Of a stretch of DNA of 64,000 nt, positions 1-64,000 are shown piece by piece; position 1 is the stretch's first letter, and the number at the start of each line of letters is the position of its first letter. Source of the DNA: Schizochytrium sp. TIO01. Taxonomy: Eukaryota > Protista > Bigyra: Labyrinthulomycetes. The notes under the pieces are model-generated. The model was not told the origin of the DNA and did no database searches. It saw nothing but the letters and a program-made list of their open reading frames with translations. Position numbers and translations under genes: made by a program. The stretch lies in assembly GCA_004764695.1 (NCBI GenBank), contig SMSO01000032.1, positions 5,364,483-5,428,482 on the forward strand. Direction: 5' to 3'.

Positions 1-509
1 TGTTAGTTCTGAAATCAGCTAGTCGCTCTTACAATGGCTAATAGACTTTCCTTTGCGCTTGGCTTTTTACAATGATTCTTGAAATTAGTACTAGTGATCT
101 TACTTCTGCAGAACATCATGTGATCTGAAAAACAATTTTAGTAAACTTATGGTTTTATAACCACGTGTGGCTTGAAAATCAACACTTGTACATTCAAGAC
201 TTTAAATTGCTCTCAGAGAAGAACATTGAGGGTAGATAGAACATAACAACACAAAGAGGCATCAAAGGTACACATTTGCTTGAATAAAATTATAATAAAT
301 TAACTCAGAAAAAATTATGAATGGTATTAACCTGCTCATGGCAAAGCTAACCCCCCCTTTTTTTAAAGGAAGAGAAAGTCGTGATCGTGATGAATTCTTG
401 CAAAGTAGATTGAAGACAGAGTCTGGCTAGAGAAGACATTAGAGACGAGTGCGCAATAACGGTACAAAAGCTCCAAAGTGCTGGTTTGCTCATTACGGCA
501 TAACATAAC

Positions 510-1535
510 TTAGAGACCATACATCATCACGTCGTGCAAGAAGCCTCCAATAGGCGCTCCAAATAGTGGGCCTATGATGTAGACCCACATGCCGCTTTGA
601 GGGCCTGGAATTGAGATATTTTTCCAACCCATAGCATATGTCACGATGCGTGGGCCAAAATCACGAGCAGGGTTGATGCTAGTCTGACTGATGGGAGCAA
701 ACACTGAAACAATAATGCAAATTACCAAGCCAATGCCAATTGCAACTGTTCCTCCACTAATACGAAGCTGGTGACGTGCATCAGTTAGACAAAGAACACC
801 AAACATAAGAAAACCTGTGCCCATGGCTTCAATGCCAAAAGCACCGGCGGGAGAAACTGTCTGGGCAGTCCAATTTGTATCAGAGTTGACAAAGCTTGGA
901 TTAGGAAAGTAACTGTTGAACGGGGAGGAGGAAAGCTGACTGCCATATTGGCCCCGAATCAATCCATCCGAGTCTTCGAGAATGGCAATCATATTGGACC
1001 AGGTGCCATATACCATGAAAGCACCAATAATACCAGCAGCGATTTGAGCAAGCCAAAACGGCAATAGCTTCCAAATTGGGAAATGTTCTGGACGAAGGAC
1101 CGCAAAGCCGAGGGATACCGCAGGATTTAGATGAGCACCACTAACGCTTGCAGTGCAAAGAACAGCTACAGTGACAACAATTCCCCAAAGCGCTCCTACA
1201 GGGAAAAGACCAGCATATGCACCAGCAATGATAGAGCATACATTTACACCAAGCCCGAAGTATACAACTATGAAGGTACCTACAAATTCGGCAATCATTT
1301 GTTGGATTAGTGTCGGGGGGCGCATGTCATCAGGGGATTCTGTAGGAAATCCACGAACTTTATGGGTCCATGTAACATACCTGCGATGCATGGTGACAAA
1401 GTCTGAGTCGGATTCCGTGCTGTTAGACTCCAAATCTTTCTGATGAGGATTGTTCTCGTCGAAAACCTTGCCCACCTCTTCATCTTTTGTATTGAGGACG
1501 TTGAGAGCATCGTGGGAGGTCGTCTCCAGTGACAT
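510..1535 (-). CDS. Aquaglyceroporin (MIP family, GlpF-like), paralogue 1, 341 aa
   Basis: SGAHLNPAV and SINPARDFGPR (Asp after the second NPA is the glyceroporin signature); AEFVGT in TM1; IEAMGT in TM4; six hydrophobic segments. First ATG at 1535 (the ORF track start is GTG). Confidence 0.95.
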   Translation of the reverse strand: MSLETTSHDALNVLNTKDEEVGKVFDENNPHQKDLESNSTESDSDFVTMHRRYVTWTHKVRGFPTESPDDMRPPTLIQQMIAEFVGTFIVVYFGLGVNVCSIIAGAYAGLFPVGALWGIVVTVAVLCTASVSGAHLNPAVSLGFAVLRPEHFPIWKLLPFWLAQIAAGIIGAFMVYGTWSNMIAILEDSDGLIRGQYGSQLSSSPFNSYFPNPSFVNSDTNWTAQTVSPAGAFGIEAMGTGFLMFGVLCLTDARHQLRISGGTVAIGIGLVICIIVSVFAPISQTSINPARDFGPRIVTYAMGWKNISIPGPQSGMWVYIIGPLFGAPIGGFLHDVMMYGL

Positions 1536-4500
1536 TTTCTTGATCTCCACCGATGGATTGAAAACAAGGGGGACCTTTGTTATGCTACCAGCTAGCTTCT
1601 CCACCTTGCAAGGCAGTTGCTTAAACTTGGATTGATCTCGCGTTTATGCCCACAATGTATATAGTTTACGGTGGTGTAAGTTGAATTCGTAAGTCCAAAT
1701 CTAGTTTTACCTGATTGTGGTTTTAGAATTTCGTGACGTTTGGGTTTTGGATTAGGTTGCAAACCATGACAAGTTTAGATTACAGAATATTTCACTATTA
1801 GCAAAGAACAAAGAGCATAGAGGAGCACAGGGGCGAGACCCAGGAGTTTGTGATTTACCCCCTGACGCGACCATGCGGTGCAAAAGTGAATCAAATTCGA
1901 TGCCCAAGTATTCAAGTTAGGTTTACTATTGGTTCTGTTCCTACAAATGAGGTTCAATATGCGTTCGAAGAAAGAATGAATTTAATTTCCTCCCTATTTC
2001 TCGCTAGAGTCTATGTCCCTGTGTTCGCTTATATGAACTCAGATAAATTACCATATTTTTATCATACCAGACAACGGGAACACGATCCGATCGCTGAAAG
2101 CTTCAGTTTCTTAGATAATAAAGCGGCAGAACGAGTAAAAGTGCTGGGTCTTGTCAGTTTAATATTTGAAGCGATCCAAACCTTGAAACAGCAGCAGCCG
2201 CATCCATGTGCCGTTGGGTTGACGGAAGTTTCGTCACTGGCCTGGTCTACCTGTGAACAGGCGTCCTGACTGCAGTTTCTTTGTAGTTCTGCATGATGTC
2301 GCTTTTTTTTCTTTTTTTCTTTTTTTTTTGTTTCTTGAGTCACATCATCCTTTTTCTATTTTATCTCAAACGAAACTGCAATTGTGATTCAATGCTGTTG
2401 GCTTCGAACAGGGGAGCTCATGCAACAATCCGCTGCGAGATCCTTGAATCGAAGACTCGCAAAGCAGCCATGGCTCCTTTGAGACCTTTGAGGCAATAGT
2501 GCAGTCCTTTCCAACACCAAAACTGCAGCAACTTTGTGGTGGCATACGGAGACACCATAGTGGCGTCTTTGGAAGAGAAGGAGGCAGAGACAGTTCCCAA
2601 ATGAAAAAGATTTGTGATTTCCTTGTGCTCCTGGTTAGTTGAGATGGCGTCGCTCAGCAAAGTCGAACGTCAATTGCTGCTCGCGACGAGCTCGGGCCAT
2701 GTGAGGCTGCAGGTGTTGATCAAAACTGGTGTTGTCTGAGATTCCTTTGTCTTGGTTCTACATTCCCTCTCATCAGTAAGTAAATGCACTGCTTCCGAGG
2801 CGCTTCTTACTTCCGAGCAAAATCAAAAGCGATGTCTGTGCTTGTTTTCCGACGGTACTGCTTAAGGGTCGAAGAGCCCTCGAGGTGCTAGAGATCCATA
2901 TGCTGCCTCTCAAGACCGCCACCGGTCAAGTAGAAACGCCCAAGAACTAAGCGTGACTAACACGAGAAAGATGGCAATAGTTTTGGGGCTCAGATTGAAG
3001 CAACCTGAGACGAATCCGTCTTGCAAACAGACCCAGTAATTCTTTTGTATAGTTCCACTGAAGATCAGACTACGACATAATCTTGATAATTCTGCCCGGC
3101 CTACGCACGCCGCTTCTGCAAGCTCAGGGGTTCGCTTCGCAGGCCTTCCGAGCTCTTGGTTGGTTTCACTCTCTCTAAGACCTGGGAAGAGGCTTCAGAA
3201 GAAGTTTCCTGGCCACTTCGTTTGCCTAAGTTCGTTTGATCGCGACCTTTCATGTATCGCAAACATACCTCACGAGCTTTGATTCTCCGTGTGCGATGAG
3301 GCTTGGAAATCACGACCATCAACTCCGGTTCCTGACTTGCTTGTTGTGGCCTGCACTTCGTAAGAGCGGCGTTTGGAGCAGAGAGGCTTGAATTTGCGAG
3401 CGAGATACAATAGTAAATAGCTCCTTTTCACTCGAGGGTAATTGTTCCTCCGTGGTGGCATACGCCAACTTGAAGGGAGGTGAGTGTTTTACGTGTGTGT
3501 TTTTAATTACACTACAAAGAATGGTAGAGACGTTTTGTAAAACTCGGGCTCGGCGGAGCTGCTCACGAGATGTTGGTCAGGCTTTAAGCACAGCAATTGT
3601 TTCATTGATTGCCTTCAGTCCGAGCATATCTTACCGAAGAGAACACCGCAATGGAAAGAGAACTGGGAAGCTTCGTGGAAAGGCGTAAGAATTGGACCGC
3701 AGTTGCTGAAAGACACACACCTCCTCAGATAATACAATAAAACTACGCGATGGGGAGAGACCCAGGGGATCAAAATCGAGAACCAATGGAGGTCTATATG
3801 CTATGACCTGCTGAGACGGTCTAAGGGAAATGCAGGTACGTACCTACTTTTGCTTATATAAAAAAGCACTTTGATAAGCGTTACGCTCGTTGTCAAATAT
3901 TAGTGTCTGCCATGTGAAGAGTTGATATGAGCAATGTCTGAAATTTGCTTGTACGGCCAAGCAAGTTGATTTTTAATGATGGTAGGAAGTCCTTATGCCA
4001 GTGCAAGAGGGCCAATATCCGCGCCGAACTAGGTTAGGCTTTAAGCTCATTGAGATTCAAAGAAGCTTCATGATCTTTCAAGCTTGAAGTGGAATACGGT
4101 GAGCTTATTACGGCAGCACATTCGGAAGTAACAATTCATGGGGCATTGCTTTAAATTTTGGTTGAAGACATCAATCAAGGTTTCGTAAGGGGCGGAACTC
4201 ATGGTTTGCTAGAATTGCTCTTGAGAAGTAGTAGAGTTTTGATATTTGCGCGGGCTGAACAAAAGCACAAGCTTTTTGTGTTGTCGGTAAGATCTGGGTG
4301 GTGCTTTCTTCAGTTTGTTGGTACCGTGGCCATTGTTGTTTGCCAAACATTAAAACTGTTGGGAATCGTCTGCCATCTTGTAAACTTCAAGAGCTCACAA
4401 CTATAAGTGCGGTAGAAATAAAGAAATAAAATTCACATATATACGAAATGCAAGAGATAGATCTAAATTCTTTATTCTTGTTGGGCATCAGAATCCTCAG

Positions 4501-5256
4501 TGAAAACTCGATTTGCAGATTGTACATGACTGAGGGTATATATATCAGCATTTCAATTCGACAAGCCTAAAAATGCAGAGCGGAATGGAAAATAGGAGAC
4601 CACTTGTTAAGGAGCGAAATTCGGTGTGCGCATAGAAGAACAAAGAATCACTCTTGTAGATTCGGTGGCTTGACATTGTTTGATTAATACGTGGAAAATC
4701 AGAAGTATCAGTTTGGTAAGCTCGTAGATTTAGGAGTGAAGATAAAAGGAACAGATAGGATATCTACCACAGACTATGGATCGCTATACATAGAGTTAGA
4801 CTAGGTTTCCAGCAAGAAGGCAGAGTTTAGATTTCAATGGCTAGCATGGCTTCGATTCGATGTCGCGTTCCTGAATTCTCACCTTACTCTCGGTCATTCT
4901 GTTTGCTAAATACTCTTCGTTTCATTGACAAAATATCGATTTTAAAAAAGAAAGAGAATATTGCTTCCTGAAAAGACCTTGGATTTATAATTAGGATGAA
5001 GTCGGGAAGGCCGATTTGTATAGAAATGTGCGATGATCACTTTTATTAGACATCACTAATATAAAGGGGTATCCCAAAGGAATATAGAAATCAGAAATTT
5101 GATGTATGAATTGGGTAAGTGACATGGAAAGAAAATTGCTTGGAATAACTTATTAAAATAAGAAAATTAATTGAGTATTGGAGTTGCAGAAGAGAAATTG
5201 CAGAGTATGAAATGTGCTGCGAAGAGGTGGTAGAATATCTACTACACAATGAAGAA

Positions 5257-6261
5257 TTAAATGTTTCGCATGAGGGCAAAATCATACAAGGCTCCACCAA
5301 TAGGCCCACCAATCATAGGGGCGATAAGGTAGATCCACATGTTGCTGTATTGTCCGGGGATAGAAATCTCACCCCATCCAAGGCTGTATGCAACGAGGCG
5401 AGGTCCAAAGTCACGGGCTGGGTTAAGACCCATGTTCTCCAGCGGACCTGCTACACAACCAATAATGAGGACTGCAAGGCCAATGGAATACGCAATTGCA
5501 GCTCCACCGAGACGAAGTTGGTTACGCGGGTCCATAACAGTAAAAACAATGAAGACGAGCCACCCAGTTGCAAACATTTCAATACCGAATGCTCCAGCCT
5601 GAGTTACTGTGTTCTTGGACCAGCCAAGCTCGGCATCGATAAGGCTGGTGGGGCTAGGGTAGAAACCATGGAAGAGCGAAGCGGTCAGCTCGCTACCAGG
5701 CTCTCCGCGGATAATGCCGTAATGAGATTCCATCTGTGTGATAGCGTTGCCATACATTAGATACATGACACCAGCACCAAGCATAGCACCAAGTGTTTGG
5801 GCGACCCAGTAGAATGGCATTTTCCAAACTGGAAACAGCTCTGGACGAAGAATAACAAACGAAAAGGTGATGGCTGGGTTGAGATGGGCACCAGACACAC
5901 TAATGGCAATGAGAATACCCATTGTTACAGCAATGGACCAAATTAGAACAACCTGGAAGACTCCGGAAGTAGAGCCTGCTGTCACTGCGGCCGCAGTGAC
6001 TCCCAAGCCGAAGAAGATGTAGACGCCGGTACCGAGTACCTCGGAGAGAAGTTGCTGAGCGAATGATGGAGGGCGAATATCATCAGGAGATGTGCTTGTA
6101 TGACCACGAAGCACCTTGAGGAAACTGATGTAGCGATTCTTAAAGCTCTGGACCTCTTCTTCGCTATCCTTTTCCATCGATTCACGGGGAGTGGAGGTCA
6201 TGGAGACAGGGCCTTCAGCCTGCGCAACTTTGCTGCTAGCTTCTTCAACATCGGGGACCAT
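5257..6261 (-). CDS. Aquaglyceroporin paralogue 2, 334 aa
   Basis: SGAHLNPAI and GLNPARDFGPR, SEVLGT, W-x-Y-L-I-A-P C-terminal helix; intronless ORF. Confidence 0.95.
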   Translation of the reverse strand: MVPDVEEASSKVAQAEGPVSMTSTPRESMEKDSEEEVQSFKNRYISFLKVLRGHTSTSPDDIRPPSFAQQLLSEVLGTGVYIFFGLGVTAAAVTAGSTSGVFQVVLIWSIAVTMGILIAISVSGAHLNPAITFSFVILRPELFPVWKMPFYWVAQTLGAMLGAGVMYLMYGNAITQMESHYGIIRGEPGSELTASLFHGFYPSPTSLIDAELGWSKNTVTQAGAFGIEMFATGWLVFIVFTVMDPRNQLRLGGAAIAYSIGLAVLIIGCVAGPLENMGLNPARDFGPRLVAYSLGWGEISIPGQYSNMWIYLIAPMIGGPIGGALYDFALMRNI

Positions 6262-7052
6262 GTTGCCGGTAATGAAGACTTTAAGTGTAAGAAACTAAGA
6301 GGTTTGGCCTGGACAAGGGAGGGATTAATGCCGCTTGAAGGGCTTCAACTATAAATTATTGCAAAGCGCTGAGAAATCTCGGCTGCGTTGTTGTTGCAGG
6401 AGGCTTTTGGGGAGGGCTTTGAATTTGGTGATTGCTGACAATCTTTCGTGGCCAGCTTTGCAGAACTCCGGGTCAGGTTTGGTTTTCTCTCTCTCTCTGA
6501 GAGTCGATCATCTACGCAACGGTGCACTCTTTGTTATTAAAGTGGTATGCGAAACTAACAAGCTCTTATCACGATGTTGTTAATCAATACAGAATCAAGA
6601 TGCCCTCGTTAGCATTTAAGACTGCACCTGATAAATCTCCACTCGCTCATCATCGGTGTATTCCCCGCCTGTGCGAGGCGAATCGCCGCAAGACCTCGCT
6701 GTGATCAGTGGGTGCTATGTGCGTGTGTCTCCCCTCTCCAGACCAAGCAGCAAGGCAAGGACCGCTTCCCTCGGGAGACCCAAGCCGGCGCCCTTTTCTG
6801 CCAGCGAGTGAGTGCCCAGAGGCAGACAGACGAGCTTGCGCACGCCAGAAGCGAGACGAGACGAGGTCTGCTTCCCCAGCCGCCGCAACCTCTCAAGCTT
6901 TCCAAATGCAACTCGAAGAGACCTGGCTCGCCCGCGGGGAGCTCCAGAATCTCCTCTCTTACGAGGAGCAAGCGTCCAAAACGCTCGTGGCGTACGAGTG
7001 CAAAACACTCCTCGCAATCGAGAGGCTGCCAAATGGCCAAACAAACTACATC

Positions 7053-7086
7053 GACCAAGACCAAGACCAAGACCAAGACCAAGACC
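7053..7086. repeat. (GACCAA)n hexanucleotide microsatellite
   Basis: About 5.5 perfect copies. Confidence 0.9.
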
Positions 7087-8780
7087 TAGAGCGAGCTCCC
7101 CCCACCTCGTTCTACACGCCGGTTCAGCAGCGCCTTGACGTGTGCTCTCTTCTGCTGCAAGTCCAACTTGGCTGCCTTCCCGATCTTGAAAACTGTCCCA
7201 AGTCCACTCCTCGCCACTCCAACCTCGAGCAAACGGCCACGGCGACGGACACCGTCGCGACGGCAACCTCAATCGTAGCGAGCGATGGCAGAGCTCTCTC
7301 TCAAACAAGCAAGCAAGCAAGCAAGCAAGCAAACACGCAAACAAGCAAACAAGCAAACAAGCAAACAAGAAACCAATCCGAAGAATGGATAAATTGCAGC
7401 AAAGCAAAACTTTGCCAACCAACTAACTCGAAAGTCCTCATGTCGAAAGAAGACACCCTGCTCTTGTCAATCAAGACCTATCGAAGGGGTCTCCTCCGCC
7501 GAGAAAAATGCCCAGTTCTGATGCAGGCAACGTCGTGCGCAAACTCCTCAGTGCGACATGTACGAGGTGTCCCTCCAGCGCGTGTGTTTGCATCTTCCCT
7601 TTTTCCCTTTTTCCCTACAAAGTAATTAATTCTATATATATTTAAAATAATTTTGAATGAATTAAGAATTAATTTATAAAAACTTGATGAAAAACAGGAA
7701 AGACGAAAGCCTATATTTTCTAATTTTAAATAAATAATGTTATAAAAATGGAAACAATTTTATAAAATAAATGAAATTAAAAAATGTAACATATTTGGGG
7801 GCATGAACGAAGAGGAATGAATGAAAGAATGAAAGAATGAAAGAATGAATAAGTTCGTGATGTGGACAGACATCGAAGGCAGATTGCAGAAACTTGAAGA
7901 GGAGCCGCGCTCGCCAGCTCCTGCGACGGTCTCAGCGCGGAGCTCCCGGCAGAGGCCCGGCGTGGTCGCGGGGAGGAGGGCCCCTCCCTCGACTCGCGCC
8001 AAGACCGTTGGTTGTCGCCGGAGCTGCTGCTGCTGGCGAGATCGAGGCAAGTCCAAAACTCGCGCTGGTCCGACGGATCCTCAAGTGCCAAGATACGGCT
8101 GTTTTAACGAGAGGCTTTCAAGAGAGGAAGGAAAGTACCGAACCGTTCATTGCTTGAACAGAAGAAGGCAGTGTAACATACATACATCAGTTCGTATGTA
8201 TGTACGCTCAGGCTCTCTTCTCTTTATTGTTTTTGTGTTATTTTATAGTCTTTTGTTTCGTTTCGTTTCGTTTCGTTTTGTTTTGTATTATTTTGTTTTG
8301 TTTTATTTTATTTTATGGAATTGCACTCTGTTTTCTTCTGTGCCGCTGAGAACGAAAGATCCCTTTTCAAGATCACAGCACTTCGGCTTAGCACCAACAG
8401 AGCAATGGGTGAATCGTGGTGACTGGTAGAATCTAGACGGCAAACGAAGTGGACGGAAGACACGCCGGCTCGAAAGTGGAATTGATGCGCTTCGCTGCGG
8501 TGCAGCGGCATCTCGAGCAGCTCTGGGCAGGCTTTTCGCCGGGCCTCGTGGCCTCTGCGATGAGGGTGGATCGCTGGGAACTTGAAGTTATCTTGCCTTC
8601 GGTTCTCCTGGTATTTGTCAATTTCTTTTGAGGAAGAATGAATTTTTAAAATTATTTTTTTAAATAAATAAATAAATGGGAATGTCTTTGGCTATGATTT
8701 CTAAAGAACTTGAAAGAAATTCAAAAAATGCAAATGAACTGCGCTTCGTTTGGTTCAAACGCTCAGAAGTCGTCCATTTG

Positions 8781-8925
8781 AATGATTTCAAATGATTTCA
8801 AATGATTTCAAATGATTTCAAATGATTTGAAATGATTTGAATAGTTTGAAGGATTTGAATTATTTGAATTATTTGAATGACTTCAATGACTTCAATGACT
8901 TCAATGACTTCAATAACCTCAATAA
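8781..8925. repeat. Compound 10-bp (AATGATTTCA) / 9-bp (AATGACTTC) minisatellite
   Basis: About 5-6 copies of AATGATTT(C/G)A grading through AATTATTTG into 4 copies of AATGACTTC. Confidence 0.85.
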
Positions 8926-9944
8926 CCCCGTGGAAAACCTTGCACCTTTCAAGCTCTCCAAGCCGAGGGAGGCGAGCTTCGCATATTCAGCTTCGGGAGG
9001 GGAGGCCGAGCGGCGCATTTGTTGGCGATCATCGCGAATTCAGCTTCGGCGTGGATGGAGGGCGAAGCAGCGCGCGAGCTTCAGGCAGCCGAGGCGTTGC
9101 GTTTTGGGCCCTCCTTTGGAGCCCTCCTTTGGGACGATCGTCAACGAGGATCTTGGCAGCGGTGGAGCAAGAGCAATCGAAGCTAAAGGTTTCCAGGTTC
9201 TGCTCGCGAGGGAGGTTCTCCTGAGGTCTCTTGGATGGAGCCGCCCTCCACGAAGAAGTTTGCGTTCAAACCTGGCGCCCCCGGTTTGCACCAAGTTCGC
9301 AGGGTCTCAAGACAAACAAACAAACAAATATCCATCCATCTCCCGAGCTCCTTGAACGGAAGCCGCAGCGAACGGAGGTCACAGCTCTATGGACGCCGCT
9401 GAATACAAAGTTCCTTGTCACCAGGGGCGGTCTCAGGTGCGTGGCACCGTCGCGTTCGGGATCGCGATGCGTGGGTACAAAGAACTTGGAGCCCCACGCC
9501 GCTGCTGGCGCTCTTGCGGCTGTTCTCATCTCCGGAGTCCGCTCGCCCTACCCTTCAAGCTGGCGCCGTTGCCGCTGCTGCTGCTGCTGCTGCTGCTTTC
9601 ATCGAAGCTCCTCGAGGGTTCCTGCTCTTCAGGTCCAATTTGTTCGAAGGACGTCGCCGTTGAGGCAGCCAGCCATCTGGTCACCGTCTGAGCGAGTGTG
9701 CGAGTTTGCGTGTCTGTGTCTGTGTCTGTGACTGAGTGTGCGTGTCTGTACCGATGTGTTTCTCTTCGGGTTGGAGTCCAAGTTCTTCTCCCTTCTCCCC
9801 CGTCGAGCTCAACGACCTCGAGTTCAGGCTCTTCTCCGCTCCGATCGCTCGCGAAAGCCTCTGTCGCTCGCTCGCAAGTTCGCTGGCTGGCTCAGGCCTG
9901 AGTCGAGTCGGTCCTTTCTCAACGCCCGGTCAGGGCCTCCTTCA

Positions 9945-10316
<372 letters not shown>

Positions 10317-11709
10317 TCACGAACGGCCTTCTTGATACCTTTCTCAGCGACGGCGCGGCTTTTGGGGACCTTTTCAAAGGCTGTGAAAGGCACCAGAAGA
10401 GAAGAAGAAGAGGAACAGATCTTTGCCCACTCTCTGTTTTTAGTGATGAATGAATGGGAAACTTTAAACGAAGTTAAAAAAAGCAATAACAACAAAGAAT
10501 AAGAAATCGGGAGAGAAAATTCGAAATAGAAAATAGAAAACCTCGCCTCTTCAGAGGCGGGAAAGACTTTAGCCGTCGGGCGGGGCGTCCACCGATGGGC
10601 CTGCCAGCAGGCTGGACAAGGGCGGCCGCTATGGCACCCCCCACGGCGTGCCTCGAAAGCTGCCGGGGCTTCCCCGCCAGGCCAGCCGGTATACTTGGAG
10701 ATTGAACAAAGCCAAGTTAAAAAGTGAAAAAAGTTTGTTTCAAGCTGCAAATGAAAAAAGAAGATTTAAGAAGGGGGAAAGACAGAAAGAGGACTAAGAA
10801 GTGCGAAGCGGCGAAAACACACACCTGTCAGGCAGAAAGAAAGGTGAAACGAAAGCTCGTGGCGCAAGCACTTCACTCATGCGTGTGCGAATGTAAGGTT
10901 CAACTGCAGGTAACGCCTGAGTTCTAAGAACGAGGGAACGAAGAACTTCGAACGGGGGAACGAAGAACCTTGAAGAATTACGAAGAGCTTCGAAGGACTT
11001 GGAACGAATGAATGCAATAAGAGCACTGGCACTGCAATGCAAAAAAGCTTATTCAATCAAGAGCGCGAAGCGAAGCTCCAGGTGCAGCTGCTCCAAAGGA
11101 GGGCCCCACGCACGGCGACAGGTATGCATGTATCCATCTATCTCAGGCGGGCACCGATTTGAAGTGCAGAGGAAACGGTGGAGCAAAGCAAAGCTCAAGA
11201 TCTTGGAGCGAGTTCTTTTGCTCTTGGTGGTGGACAAGCGAGAAGCTGCCGCTATCGAGACATCGCCGCGGCAAGTTTAGGGCAAAGACAGCCGAGCGAA
11301 GCGATTCCAAGGACCCGGAGCACGCATGGGCGGCGACGAAATTCGCTACGTCCTGTCTGGCACCTCGTCTTCAAACGGGACGTACGTTTCAGCCACGATT
11401 TGAAGCACCGTCAACAGCCAAGCCGCTGTTGGCTTTGATCATGATGAAGTTTGAACGTATTGGCGAGTTTTCAGACCAAAGATCATTGACATCGTCGCTA
11501 GAAATTGGCTGTTGCTCGCGCAAATTACATCGTCAAGATATAATACGACCTTGAGACGAACTCGAGTGAGCTCGAACCCGAAGCGAGTGGAATGGAATGG
11601 AATTGAATCGAATAGTCTCTGTGATCGATTTTGTCCATGAGTGGAAATCGAAGAGCGATTCGAAGGAGGTACCCACGTTGACGAAAACCATCCAAATAGC
11701 GAAAGAAGG

Positions 11710-11744
<35 letters not shown>

Positions 11745-14173
11745 ACTGCGAGGCAGGAATACTGAAATCCTGAGCGACAACTGCTTAAACAAACAATCGG
11801 TTACCAGTGAGTGGGGATTCCACCTAAATCTAAAGTCGAGCACTTCAAAGCAGAGGCTGTGTAGATTGTTTTCGTGGTAATTTAATCTACTCATCCCGGA
11901 GAAGAAGAGATCTAAGAAGCCTTGCGGCCCAAATCTTGAGATACCAAACGACGGTCCGCTTCTTCGTCTTCTTGCTCTCAATCCATCAAAGGTCAAATTC
12001 CATTCCCTCGAAAGTCGCCACAAGCTCGCAGACGAGCTCCTCGACGCCTGTGGTTCTGGCAAACCCCCGAAGAGGAGGCGGCCGGAGCTCCAATTTGCAG
12101 AGCTGGAATCCGAAGGTCCGCTTTCATGTCTATGCATAACAATTTGGTTCACTCAGATTGGCGCGATTTGAATTCAAATTGAAAATGGCAATTCGCTCTT
12201 TTGTTGTGGCGGTGCTCTATCATTCTCAGCATCGCCAAGACCGGACCCGCCCCGAAAAGGCGCCACCTGCACCCTTGGACAGCCGGTCCCGCCGCCTCTA
12301 AGCAGCCAGGTGCGGGGCAGGGGGCGGCACAGGGCGAGTCCTTGCGCCCCAGAGACCGAGTTTTGAAGCCGTCGCAGCAGCGGTCGCAATCTCCTTTTTG
12401 CCAATGCCTTCTCTGATCATTTTGATGTTCTTTAATTTAAAATAAATTTTATATAAAAAATAAAAAAACTTAACTTTAAAAAAGGAAAAAGAAAAAAAAG
12501 GAAAAAAAAAAAAGATACAGTTATGATTGTTGTAATTTTTATCCTGACTTTTTTAATTTTCACAAGAAGCAAGCGCATCTTCAAGTTGATCTTCCCCTCC
12601 AGAAAAGCTCAGCCCGATGCGGCAAAGGGAGCAGAACCGCCGCCACGGACGGTGCCGAGGCCGGGCCCCTTAAGATCCCTCAGGCACTGAGACCCGCGTC
12701 CTGCTGCTGGAGCAGGAAGAGGCGAGAGAGAGGTGGTACTTTCGCTCACTCACTCACTACGCATGATACGGTCCCAAGTGACCGAGTGGGAACTTGTGTG
12801 TGGCCTTTAGTTGGGACAAAGGCTCAGCGTACCGATGGCATGATCTGAAGGGATGACGGAAAGAAATCCTCTCCAAGTTTGAACTTTGAAGAACTTTGAA
12901 GGGCAAAGACTGCGCTTTGGACGTCGTGAAGAGCAGGGCAGGAAAGGCGAGAGCAGCCGCCCATTGGCGCACTCTCCTTCTCCAGGGATCGCGCACGTCG
13001 AGGCGAGAAACGGCCCTGAAAACCTCGCCCTGGAGCGAGCTTGACGAAGCGAGGAAAGATGCAAGTACCTGCCTGACTAGCTGGGTGGGTAGATGGGCAA
13101 ATGATAGAAATCGAGATCCTCGCCGGAAGAGGAATTCTCCGCCCTTGCACAGTCCAACACGGACTCCGCGAGCGAGCACCCCGAGCTCCTGATAAACTTC
13201 GAAGGCGTGGCCGATGTTCTCAGAAGACAGAGGCAGAAGAGGTCGGGGAGGTGGAGGCGGGAAGGAGAAAGGAAGTGGAGACAGTCTGCGCAGTTGTGGA
13301 CCGTGTCTGCCTGGAAACTGTTCAAGATCTGGAGCTTGCTTGAGCTTGAGCAGCTTCAGGGCTGTTGCCGGTTTTGAGGACTTGAGGTTTGGTTCCCCAT
13401 CTGTAGAGAAAGGTACTTGGACAGCGCAAGAAAGCGCAAGAAAAGGCAAGGCAAGAAGAACAAGAAGAAGAGCCAACATCGCTGGAAACTGCGTGGACCC
13501 TGGGAGATCGAGGGCATGGGCTGCGGCCGAGCCAGAAGACAGCCCGGCGAACGGCGTAGTGGATGTCATAGACTGGCATAGTCAACGCAAGTATTATTGC
13601 ACTCTTCAAGGCGGGTGAGAATGTGAAACTCTTTGGGGATATAACAGCAGTCAGTCAGTGTGCAAGGTGATCTTGTTGGAGGTGCACAAGCGAAAGGTTC
13701 CCCGACATGAAGGTTTGTACTTGTTTATACTTGGACGCTCGATTCCTTCCTTGGGCACGCTTGTGCAGAAGGCCGAAGCTCGCAGATCGCTAATTCAGCG
13801 TCAGCCGCCGCCCTCGAGACGGCCAACGAGGCGAGGGCGGGAATGGGCCACGCCTGGGACATGAATTGGCACAATTGATTGGCACAATTGATCGCGACAA
13901 AAGGCTTTGCATTACATCGTGGATTCAGCGGGTACTCAATTCATTGCACTCAACTGCTGTTACCTTGAGGTCAGCTCATCAAATGCACTGTTCTCTTGGG
14001 CTTCGCCGAGCTCGGGGAAGTAGGATACTGCAGGAGGGGACGGGCGTGAACGCAACCTCGAGGGTCGGTGTTGCGCGAACTTCTCTCTTTGAGGTGGTGC
14101 GCTACAGTTGAAGAAAACCGACAGCTAAGCGGACCTATTAGAGAAATGATGTCGGGAAACACACGTTTCGAGA

Positions 14174-14373
14174 CGAACCAAAGCTAGTTGTAATGTAGAG
14201 ACCCTTGCAAAAGAGCTCGATAGAAGAGGGATGTTGAACAGATGCTTCAAGCTTGTTCTATCCTTAATCTGACCGAACCAAAGCTAGTTGTAATGTAGAG
14301 ACCCTTGCAAAAGAGCTCGATAGAAGAGGGATGTTGAACAGATGTTTCAAGCTTGTTCTATCCTTAATCTGAC
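14174..14373. repeat. 100-bp tandem duplication (2 copies)
   Basis: 14174-14273 equals 14274-14373 except one substitution (gatgctt vs gatgttt). Confidence 0.95.
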
Positions 14374-15017
14374 GAGGATCACCTTATCCAACCAAGCTTT
14401 ATGCAAGGCACTCAACATGATTATTGAACCTGCTGGGCGGACAGTAGAAGAATGCGCTTGGCCAATACCGGTCCAATTAGGTGATAACGAAGCCTTGAAC
14501 AGCTCTTATATTGTATCCTGATTAAAGATGCCATTGTCGAACCTTCATTTGTACTCCATAATTGGGTTCAACATCCCTTTGTAATGTCATATTACAGAGT
14601 AGTTTACTTTGCGCAGAACAACAAACGTAATCGATCCACAAACGGGCAAGTCTCAGCAGTTCCATGCACGCACGCACAAGCGCTAGGCATGCAGCTGAAG
14701 GAGAAGAGTTCTCCAAGAGTTTGTACCGATATCCTGCAAACTATACCTCGCTGCACCGGGCGTGGTGTCTGCATCAACCACTACTTGCCATACAGGGCTG
14801 TTAAAGTCTATCTCGCTCTTATATGCCCGAGCAACGGTGTATGTTTTCGAGCAACTCGCCAGCAGCTGGTTTCCGTCGGCAACCCTTTTAATTTAGTCCC
14901 CATCGCCTTGCCACTGGTTGCTCTCTATCTATGGCCTTTTGCAAAAGCAGCGTTGTCCCAGAATTGCATAGGTAGCTTTTCAGGATAGACGAGAAGTGCA
15001 GGATTTGTAAAGAAGAC

Positions 15018-15365
15018 ACATTTTACTTCAAATAGTGCTCAAGTGCAAGGCTCACTGCATTTTCAACAAAACTTATAGACTGATTTCTGCTTTTTTTGTT
15101 GCGATGGAAATGTATTCCACATGCTCTGATGCGTATACATTTCACTTCAAGAAATGCTCAAGTGCAAGGCTCACTGCATTCTCAACAACACTTGTGGACT
15201 GGTTTCTGCTTTTTTTGTTGCGATGGAAATGTATTCCACATGCTCTGATGCGTATACATTTCACTTCAAGCAATGCTCAAGTGCAACGTTCACTGCATTC
15301 TCAACAACACTTGTGGACTGATTTCTACTTTTTTTGGTGATGGAAATGTATTCCACATGCTCTGT
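15018..15365. repeat. 119-bp tandem repeat, about 2.9 copies
   Basis: GCTCAAGTGCAA recurs at 15037, 15156 and 15275; units mildly diverged. Confidence 0.93.
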
Positions 15366-17578
15366 CACGTAACCTCTGGTGCGAAAAAATTGTATGCTGA
15401 GCAGAATGGCATGAATGCAAAGGTCTGTCAGTACAGTGCTCTCGTGCCTTCGAGATAGCATATGTGTCGAGTTAGTATGAATCATACAAGAATGTCCATC
15501 TTCAAAAACAAAACGGTGTTTCCTGTGCTGCAACCCTTGATAATCAAATGGAGCACCTTAATCCAGTCAATCACACTCATGACAAGGGAGATATTGCACG
15601 CGTGCTAAAACCCAGCCTTACGTATTCAGTGTTGCGGCCAAGCATGACTCCTCGTTCCTCTTCTCCTCGGACGAAGCGCTGTCCCATTTGAAACCACCAA
15701 TGCAGAGAAAATGGAGCACCGAGTGATCTATGGCTTTTCGATTTGCCACTATGCCATGCTCGGGAGTTCTTTAAGATTAGAAGACCACATATCTGCAAAA
15801 GTTCTGATCAGGAAGAAGCTCCTGTACTGCACCGTTCCTACCCACCGTTGGTTAGGGAGGGGGGGGAGAGAGAGAACACTGCTAGATCATATGACGTTAG
15901 TAGAAGTACTACTCGGTTGAAGTTTGGTACGACGAGTGCTATTTCTTCTTTAAAGTTTAGACATCTGATTGCTATGAGCAAACCACAATAGCAATAGCAA
16001 GTCTGATTTACTTATAACGTTTTCAGCTTGGCAGCTCGGTGAATCGCTATATATTTAGCGGAGACTTTGCCAAGCTGAGATACTGCGCACAAGATCTGCT
16101 CATCTGCATGCTGCTTCCTAAGCCTTGCTTTGCACCTCACTAACCTAGGCAATTCTTATGGCTACCTATGATGCTTTGATTTATCACGTTGTCAAAGACC
16201 CACTTGGCGACTACTATTGCCACGGCATTTTGGATTTGCTGACTACTGGTTCTACAGGGCAAATAATGAGAATGAGAAGACTTCACTCGGCTTTTCGGGG
16301 CTTTCGGCCAGTTCCGTCGAACTGATCCTAGCGAAAATCATAGAAATACTAGATAGGAAACACTAGGATGTGATTAGATTGCGAGTGAGGTCAGCGGAAT
16401 TGAATTTGCATCACCAGTTCCATAATGCTGCTCATCGTTGGCAAGCTCTGGGCTGGAGCTTCCGCCAGCAAGTGCTAGCACATCTCTTGTTGCTCTGGTT
16501 ATTATAACCTCCAGAAGAAGCGAATATGGTCATGAGTCTTAACGAAAGGTTGGGTTCCGTTCTAGGTTTGCTTGCTACTACTAAACAAAAGACATAATGT
16601 GCCTAGCTTTCTCTAGAGCAACTCTCATGATGGACTGACTGGCTGGCCTCAAACCAAGAGTTCTTAATTGTTTAATCGTGAAGGTTCATAGGCCCAAGGT
16701 TCACTTCGCGAAGGTTACACCAAAACGAGCTGACGCTGCACGCGTGTTTCCAGGCCAGGGTCAAAAGAGACCAAAACACATAAGTGGTCCCTAGAACTCC
16801 GGCAGGAGCGGAATGAGACATTAGTAGGACGGTTGAGCATAAATCAAGATAGCAAAGAACTTGGTAGCAAGGTTGAAGTAGTTCGTTGGTTGAATTGGAG
16901 ATTTGCGGAAGGTTGACTTCGTGTTGTGGCGAGCGGTTCTCTCAACTTGAACGTCGATTGGATAGCAAACCTCAAATGATGTGGAGAGACTTCATAGTGA
17001 ACAAGTCTGAATGGTGTCTCGCACCGTAGACGATGTTTTGACAGAAGACTTATCGTATTGCAAAGTTGGATATGCTGCAAGAAAGCTCGTCTGCCACATT
17101 GCTAAGTATGTGCAAGGATTTCTTGAGTGGTCAGTGCGATGGACTTCTGCTGAGGGTTTCTCTTTGATAGACTGGATGCCAACTCACGATGGGTGGAGGC
17201 AGGGCCTGCTTTCTTGATTTGTCATTTCTCTAGAGCTGGACGTCGTACTTTCAGGAGAAAGAGTTATTCTGCACGGTTGCGGATGATGGGCAACATTCAT
17301 CTTAGATTTGACATGCATAGATAGAGAAGCGGGGCATGGCATGACATGACAGCAGTATAACTAGAAGTTAGCATGCCTTTTGTCAAGTAGACAACAGTGG
17401 ACCAGACAGTTTTGGAAAGAGACTGAGATTAAATTTAATGATAACTTAAAGAGGAAAGGAATTGCAAGAGGCCACAACCAGCTCAGCTTGCGATATACGA
17501 CAGTTTAGAACTTCACGTCGAAAATCACTTTGTTCGGGTGGAAGATATAAAGTATGGAAGAGGCGTTAGTGGAACAAC

Positions 17579-18577
17579 TTATAGGCCACGAAAGAGGACC
17601 CAATCATAAAGCGCGCCACCAATGAGACCTCCAAAAATTGGAGCAATCAGATAGACCCACATGTTGTTCTCTTCACCAGGCAAAGAGACTTCTCCCCAGC
17701 CGAGTGAGTACGCAACAATGCGAGGACCAAGATCGCGGGCGGGGTTGAGTCCCAGGTTCTCAAGCGGACCTGCAGTGCAGCCGACAATCATGACTGCAAG
17801 ACCAATGGAATATGCAATTACACCTCCGCCTAGGCGCAAAATGTTCCGTGGGTCCATGACAACAAAGACGATAAAGACAATAAAACCCGTGCCGAGAGCT
17901 TCAATACCGAATGCACCAGCAGTAGTAACAGTGTTGCTGGACCAGCCAAGAGCAGAGTTCACAAGGTTAGAAGGAGGCGGGTACATTCCATGGAAGATCA
18001 TAGCTGTAAGAGCACTGCTCGGTTCTCCGCGCACGATTCCGTTGATAGATTCAAATTGAGTGATCGCGTTGCCGTACATAACATATGTTAAGCCAGCGCC
18101 AATCATTCCTCCAATGATTTGTGCAATCATGTAAGGAATTGCCTTCCACGCAGGGAAGTGATCGGGGCGAAGTACAGTGAATGCCACAGTAATTGCTGGA
18201 TTCAGATGCGCCCCCGAAACACTGACCGTAGTGATAATGGCCAGAGCTACAGCAACAGCCCAAACAATGAGAATTTGAAAGGTGCCACTGGAGGACTCCG
18301 CTGTAATGGCTCCAGCGACTGTGCAAAGACCAAAGAAGACGTAGATTGTAGTGCCAATGATCTCTGAGAACAATTGTTGCGGAAATGTGGCCGCGCGAAT
18401 CTCATCAGCAGAGTTGGTAGGCTTGCCACGAAGGTTACGCATTAGGCTCATGTGCCAAGCCTTGAAGCCCTTGGGCTCTTCACCTTTTTCTACAGAGTTG
18501 GTGCGCGAGTTCGAGGATTCGGGCTCATCTTCAGCTTGGCCAACCTTGGCGCGAGCCTCCTCTACATCGGGCACCAT
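17579..18577 (-). CDS. Aquaglyceroporin paralogue 3, 332 aa
   Basis: SGAHLNPAI and GLNPARDLGPR; shares the N-terminus MVPDVEEA..KV.QAE with paralogue 2. Confidence 0.95.
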   Translation of the reverse strand: MVPDVEEARAKVGQAEDEPESSNSRTNSVEKGEEPKGFKAWHMSLMRNLRGKPTNSADEIRAATFPQQLFSEIIGTTIYVFFGLCTVAGAITAESSSGTFQILIVWAVAVALAIITTVSVSGAHLNPAITVAFTVLRPDHFPAWKAIPYMIAQIIGGMIGAGLTYVMYGNAITQFESINGIVRGEPSSALTAMIFHGMYPPPSNLVNSALGWSSNTVTTAGAFGIEALGTGFIVFIVFVVMDPRNILRLGGGVIAYSIGLAVMIVGCTAGPLENLGLNPARDLGPRIVAYSLGWGEVSLPGEENNMWVYLIAPIFGGLIGGALYDWVLFRGL

Positions 18578-21500
18578 GTTTCCGGAGAAGGAAGACGCGG
18601 TGTCTTCAATGTCACCTGTAAAGGACGACGTCTTGCCGACAAATACAGAGCACTTAGGCTCTGTAAGAAGTCCGAGGGTCGGGGAACGAAACGGGTCTTC
18701 TTGACCTCGTGAGGACGCTTTTGCAATTGAACGCTAGAACGTGTAGAATGCGCAGAGGCGGGCAGGGGCTTTGCTTGGCTAGGGCTGGCTGTTTCTTGGA
18801 GCTCAAGTGAGTTTTGGTTTTGCTGATGCTCGCGATGCCTGAATCAGGTCATGCAATGCTCCCAGAACGATGTTTGGAAAGAAAGAAGCTCACAAGAGCA
18901 GTGTTAGTGCCCTGATCTGCCTTTGCTGCGTTTTGCTGTTTCAAGGAACCGTCTTTATATAACCTTGACTCTACCCCGCTCGCTGTATATACAGCAAGCC
19001 GAGCAGAGCAGAGCAGGTTCACTCCTAGAGGCCCTTGTGTAGCAGTACTAGTTCCTTGCAGGCGCTGTGCGGGAACAACTCCCGAGTGAAGGCCCAAGAT
19101 GATGTCCGCAAGTCGCACTGGTCCAAAATGTGCTTTCGTGGGTACTCCTGACTGAAGGTATCCACAACCGAAGCTTCGACTATTCTGCAGCAAAGTCGGC
19201 CCCCGTTGAATAAAGAAGCACGCGCTATCTCCCTCCCTATCTCTCTGCTAATCGACCGAGCGATTGATCGATCGAGCGAGCGATCTGTCCTTCGATCGTC
19301 GCTTCTCTTTCCACCGGTGTGCCTGATGAAGCGATTTGCCCTGGCGGTTGGTCGCTCGACTCCGCCCCAAGTCGCCCTCGACGCAAGCTCGTGTCGGCTT
19401 GGCCTGCCTTCGAAATCGGGGCCCGCCTGCCGAGGTCCCAGGACCTCAACCACGAGTTCGGCGCACAGAACTTTCACCCGCCGCCTCTTCGTTCGTTGCC
19501 CATAGCTCCAAGCTATCGCCGCTAAAGGCCCGCCACCGGCAGCGCCTAAGTAGGCAGCGCATCTGCGCTCGATTCTGGTATCGATGGATTTGGTCGATAG
19601 GTGGCTAATTAGCCAGTGAGCGAGTGAGTTAGTTGGTTGGGTAGGTAGGTAGTTAGTTAGTTCGTCAGAGAGGCGTCGAAGTTCTCCAGATCCCTCTCCG
19701 CCACCTTTGGCGCGGAAACCCAACTTTGGGGCCATGCACATAAACACATAAATTCATGCAGACATGCAGAGAGACATGCATACCCGTGCTCCTCCATACG
19801 CCCTCAGGCTTTTGGGCCCGCCGATGTCAGCTGTGGCTGTCGCATTTGGATACGTGAGGGTGTGGGTGGAAACAGTATCTTCTCTTCTCAAGTCCAGGCC
19901 CATCTTTGAGTGCTTCGCCATAATCTTCGCAATAAACTTCGCCATAATCTTCGCCGAAGGAAGAGGAAGAAGAAGAAGAAGAAGAAGACGAAGCGGCTTT
20001 TGGGGCATTCAGAGCAAGCTCAGCTCACGCCAGAGACAGTCCGCCGGAAGTTGCCTGGGCGATCAAGCCAACTTCGTAACAGTATCTTTGCGCCTTGGTG
20101 CAACTTCAGGGTTGCATGCCATCAGTCCATCCAGCCATCCATCCACGCGGCGTCTCGCTCAGCAGAGGAGCGGTGCTTTTGACCGTGGACTCCTCCATCC
20201 ACCATCGCTGGTGGCGCTGCTTTTGTTCCTTTCCTCCTGAGTCCACTCTTGGTACCTCCTTTGCGCCCATTTCCACTCTCGCTCTCATCAGAAGCTTCCC
20301 TGTAAGCCAAAAAAGAACGCCTCCGGCACGGCCTCTAAGCCTTAGCCCTGCGGAAGCTCGGTCCCTGCGGAGGCGGTTTGCGCGAAGGCGATCGAAGGTG
20401 CATCTGTGTCCTCTGTCGCGAGTGATCAGCGGAATCAAGAAAGAGGCCGCTGCCAATCAATGAGTCACCTTCAATGAATCAATCACAATCAATCAATCAA
20501 TCACAATCAATCAATCAATCAAATAAACATACATACATACAGACAGACAGACAGACAGACAGAAAAGAACAGCGGCGAAAAGAGAACAATTCGGACCCCT
20601 CGGTCGTCTGATGCATTCAGCTCCTTGGCTGGGCCGTGCTTCCTTGAGCGGCGGAGGCGTGCGTGGATCGTAGACAGACAGAGGTCGTTTGGCCCGACCG
20701 GCGATTATTGCGCCGCACGAGAAGGCGCCGTTTCGCAACGCTGGTCGAGGCGAAAGGAGGCGGGAAGACTGAGATTTTAGTTGCCATTGCGCGATTTTGC
20801 GATTTTGCGATTTTTGATTACTTCAAGTTGTTGGTTTTTTTGGTCAAGATTTGGCACTTTTATTTTTGCATCTGTGAAAATGAAATCTCAAAGCGACGTT
20901 TAACCCCCCAAAAAAAACTAACAGAAAAACAGACGAACAAAAAGTAGTGAAATGAAAAGAAAGAAGGAAAAAGAAGAAGAAGAAGCGGCATTGATTCATT
21001 CGTTCATCCTTTGTTTGTTTGTTTGTTTGTTTGTTTCTTCGAAAAGGAGTCGAAGGCGATGCGGTGTCTCTCGATTGCCAAACAAACTGAGGCGGAGAAG
21101 GCGACTCAGAGAGTGAGAGGTACATCCGACGATCAATTTCGCCCAAGGGAGAGAAGACAAGAGAAGAGAATTCATATCTGTCACCAATCAGATCTCCTCT
21201 TCTTCCACTTTATCTTTCTCTTAATTTTTTTCATCTCTCTTTCACCTGCACTGAAAGAACGAAGACAGCTAGCTCTCCTCCTCTTCGCTCGACGTCGAGG
21301 CGCCGCATATCCTGAGACCCTGCGCAGCTCTGCCTCAGCAAAGCTGGCCCTGTCCCAGGCCTCCGCAGCCTCAGCCACGATCCTCATCCATCCTCGTCCT
21401 CGTCGATGTCGTCGTTGCCGTCGTTGGCGGCGCCTTTAGCCTCCTTCGCACAGGTAATATTCGCACCACTCGAGTCAGGTGCACACCGTCGCGAGTGACC

Positions 21501-24223
21501 CTCAATTCCCACACCGGCGCACACCCCACCGATTCCTGAGGAAGAAAGGAAGAAAGAAAGATCTAGAAAGAAAGAAGTTGACAGAAAGAAGTTGAGAGAA
21601 AGACGCCACTCAATAATGCGAAGATGATGGACCTCGAGACGAGCGCGGCCCTGAAAGCTGAGGTCTAAGGATCTAAGAAAGCCGCGAAGAGCTGGCTGGG
21701 ATGGAGAGGAGAAAGAGAGAGGAAAGCGAGGCCTCGCGAAGAGCAGAGGCAGCGAGGGGAGGAGGAAAGACGCAGACAGACACACCGCAGGCTGTAGGTT
21801 CGACTCGACTCGACTCGACTCGCGCGGAGGCGGATTTTGCAGCGGTCGGCGGATTCAGCGGCGATATTGACTGTAGAACGGAATCATTCATTCATTCATT
21901 CATTCATTCGTCAAGAAAGAAAGAAAGAAAGGAAAAAAGAAAGAAAGGAAAAAGAAAGAAAGAAAGAAAGAAAGGAAAGAAAGAAAAGAAAGAAAAGAAA
22001 GAAAGAGTGTGATGCGAATTCAAACGAACGAACGGCCGTTTTCTGATTTGTTTGTTCCTTTGTTTCTTTCTTTTTTTTGTATTTTATCTCTGTTCTTTTC
22101 AGCTCGTTCTTTCTATGTTTCATTGTAGGTTGGTTTGTTTGTTTCAAGCTGTTTGTTTGTTGTTTGTTTGGAAACTCGTGAAAACCTCGCAATCGCGCGT
22201 TCTCTTTGCTTTGGGCTGCGGCTGAGGCGGCTCCTCCTGTCTACGCCTTGGCGCTCTCTCTTCTGCCGGCCTGCCTGCCTGCCCGCTCGTACCCACGTAG
22301 CTGCTCACACTACCTCTAGAGCACAACTCAATTCTCGCAGAACCCTCTTTTGCGATGGCGAGAGAGCGCAACGCAGACATCACAGAGGAACGAGGGCAGA
22401 CAGAGGGCGGGCGGAGGGCGGATGCAAAAGACGAGGTTGGTTGACTAAGCTCTCCGGCTGCGAGGCGAAGCGGTGCTGGCGAGCTAGCTCTCAGGCAGAC
22501 CTCAAGCTGGCCCGTTGGGCTGTGGAGCAGTATTATGGCAGCCTGTGCGAGGGGTGGCTCTGAGTGAGATTAGCTATGCTCGGGGGGCTTAGAGAGCAGG
22601 AAACTTGAAGCGGTGCAAGATACCACTGCCCTTCGTTTCAGTAGCTGGTGCCGCAGTGGGAGGACTAGGAGCATCTAGCTAAAACAGATAGGGATAGTGG
22701 TATCCTGGTACTTTTGATGGGAAAAGGAGGAGTGAGTGGGAGACTATGTGTGCCATTAGATACTGTGTAGGCACTCCTACTAAGAGTGCCATCCATGGAG
22801 ACGAAGTATGATGGGGCTGTGGCTTTCTTTTATCATGATGAGGATTCGGGAGCAATACATATGTATGGAAGGAGAGAGCTTGAAAACGAGCGTTGAGGAA
22901 GCCTTTAGCTTGAGCTGGTGACGGCTTTGACGTGGTGGTGGTGGTGGTTTTTCTGGTTGGGCTCGACGAAAGAATGAAATATTGATGCCAAAAAGGGCAA
23001 GAGGAGCTTGAGGTCAGACTGACAGTCTCACTGCTTGAAGACCGACCTTCGAGCCTGAATTCATGTTCCGATTGACGCCTCCTCGGACCACGATGATCAG
23101 GTAGAATACTTGAAAAGAATTCGTTCGAATGCGGCAACTAAGATTTGATCAAGGTTGCGTGAGGTGACAGGCACAGCCATTCGTGGCTACAGATCAGAAC
23201 GATGCGTCCGTAGAAACATGTCTTGCGCAGAAAATAAATTTCAACGTCGGGATTCAGAGATTGATTTGCGGGGAAATGGCGCCGTTTCCAAAGAGCCTGC
23301 AATTCTTAATAAGTGGTTTTGAAGACAACAGCTTGCGTATGCAGACTTGTAAATAAAAGCATGATGCCATGGGCGAGCAAGCAAATCGATAAATGGACAC
23401 AAGCTCCGGGAGCTTGTCGTCTGCAGTGGCTCTTCGTACTGGCTGGCATGTTTCGTGGAGCGTCTGGATGATCTCATGGCGCAACGTCATTTCTTTGAGG
23501 AGCTTATGGGTGGAGTGGGCTTCACATGGTTCGGTCTTGCTGATATTTGATGAGGCAAGGTGTGCTTGCGCTTGTGCTTTGACGTTAGATCAGTTCTGCT
23601 CGCGAGAGCGATAGAATCACAATACTATGAGCATGCTTGAGCAGTAACACGAGCCATGCTCCCGATTGTACTTTGTGAGAGAGTAGCGTAGTGCTCGCAT
23701 GGTTAGCGGAGATATTCCTTTGCTGCTGCTGTAGTAGTAGCAGCTGCAATCCATTATTTGTTTATAGTCTAGCTCTGCAGAACTAGAGCTTTGCAGACTT
23801 GAAAGTAGTTGCTTAGTGATCAATTCATCAACAAGCAACACAGAATGCAGCAATCCTCAAATCTGTTAAACAATACATACGCACGCACATGGCTGACTCA
23901 GAAATGGGTCTTAGTTACTTGGAGGATCGAGACATACACTTACGCATCATTAGCAAACAAAGACTCAGAGCAGGCCAAAGGCACGCAAATGGTGTGTTTC
24001 TCCATGAATCAACCAAAGGATGAAAGAATTAAGCAAAATAATTGAAGACGATTAGTTTGTGAAGAAGACTTTTACTTCAACGAGATATAAATGAAGAAAG
24101 GGTATTATTATTGAGCAAACAGCACCCAAACAGGCTGGGTGGGTGGATAAGTGGGTGAGACGTGAGAACGAGATGATGAGAGACTATTATATTTGTGCAA
24201 ACATCCTCTCTATACCTGCTTAA

Positions 24224-25243
24224 TTACATGCCACGGGTAAGGACAAAGTCGTGGAGGGCGCCACCAAGGGGTCCGCCGACGAGAGGAGCGATGAGATAAA
24301 CCCACACATTCTTCTTCATACCGGGGAAGGCCAAGGTGTCCCAGCCAAGTCCGTAGGCAAGGAAGCGAGGGCCAAGGTCACGTGCCGGGTTGATGCCCAT
24401 CTGCTCAAGGGGTCCAAAGATGCAGCCAAGGAGGAGAACTGCCATGCCAATGGTATAAGCGATGGCACCACCACCAAGGCGGAGCTGGTTGCGCGGGTCG
24501 GCCACAACGAAGACGATGTAGGCGAGGAATCCGGTACCAAAGGCCTCGATGGCAAAGGCCTCACCAGTGCTGACAGTTTCTTGAGTCCAGAAGGCTTCCT
24601 CATACACAGTGGCTGGGTTCGGGTACATGCCGTTGAAGAGGAATCCTGTGAGCTCACTTCCCGGCTGGCCACGAGTGATGCCTGCGTAAGCCTCGAATTG
24701 TGTGATAGCTTTCTTGTAAAAGGCATAGTTAAGGCCAGCACCAGCAATACCACCAAGAAGCTGGGCAGCCCAGTAAGCGGGAAGGCGGCGGATAGGGAAG
24801 TGGTCCGGGCGAAGAAGAGCAAAGGTCAAGGTGATGGCCGGGTTAAGGTGAGCGCCAGAAATACTGATGGTGGAGATGATAGCAAGAGTCACAGCAATGG
24901 CCCAGATTATGACAACCTGGAAGATGCCAGAAGTGGATCCAGCAACCAAGGCAGCCGATGTGACGGCAAGACCAAAGAAGCAGTACATGCCGGTGCCGAC
25001 AACTTCAGCAGCCAACATTTGAAAAAATGTAGGTGGGCGCACGGCGTCAGGGCTGGTGGAAGGGTTGCCACGAAGCTGCAGAATGAAGTTTTCGTATCTC
25101 TTGGTGAGACTCAGGGGTCCGGTGGTCTTCTCTTCGACAACCATGGAGCGGCTAGTGCCCTTGACGAAGCTATCTTCGGGGTCGCTGGCGTTGTCGCCCT
25201 GGCCAACCTTGCCATTGCCGCGTTCAATATCATCGGACATCAT
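24224..25243 (-). CDS. Aquaglyceroporin paralogue 4, 339 aa
   Basis: SGAHLNPAI and GINPARDLGPR; first ATG at 25243 (MMSDDIERG; the ORF track start is TTG); GC-rich third codon positions. Confidence 0.95.
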   Translation of the reverse strand: MMSDDIERGNGKVGQGDNASDPEDSFVKGTSRSMVVEEKTTGPLSLTKRYENFILQLRGNPSTSPDAVRPPTFFQMLAAEVVGTGMYCFFGLAVTSAALVAGSTSGIFQVVIIWAIAVTLAIISTISISGAHLNPAITLTFALLRPDHFPIRRLPAYWAAQLLGGIAGAGLNYAFYKKAITQFEAYAGITRGQPGSELTGFLFNGMYPNPATVYEEAFWTQETVSTGEAFAIEAFGTGFLAYIVFVVADPRNQLRLGGGAIAYTIGMAVLLLGCIFGPLEQMGINPARDLGPRFLAYGLGWDTLAFPGMKKNVWVYLIAPLVGGPLGGALHDFVLTRGM

Positions 25244-26528
25244 CGTTGTTGGGATCTTTGTTTGATCAAATGGTCTAGTTCTTGGCTGGTTGTTGTTGTT
25301 GTTGAGCCTTTTTGCTTCGATGCTTGCTTTAGCTCGCAAAGGTTTCGGTTTTGCTGTGGTCGGATTCTGCTGACACGGGCAAGTTTCTGATCGCCTAGGG
25401 TGCTGCTATTGTTGCCTTGGGCGGATACCTTTGCTCAAGCTTGTCAGCTCGTTTGGGATCTGCTTTCGAGCATAATTCATCGCTCGGATGCGGCTCCGAA
25501 GCCGTATCTTGGAAACCCAGGTACCTGGAGCTCGCTCATTCAGCGGGTGCAATATCGACCTGTGCATCTCGCTTAGGCTCCTCTCATGAATCAATATTCA
25601 CTGTCTAATTCGCCCACTAGACTCTGGCCCCCTGTCTTGAGCCCATTTGGCGACAAGGAAGGTGAGTGAGGTGCAACAAAAGCAAGTCTAACCGGAAGAG
25701 CTCCGCACCGTCTGTGTCACTGCACCGCCCGGCTGTAAAACCTGCGTCCGCCAGGACGAGACGAGACGGGGCAGGACAGGAGAGGGCCCTCTACCACCTT
25801 CGTTGGCCTGGAGCGGCACTTTCTAGCTGCAAGCAAACTAAGTTATCGTCGTGTCGATTGTTGTTGTTCTTCTTCTTTGCGGCAGCAGCAGCAGCAGCAG
25901 CAGGACCTCCTCCCCCTCCTCATCCTCGATCTTGAGGACTTTAAGTGCTCTGTTGCTTCCATATTATTCTTTTATTCTCGTTCTCTTGGCTTCTCTATTC
26001 TCTTCTCTTCTCTTCTTCTCGTCACTGTCGCCAATGGAAAGTGCGCAAACAGTGTAGAAAGCGGCCAGAAATGAGAAAACTCGAAGGAATTCCTCTCTTT
26101 TTATTCTTCATTTACTTTTATTTTACCAAAATAAAAGTAATTTATTTAAGTTTAATTTTAATTTTTTAAAAAATTCTTTGGGGCAAGAGAATTTTTTAAA
26201 ACTTAATTTTAAAAAAAGGTGGTGGGAAATGAGGAAGGGTCCGAACGTCAATCAGTCGAAATCTACCTTTATTGATCCAACATTATTATTTATTATTATT
26301 TATTATTATTATTATTAATAAATAATAAGAAGAATAACAATGAAGGTAATTGATGGGCAATTTTGAAGGAATCGAAGCTTTCTTCTGTTTGGGGTCAGGA
26401 ATCGCGCGCACTCGAAGCACGAATTGCAAAAGTTCCTCTGCTCAATCGAGACAGGTCGAACGCCGTTGCGGGTACATAAAAGAGCCACCGCGAGGGCGGC
26501 GCCGACGACTGAGGAGGGGGGTGTTGTT

Positions 26529-26559
<31 letters not shown>

Positions 26560-27799
26560 AGCGCCCAAGCAGCTTCAACGCAATTAATAAATTCTTCGGG
26601 TTCTTGGTTCTGCGGTTTTTAAGGGAATTCCAACTCTCGGGGCGCCTTAAAGATAAATGACAACAAAGGGTCCTTTGGAGCTCTTCAACGTGGTTTCGTC
26701 AGGAAGATGGATGGATAGAAACCTTCGATGTCGTCAGCGATCGCGAAGGCGAAGACTTGGCTGAGGCAGAGAGCAGTTTGGATGAATGTTGCTGCAGGTC
26801 GATCGATTCTCGCCAGACACACGAGGGCGGCGACAAGTGGACTCGAGAGGACGCGTGCATGAATGAATAAATGAATCGATTTGGATGTGGATTCTTACAG
26901 AGATGCCCTCCCTTTTCTGAAGGAGACAAGGATATGAGGGAGAAGCGAAACGGGCTGCTCCAGCTCGTGGACGTTTTCTTCGTCCAGTTCACGAGCTCGC
27001 TCCCCTTCGCAGCGGCTCGAGACCCCTCCCTCCCTGCCTCGCCTGCCTCGCCTGCGCGATGCTCGCTCGCTCGGTCTATCAGTCGGTCTGCGCGACGGAG
27101 ACCCTGCTTCTCTGTAAGATTTGAATGAGGTCATACGCATCGTGCGCTTTGCGCGGTCTGTTTGGATAACGATGCGAATCGATGCATTCACTCGCAGGCG
27201 CTCAATCGTGGACATCGCCTGCGCCGACTCGAAGAGCGGCGTCAGGAGCGGCCGGCTTGGAGAGCTGGGGAGGGCTCTGCGCGACGGGTCCCGGGACCAG
27301 AAGGCCGCAAGCGCATCCTGGATCGACACCGAGAGCAGAAGCTGACGCACAAGCCCGCCTGCGAGCGCGAGCATTCACAGAGCCGCTGGGAGGCGTTAGG
27401 CTCAATGCGTATCAACGGTGGTGGTGGTGATGATGAAGGCGATGATGGTGGTGGTCGTCGCCAACATGGATTCGCCCCTAGCTGGTGCAGATCAGATCCG
27501 TCAAAGCAGAACCAATGTCTGCTCTTACATTCCGCCTCATTGCAATTTTTGGGCGCCTCGGGACTGTGCGTGTGTCTACGAATTCAGGCTCGAGTCATGC
27601 AAGTGGGCATGGTTTCTCAGGAACAGCTTCTGCGATGCAGATGATCTCTTTCAGACAAAGCCAATGATGCCTACTTTCTTGGGGTCCGTTGCGAGGAAGC
27701 GAGGTCTTCGTAGGGGTTCTCGAGAGCCGCGATGGCAATAGCAACAAAGGTGCGCACCAATCACTAGCCAGCTGAAAAGGATACTCCCATTGCACGAGG

Positions 27800-27830
<31 letters not shown>

Positions 27831-28038
27831 TTCTTGATTGATGTGTTTCTTCATCGTCTTGAACTATGCGCGTTAATCTCCGCCTCCGAGGCCAACTAAA
27901 GTCCAATCAGTTCGTGAGATGCTCTCGCACGATTCCAGATTCGATGCAGTTGGAACGGAATGCTATCTTAAGACTGCTTTTTTGTGTCTACTTCAATACT
28001 TATATTCATTTATCTGCGCGTGAGGTTGCAAATCGTGG

Positions 28039-28097
28039 AAAAGGGCAAAGCAATATATGAAGCAAAGGGCAAAGCAATATATAAAGCAAAGGGCAAA
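28039..28097. repeat. 23-bp tandem repeat, about 2.5 copies
   Basis: AAGCAAAGGGCAAAGCAATATAT unit repeated. Confidence 0.8.
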
Positions 28098-31000
28098 ACT
28101 CTTCGCTAGAATTAACGAAGACTGAGAGACACCTGCTCTTCTTCATTAGACCTCCGGTAGTATGATTTCTTTTTCTCTTGGTTGGGTATTTTGACGATTC
28201 CCCCCAAAACACCCGCGTAGGTTCAAGCTGCTGCTCGAGCGGTGTCAAAATCCTCTCTCGAGCTTGGCAAGCTCGAGTGAATAACAAATCGAGCAGCAAA
28301 GATTTGCATCAGTAGCCGCCCACTCTTTGAGCGCTCGCCCCTTTCTCCGTTGTCGTCAGCAGTTTCTTCGTTCACCTTTTCAATCATTCACTCATTTGTT
28401 CACCATCTTTCGAAACTTAGGAAACAGCTGAATTCAGCGCAGACGGCGTCTCGACATCTCCCTGTTTCCCCTCAATGTCGCTTGCACTTGCCAACTTGAA
28501 AGCTTCAAGAAGAGAACAAAGCTGACGTCGAGCGACTTACTCGTTCATTACTTCGCAGCGGCGCCTCAACCGGTGCAAACGGCCCGTCTTTGGATGAGTT
28601 GTCATCACTTCGCTTTTGCACGAGCTTTGCTTTGCTCTGCTTTGCTTTGCTTGCTCTGATGGTTCTCTCGTTCGTTCGAGGAGCAATGATATAAATTTAA
28701 TGATAAGAAGCTCTTCTCTATTACTTTAAAATATGTATAGATATTTTTAAAAATTTTGTTTTTATATATCCAATTGTAAACTTGAGCATATATGATTATA
28801 AATACATTTTTATCGTCGAGACTCCTCGTTTCACAGGGTCGTGTAAGGCGGCACCTCCTACCCTGTTTTGGCACTCGCACAAGTAAGTGTTTCTTTATAG
28901 AAAGTACGATAACAGAACCATTCGTTGCAGCGTTATTAAGCGCTATGAATTGCAGGAATCCAAAGTCTGAGGCAGTTAGTTAGTTAGTTTATTTGTTTAT
29001 TTGTTTGTTAGTTGGCAGTAAGCGAGTCAGTGAGTCAGTTGAGCTGTTTAGTTGTTTGGTCGGTTAGCAATCTTGCAGGAAGATTGAAATAGAATGTCGC
29101 GCATAAAGTAATCGTGACTGCCCTTCTTCTTCTTTTGTGAAAAGAATAAGTTGATAAAATCAAGGTTTGCTGGTTTCTTTATTTGTATTTTTGTTTGCAT
29201 TATTTATTTATTATAAATGTTTTTATTCCTAAAAGGAGAGAAAAGACAGTCTTTTTGCATAGTAAATACAGCCCACTGACCGCACACGCACCTTGAACTC
29301 CAAAATAAGAGAGAATCCTCATCCTGAACAATTAATTGTGAGCATCTAAAGCTCTTCTTTCTGTGAAACGAAGCGCATCGCATCCCCGATAATTGGGCTC
29401 TGACGTACGGTCGGTGATCGATGAACAGGTGAAGTATGGCCAAACAAATGAACCTCTGGTTTTCATAATCTTCAGATCCTTTCTTTTCTTCTGAACTATC
29501 TTCAAAATAATAAAAATATGCGACGCCTTTCTAATTAGAAAGAAAAGGGGAATAAAAGAAACAAGTTCAACTGAGGAGACAGCGCTCCGCCTTTCTTCCA
29601 CTCTTTCCTGAACCAATGACTCCTGATAAGAGTAAGAGAAAGAGGGATTCAACTGCAAAGTCAAACTCAAACTCAAAGCCAAACTAAGCTCAATATATCA
29701 GTTCTCGTGCCTCGCAAATCGCAGCAGGGCCTATCGATATCTTTTGCTTCTTCTCTTCTTCCGAGACCTCCTGAGCAGGCTCTCTGCGATAAATAACTTG
29801 AACTTGTAAAACCACTCGAGCAAAACCAAAGTTGAAGCACGAAGAACGTGGCAAAATGCTGACTTTTATGAACGAGATCTTACTTCAGAGCATTTGACAT
29901 CCATCCATCCGTATATTCATCCAAATCGAAGAGAATCTACAGCAGATCCGTGCAGAAAACGCCAAAAAGCGCCGCCTTCGAGAGAACGGCAACTCTCGTT
30001 GTAGCCTTTTGAGGAGTTACCTTTTATGGGCTCGAGCTTATTTGGCGAAGAGCTTATCTTAGAAAAGTTGAACTCAGCTTGATTCGAAAGATAGTGTACG
30101 CTATCTACAAAGGTTGCACTGGTTGCTTTTGAGAGTAATAGATCTTGAATGAAGGAGGGAGCTAAATCCGACTTTTGCTTAAAAGCCATGCGATCAAAAC
30201 GAGCGATGACCATATCGATTGCTCGAGTGATGGGTGATACACACCACCCACGAAGCAGAAGACTTAACGGGCTTTGCGTATCTTGAACCAGTTTCCTCGA
30301 AAGAGACTGCTCTGCAGAACCTAGTTTCGATATGCGTTTCTACAGAGATTTGGAGAAATTGTTGATGCGCATTCTTTGCGATAATTGAATAAGCAAAGAA
30401 AGAATTCCCCACACCGAAGAATGTTAGAAAGAAAGAGAGAACGCCATGGAGAACAGATTTCAAGTTGACTTGAATCCATAGCGAGCGGCGCACTCCTCCT
30501 CCTCCTTCTCCTCCTCCAAAGCGATCTCTCGAAGAGCTCTTCCTTTGCATCCGTTTCGAGCGTAGGTACGCAGCCATCTTGAACAATCCGAAGCACGAGA
30601 ACTCGAAGAACTCGAAGAACGGGTGTTCTCTCTAATCATCGCAGAATCGTAAACAACAGCAGCAATTTGAGGTCATCATGATCTCTTTCTGGTTAGTAGA
30701 AGCATGGTATATTGTAAACTACTTTTTTTTTTTTTTTTTTAAATATATAATTACAAAACCGAATGAAAATAGTATATATGACAGGTCCTAATCTTTGTAT
30801 GTAAATGAATAAATTAAAATATGAACTGGCACCGTAGGGCACAAGAGTGCCTTTTTTCCGGGTGAGTCGGTTTATCGATAAATCTTCAAAGTCGAAGTCG
30901 ATTCCAGCTTCAAATCAGGCTAAATACTGATCGCTGATGATGGACTGATCGCCGGTTTGCGTCACCTTGGATGCGATCTGTGGAGATCGTGACAGCTTCC

Positions 31001-32255
31001 ACTGCTTTCCTCTTGTATTGTTGGTGTTGAGAAATGAATCAACCAACCGCGTGATATTTTAGCTTCGTTTATTTTAATTTATTTTAGTTTATTTTCTAAA
31101 ATTAGCGACGAAGGAAGAGGGATCCAAGTGGTGGGAACAACTAATCATGCGATACAGTTTAGCAGTAGTCGCAGTTGAGCCCTTTTCAAACTAGATGGTA
31201 TAAGCAAGGAAAAGGAATAACAGGCCTTCGGTTGAGAATTTACATCGGCATCGCGCTCTTTCAATTGTATATCATACATATCACAACCATTTCATGAAAA
31301 TCAGATTTGTTTCGAAAATAAAAACCTAAAAAACTAAAAAACTAAAAAAACTGCCTAGCTAGAGACAGGTAGGCGCTACTCAGGCGTCTGGGTAGGAGTC
31401 CCTCAATTTCAAGAGAAGAACTTACTTACTCTCTGTTGGATTTTTAAGACGGATGTGAAAGTAAGCGGACAAAGGAGGGGAGGAATGAGAGGAAGAACTG
31501 TTATGTTCCTTCTGGGTAACCGTGTATTTTGCAAAGTCTGCGAAGCACTTCGGCGCACACTGCTCTCGCGAATCAAGCTCAGTTAGGTTGGGCTTAAGTC
31601 AGGCAAAAACAGACGGGATCTTCGCATCTCTGGCCATCGGAAGGCCCCATTTAGAAGTGCTTCGAGACGCCGCAAGATCGATAAGCTAAAACCTCCTGTT
31701 TGGATTGTTTGTTTTGTTTTGTTTTGCTTCACATTGCATTGCATTGCATTGCATCACTTTCATTTCATCTCTGGGAGAGACGAAGTCACTTAGGATTACC
31801 AGTAGGCTCCTAGGGTAGGAAAAGGAAAGAAGAAGAAGAACGCATTTCTTTGCTTTTTCTTCTCTTTTTTCTTTTGAGATTAGAATAACTTGTTGTAAAA
31901 TAGACTATTTTGATTGTTTAGTTTAAATCATTTCTTTTATTTATTTATCATGATGAATAGATAATAATAGAAAACTGTGCTTTCAACGAGGGAAGAATCT
32001 CCACAAATCTACAAACAGATATGATGGTTTCGAAGGCCGTGACTGCTCATAATTTAGGCTGCGAAGGTCTCGTCAGCAGCCACCGCCTACCTGTATGTGC
32101 CACGATAGCGTGTATATCGCCTCTGCGGCCGACCAGCTTTCGCTCCTTTATCCTCGCTGCAGCCTGAAGGCAAACAAACATAGCTGCGCAAAGAATCTGT
32201 CTCTATCTTGAAACAAGCAATGTTGCAAAAGCTTCCTCTGCCTTTCTTCCTTGCG

Positions 32256-32560
32256 CAAACAAACAAACAAACAAACAAACAAACAAACAAACAAACAAAC
32301 AAACAAACAAACAAACAAACAAACAAACAATCTTAAGCAAATAAATAGACTTGAACAAATAACAAACAATCTTAAGCAAATAAATAGACTTGAACAAACA
32401 AACAAACAATCTTAAGCAAATAAATAGACTTGAACAAACAAACAAACAATCTTAAGCAAATAAATAGACTTGAACAAACAAACAAATAAACTTGAACAAA
32501 TAACAATCTAACAATCTAAAGCAAATAAATAGACTTGAACAAATAACAAACAATCTGACA
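32256..32560. repeat. (AAAC)n microsatellite followed by a ~40-bp minisatellite
   Basis: (AAAC)~18 at 32256-32329; AATCTTAAGCAAATAAATAGACTTGAACAAA at 32329, 32368, 32408 and 32448, plus degenerate copies. Confidence 0.92.
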
Positions 32561-33381
32561 TTCTAACCAATAACGAAACATCTGAAGAAGCTCATGAAAC
32601 TCGATCAGCCCGTAAGAAACTCAGAATCGCGCAACCTTCAGCGACGGCGAACTTTTTGCGGTCCCAACTGATACTCTTTTCAGCGCCGCTAAGGCCGAAT
32701 AAGCTCTCAAGAAAGATGCACGACGGGCCCAAAAGCTGTCAGCAAAGAGGCGGCTCTACGCTGCCTGAGTAGAGAGATAATAAATACACATACATATAGA
32801 GAGAGATCGCTTCTGCTAAACGAGGCACCGCCTAATTCAATCAATTCTGATGATTGAAGTATGGACCTTTTCATTTGCACTTTTTCAAAAAGCTGGAAGC
32901 CGCAGACAAAGCCATCATGTTCGACAGTAGCTGAGGATTCCCAGGCACAACAGAGCGCAGCAGAGTAGGTAAGCTCAAACGAGGCGGCTTTCTTTGATTT
33001 CTACATTGAATTCTTCCGTTGTTGCGACGTATTCGTGACTCTATGTTTGTTTGTTTGTTTGCTTGTTAATTTTATTTAAAACTTTTTTCGCACTCTTAGT
33101 CCTTTTCGAAGAAGGCAAACTTGAAGGAAACAGAGGAAGATCAAGGAGAAGATTGCTTTCGATATGGCATACAAGCAGAGAAGAAGAAGAAGAAGGGGCG
33201 AACAGAGAAGCAATCCTTGGAGTCAGGATGGGCTGTCCTCCCAGTGCTCAATTAAAACAATCAATCAATTGTTCAATCAATTGTTCAATCAATCAAGTTT
33301 GGAAGTGCCTTTCATTGCACTTTTTTCCTCGTTTCGGGTCCGCCGTTCTTCAGCGTGGGAAAATAATCTTCCCGTGCGTGG

Positions 33382-33420
33382 ATGTATGTATGTATGTATG
33401 TATGTATGTATGTATGTATG
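33382..33420. repeat. (TATG)n microsatellite
   Basis: About 9.5 perfect copies. Confidence 0.9.
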
Positions 33421-33714
33421 ATATATGTGTCTATCGATATGAGCTAACTAAGTGGAGCAGTTCTGTTCCATTTCTCTGCTGCTGCTTCTGTCGATGGATT
33501 TCTTGAACTCCCATTCTGTTCCTTTCGTTGTTGATGAGCTCGTACAGTTCGCCATTGCAGCGTTGGTGTCGTGATCGATCTGCGGCTTTTGTACTGTCAA
33601 ACGGCACGTCAATGTATGATCCGTATCCATCCATCCATCCATCCATCCGTGATGTCACCACGCACACAGTTCTGTCGTCATTCAATCCATCAGTGAGTCT
33701 GCCGATAGTGAAGT

Positions 33715-33752
33715 AACGAACGAACGAACGAACGAACGAACGAACGAACGAA
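33715..33752. repeat. (AACG)n microsatellite
   Basis: About 9 copies. Confidence 0.9.
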
Positions 33753-36744
33753 AGAACGACTCCTCAACGATCCACGAATTGAGTGAGCTTTGAGATCGCT
33801 CCCTCTGTCCTCACAGATTCCTCTTCTTTTACTTTTAGTTTTACTCTCCTCTTTCTTCTTATCATGTTTTGTTTGTTTTGATTTCTTTTTGTGTCTTTAA
33901 ACCAACAGCATTGGAAAACAAACGCCTTTGAGAATGATATTTATGGAATTTATGAACGAATGAATGAATCAATCAATGAACCAATATCGATCAGAGGCAC
34001 ATCGCGAAGAAGGGAAAGCGCGCCCCACCTTCGGTCCGGAGATTGAATAAGCTCGTGGACGCGAACAAACCGTCCGCTAATGCGCAGGACCTGAGAGCAT
34101 CGCCGGCCTACGTGATAAACATGGATGGGCCTGAGACCAATCTGTCATTATTTCTTCAAGTTGGCAAACAAAGCATTGGCCAGTAAAACGAAGAAGAAGG
34201 CGGAGCTGGCCGCCCAAGTTTTAACTTTAAAAAGCAAGCAAACTACTTTATCCATCAAAGATTGAAATAGTCTCCGTCGATCCATAAGGTGCACTTTTGA
34301 GCGAAGAAGGAGAAGAAGAAGAAGAAGAAGAAGAAGACAGAAAGACGAACTCTGATCAGAGCTCACTCCGTCGGTCATTGCGCCGAAGAGCACTAGGAAA
34401 AGCGGCGATCGCTGCAACGCCACGAGGTGGCGAAGAGCAGCGGCGCTGAATGAGGCACGCGATGTACAAGGTCGGGGGGCTCGAAGGCGGATTCAGTGCT
34501 CTAGCTTGACGAGCTTCCACCAATGACCAGGCGGGAACGACTGACTGTTGGGAAGAACTTTGTTTGTTCAAGTTTATTTGTTTCTTTATTTGTTTGTTTA
34601 TTTGTTTATTTATTTGTTTATTTATTTGTTTATTTGTTTGTTTGTTTGTTGTTTGCAAAATATAGGAAATGAAATACATGCTGCTTAGTAAGCACCTTTA
34701 GCGCTGTGTTTTAAGTTTGCGAAAGGTCTTCAGTTGATTTGATTTGAAAGTCTGATGTTTTGGGGTTATCTTGTTTGGTTTAGTTATTACGAGCAACTTC
34801 GAATAGAGGCCCCTGCTACGTATGTAAGCCGAGTTTGCGAAAGGTTTTATGGTCAGTTTACTAAAATGGTTTGCTCTCATTCATGCATTTACTTCTTGGG
34901 TTTGCCAGGACGCCCGTTGACAGCTCTGCTTACAGGAGGCAAGGGACTCGCCAGGAAACGCCAAGCAGTGGCAGAGATGGTTTTCTCAAGACAAGACCTC
35001 CTGAGACCTGTTTCAAGAACTTTTCTCTATTCATGCAGACAGATTTGATTTGCGTCTGCTTTAGGTTTAGCAGAACGACAATTAGCAAGTAGAGGCAGTA
35101 GAAGGAATACACGTATTCTAGTAGGAAGGCCTGGCCGATTGACCAATTGGTTGATTTTATTGCAAGATGTGAACGAAATGTATGGTGCGTAGATACATCG
35201 GAAAACGTGTGTGACTGTCTACATCTGATACTGCACAGTCCTCTTAGGGCTCGTTGAAGAACTGTTGAGTGGACTCAAGAATGCAGCTATCAAATTGTCG
35301 CAAGCCAGCACCGAAGAGAGCCAGATTCTGTGCACTTGGCAACGCTTTGGGGATTATCTAATTTGCGAAGCCTGATATTGCCAAATGTGATTGATCGCAT
35401 GAACTTGTAGAATGATATCTCTCGGCTTTGGGCAATTCAGTTGGGCAACAGAATAACTACTATCCGAAGAAAGATTCTTACCTCGGGCTCAGTCAAGTAA
35501 AGCAGGCCAGTACTAATTCAGACGGAAGCATTGGGGTCGTCATCTAGAATTGAAACAAGAAGGTGCAGGAGTGTAAATGTGCGATTGGAGAATGCGTCGA
35601 ACATTCAATTGTGATTCCCAACACATCTCGGAACTCTCCTTCAAAATTTCGAGAGAGGATCTTAACAAAGGTTATTTACTTTAATTTTTATTTATTTATT
35701 TATTTTGAAACAAAAGATAGATTGTCGTTTTCGATATGGGGAATGATGAATCTCTAGAGCCGCCTGTCTAAGCTGCAGAAATCTCAGTACTGTACAGAAT
35801 TAGAGGTAGAAAGGCCCCTGCTCTGCTGCTCTGCAGGATTGCCTACTATTTATCCTCCGATAAAATAGTAAGATAACATTTGTTATCATCATGCAGATCA
35901 TCGTCTGCATTGCAATTTCCTACAAAGGAACTTTTTACTGGAATGAAATACGATGGAAAGGAGGAGTGATTTCGTATAGAGGAAAGTACCCACCATTGAA
36001 TCATCAAGCCGACCTAATTTGAAAGTGACGATGTAAGCAATCAGATCACGCGCCTAGTTTCAAGGTTACAAAGATTCGCGTTGAGACCCAATTTCACCCA
36101 AGGAACAACTGCGATTTACAATGCCACCATGCAATAATGACAAGTAGAATAAATTCAGATAAATAACTCAGCTTTTCCTATAATCAGATTGCAACCTCAG
36201 TTGCAATAATAATGCATATTTACAGTCCGAAGTCGTATGTGCTTCCCGACCTGTGTTGCTTACAGATAACTAGCAGTGACAAAAACTGATTATCAAGCTG
36301 CTCAGATTTGGCTTCAGTTTGCTCAGATTGATTCGTGCATAGAACACGAGAACAGTACTTGTGCCATCGAAAAAGCATTTGTTGGTGCTTGAAGCGGACG
36401 GAAGTCTTCCATTTCTCTCCCCATATCATAATACTCGAAGCTATGCTTTGGCGACACCAGCGATTAAATTTATCGATGGCTAGCGACGGAATATTGCATA
36501 ATAGGATGCCTCTTCATTCATTCATTCATTCATTTATTCATTCATTCATTTATTTATTCATTCATATTCATTCATATTCATTCATTCGTAACAAGTTCTC
36601 AGAATGAAGGATATACCTATTACAGGTCTGTGTAACTTATATAACTGGACAGTCTCTTGTGTTAAGTGCTCTAGGTCAATTTCAGGAGGTGCATCCCTTT
36701 CGTTCCCGCATTCGTAGTTCACCATTTATTCGCTTACTCGTACA

Positions 36745-36916
36745 TCAGATGTTTTCATGATGTATGCGTGTAAAGATGAATGTCTCCTTTTCAAGTCTTC
36801 GAATATCCGATGAGAAAAATATATCATACCAATTAGTTCGCACTCTCTGATTAGAGGTTCGGGGATATCCACAACATGTTTTTACTAAAGACAGTATCAT
36901 AATTTGCAGATCCTCT
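36745..36916 (-). pseudogene. Possible decayed protein-kinase N-lobe remnant
   Basis: Minus-strand translation gives RGSANYDTVF (degenerate GxGxYGxV loop), a frameshift, then RTSNQRVRTN..DIRRLEKETFIFTRIHHENI* (alphaC Glu and HxNI) at normal kinase spacing. No HRD or DFG found. Confidence 0.35.
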
Positions 36917-39900
36917 AAATTTCTTGCACGAATTTATTGGTTTCAAAACTCAGATTCACTACTACTCGAGCCTGCGATTGGATTGTAGTTTGGACCATAT
37001 CGATTTCTTGTTTGGTCTCAAAGTAGTGCCGTTTTCTCATGGGAGCGTAAGAATTGTTTGAAAAACATGGTAGGCTAACATTAAGTAATCTAGCTTCTCA
37101 AGTCAATGTGGCTTGGCCGTAACTGTTAGTAGCAACTCGTGTAGACTCAGCAATCTTACAAAGGTAATTGGAGTCCTAATTCGCAAAACAAAACAAGCAT
37201 GTTATTTCATATACACTTTCGAGCTGATTTGCGTCGTTGTGGGCAAACTTCCCGCATTCATCAAGAAAAGCATCTTTAGCATTCCTGTATAAGTCTTGAT
37301 AAAACTGATTCAAACTCAATCATACCACGCCACTTGATAGCGAGTTAATTTGAAACACATTTATTTTGATTCGAATCCATAAAGAACTCACAACTCAATT
37401 GACGACAAATTTGCATGCTGAAGCTATTTCCCAAGCATTAAAACAACTTCTCACAGATTTGAAGTACCCTGCAAAAACCTTCTCGACTCTGCGATGGAGA
37501 TCAAGTAAACTCGCTATATCAAACGACGACATTCAGAAAACAAATGTTACCATTTTGAGTAGCAATGGCACGGAAATAAAAACACCGGAGAGTTTCATCA
37601 CTGCAGAGAAATTGAGCATTGTCTTCGTTCTATTAATTAGAATTTCGATTAGAAAGAACTCAGCAATTCTTCACTGCCTTGATTAGATGTTGGCTTAGCA
37701 AACTCAGGCAGGCTATCTCAAGAGTTGAATGAATATTAGAAATAACTGTGAAACATTTTAGACTTTAAAATTGAGCGGTTCCTCAACTTGAGGGTACTTT
37801 CTTAACAATTGAAGAATATATAGAAACTTCATATTTAGACGATGGGCTTCCAGAGTAAGCAATTGCTCAGCTTAGGATCAAGATTTGGGATGAAATGAAT
37901 TATATTACATCAATCAGACTAAGATAGATATGTTCTCTAATAAATGCTGCATTCGGATGTTTAATGCATTTTCCCTTTAATTATTGCTTTGAATTTTGCG
38001 CATCTGCACGTAAGTAGACTTACAATCGTATCTTTCTGGATTTTACAATACATGGTTTGCTCCCTTCAAGATCAAGGATAAGATATTGATTTTTTGTCCC
38101 GTTGTTTATAAAAGATCCTTTTCAATTAGCGATCCGACTTTTCAAATGTTGCTTGTGTCAGCACAAAGGCTCGGGTCTGCTCTTTTGATTTTGCGCACAA
38201 TTACACATGTTGATCTATCTAGACCAAACGAGAAGTTTGATACATGCTGAAAGATGTATCTGGTCAGCTGGAGATTGACTATGAAGATGAAGGCAAGAGT
38301 CTTGATGATGGTTTTTGAGAGTGTTGATTTAAGAGCTAACAAACTGTTGTCCTGCAAATCAATTCCAGTTCAGAGTGATTCACGCAGTAATTAGAGGTGA
38401 AGACATTCTTAAACTGTACTAAATATACTTGACGGGGCTAGGTTACTTAAACCTCTCTAGCCATCAAAGTAAGTAGCACCATACTTGGTTCAAGCTTTTT
38501 CTGTCTCACCTTTGACTCTTGGCTTCTCAACGTCGTAAGTTCGATTGTACAGTTCTGCTCTATTGTAAGGCCTATGTCCACAAGGTCTTTACAAAGGGAC
38601 ATAAGAGCTCTAGCATTATCATGTCCACTAGTTCCTTCAATTGAAGATCTTAGCAATACTTACTTGAGGTAGTACAACAATTGGCCTGCAATGACAATTC
38701 ATTTATTAGTATTTGCTGAAAGCTAAATTCGCTCAACAATAGGTTGCCTCAAAGCATGAAGGCAGGCGGCTTGAAGACTTGAAGCTTAGGAAGGCTTAAG
38801 CTTTCAGGGTTAAAATATTCTTTCCTTGAACTGGGCCAATTCATGCGGTGATAAAATTGCCTTGATATACTTTATCTGTATTACACATGAAAAAAGACGT
38901 GAATCTTTAACCACCAATGTATATTTCATCAAGCTAATTCTAATGAAAATAGAACAATTTTCACTCGTCCTTAGTGTCTCCAATACGCTTCGTATTTGCC
39001 CTCTTTGACTCTATACGAAAGTTAAATCTTTTGGTGTTACAGTGGTACCCCAAACACTACACACATGTCTTGCCCGCGTGGCCCTTCGATTAAGGAGCTC
39101 AGCAATGAGCGAGGAATGCAATTTTGCCGAACAATTTATTCTAGGCATTTTGCTTCCTCTAGGCACTCGCTAAAACATGTTGACCCTAAAATATAAGGTC
39201 AGATATACTAGAGAATGCCACAGAGTTTTTTTGCGAACAAAAGTTCTAACGAGACAGTCCCTCAATGGTTGAGAACTGAGTCTCTTTACTCTTGTGTCTT
39301 TACATGAGACAAATAATTAACAAATTAGAAGGAGCTTCCTCATTTTAAGCACTGCGTATACCAAAATTTAGACATCTTAGCTAATATGTTTAAGACCATT
39401 CATTCCTTGAGCAATTAGCAAATGTTTAACAATCCTATATCGTTTCTTTAAATCGTGGCACTGAAGTTGAGAGGCAGGTATGATTGCCAACCCTGTTGAT
39501 AAGAAGTATGGGACATAGACATCTAAAGAGCACTGATCTGCCACATATATCCGTGGTTATTGGCTTCCCTTTCCATTATGTGTGTTTTAAAACAGACGCA
39601 TATTGTTACTCCACGTAAATTAATTTGTCACTCTTAACCATCAAACAGCTGCGTATAAAGTTATTCATGTTTTGACTATCAAAAGTCTTTCAACAATCCT
39701 AGCTTCCTTTGTCATGTCCTTGCGATTGGGGTTTCTACAGTGGAATCGTTTGATAGCACCCCCTCCTAGTAGTAAATTGATTAAATCAAATAATCGATGA
39801 AGTTTTTTCTTCGTTCAACTTGCTGAAGCGTTGGAACTTCCTTGTTTGTATACCTGAATGAGCCTTTCAATTTTTGTAAGAATGTTCCTATCTTCAAAAT

Positions 39901-42900
39901 TCGTATCATCTTATTTTTCTACCTCTGCAGGTTCTTTCAAATGGGAGCAAGTTTGCAGGACAAGGTTTAAACAAAGATAAAGACGCTCAATGTATAAGTA
40001 CTAATAGGCACTAATAGCTTTTTAAAAGGCGAATATTCATAATAAATGCAGACGGCATCGACCAAACCCTATGCTGAATCCAATTCAAATTAAACTGTCA
40101 ATGCTTGAAGTTACATTGTTATTGTTTGCATCAAAAGTATTCTAATCCTATTACTGACCAAGTTTTTAGTTCTCACAGTATTACATTGTTTCTATCTCAA
40201 TTGATAATGGATAATGATTCTTCAAGTTGCTCAACTCCACAGTAAGCCCATTCTATATATTAAAATAGAGCTACTTCCCTTGTTTTGAAGTCGATAGTTG
40301 ATTTTCCAGGCTGAACACTATTTAAATTAGCAAAAACAAAGCAGAGCCCTTCTTATAAAATGCAATTGTAAGATCCTCGCAGGCCTTATTGCATTGAGCC
40401 CTTCAATTTAAAATCCAATCTTTTGACCAATCAAACTGATGTACCTTGACTTAACACATTTGCTCCACAATCTTTCGATAGCTTATTTATGTTTACCTGT
40501 AGAACTTTTTATCATCTGCTCAGAGGGTTTCTAGAGCCGCTCAAAAAGAGCACTTAGAGAGGGTTTTAGCTCAACAGATATCGCTCGAACTATGTTAGCA
40601 TGCCTCATTTAGAAACATCGCACACAAACCCTCGAAGGTCTTCGCGAGCCTTCACATACTTTCACTGTAAAATAATATATCCATTCTAATAAGGAACTTC
40701 AAACCACATTAGTAATATGCGATTTGTGTCACCAACTAATGTAATAGTTTTCAAAGCACGAAAAGCATACAGGGGCGTTTTAAGCTTGCGTCCGTCAACT
40801 ATACTAAAGTTGATTGTAATTTTAAAGTAAGATTATAACAGATTAGTTCCGAACAGCTTCATAAAGGTTTGTTCATATTGCATTCGATCGACAGATCCAA
40901 ACAGGTCTTATTCACACGAACAACATAGCCAAACACCTTTTTCCGACACCGCTTTAATTTTTATTCAATGAAGTATCTTAAGCTGTTGCTGCTAAATCTC
41001 AAAATTCATGTCCTAGTAGAAAGTGACTGTTGCCAAGGGTGTATAGAAATGAAGTTTGTGAAAACTCCACTAGAACTTTAATCGGTCTAAAAAACAGGCC
41101 CAACATCGAGCCTACGAGTTGTTGAGATGGGACAAATGGGGTCGGTCAGTCTTTAGTGAACTTAGTTCAAGGATGAGGATGAATCAGGTCTTTTCATGTA
41201 ATTTGCAAAGCTGCGCAATGATGTTCGTGAGTAAACATAGGTGTATATGATGTTTTTTTTATTAGTTAGGAACTAATAGCTAGAACGAACGGATCAAAGG
41301 CCGTGAATGACCTCAACGGATCTAGCAACACTGGAATTTCGGGTTCTTCAGGCGTTGTGCTTCCAATTATTTTAGCCATATGAGGTAATTAATAATATTA
41401 TTTTTATTCCAAGGCTTCAAATAAAATATAGAACAGCAGCCAGATCAATTTTGTTGAGTCAACTAGCCATGGCAAACGTCAACTAATTTACTCTAAAACC
41501 TTGGACTTTCGGCTTTGAGCTTTTCTTCGTGTTTTTTTATATTTTTAATAGAATATTATTATATTTCATTCTTCTTTTCTTTTCTTTTTTAAATAGGGGA
41601 CATTATGGCACTAAGAAGAAGTCCTACTGAAGGAGTCGGATTTCTTCCCGTCGAAAGAATGAATATATAATAATAATAACTGCTATTTTTTTAGAATAAA
41701 ATATTATATATTATAATCCTCTTTCTTTATCTTTATACATTTTCTTTTAGTGTTTGAAAATTTGTTTTAAGAAAGGGCATCACATCCTTGTAGCTCGAGA
41801 ACCAACGCCATTTCAAAGAGTCCCACTTTCTAACACCATTATGAATTCTTTTTATTTAACTTTTTTACTGCAAGCAGATGATGTGGTTTGTGTTTCTGTG
41901 TTAACGCTAGATTGCCTGCAATATACAGCCATAAGCAAGTAGAGCTAGCTTTTTCATCTCCAATCTTAAAATTTATTTCAATGGTTAGGGGTCAAGAGAA
42001 GTTGCGCTGCCATGCTTTGTGTCTTCGTCGCTGCCAAACTTCAAAGATTCATAGATATTGAGAAATGAAAGCGTGACAGCAAGGTTAACTTATTTCTTCA
42101 TTCTCTCGCAAACAGACAGCCTATAAAAGTTCTACGGAGTTTTCTACGATGCTCAATTTTTTCATCGTCAATTTCTGGAAGCTAAGTTCGCTGACCCAAG
42201 TTCAACATATAGCACAGGAACCTAGCAGGGCAAGGAATATCAACACAATATCCACGACCGCCTTATTAGCGGTGCTTTCTAAGGTTCATTCTTTGACTTT
42301 TTCCCCAAGTGACACGCGTCAATCGCTGCTCCAAGCTTCTCACAACTTGATAATGGAGCGCATGGTGCACACTCCCAAAGTCCAGACGGTGGGTCATGCA
42401 CCAATCACAGTAGTATGCTGCCTCCTCTTCACCAGACCTCCAATGATAATCTACTTTGAAGATATTCCAGCAGTCCATTACATGACATCTTTATCGTTGC
42501 GGGGTAAGGAAACCAATTTTAAGTGCAGCCTAAGTGTTTTCAGCTTTTCATGGTATCCCGGCTTAGTCAACTCGTGCTATTGGAGGCACTAACCTAGTCG
42601 CCGAGACGCCTGCAATTTGTGAAAAGAAAAGAAAAAAGAGAAAATTGTCATACATACAACAGAATCAAGGCCTATTGAAGCGAAGTTGAAGGTACTGTAA
42701 CATGCATTTTAATGAGTACTATAGAGCATGGTCTCAGGTGTGCTCCGGTGTGTGAGGGCTAATAAGATAAATAAAACCGATCATGAAGTTTGATCGTTTA
42801 GATTAATCACAAGCCATCTACGTCATAGGTTGATTTGCCTCTGCAATGGCAAGAAACCACTCTATATATGTTTGTGCCGCAACATATGGCAGTATGGAAT

Positions 42901-43134
42901 TGTTACCTCCGCATGTGCAGGATAAACCTCGCTTGGGAACTTCACCATCGTTCATGGTCCTTTGCCATTACTTTATACATATACTAGTCCAAGTAAACAA
43001 AAGAAACTTTGCTTACCATGGGACTCATGGTTTTGCGACAATAAGCAGAATATCAGGAACGCGCGAGGAGTATAGTCTGACAGCGATGACTTCAGTTCTT
43101 CGTTTTATGGGGAGGAAACTTTCATTATTATATT

Positions 43135-43167
<33 letters not shown>

Positions 43168-46100
43168 CCCACCGTGCTCGCACACGGGCAGGCACGCGCT
43201 GATATGAAGTCCTCAAATGCAGATGTCTGCCCCCCCTAGACTCAATTAGACACACTTGATTGAAGAAAGTGCAGGACCATTGGCAGGTATTTTCAACACT
43301 ACAGACATCTTTGTTAGCTCGAGCTGCAATGCGAAGTGAAGATTAAATCTATCATCTCGCCTGCGCAGTCCCCTTTAACATGAATTCAAGTCACTTTTTT
43401 GTTTTTGTTTTTTGAAGCAATTTATTATTATTATTTTGTAAGTGCTTAAAGTAAAAATAGTTTTTGGTTTTAAATAAAATAAAGTAATTCTCTCCCTCTC
43501 TCTCTGCCCACTGAAGCAAAAATTATATTAAAAAAATAATGATTTATAACATTTGAAAAAGGTCCCGCGCCGCAACGGATAGTCAACGGCTCGCAGTTAA
43601 GATGACTTATACTTTGTCCTAGTGGGACATAGGGGGCGCGGATGCGGCGCGGGCAATCAAAGTAATAATGAAGAACTTAGTAGCAAGAAGGCACGTTAGC
43701 GGAAGAGACCAAAAAGTTGTAACGAAGAAAGGGTCGTTGACTGCGCACTTACCAGCTTAGCACAAATTTACATACGATAGTGCAGGTTTTGCAGCTGTGG
43801 AAGAAGGAGAAAAATAAAAAAACATAGGTGATGCAATGCTTCTCTTTGTCAAACAACTAAAAGCATCATAAGAAGCGGAACGAAACCAAAACTCGACACA
43901 CTAATCAACCAGGTAAAGAATTCAGAACTTCCACTTTGCTCTAATAGGCTTTGTTTAATAGTTCCCTAGTATGGTTAAACCTCCACAAGATAGCAGATAA
44001 GGTCAGGTGCTTGTCCAGCAGCCGCAGTAAATAATACAACTGTGAATCAATCACCTTAGGAAGCAGGATACATAGGATTAATATTTCCATAAAGCACGTG
44101 AAGCTGCCCTTTCTTACTCAATCTACTTCCTCCTTAACGCTTAACTGTCTCCTGCATTGCACGGTTGGTTTATACTTCACTCGCTTCTCATCTTTTATTT
44201 TGTTTTGAAATTAACTTCTCTTGTGTGTGTAAGGTCCCAGGGAGAATAGACCGATCGAGGAGGAGGAATTGTCTGTTTGAAATACACAGTCACCATTTCC
44301 GCGCACGTTACACCACAACGTCAGCTACGTGAATGTATTGCAAGATGATCAACTCAGGTGGCCAGGATGCACATGGAGTTGCTCTCGAAGAAGGCGAAGA
44401 ACCAATGATCATGGTAGTTTATCAACACGAATAAGTCCTGGCCAGCTGCCGTTGGTATTTTCGCCACCCGTGGCTTGTATGCATCTGCCCAGCTCCAGGC
44501 AAGAAACCAATTGACCTTCATCGCACCTTTAGTTTGACTGCCCTTCTTCTTTTGCTGTCTTCTGGAGGGAGCGTCGTGTTTTAGTGGTCTTTCAATCACT
44601 TTCCCGCTTTTAAAATAACCAGCCTGGTTTTTCTTCTTGATAATCAATTGCGATACCATATAGGACGTGTCAGTGGTCTCGTCGATTAAAGGCTGAGATT
44701 GATTCTTTACCCGATGCTGCATCGTCAATGGCATGGATAATTGAACTGATGATGACAGAGTTGGCAATGCTCGGGTTTCAAGCGCGGCCGCGTGCGCACA
44801 CAGGGTTGGTTCTTTCTGCTAAACATTACTATTTTTATTATTTAGATTTTTAAAACAGTTCAAAATAATAAGTAGTTTAATCCTTGAAAACAACCTGGGA
44901 ACCATTGAAGATTTCGTCTCCCCAAAATAATTTGCTCGGCCTTCGCTTCGTTCTCGCGTGCACACTCCTCACCTTTCCTGGTGATAGGTAGTCTATATGC
45001 CTGCATTAAAACCCGACGTGCTGAGTCTTTGCGCCGCCCACCTTGCCATCTGCCCCCCCTTTCTCTCCGCCCTTCTTTTTAAGCCTTTTTCTCTTTTGAA
45101 ACCCAATTTTCTAATCTCTTTCTAATTCGTGCTCATTCTGAAAAATATTAAATTAAATTAATTAAATAAAAATTAAATACAAATTAATAAAAAATTAATA
45201 AAAAATTAATAAAAAATTGTTTCCGTTCCACTGCTCCTTAGAGCTCTTACTCTGCAGCAAGTTCTTGCTTTTCCAGACAGCTTCAACGAGTGTTATCAAA
45301 TACGGCTGGCCTTGCATTTGCACAAAGTGTCGCAACTGCGGAAAAGGCAAGCGTCTTCAGCCATCGCTGCACAAGTTATCAGAGCTTCTGTGCTTGGAGT
45401 GCCTCCCCGCCGTGCCTGCCTGTCAGTCAGTCAGTCAGTCAGTCAGTCGGTCTGTGAAAATCAATGCCTTTGACGGTCGATTGATTGATTCATAGATAGG
45501 TCGATCAATTTATTTTTGTTACTTTTTCTTTGAAAGCCTTCTTTGTCTTCGTGTTGATTCTGTTGCCCTCTCAGCCCCTCTGAGGCCTTTTCTCCTTCTC
45601 AATAGCACTCCCTCCATCGTTCATATTACGCGGCAAGTCTGGCGTGGCAGGTTGTTTTCTAAATAGGCCCCAGAGCCTGTCACAAGGTCCTTTGGAGGTC
45701 CTTAGCTACCTCGTTCTCGCGAGAACTCGCCTGCATTCCTCCTGTGCTCGCGATTCTGTTTCTTCGTTTCGTTGTTGGATAGTTTGTTTCTTTCTTTCTT
45801 TCATTTGATTGCTGTTTGTTTGTTTGTTTGTTTGTTTGTTTGTTTGTTTTTGTTTGTTGAGTCTCCGTTTCTGATTATTGTTTTGTTTATTCTTTTTTCT
45901 TTTGTTTATCTGTTTCTGTTTCTCTCTCAGTTCCCTTTCTTCGAAGAGCTAGATCGTTGACCTCATCGAGCTCGGCTCCGTGAGTCAGCAAAAGAGAAAA
46001 GAAAGAACCGCGCGACTCGGGTCCGCTCCAGGCAGACACCGTCATCGGCAGCGGCAGCGGCAGCAGTGACGACGGCAGCGGCAGCAGTGGCAGCAGTGGC

Positions 46101-46348
46101 AGCGCTCGCGACTCGCAACGCGACAGTTCGCCGTCTTCGGCTCTAGCATCTACTAGCTCATTACGCGGAGGGGCCCGCGGGTGGACAAACGAAATACTGC
46201 GGCTTACGGAAAAACTTTGCAGGCGCAAGGTGCAGGCAGATCGTTTGGTCTCCCGGCTGCGTGGTTGTCGAGGGGTCGATTCCGTTGCGGATTAATTGTC
46301 TGGTGATTGTTGTTGGGTTAATTTGCTTTTCTGAATTAGAACGTCAAG

Positions 46349-47639
46349 ATGGGTGACAAGGACGGCAAGGCCAAGCTCCAGGCGCTCCGCGAGGAGCTTC
46401 AGAAGCTCAAGGATCAGGGTGATGAGGGGCGTTTTGAGACACAAGCTATCACACCACTCCCGAACCAAACTTTCAAGGCTCGTCGCCAGCTCAAGGGTCA
46501 TTTTGGTAAGGTAAGTAGAATTACAATGGCCGGGTTTTTGTTAACCCCTCTTCTGGCCTCCCGTCCAAAGAAAGCGAAAGGGTACTATGCTCGCGATGCG
46601 TGCAGCGAGAGCAAGACCTCTTGCGAATAAATCATGAGGAGCAGGGTAGGGTTCGGTGAACTGTGTTCATGATTGACTAACTTTTATTTTACGGTTTTCT
46701 CACATTGATCTGGAATTCTCCTTATTAAATCGTAACGTGATAATTTGCATACAGGTGTACGCAATGCATTGGGCAGGTAAATCTAGCGCCGAGGAGCTTG
46801 TCAGTGCGTCTCAGGACGGAAAGCTCATTGTATGGAACGCTCAGACCACCTTTAAGAAGCAAGCTATTCCCCTCCGTTCTTCCTGGGTCATGACCTGCGC
46901 CTTTGAGCAGGACAACAATCAAATGGTCGCCTGCGGTGGCCTTGATAACCTTTGTTCTATCTACAAGGTCGACGGTGAGACCACTACTACTTCCCGCGCA
47001 ACAAAGGAGCTCCAGGCCCACGATGGTTACCTCTCCTGCTGCCGATTCATTGGCAACCAACACATTCTTACCTCCTCTGGTGACTCCACCTGCATCTACT
47101 GGGACATTGAACGTGGTGAAGCACTTACCTCGTTCACTGACCACAACGGTGATGTAATGAGTGTCGCTGTTCACCCGACTGACCGAAACCTCTTCGTCTC
47201 TGGTTCCTGTGATGCCACCTCTAAATTGTTTGACATCCGTCAATCTGGCTGTGTTTCTACCTTTGTTGGCCACGAGTCCGACATTAACGCTGTCAACTTT
47301 TTCCCTAGTGGTATGTGCTTTGGTACTGGCAGTGATGACTCTAGTTGCCGCATGTTTGATTTGCGTTGCTACCAGGAGGTTAATACCTTCATGAGTGATC
47401 GTATCCTCTGTGGTATCACCTCTGTTGCATTTTCTCAGTCTGGTCGTCTTCTTCTTGCTGGTTATGATGACTACATGACCCACGTATGGGATGCCATTAA
47501 ACCCAACGCCAACGGACCCGCCTTCTCTACTGACAAGAACCAAGGTCACGAGAACCGTGTCTCCTGTCTTGGTGTTTCTTCAGATGGTGGTGCTCTCTGC
47601 ACAGGCTCCTGGGATACCCTTCTCAAGATCTACGCCTAA
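46349..47639 (+). CDS. GNB: Heterotrimeric G-protein beta subunit, 348 aa; exons 46349-46510 and 46755-47639
   Basis: LKGHFGK|[70 protein letters not shown]. Phase-0 intron GTAAGT..GACTAAC..ACAG. Confidence 0.97.
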
Positions 47640-48358
47640 TCATGTTCCTCTTTTTCGCCAAAGCGCATCGTGCAAGTTATTCTGTCGGACACTGATGTGC
47701 ACGAATGTCTACACATACAGAACACGTAATCATTAAACCCCATCAAACTAAGTGTTTTTTTCCCTATGTTTCATTTCTATGCCTGCATGTTTCTCTTCTC
47801 ATTTCTTTCTGTTATTCTTGCTCTCTCAACATCTCCTACTTAATCGCCACATTCTAAACGATTCTTCTTCTTAAATTTTGGTCGCAACAACTGCTTGTCA
47901 AATCTAAACCTTTGCAAGGGAAGTTTTAAGCTGTTGACAATGCAACGCCAGATCTCGTTACTTGTTTGTGTCACCTAAACTAAGGTTTCGTGTTTATTTC
48001 GTTTGTTTTTTTCAAGAGGCCTACAATGTTTGCTAATTGCGAATCAAAATTATAGAATTGTTTTAATTTTTTATTCATGCTATATTTCTGCGTTGACGCT
48101 TTTTTTAAAAGATTCAATCTCTAGTCTAGACAGATTTCATGTTCAGTATGTCGAACTGAAAATTCGTGTTTCACGTCTTCTTCCAAGCGTTCTAGTTTTT
48201 GAAGATTCATACTGCAAAGCTTGGCTCTGTATTGACAAGATCAGATCAGACAAAATCGTACCCGTGAATGCCATCGAGTAAAAGGAGAAGTAAGATAACA
48301 ACATTACAATGAAAGCCTGAAAACGGTCCTGTTTTTAAGACCCTGTAGATCAATAGGC

Positions 48359-49011
48359 TCATGACTCTTTCTCGTGAAGTTCCTCAAGAGCAACGTCAAT
48401 GGCAGCAAAAACAGCCTTCTCCCGTGATGGATTGTTATGCACAAATCCATGACGTTTTGTTCGCATTGAATGAGCCAGGTAGCCATTAACAGTTATTTCA
48501 AAGTTTCCAGACACGTCCGCATCTCGCCTCGACACAATACGAACTTTGCGGGGATACTGCTCTAGTAATAGCTTTTCTGTTGCTTCATACTGCAAACATA
48601 AAGATACCATATACAAAAATAAAGTTAGCACAATCAACGCAAAATACATCCAAGCACGCGAATTGTTCATCATCTAGGTTTCTTTGCACGTACCGCCTGT
48701 TGGAATCCGCAACCACCGCACCATTGGATAATAACCTCCACTGCATCTTCAGCGTTGTCCACTTCTTGTGCAACTCGCTCTTGAAACGGCGCCTTCAAGC
48801 GGTCGTACGCCATTTTTGTCAAAATGGCAATAATCACAACTACCACAAGCCCAACTTGAAGCAAGTTGCTCGCCCAATCGAGCGCCTCCGCTTGCGTCAG
48901 CACGCCATTGAGCCCTGAGCCCTTCAGCAGCGGAATTGCTCCTTCATGCTCCTGAAGCCAGGCTGCCAACGTGTTCAGAACTGGGTCAAAAGCTCTTGAG
49001 AGTGCCTCCAT
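48359..49011 (-). CDS. SelW/Rdx-family thioredoxin-like protein (CGGC, Cys form) with N-terminal TM helix, ~182 aa; exons 49011-48694 and 48589-48359
   Basis: Splicing GTACGT(48693)..GCTAAC..TGCAG(48590) joins VIIQWCGGCGFQQA to YEATEKLLLEQYP..GNFEITVNGYLAHS..GFV, matching the SelW pattern CxxUG..GFFEV.V.G.LIHSK..G.V. Hydrophobic LLQVGLVVVVIIAIL lies upstream. Confidence 0.85.
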
Positions 49012-50113
49012 AGTATTTACAGCAGATTTCTCTCGATTTGCCAAGGCCCGAACAATTTGTCACAGCGCACGAGATTGATATGCCAAGCCTGTCGAGTCGT
49101 AAGTTTCTCAGATTCCATCATCGCAAGCGATGGCGATCCCAAAACAATTAGAATTGATAAGTAGTACAGAGTACTTCTAGGCATCCTTAGAGTAATAACC
49201 TAGGCGGCCACTAATATGAGCACTTCACCTACTTCACCTTTCCTCCGTGCGCCGTGCACAATTCTGGCTCTCCTTCATATCGTGCACGGTATTACTCAAC
49301 GGCCATGTGTAGAAAGTAAACATGAGATGTGCTTAGCTAGGACAAAACTTAGAGTGAGCGGAAACCGAGAGGAAACTGTCGTTGCACCCGGTTTCAACAA
49401 TGCTCTGGCGTTTTAAAGTTCCAACCTGGGAGCTCACTACCTAGAATAAAGTAAACTACAAACGATGCAACGTCGACTACTACCTTCAAAACCTAGATTG
49501 AAGCAATCAATATGCCACCGGGGCAAAAGTTTCGCGTGGGACTAGAATAAATAGCGCAATGCATTTCAGAACTTGCCTATGAAATAGACCCCCCTTTACC
49601 GAGGTGACCAGGCGCATTGACCACGTAGAATTTTGTTATGTGAAACTAGAACGTCTCCTCGCCGGCGGTAGTTACATGTGATACCGACAACAACTACTAC
49701 TGACGTTCCTGATGAGTCAAAAGCGAACGATAGTTTTAGGGGTCCTAGCTTAATTTGTTTTCTCCTTTATACTATATGCAGGTTTCTGTTACCAAGAATA
49801 AAAATAAGAGTTAAAGGTTCTGTCTGGTAAGAGTAGGGATATTTCGTAGTATGAAATGAATACACAGAAGAAATCAAGACTCTCCAGCAAAGCCCGCGCT
49901 GTGTAAACAGAAGCTAACCCAGCATATCAGAGTAGACCACCATACTCCTAGCAAGGTCGGCTCGACCTTGAGAAGGCTAGCGCTTGCGGCTGAGGGCGCT
50001 TGTAGCTTGGCACGCTTGTAGCTTAGCGTGCTTGACTACAGAGCGCTTGTAAGACAGTGCCAGGTTTAAAGCGTTCGTGTAAACTTTACAAGACGTAGAC
50101 AAACTACATCAGC

Positions 50114-51146
50114 ATGGTTAAGGAAGCTGTTTTGCCAAACGGCGATGCGAATGATCGCAAGAGGCTCCATGATCGCTGGCTGCGTAAGCTAATGAGTAGT
50201 ATTAAGACAGATGGATGGGGCCAAGTCATCGAGGCAGTTGATGCGTACACAGATCTTGCCAACGAGATCGCAGTATATGCACCTACTCATGAACTTTCTG
50301 AAAATGACTCTGTAGGTTTGATTTAATGACCCCAAAAGCTAGAATATAAATTGCGAGCGTCTACAAAGAAATACTAACACTTTTGCATGAGTTTTTGGTT
50401 TTCTATTTATCTTTAAATGTACATAGACTCTCTTACATCGAATGGTCAGCGTCCTGAAGGCAAGATGTGCTATCAACAGTGGAGATGAACAAAAAGATGA
50501 TTCAGTCTACCCAAGCGCCGAAGACATGAAATGTTTGGTCGCAGCTTTTGAAGAGCTGTTCTCGACCGACAAATCAGAATACATGCCATTTCCATTGAAC
50601 CTTGAGCCACTCTCAGAATATACAACGCAGAAACACTGGCTTGACGAGACAACTCTCCGGTTACAAAAACCATCTAAGCCCGGTGGTGTGCTTATTCCTG
50701 CCTCGGAAATACACTCTGGAGGGACACACGTAACTCTTGAAATTATTGATGTCGGAATCAAGTGCGCAGACACGTTTACAAACCCATTCGTAAGAATGAC
50801 AGTCATGGATCGTAAAGGAAATTGCCTCGAACCCAAGCAAGAAACTCCGGTGGCAGATCGACAATCCATGTACAAGGTAGATATCAACACAATTGTACAT
50901 ATTCAAAGTTCGATAGAGGAGATCCGCGAAAAGGATGCTGCCATATTTCTAGAATTTGTTCACTACAAAACTTTAAAGCACAAAAATTCTACCAAAGCCT
51001 GGGCTGTTTTAGAGACCGACGAGCTCTCTCCTGACCTTAAAGTCCTGGAGATTTACAAAAAACCGGTTGAAAAGACACGTACCAAGTTCAAGCTTCTTAC
51101 AACCAAAAAACTCTTTTTTCAAGTACGAGTTCATATTAACCAGTAG
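50114..51146 (+). CDS. AIDA: AIDA-like protein (Aida-N plus Aida-C2), ~305 aa; exons 50114-50311 and 50427-51146
   Basis: DGWGQVIEAVDAY; AAIFLEFVHYK..K.STKAWA..E.DE; LEIYKKP. Phase-0 intron GTAGGT..TACTAAC..CATAG. Confidence 0.9.
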
Positions 51147-51510
51147 CTGATGTTATATTTCCAGACACAAAATCAACTAAATCATACATACGTCTCCTAT
51201 GCTGATATTAGGAGGACATTTGTTACTCTTAGCTTGACGGAGAATCAGTGGTAATCTCATTTTAAGCCTTGGACCTTCCATTAGTGCACACCTTTCCTGA
51301 TGAGAACAAAAGAAACATTAAACATGTTTACTCTTGGGAACGCAAAGCGCGGCATTCAATCAGGAAGCCAAGCAACTAAGGTCTGAACAGGAGGCCTACA
51401 CAATAATCCTTTTGCAGTTTGTGTCACGTGTTTGTGCAAAGCTCTCGATAAGGAGTTGGTGCCAACAGAGAGACCAAAGCAAACTACATGAGCCCTGTGG
51501 ATTGTTTCTC

Positions 51511-52434
51511 ATGGGCATACTCATCTGCGGTAGTGGAAAGGACCTCATACAGAACTGGGTTAATAAGCTTGTGTACAGTTTTGTTCAAAAACATCGAGAA
51601 GAGAGAGTAGATCTTGTGATTTATCACCATGGATCAAATTCATCTGAAGAAATACGTCTCATGTTCGCAAAGCTTGTGGATGACGGGGCTGGCAGATTTG
51701 TGCTGCATAATCTGGAAACACAAGAATCTTTGTTCCAAACAGTGAGTCGCCTTGCTCTTGCAGATACCATTTGCGTCGCAATTAATGCAACAGGTCTAGA
51801 TCCTATTTTTCAACTTCCCTGGACCCAGAGACGAAGAGTAATTGCAATACTTTCACCTTCTGGTGGTGCACACAATGCTTCTTGTATTAATGAGCTACGT
51901 CTTAGTTGCTTTGATTTCACCTTGCTGCTACCTGCAATAGTCGTAAATGGACCGGCAACTTCGAATCTTCTTGTAGAGGAAGCTTCACCAGTATGGCCTC
52001 CTGAATTTGTTCCCGGACGTTGTATAACAAGCGAAGATTTGGTACGCATTATTGAAGATTGCAGTCATCGGGGCAAACCATATCATAGGTTGTGTCGAAT
52101 CCCTAGAATGTATCTGCATGTGCACACATATAATCGTTCCTCATCAGCTCACTTCGCAGCCCCTTATCAACCAAAAATGACACGTATGCGAGAGTCCTAT
52201 GACGGAGTACTACTGAAGGCCCCGTTTTCACGCTGGGGAGGTCTGAAAGCTTCTGAAAGCAGAACAAATGGCGCCACCTACACAAGAAGAGATCAAAAGC
52301 AACCCTTAGGGGCACTTGTCTGCCTTGAAGGTAATATCATGCCGAAGAAGCTTCGCATGGAAAATCATACAGAAAATTTATTCGGGATTTTGCAGACAGC
52401 AGACAATGCGGATGCGCCTCGTGATCACAAATAA
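51511..52434 (+). CDS. Hypothetical protein, probably a divergent NAD(P)-binding (atypical SDR/BLVRB-like) fold
   Basis: ORF over 300 codons in a gene-dense block. N-terminal ILICGSG and ELRLSCFDFTLLLP..VNGPAT..CITSEDL resemble LRxSGLDWTIVRP..LTDGPxT..ISRxDV. Start uncertain. Confidence 0.55.
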   Translation: MGILICGSGKDLIQNWVNKLVYSFVQKHREERVDLVIYHHGSNSSEEIRLMFAKLVDDGAGRFVLHNLETQESLFQTVSRLALADTICVAINATGLDPIFQLPWTQRRRVIAILSPSGGAHNASCINELRLSCFDFTLLLPAIVVNGPATSNLLVEEASPVWPPEFVPGRCITSEDLVRIIEDCSHRGKPYHRLCRIPRMYLHVHTYNRSSSAHFAAPYQPKMTRMRESYDGVLLKAPFSRWGGLKASESRTNGATYTRRDQKQPLGALVCLEGNIMPKKLRMENHTENLFGILQTADNADAPRDHK

Positions 52435-52503
52435 GCGTATTAGAATGATCATTAATTACTTAACCTATACGTAGCAATTTTCAACTTTAAATCTCCTGTA
52501 GCA

Positions 52504-55500
52504 CTAGCCAAAAAAAACATCTTCAAAGTTGTCACCTACATCAGGCTCAAGAGCTTCCAAATCATCTTTCGTAGGCTCACACGGGCAAACATGTCCATTC
52601 GACTGCAGGACTTTATAAGAGCCTGCCGAAATTGAGTTAAAATTTGCTACTTGGGCAGCCTCGTTTGTTCCATCGACAGTGTACTGACATTCTTTCATAA
52701 AATTTTCTCGCAGCCTTGAAGAGATTGCGGGTCCGTCTTTCGGAGAGGTCATGTTTCCTCCGTGAGAGATTTCCAATGGAACGTGCATGACATGCGCTGG
52801 AGAATCTTGTACTTTTCGGATGTTTTTGAAGTTGTTGGGAATTGCTTGCTTTGCCTCTTCGGATATTGGCCTCGGCATGCTTGCTGATGATTTGCGAGCG
52901 ATCTTCAGTTGTCTCTGAAGGGGTGTCTCACATCGTTTTCCACCAATCAGGGGCACGTCTAAAGGCGCGCTCGAAAGGCTTATGTGAAGGGGCTTTGTAC
53001 TTGGTTTGATGATAGGAGAACAAAACCTGCTTACGTCTTGATCATGATTTGCCAATTGACTGACTGCCTTGAAAGATTCTCTGTTAGTGAACAACTTTTG
53101 TTTTTCAGCGCTAGTTGTTGTTGAAGAAAGATTTATTTCCTTGGTGAAGTCTTTCTGTGCATCAGACAAAACTCGCTGATCAATGCTTCTTGGAGGAAAG
53201 TACCTGTCAATTGTTTTTACCTTCGCGCTGACAGGCGAAGCATATAACTTTTGTCGCTCTTGAGCACCATTTGTAATAGCAAAACTATTTTGGTCACGTG
53301 TTATTGGTTGTTTACTGGGAGGTTTGTTCAGTTTACTAACATGACAAGCGGATGTAGACTTTCGTTTTGGAGCTTTAATGGAGGAAGATCTGACTTTTCT
53401 TTGCTCCTTGGGTTTTTGATCAACTAGTTGCAGCACATGCAGCGGTGTTTTATGTCCAGGGGCATTAGGAACGGATATTATATCCGAATTCACAACTTGA
53501 AGACCAAGCATATCAAGAGTGAAGTCAATGCCATGGAACTTGGGGTGTATTGCAAAAAGACGCAGAGGAGTTCCTGGAGATGTTTCAAACATGATTGGTG
53601 GGGATCGCGATGTCATGTAAGCTGACGCTAAGAGAGTATACTTACTTGTAACAAAGACTTCGTACCCGGACACTGGCACTGTACCCTGGATCAGAGACAC
53701 ACAGTGTTTACCATGAACAATGGAGATCTGCAAAGTACATTTTGATTCTACAAGCTGTTTCGCTTGCTCTGCAATCTTAGAAGCCCGTGTAGGTCCAATC
53801 TCATTCTGAAAAGTGTCTGGCATATATGTACAAACACGCAATAGTTGACTCAAGGTATGTGCGCCAAGCTCATGTAATTTAGCGATTGTTTTGGCTCCCA
53901 CAAAGGGGAGTTGCAAGAGTTCACCTGCTGAAGGCCATGAACGAGTTTCAAAACAACGAAGCAAAAGCTGAAGGTTAACGGCCACAGAAGATTTGAGAAG
54001 GATTTTAGCACACCCTAAGAGACTGCGAAGTAGCCTTATACCCTCAGTCTGTACATAGAGCAGTTCTTCACGTAAAGTACTATCTTTGGGAGCAGGTATA
54101 TCTCGGGCAAGGCTTGCTTGAATAAGTTGAAAAACCTTATCCTGTGCTGAATTGACACGATCGATATTTTTTCTCCCACGAAAACGCCCAAGCCGCCAGC
54201 TTACTTCATTTAGCCACAATTTCTGGTCCCTACGTAGCTGTATTTGTTCATAAAACTCCGATGCCGAAGCAAGTATTTTAACGATAGCAGAGATACTAGC
54301 ATCATCATCTAGCTCAAATAAATTTTGGATAGGAGGGAGAAGGCCGCCATCTGTCTCAGGGTGCAAACTACGGAAAAAGGACAAGCCTGTGCTAAGCCGT
54401 AAACTTTGAGAGCAAATCCAAGCCCCAAGATCTGTAACGCAAAGTGTCCTTGAGTCAGTTAATACAAGACACTCGTTCAAACGCATTGCCTTCAAATGGG
54501 TAGAGACAACGGCCTTCAGACGAGACTTCTCTGCAATGCTTACTCCACGCTCGACAAAAAAGAAAGTGGTTTCTAACCACGCATAAGCATCTGAAAATGT
54601 AGTAATTGCACCTAGATGAATTTCATGCAAGAGCGCCTCTTGCAAGTCGGTCTCCAAGACACTTTTTACTCTCTCAGAACCGGATAAAATACTTTCAAAC
54701 CTTGCCTTGTCGCCTGGATGAGTCATGATAATGGCATATCCTGAAGTATCAAGCCCAAAGCGACCTGCACGCCCAGTCATTTGTAAGATATTTGAAATGG
54801 AAAGCTCTTCCATTCCGCGAGATGGACCACGGTACGCTTTGGTGCCTTTAATAATAACAAGGTGAGCTGGCAAATTAATGCCTTGCGCGAGGGTAGATGT
54901 GCAAACTAAAACTGACAGAAGACCTTGACGAAATAGTTCCTCTACACAAACTTGATCGTTTGTAGACAACTCTGCAGTATGCCAAGCAACTCCTGCACGC
55001 TGAATGCACAAGGACAGGGCGCTATCCTTAATCTTGCTTAGAGCAGTTTTATTGCGATGTTCTACCTGGTTTGGCGTAAGCCTGATGCGCTCTTGTCGGT
55101 GGTCTGAGAGCAATTCTGCTGTTTGCCTTGCTCCTTTGCGACTTGTGCAAAACACCATTGCAGGTTTGCCTTGAGAATACTGTGCAATAAGCGTATGGAT
55201 ATGCGAATTCATTTCACGATGCAAGGTGAACTCGTTCTGACGAGGAGAGCCATAGGTGTAAACTCGGGTCTCAAGAGGACAAGGACGAAACTCTGGCCCA
55301 AAGATTAAAACCCCCCGCGGAACTGGGGCTCCTAACCATCGCGCAAGGTCGTGCGTATTGGGAAGAGTCCCTGAAGCCGCTGCGAAACGAATTGGGGGTA
55401 GCGTTGTCGTCAATAGGCGTCTAATGAATTGGAGACGCGAAACAACAATTTCAAGGACAGCCCCACGCCGTTCCTCAGACAGAAGATGGATCTCATCCAT

Positions 55501-56069
55501 TATCACGAGATCAAGATTTTCAAAAAATATTTCATAGCTTGACCACTTCCGCGTCATATGTTCAAGCTTCTCAGGAGTGAAGACGATTACATTTGCATCA
55601 TCAAGCATCCGCTGGCTTACACGCTTGTCACTTGTGGCGGCTATACATTTCACACCGTGCCGACCAAACTGCTCGTTCCAGTCCTCCACAACTTGTCTAC
55701 AAAGTGCCCGGGTTGGGGCCAAGAATATAGCCTTGCGACGAAAAATAACACAGCTACCTGTTACAAGCGATGAATCATGCAATTATTGAACGCGTAGAAC
55801 TAGCAGTGAGTCTTTCGCGTTCGCACAAGGCCTTCACAAAGGCTTTCGTCTAGCCAAAACTCCGTCTCAGAATCCCAGCAGCTATGGTAGGTTTTCCAAT
55901 GCAGAAACTTACGAATCATCGCCATAGCAAGCACCAGTGACTTGCCGCTGGAGGTTGGTGCCGACAGCACGAATGAGATGCCGTCGTCCAGAGCCACGGG
56001 TCGACACGCAATCTGCATCGCGTTCAGCTTCGCTGGCAGCCAGTCTCCATCGTGCAAATCATCCATCAT
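52504..56069 (-). CDS. HFM1: Meiotic DEIH-box helicase MER3/HFM1, ~1136 aa; exons 56069-55913 and 55757-52504
   Basis: SAPTSSGKS, FLAPTRALC, TPEK, MDEIHLL, SGTLPN, FGPEFRPCPL, TSTLAQGINLPAHLVIIKGT, QMTGRAGR, one Sec63-like region and a disordered tail. Phase-1 intron GTAAGT(55912)..AACAG(55758) joins the two ORF-track pieces in frame. Confidence 0.88.
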
Positions 56070-56558
56070 GCGCTGCAATTGCTTCGATCGAATTCGAATT
56101 TGAATTTTAATTTTCAAAAAGGCAGGAAAGATTCAAATTTTGGCAACCCTTGTTATCTTTTGAGAGAAGTAGTTCAAGTTAAATACGGAGACATACATAC
56201 ATACATAAGGACAAGTTCGGAACTAAAGCAGTGAGGAGAGAATGTTTGAAAATAGGATACATAGTGTACAGAAATCAATAATAGTATACAGGAGGCGCCA
56301 GCGGAGGGGCGCGGCGAAAGAGACGGCAGAGATCCTCTAGGTCACAAAGTGGGTGAACTTGTGTATGTAGAAGAGTATCTGTAAATCCAAAAAAGGTTTT
56401 GATGAAACACCCAGTGAAAGTTAGTTATGCAGTTCAATATATCGCAAACTCGATTTTGCACCCGATTCAATCCCACCAAACCCCCAGGATGATTGATACA
56501 CAAAGTGCAAGAAAGCAAAAGGTCAGCATGTTAAATTATTGATGTGCTGTTGAGAGAG

Positions 56559-56641
56559 CCCCTCAGATTGCAGTTAAAAAATAAGCAATCATCATGATAG
56601 TTGAATATCAGACAGCTCCAGAAATGTGATCCTCCTTGGGG
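56559..56641 (-). ncRNA. Box C/D snoRNA, dual guide to 18S rRNA
   Basis: Terminal CCCC/GGGG stem; variant box C AGGAGGA (56630-36); guide UUCUGGAGCUG with D' CUGA (56608-11); C' AUGAUGA (56589-95); 13-nt guide UUUUUAACUGCAA complementary to conserved 18S UUGCAGUUAAAAA, followed by D CUGA (56563-66). Confidence 0.8.
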
Positions 56642-56888
56642 AATACTCAACAACATCAACACAAATATGAACAGACAGATCAGACCATATTCGCATGCAA
56701 GCGCTTGTGACACATCTTACGCATTCCCTCAGTTCTCCAAAATGATGTCCGCACGTAGTCAATTACTCGGAGCAGATCTTGATTTATGGTTTGTCCTCCT
56801 TGGGGTATGTATGCGTATCGCTTTGGCACTGCTAGAAGGGGTTTTCCCTTTTAGCTCGGATGTGTTTAGAATCCAGGTTGATATGTAT

Positions 56889-57177
56889 GAATGTATGAGT
56901 CATGGCAGGCGCACCCCCTGCTCCAGACGGCTTCGAGAAATGGCCCTCCCTTGCCCCGAAAGGCATGGGAGATCCGAGCTCTGGGCGCATCCCGCACTTG
57001 TACCGCGAACGGCTCAAGCGCACGCAGGCAGACTTCTTGCCCACCAAGTCTCACAGAGCGCAAGGCCCTTTGCTCTGGCACCGGCATGAAAGTCACGGCG
57101 GCGTTTATTCGCTTCCCGCTCCAAAACGGAGCCAAAGATGCGGCGCCTCGCGACTGATTAAAGGTGCTGCCTGACCC
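56889..57177 (-). ncRNA. Large box H/ACA snoRNA guiding an LSU rRNA pseudouridine
   Basis: GCACC/GGUGC basal stem, AGUCGCG/CGUGACU upper stem. Pocket UUAAUC plus UUCAUGC pairs 13 bp with LSU GCAUGAA-UG-GAUUAA. H box AGAGCA (57071-76) lies 14 nt from the upper stem; ACA at 56892-94. G-U pairs and UUCG loops indicate the minus strand. Confidence 0.8.
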
Positions 57178-58109
57178 AGGCTTCTTCATCACTAAACCAA
57201 CCCTAACCATCAAAACTTGAACATTTCCAGCAACGTTTACCCGGTCTGCATAGATGAGCAATCAAACACAGCTCATGATCCTATCTCGAAAAAGATTCAG
57301 ATAATCCATATCGATCACGACCATCAAAGATCGCCGTGCCCAGAACGGAGGCGATCGAACCGATTTCGCAATTTTTCATGGGGACCATGTTATACTTGCT
57401 TACTCTACCAGATCTCGCCACACTACACCTCACGAAACCCAACCATACGTACCTCCTCATAGCTTACTGCTCATTCGCCGCGCCGCACAGCCGCCATCGG
57501 CGACGGATTCGATCTCATTTTGAGATTCGGGTTTGCTGCGAAGGATTTGCTTTCTGCAGCGCCCTTCCCTTGGCTCCAAGCCCCTCGCCACCACGCAATC
57601 CCTCCTAACCTCCTACCTATCCCAAACTATACTAGTCGTTCCATTACGTTTCAATGTGTTCTTTGACACATTTGCTTGGTCCCCCTCTTCACTGTGGTTG
57701 GCGCCGATTTTGCGGCCACAGGCAGACTTTGGCGGTTTCTGGAGAATCAGTTTCCGGTGCTCCTGGCAAGGGAAGATGCGTTCTGGAAGCACATTGTAGT
57801 TTGTGAGTCCTCTGGTAGGTTATTTACGTGGTGTGACATAAGATGGTGATGACAGCATTGGATAGAAGAGAATAAGATTAAAGAGGCCTAACAAAGAGGT
57901 CTAAAACACCTAGCTCTGCGAAGCCCTATTTGGCGCCTACTGCTCAAGCGGAGATCCCTCGCGACCAGTGGTGCGGGAGCGCGCGAGCAGCTGCATTCGC
58001 GCGAGTTGAAGTGAGAGCACTTGCGTGAATTCTCTTCGGAGGGTTTTTTGATAAGGTTAGAACCACCTCCAATCAGTTTCGACGCGTCTCCGGCGCAGAC
58101 TTGGCCATC

Positions 58110-59351
58110 ATGGCAGAGATTGTCGCCGCTCAGGCCGACGCTGAGCGCCGTGGCGCCGCTGCGAGAGATGGTGAGCGCAATGCCAACGAAGAAGCGGATG
58201 CTGCTGCCTTGGAGGCCATCCTGAACTCCTCGGACTCTACTCGCGATCTTGCGAGGCGCATGGATGACCTCGTAACCAGACTCAAGCGCCGGAGGTTCAA
58301 GTCCTCTTTTGAGCTCACGAGAGAAACTCTTCGTTTAGTTCGACTTTTGGTCAACGTCAAGAAATGGTCCGGACCTCGCGAGATGCTTCAGGTTGTCAGA
58401 GCATTTGGGCGTCGTCTTGTCAAAGCTCGCCCTGTTGAACTCGTGGTCGGAAACGTTTTCCGTCGTGTTATCCATATGGTCAAGGAAGAATATTTCCGTA
58501 TGCTCAAGGAAACTCAAGATGAAGCGCTCACAGAGGCAGCCACAACTGGAAAGCTTGTGAATGCCCTTGATCCCAAGGGTAATATCTTGCCTAACCGCGA
58601 TCTTGGAATTCGTATTGAAAACATGTCAGATACTCCGGACTGGAACGTGCGCAATGCTGCTGTAGAGGGTATCACTGAGATCCTCGAGGAGATGGAGAAC
58701 CTTGTGGAACCAATCTCAACGCAAGCATTGGACCACATCCACGCCAATGAGACGATTCTAGTGTATGGCGAGTCAGAGACAGTTTTTGTCTTCCTCAAGG
58801 CTGCTCGCCGCAAGCGTGACTTTCGCGTGATTGTGGCGGAGGCTTCTCCCGAATATGGTGGTCAGCGCATGGCCGATCGCCTCAGTTCTGCAGACCCTGC
58901 CCGTCCTGGAGATCGTAGCATTCCTACCATGGTTATTCCGGACTCCAATATCTTCGCCATTATGCCTCGTGTAAACAAGGTCATCATTGGCACTCGCGCC
59001 GTTATGGCGAACGGCGGGCTCATCGCGGAAGCTGGTATGCACATGGTGGCTCTCGCTGCACGTGAACATGCTGTGCCTGTCATGTGTGTCACAGGTCTCT
59101 ACAAGCTCTGTCCGTTGTTCCCATACAACCGTGATTCCTTTATTGATCTGAAGAGTCCGGGTCCCACTTTGCCTTACGCAAGCTTGGGCGAGTTGTCCGA
59201 TAGCATTCAGGTGTTGACCCCCACCTGCGACTATGTCCCTCCTGAGCTCGTAGACGTGCTCATCACCAACAACGGCCCTCATCAGCCCAGCTATGTGTAT
59301 AGGTTACTCTCTGAGCAATACGACACTAACGCTGAAGAGGATCTCATGTAA
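58110..59351 (+). CDS. EIF2B2: Translation initiation factor eIF2B beta subunit, 413 aa
   Basis: GRRLVKARPVELVVGNVFRRV, QALDHIHANETIL, VIVAEASP, FAIMPRVNKVIIG, ANGG, YKLCP, DYVPPELV, PSYVYRLLSEQY. Confidence 0.95.
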   Translation: MAEIVAAQADAERRGAAARDGERNANEEADAAALEAILNSSDSTRDLARRMDDLVTRLKRRRFKSSFELTRETLRLVRLLVNVKKWSGPREMLQVVRAFGRRLVKARPVELVVGNVFRRVIHMVKEEYFRMLKETQDEALTEAATTGKLVNALDPKGNILPNRDLGIRIENMSDTPDWNVRNAAVEGITEILEEMENLVEPISTQALDHIHANETILVYGESETVFVFLKAARRKRDFRVIVAEASPEYGGQRMADRLSSADPARPGDRSIPTMVIPDSNIFAIMPRVNKVIIGTRAVMANGGLIAEAGMHMVALAAREHAVPVMCVTGLYKLCPLFPYNRDSFIDLKSPGPTLPYASLGELSDSIQVLTPTCDYVPPELVDVLITNNGPHQPSYVYRLLSEQYDTNAEEDLM

Positions 59352-60032
59352 TACTTTGCAGAATGGAAAGCTCCTTTTCTTTACATCTCTCAATTCCCTC
59401 GCTTCGTCTCAACTAATCCCCTCAATCATCACCCATAATAATCAAAATCATCTCCTTGTTTATGTCTGATTAAATACGTTTCCTATATCATATTGATGAG
59501 TAAAGGACCCTCGCACCCTTTGTATTTTAAAAGTACATCGTGTAATTTACAGCCATTTCATCTCTGGTGAAATTTCCTTATGATTAGTATAGTAGATTTT
59601 TGGCAGACAACTATGTTGTACAATAAATTGTCAAGCTACGCCTTTGGGCGGTAAGACGAAGTTCACTGAGTTCGTCTTTCTTTAGTGTAATTATGGTAAA
59701 ATATGAATATATGTGCGATCCTGATTAATACAACTACTAGAATAAGAGTTAAGCATTTGACAGTGCCAACCACGGAGCTCTCATTGACAGAATTTATTAA
59801 GATTAGATAGAGACAATTCAAACAAAAAATCATGATACGAGCAGTGATCGTCATCGATACAGCAAAGGAAATTAGAGGTAACGAAAGTCACGAAATTTTG
59901 ATATTGTTTAGTTCTAAAGGATTACACACGAAAAGTTATAAAGGGGCGAAAAGAAGGAGTCAAGGATCCTACATGCTTGAAAATCAGCAAAAGCAGTACT
60001 CAATAAATCAGACCAATCAGATCATCAAAGGT

Positions 60033-60890
60033 TTAAGCCGTCGACTGGTCAACGGTCTCCTGTGCAGGCGGAACAGGTGCCTCAGTCGAGGTTGCCGCAG
60101 GAGTAGTAGTAGCAGTAGACGCAGCAGCAGAAGCCTGATCAGCGAATTTGACCTGCTTTGGGCTCGCCTTTACAGCACTCTCTGCAGCCTCACTCTTGGC
60201 ATCATCCTCATCATCGTTTTCGTCCTCCTCGCCCTCCTCATTATCCTCATCGTCAGCGCTATCATCTTCGTCGTTTGCATCGTCATTGTCATCATCGTTT
60301 GCATCATTGTCATCATTGTTTTCGTCATCACTTTCCTCACCATCATTTTCCTCACCATCATCATCATCATCTTCTTCTTCTTCTTCTTCTTCATCCTCAC
60401 GGCTAATCTCCTTGATAACAAAGACGCCGTCCTCCTGCTTGTAGATTGCAATGGTGCCATCATCGAGTTTACGCAAGATAGATCTGCGTTCTCTCTCGCG
60501 GAGTGTGGCGACGTAGCGCTCAATCTCACGGGCGTTCGCTCGAGGGAGCATGGCAAGATCTCCGCTTCCCTTGCTGCTTTGAGGCAAAGGATCTACGCAG
60601 ATCGGACACACATGTTTTCCTTTAGCGCAATCGTCGCAGAGTTTGTGATAAGCCCTCGTGACAGTATGCTCCTTCTCACAGAGCACGCACTTGCGGGCCG
60701 TCTTGATGGGCTTGTACTTGCGGAATTTCTTGCGCCATTCGATCTTCTCGTCACACCTTTGGCAAAGTCCGTGGTGCTGGATCGAGAGAATGTTGAGCGT
60801 CTTCTTCGAGTTCTTGTTGTGCTTGAAGGCAAAGCTGTTCTGGTGCTTTTGGCCACGAGACCGGCCCCGATCTCCGCGAGCCGTCGACAT
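60033..60890 (-). CDS. C9orf85/DUF2039-like Cys-rich protein with long acidic tail, 285 aa
   Basis: QKHQNSFAFK, GLCQRCDEKIEWR.KF.KYKP, four CxxC pairs, YHKLC; D/E-rich C-terminus. ATG at 60890. Confidence 0.88.
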   Translation of the reverse strand: MSTARGDRGRSRGQKHQNSFAFKHNKNSKKTLNILSIQHHGLCQRCDEKIEWRKKFRKYKPIKTARKCVLCEKEHTVTRAYHKLCDDCAKGKHVCPICVDPLPQSSKGSGDLAMLPRANAREIERYVATLRERERRSILRKLDDGTIAIYKQEDGVFVIKEISREDEEEEEEEDDDDDGEENDGEESDDENNDDNDANDDDNDDANDEDDSADDEDNEEGEEDENDDEDDAKSEAAESAVKASPKQVKFADQASAAASTATTTPAATSTEAPVPPAQETVDQSTA

Positions 60891-62578
60891 GATCGCCTTC
60901 TGCTGCTGCACAGACCTTAAAAAACTTTTCCCCAAGGACCAGAAAGTCCAAACTTGACTCTATACCGACTAAACTGCGCAGAGCCTCGTTGACAAGCACT
61001 GCCAATCCGGTTCGAGGAATGCCCAGGCCCTTCGGTCTGATGTTTTCACGCTGCGTGGCTGGCTAAGGCGCTTCCCTATGTAAGCATACATCACAGAACG
61101 CCATTCGTTCTTTATTAACAGTAATATGTACCGTCACCATTCATCGCAAGAATTCCTAAGGATAGATAGGACTACACTAACCTAATAACACTGAAGCTCC
61201 AAAGAGGAGAGCCAGATGAACAAGATGGAGAGTACCTACCTAACCCAAGATGGGTAATTTCACACGAGGTTCATTTTGCACGAGGGATAAACGCGAACAA
61301 ACGCAAGAACTAGGTGAGACGATGTGATGAGGAGATGGAGAATGGATCAATATTGCATCTTCATCACCACAAATGATGAAGAACATGAGGTATTTGGGCG
61401 AATAAATCTAGCGCTTTTCCTATTGAAAATTATACTACTACAACTAGGTCTATCCTGTAATGATCTGGTCTATTGCTATTGCTATAGGTCTAAAGCTGGG
61501 CTGGTTCAATGAGTATCTTCACTACCGATCGTACAGCTTACCATCAACGCTAGAGGTTTAGCTTGAGTTCACGATGAGTAATCGTGACACTTGTTTGTTG
61601 CATTGCCTGGTCTTTGCAAATATCTCGGTATGTGGGATAGTAAGACCTTTTGTCTGCTTGAAATTCAAGAGTCAATGAGATAAATTTTGTATGTCAGTAC
61701 TATATTTGTTTTCGAATATTCCCCATTTGAGTGTCATGGCCCCTTGTTCTTGCAGAAAATTGGTTAGCATTTAACTTGAGATACATAAAGTTACTCTACT
61801 GATAAATTCAACTAAAATTATCTTTTCACATACGCCTATTCAAATAATTTGATACGTAAGTGGGATCTCACAATCGTCTTTGAATATTCTTAAATTCCTC
61901 CGAAAGGCTCGCAGGTCAATTTCATCTGATTGAAGTAAACCAGCTCTTCAGGCCAAACAGACCACGTCATAAACTATCTCAAAGCTTACGAACACTTGCT
62001 TTACTCGTTTATCTCGAAACTTTCTTTGAGAACCTTGATTTGCTCAGGATGTAGAACTGCACGCACTGGCTACATGAAAAAATCAACTTCTGTTCACTTT
62101 GCAAATTTCACCCCATTCAATGATATGATAAAACTGTACACAAAGAAGTCTTCTAGGTCTTCAGAGCTAGAAGTGTTCGGAGCCATCGTTTTTCTTCTAT
62201 CGTCCCTACCCAGTCCTGTACTAGTATTTTCTCCCAGAACTAGATTGTGGATGTGCCAAGATTCAACAATATCATACTACAAACGCTTCTATATACGGAC
62301 ACTAGGTTCCTCCACATTTGATAATGTTGAGTGCACCTCGTATGGGTGGTAGTAGGGAATACAGGGAACATTTGGGGGGCTTATGAGGACCACTGCTTGG
62401 ACAGGGTTGGCGAGGTATTCGAGGGTGGCAAACGAGAAAACTTGGAACAGAGGGTGCTTGCGTCAGTGAATACTTTGTAAGACAACGGGACTGGAGGCAC
62501 CCGCGTGAATTCCTGAGCAAAGTTGGTTTTTTGTTAAGCAGGAAGGTCGTCAGTCTCTGCCTTGCGTGAGATTTCAAC

Positions 62579-64000
62579 ATGGCCGACGACGCCCAGACAC
62601 AGCAGCTGGAGCAGGTCCTACTAAGGATCAATGTGCCGAACACAGCTGTCGTTAAGGAAGCCGAGGGCCAAATTAGACAGGCCTTGAAAAACAGAGAATG
62701 CGTGGTAGCCATGCTCAAACTTCTGCGGTTCTCGCAACACGTCGCAGTGCGTCAGCTCTGTGCAGTGTTGCTACGACTCCGTCTCGGCGAGGTGTGGACT
62801 TCTCTCTCGCCCGAAGTTCGTTCTCAGGCTAAATCTTTTCTTCTTGAGGCCCTCGCTGCAGAGCCTGAGCGCATTGTGTCCTTGAACACAACATACGTTG
62901 TTTCGACAGTTGGCAAGCGCGAAATGCGTGATGCCGGAATTCAGGGTTGGCCTGAACTGCTGCAGTTCTTGCAACAATTTGCACAATCCGAGGCACCTCA
63001 GCAACAAGAACTTGCGATGCGTTTGTTTTTCGCGCTCACAGAAACCGTTGGTACCGTGTTCCAGCCACACTTTGCCGACCTGCGACAACTTTATGGACAT
63101 TTGCTACAAAATGCCCAGGATTCTCGTGTGCGAATTGCCGCACTTAAGGCGGCTGGAGCACTCGTGGATTTCCTGAGTAGCGGTGAAGATGTGCTCATTT
63201 TCCGTGACCTTGTGCCCTTGATTGTCCAAGGCCTTGAAGCAAACTATCAGGATGAGGCCGTTGCTGTGCAAGTGCTCGACGTCTTGGGCCAGCTCGCCGA
63301 GAGCCCCGTACCAATTCTGAACAAGAGCATCAAAGATCTCGTGCGTGTAATTCTCACGATCCTTCGTAGCGGCGAGGAGGTGGAAGACGGTATCAAGGAT
63401 GCGGCGGGTATGACTCTTGCTACAGTTTTAGGATGCAAGTCTCGATTTGTGATCAAACATGGTCTGGTGAACCCGATTCTCGAGACTGCTATCCAGGTGC
63501 TCTCGAACGAGTACCCGCGATTTGTGCAAACCATTTCACGCCAAGAGCTTTCCCAGGAGCAAATTATGCTGATGAAACAAAACAACGAGGCTGATGGCGA
63601 GGATGATGGTGAGGATTCCGAGGAGGAACTCGGTGCCAGTCAGTTGGGCCCACGTCTCATCGGCTCGCTAACTGTGAATATCGCTTCTCGGCACATTTTG
63701 GAGCCCCTAGTCCGTGTGGCCTTTGATCATTTGAGCCGTCCGGGTCAGCAGGGTGGCGCTGTCCCTCACCAGTGGCTCGGTTTGAGCTTACTGATCCATT
63801 CTACTGCTGGACTTGCAGAGGAATACACTGAAACTTCCGTGCTCGAAGAAATGCTTAAGCGCGTGGTTCCTATCGCTTGCTCCAGCTCTTCAGCAGTTTT
63901 ACGTGCCACTGCACTGATGTGTCTGACCGAGTGGGTTGAGCACCTTGCTCCGAACATTTGGACTTACATGCCGGATCTCTTGCCGCATGCGGTGCAGCTT
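62579..64000 (+). CDS. IPO4: Importin-beta family karyopherin (importin-4/Kap123-like), 3' end outside window
   Basis: Frame read from ATG 62579: MADDAQTQQLEQVLLRINVPNTAVVKEAEGQI..VRQLCAVLLR..W..L..WPELLQFL, HEAT-like helices and an acidic loop. Absent from the ORF track, consistent with no stop inside the window. Confidence 0.85.
   Translation, partial: MADDAQTQQLEQVLLRINVPNTAVVKEAEGQIRQALKNRECVVAMLKLLRFSQHVAVRQLCAVLLRLRLGEVWTSLSPEVRSQAKSFLLEALAAEPERIVSLNTTYVVSTVGKREMRDAGIQGWPELLQFLQQFAQSEAPQQQELAMRLFFALTETVGTVFQPHFADLRQLYGHLLQNAQDSRVRIAALKAAGALVDFLSSGEDVLIFRDLVPLIVQGLEANYQDEAVAVQVLDVLGQLAESPVPILNKSIKDLVRVILTILRSGEEVEDGIKDAAGMTLATVLGCKSRFVIKHGLVNPILETAIQVLSNEYPRFVQTISRQELSQEQIMLMKQNNEADGEDDGEDSEEELGASQLGPRLIGSLTVNIASRHILEPLVRVAFDHLSRPGQQGGAVPHQWLGLSLLIHSTAGLAEEYTETSVLEEMLKRVVPIACSSSSAVLRATALMCLTEWVEHLAPNIWTYMPDLLPHAVQL

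What the first reader, a model, noticed from the sequence alone, without database searches (positions are those of the whole stretch)
56889..57177. Oversized H/ACA RNA with a ring-closing stem and extra UUCG-capped domains
The 5' hairpin is a textbook guide for the LSU U in GCAUGAA-U-GGAUUAA, which I recall as yeast Psi2314, guided there by the unusually large snR86. The RNA is about twice the normal H/ACA size. Extra helices include GCGCUUG/CAAGUGC with GCCG-UUCG-CGGU, CUCCC/GGGAG with a UUCG loop, and AGACUU/AAGUCU. Its 5' end GGGUCAGGCA can pair with UGCC-A-UGACUC just before the ACA, competing with a conventional 3' hairpin. CAGAGC/GCUCUG can also sequester the H box, and a perfect box C (GUGAUGA, ~57185-91) lies just upstream with no clear box D. 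Suggests an atypical, possibly switchable or second-function snoRNP.
Basis: partly seen in the sequence, partly recalled or inferred. Interest (0 to 1): 0.7.

Follow-up and report, generated by a model that had tools for sequence, protein, structure and literature searches.

The report
Large intronic H/ACA rRNA guide RNA
This is a ~280-nt RNA gene in the spliced-out intron of a short non-coding transcript, most likely an ordinary H/ACA guide for one ribosomal uridine (yeast U2314); it has two relatives in other protists, its second guide appears to have decayed, and the proposed ring-closing switch is not found in those relatives.

Summary
The H/ACA call holds; the 'switch' reading mostly does not. 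The RNA (minus strand, ~57167-56889) lies in a 1074-nt GT-AG intron of a 234-nt non-coding transcript (joint in 3 of 8 laid runs), beside two C/D-like snoRNAs, in a thraustochytrid. Its 5' hairpin pairs 7+6 nt around LSU U2314, 14 nt from box H (0 of 300 shuffles as good). A metagenome scan gave two homologues, one from Nannochloropsis gaditana. They keep this hairpin, are also long (225, 228 nt), and fold as plain two-hairpin RNAs whose 3' pockets both predict LSU U2135. In the candidate that 3' pocket has diverged and has no canonical target; a 14-nt match to helix 89 is only suggestive (11 of 150 shuffles). The 5'-flank/pre-ACA pairing is real in sequence (about 0.1-1.5% by chance) but no stronger than the normal 3' stem, absent in both homologues, and lost if ~3 nt are trimmed. 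Box C has no partner D and is not conserved. RNA ends, the modification and the host rRNA sequence were not tested. New member of a known kind; low to moderate interest.

The parts
56889..57167 (-). Predicted mature H/ACA snoRNA, ~279 nt (ends inferred, not mapped)
57078..57167 (-). 5' hairpin: lower stem GCACC/GGUGC (57167-57163 / 57082-57078), extended upper stem
   Evidence: free fold of this part alone; lower stem identical in 2 of 2 homologues
57156..57161 (-). 5' strand of 5' pocket, UUAAUC
57084..57090 (-). 3' strand of 5' pocket, UUCAUGC, starting 14 nt before box H
57071..57076 (-). Box H, AGAGCA
57055..57069 (-). Small hinge hairpin after box H (predicted; not seen in homologues)
57039..57054 (-). 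5' strand of the conventional 3' hairpin: lower stem and diverged pocket strand
56993..57022 (-). Inserted helix 1 with UUCG loop at top of 3' hairpin
   Evidence: p 0.98-1.0
56910..56989 (-). Inserted helix 2 with UUCG loop
   Evidence: insert z -2.86
56895..56910 (-). 3' strand of 3' hairpin: diverged pocket strand CUGCCAU and lower stem; has two possible partners
56892..56894 (-). Box ACA (a second ACA lies at 56886-56884)
57168..57178 (-). 5' flank able to pair with the pre-ACA strand (ring-closing stem); candidate-specific
57186..57192 (-). Box C-like GUGAUGA with no partner box D; probably chance
56379..57452 (-). 1074-nt GT-AG intron that hosts the snoRNA cluster
   Evidence: joint 56378/57453; absent from DNA-like run X20
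57453..57536 (-). Host exon 1 (outer end is a contig end, not a mapped start)
56229..56378 (-). Host exon 2; spliced host has a longest ATG ORF of 15 codons
56726..56805 (-). Neighbouring C/D-like snoRNA (a), box C variant AGGAGGA; predicted LSU targets G1434 and C1882 (yeast numbers)
56559..56641 (-). Neighbouring C/D-like snoRNA (b), box C variant AGGAGGA; two predicted SSU guides

Best explanation
The element is likely a conventional two-hairpin H/ACA snoRNA of about 280 nt, encoded in the spliced intron of a short non-coding host transcript, whose 5' pocket is predicted to guide pseudouridylation of the LSU uridine equivalent to yeast U2314. Shown: sequence, intron, pocket complementarity, homologues. 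Inferred steps: the intron is excised and trimmed into three snoRNAs; one Cbf5/Nop10/Nhp2/Gar1 set binds each hairpin at boxes H and ACA; the 5' pocket clamps GCAUGAA and GAUUAA and presents the U. The 3' hairpin likely serves mainly for stability: its ancestral U2135 guide has decayed and its top carries variable inserted helices. The 5' flank pairing is likely a precursor-only or chance structure, removed by trimming.
For: 5' part folds freely into the pocket hairpin. Pocket scores 13 with no G-U pairs; 0 of 300 shuffles reach it; top hit of a blind scan of all boxes in the intron. Joint with GT-AG ends in 3 of 4 runs (2 studies; RNA status is the tool's guess), none in DNA-like X20. Two C/D-like RNAs in the same intron. 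2 of 102 metagenome loci pass a stem filter that 0 of 120 viral control loci pass; both share the lower stem beyond the search pattern, lie in apparent introns and fold as two hairpins. The candidate keeps a 3' lower stem at the homologous place (8 of 5000 random windows as good), favoured at p 0.83-0.99 for starts at 57172 or later. 0 of 7 strain variants in the intron fall in the three predicted RNAs (about 0.02 by hand arithmetic).
Against: The free fold of the whole 289 nt hides the pocket and box H in other helices (p 0.94-0.97); opening them costs 6 kcal/mol, and this persists without the 5' flank. The ring stem is above chance and wins whenever nt up to 57177 are present. Only two homologues, both distant; upper-stem comparison gives too few changes for a covariation claim. 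No Rfam match at E up to 10. Host rRNA was not obtained: targets rest on proxy rRNAs from other eukaryotes. Contigs show no RNA ends, strand or level.
Confidence: 0.72

Rival explanations
1. U2314 guide whose 3' pocket has been retargeted to LSU helix 89 (yeast position 2835): a new pseudouridine if the host has U there, or a pre-rRNA folding contact if it has C.
For: Best non-canonical match in both proxy LSUs is UUGUGGCAG-CCAAG, 9+5 nt with 2 G-U pairs, in the register set by homology. Both pocket strands changed relative to the homologues.
Against: 11 of 150 shuffles score as well. All 10 proxy rows long enough to show the site have C there, and the match leaves 0-1 nt unpaired rather than 2. 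Host LSU not seen.
Confidence: 0.1
2. The mature RNA keeps the 5' flank and is ring-closed or bistable: the flank replaces the 3' lower stem, box ACA follows the closing stem, and the fold acts as a maturation or activity switch.
For: Flank duplex -15.3 to -18.1 kcal/mol, 5-8 of 5000 random windows. 7.5 kcal/mol better than the conventional fold when the flank is present. Further flank helices AUGAA/UUCAU and GGGUUGGU/AUCAACCU are predicted. The 3' guide is lost, which would free this hairpin.
Against: Absent in 2 of 2 homologues. Conventional partner equally strong. A start at 57174 already abolishes it. 46 of 3000 random 25-nt windows do as well.
Confidence: 0.12
3. Composite C/D-H/ACA RNA (U85-like) starting at box C 57192.
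For: Perfect RUGAUGA 19 nt upstream of the first stem.
Against: Nearest downstream CUGA (56732) is box D of neighbour (a), which has its own box C and terminal stem. No box C upstream in either homologue. 38 such motifs in the window.
Confidence: 0.03
4. Not an H/ACA RNA: another structured RNA in the free-energy fold, or a decaying copy.
For: The unconstrained fold (z -2.44) hides the pocket.
Against: Pocket, lower stem and box H spacing are shared with two distant homologues. No Rfam family matches.
Confidence: 0.03

Closest known systems
Yeast snR86 (guide of 25S Psi2314)
   Same: Same predicted target; oversized H/ACA RNA with poorly conserved extra structure.
   Different: snR86 is ~1000 nt and guides with its 3' hairpin (passages of PMC2551606, PMC5824354); here the 5' hairpin guides, the RNA is ~280 nt, and there is no Rfam match.
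S. pombe AJ632008 (HACA_46) and Neurospora Nc_HACA_7
   Same: Functional homologues of snR86; AJ632008 carries the guide in the first hairpin, as here (passages of PMC5824354).
   Different: Sequences not compared here; Nc_HACA_7 is ~180 nt and uses hairpin 2.
Human SNORA48/ACA48 and SNORA19/ACA19 (recalled, not from a call)
   Same: Recalled as guides of the human equivalents of U2314 and U2135, the two sites the homologues combine.
   Different: Separate normal-sized RNAs in human; a paper search for both names found nothing.
Intronic polycistronic snoRNA clusters of plants and algae (e.g. Ostreococcus)
   Same: Several snoRNAs cut from one precursor; extended forms have been seen (passages of PMC7671301).
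   Different: Here the host is a 234-nt non-coding two-exon transcript in a thraustochytrid, and both C/D neighbours have box C AGGAGGA.

Membership tests
Box H/ACA snoRNA | Box H (ANANNA) in a hinge after hairpin 1 | tested here: met
   AGAGCA 57076-57071; ACAUCA and AGAGAA at the same place in homologues
Box H/ACA snoRNA | ACA 3 nt from the 3' end | tested here: inconclusive
   ACA at 56894 aligns with homologue ACA boxes; the RNA end is not mapped
Box H/ACA snoRNA | Hairpin-hinge-hairpin-tail fold | tested here: inconclusive
   Each half folds so alone and both homologues fold so freely, but the candidate's whole-length free fold does not
Box H/ACA snoRNA | Bipartite guide placing a U 14-16 nt from box H or ACA | tested here: met
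   5' pocket 7+6 pairs, 14 nt, 0 of 300 shuffles, on proxy rRNAs; 3' pocket has no canonical target (224 of 300 shuffles as good)
Box H/ACA snoRNA | Binds Cbf5/dyskerin, Nop10, Nhp2, Gar1; stable discrete RNA; guide-dependent pseudouridine | not testable with these tools
   Only contigs available
snR86 family | Sequence/structure match to the family model | tested here: not met
   No snR86 hit at gathering score or at E up to 10
snR86 family | Guides LSU U2314 from the 3' hairpin | tested here: not met
   Same target, but from the 5' hairpin
Composite C/D-H/ACA scaRNA (U85 type) | Terminal boxes C and D enclosing the H/ACA domain | tested here: not met
   Box C present; no free box D; not conserved
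snR30/U17 | m1 and m2 motifs in the 3' hairpin (motifs recalled) | tested here: not met
   Not in 57070-56889 on reading; an m2-like heptamer at 56792 lies inside neighbour (a); no Rfam hit
RNase MRP/P, SRP, U3 and other Rfam families | Covariance-model match | tested here: not met

The most novel reading that the evidence does not exclude
In thraustochytrids an ancestral double guide (U2314 + U2135) was rebuilt: the 3' pocket now grips LSU helix 89 next to the peptidyl-transferase centre, and a 5' flank strand competes for the same pre-ACA strand, so trimming or refolding switches that second activity on. That would be an H/ACA RNA with a built-in conformational gate and a newly evolved target.
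Probability: 0.08. Interest if true: 0.65.

Novelty: new member of a known kind. Interest (0 to 1): 0.27.

Why it matters
It defines an H/ACA family absent from Rfam 15, shared by a thraustochytrid, Nannochloropsis and a third protist. My searches found no snoRNA study for these groups (listings only). It shows a guide pocket being lost or retargeted while its partner pocket stays fixed, which can be tested with one rRNA sequence and a pseudouridine map. If the ring stem and helix-89 contact proved real, it would be an H/ACA RNA with a structural switch; the evidence makes that unlikely.

Tried and rejected
Rfam: 0 hits at gathering score in 64 kb; 6 weak, irrelevant hits in 53000-61000. No whole genome held. 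No RNA holder on record: the RNA label of the runs is a guess. Runs X21, X22, X24 covered only the eIF2B-beta gene, not the host unit, and X14 had a hole at 57029-57217; neither is evidence. No divergent strain was found, so no covariation from reads. Eukaryotic LSU motif in viral contigs: 0. Homologue patterns in viral contigs: 0 of 120 and 0 of 44 loci passed. The metagenome pattern fixed the first two upper-stem pairs and a 45-75 nt gap, so normal-sized homologues could not be found. Records of L190 and L172 are not held as genomes. L190's host protein is vigilin-like with no close named relative: taxon unknown. MAFFT misregistered the homologues, so no covariance model or pair count was made; anchors were compared instead. 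A separate U2135 guide elsewhere in the window: 3 loose pattern matches, none in this intron, not followed up. A second H/ACA RNA at 57395-57200: no convincing pocket. Telomerase RNA, RNase MRP/P, SRP, snR30 and composite scaRNA considered and dropped. Prokaryotic promoter/terminator scan at chance level. Earlier-findings look-ups returned nothing.

Full report
Setting. The element reads on the minus strand between an eIF2B-beta gene (+, from 58110) and a helicase-like gene (-, from about 56070; it looks MER3-like, my label, from the ORFs). The best named relative of the eIF2B-beta protein is Hondaea fermentalgiana at 77% identity, so the host is a thraustochytrid. No whole genome was held. 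Rfam gave no match at gathering score in the window and nothing relevant at E up to 10 in 53000-61000.

Host transcript. Contigs of four runs guessed to be RNA were laid on 56000-58200. Three of the four (X1 and X14 of one study, X13 of another) join 56378 to 57453, skipping 1074 nt with GT-AG ends on the minus strand; X2 holds the unspliced form 56236-57482. None of the four covers 57554-57923 or 56000-56221, while X20 runs through the region with no joint, as DNA would. Three further runs did not cover the unit. The spliced product is 234 nt with a longest ATG ORF of 15 codons. The same intron holds two C/D-like RNAs with 11-14 nt rRNA complements and CCCC/GGG(G) terminal stems. The seven strain variants seen in the intron (56417, 56662, 56695, 56717, 57219, 57300, 57314) all fall outside the three predicted RNAs, which cover 442 of 1074 nt (about 0.02 by hand arithmetic; weak). 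Contigs do not show ends, strand or level.

5' hairpin. Folded alone, 57170-57071 gives the H/ACA hairpin with an open pocket as its best fold and in all 12 listed suboptimal folds. The pocket pairs 7+6 nt around the U of GCAUGAA-U-GGAUUAA with no G-U pairs, 14 nt from box H. 0 of 300 shuffles reach that score against a proxy rRNA, and it tops a blind scan of every H or ACA box in the intron. The proxies are eukaryotic rDNA contigs found in prokaryote assemblies (selected by exact match to this site); the host rRNA was not obtained. Counting from published yeast modifications (table of PMC8307265) gives U2314, guided in yeast by the ~1000-nt snR86 through its 3' hairpin (passages of PMC2551606 and PMC5824354). 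Against this reading, the free fold of the whole 289 nt (-130.9 kcal/mol, z -2.44) buries pocket and box H in other helices; opening them costs 6 kcal/mol, and the rival helices persist without the 5' flank. Protein and substrate binding would have to pay that cost, which is inference.

Homologues. A gapped pattern scan of metagenome contigs gave 102 loci. Two, L190 and L172, pass a stem filter that 0 of 120 viral control loci pass. They share the GCACC/GGUGC lower stem, which was not in the pattern. L172 is Nannochloropsis gaditana by a 100% protein match next to it; L190 lies between exons of a vigilin-like gene of an unidentified eukaryote. Both appear intronic from their splice-site motifs. 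They measure 225 and 228 nt from first stem to ACA+3, against 279 here, and both fold freely as two hairpins. L190's 3' hairpin has two branches on top like the candidate's; L172's has one long irregular stem. The inserted helices share no evident sequence. So large size and an expanded 3' top are family traits, and the candidate adds about 50 nt. Fungal H/ACA RNAs have a median of 188 nt, with 90% in 148-266 nt (passage of PMC5824354).

3' pocket. Both homologues carry AUUA(G) and CAGUC, the latter exactly 14 nt before ACA, and independently return the same best target, GACUG-U-Y-UAAU (27 and 30 of 300 shuffles as good, singly weak). That is yeast-numbered U2135, which is not in the yeast modification table; I recall its human equivalent being modified. 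In the candidate the same positions read CUUG(G) and CUGCCAU, with no canonical target (224 of 300 shuffles as good). Allowing any nucleotide and 0-2 unpaired bases, the best match in both proxies is LSU helix 89, UUGUGGCAG-CCAAG, but 11 of 150 shuffles equal it, and all 10 proxy rows that show the site have C at position 2835. I recall yeast having U there; the host base is unknown. Target loss and switching are documented in fungal snoRNAs (passages).

Ring stem and other extras. The 5' flank does pair with the pre-ACA strand above chance (4 of 3000 12-nt windows, 46 of 3000 25-nt windows; 5-21 of 5000) and wins by 7.5 kcal/mol when present. But the conventional partner at 57054-57039 is as strong (-18.2 against -18.1 kcal/mol) and sits where the homologues' stem sits. 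The ring vanishes for a start at 57174, and the conventional stem reaches p 0.83-0.99 from 57172 on. Both homologues lack the ring. The two UUCG helices are robust predictions, while AGACUU/AAGUCU and CAGAGC/GCUCUG are not. Box C at 57192-57186 has no free box D, is missing upstream of both homologues and is one of 38 in the window.

Mechanism and verdict. Most likely (0.72) the intron is spliced out and trimmed, and a two-hairpin H/ACA RNP guides pseudouridine at the U2314-equivalent with its 5' pocket; the 3' hairpin is structural, with a decayed guide. The processing and assembly steps follow general knowledge (passages of PMC10557570) and were not shown here. Retargeting to helix 89 (0.10) and a ring-closed mature form (0.12) remain open for want of close relatives and host rRNA. 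It works like snR86 but fails the snR86 family tests. Searches for snoRNA with Aurantiochytrium (1 paper), stramenopile terms (1), Nannochloropsis (14) and Ectocarpus terms (16) showed no description of this family in the listings; I did not open those papers or their supplements, where annotation tables could list it. Extended snoRNA forms from clusters are known in Ostreococcus (passages of PMC7671301). Novelty: new member of a known kind. Interest 0.27.

Noticed in passing
window 56805-56726 and 56641-56559, minus: Two C/D-like snoRNAs in the same intron both have box C as AGGAGGA instead of RUGAUGA, after the same CCCCA leader. Predicted targets: LSU G1434 and C1882 (yeast numbers) and two SSU sites; none checked against known methylations.
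   Followed up: partly
window 57395-57240, minus: Predicted branched hairpin in the first part of the intron with an H-like ATAGGA at 57284 but no downstream ACA and no convincing pocket; identity unexplained. Two strain variants fall in it.
   Followed up: partly
window 57536-56229, minus: Two-exon 234-nt non-coding snoRNA host transcript, apparently its own unit between the eIF2B-beta and helicase-like genes.
   Followed up: yes
L190 594-818 (+) and L172 703-476 (-): H/ACA RNAs predicted to guide LSU U2314 and U2135 together; L172 is from Nannochloropsis gaditana, in an apparent intron just downstream of the METTL5 coding sequence. They were not run against Rfam.
   Followed up: yes
window 57208-57199, minus: A 10-nt stretch resembling TTAGGG telomere repeats just upstream of box C; part of a predicted flank helix with 56882-56875. 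Probably chance.
   Followed up: no
L003, L007, L019, L021, L022: In these eukaryotic rDNA contigs the LSU match breaks off shortly upstream of the U2314 site, as expected for site-specific retroelement or intron insertions.
   Followed up: no
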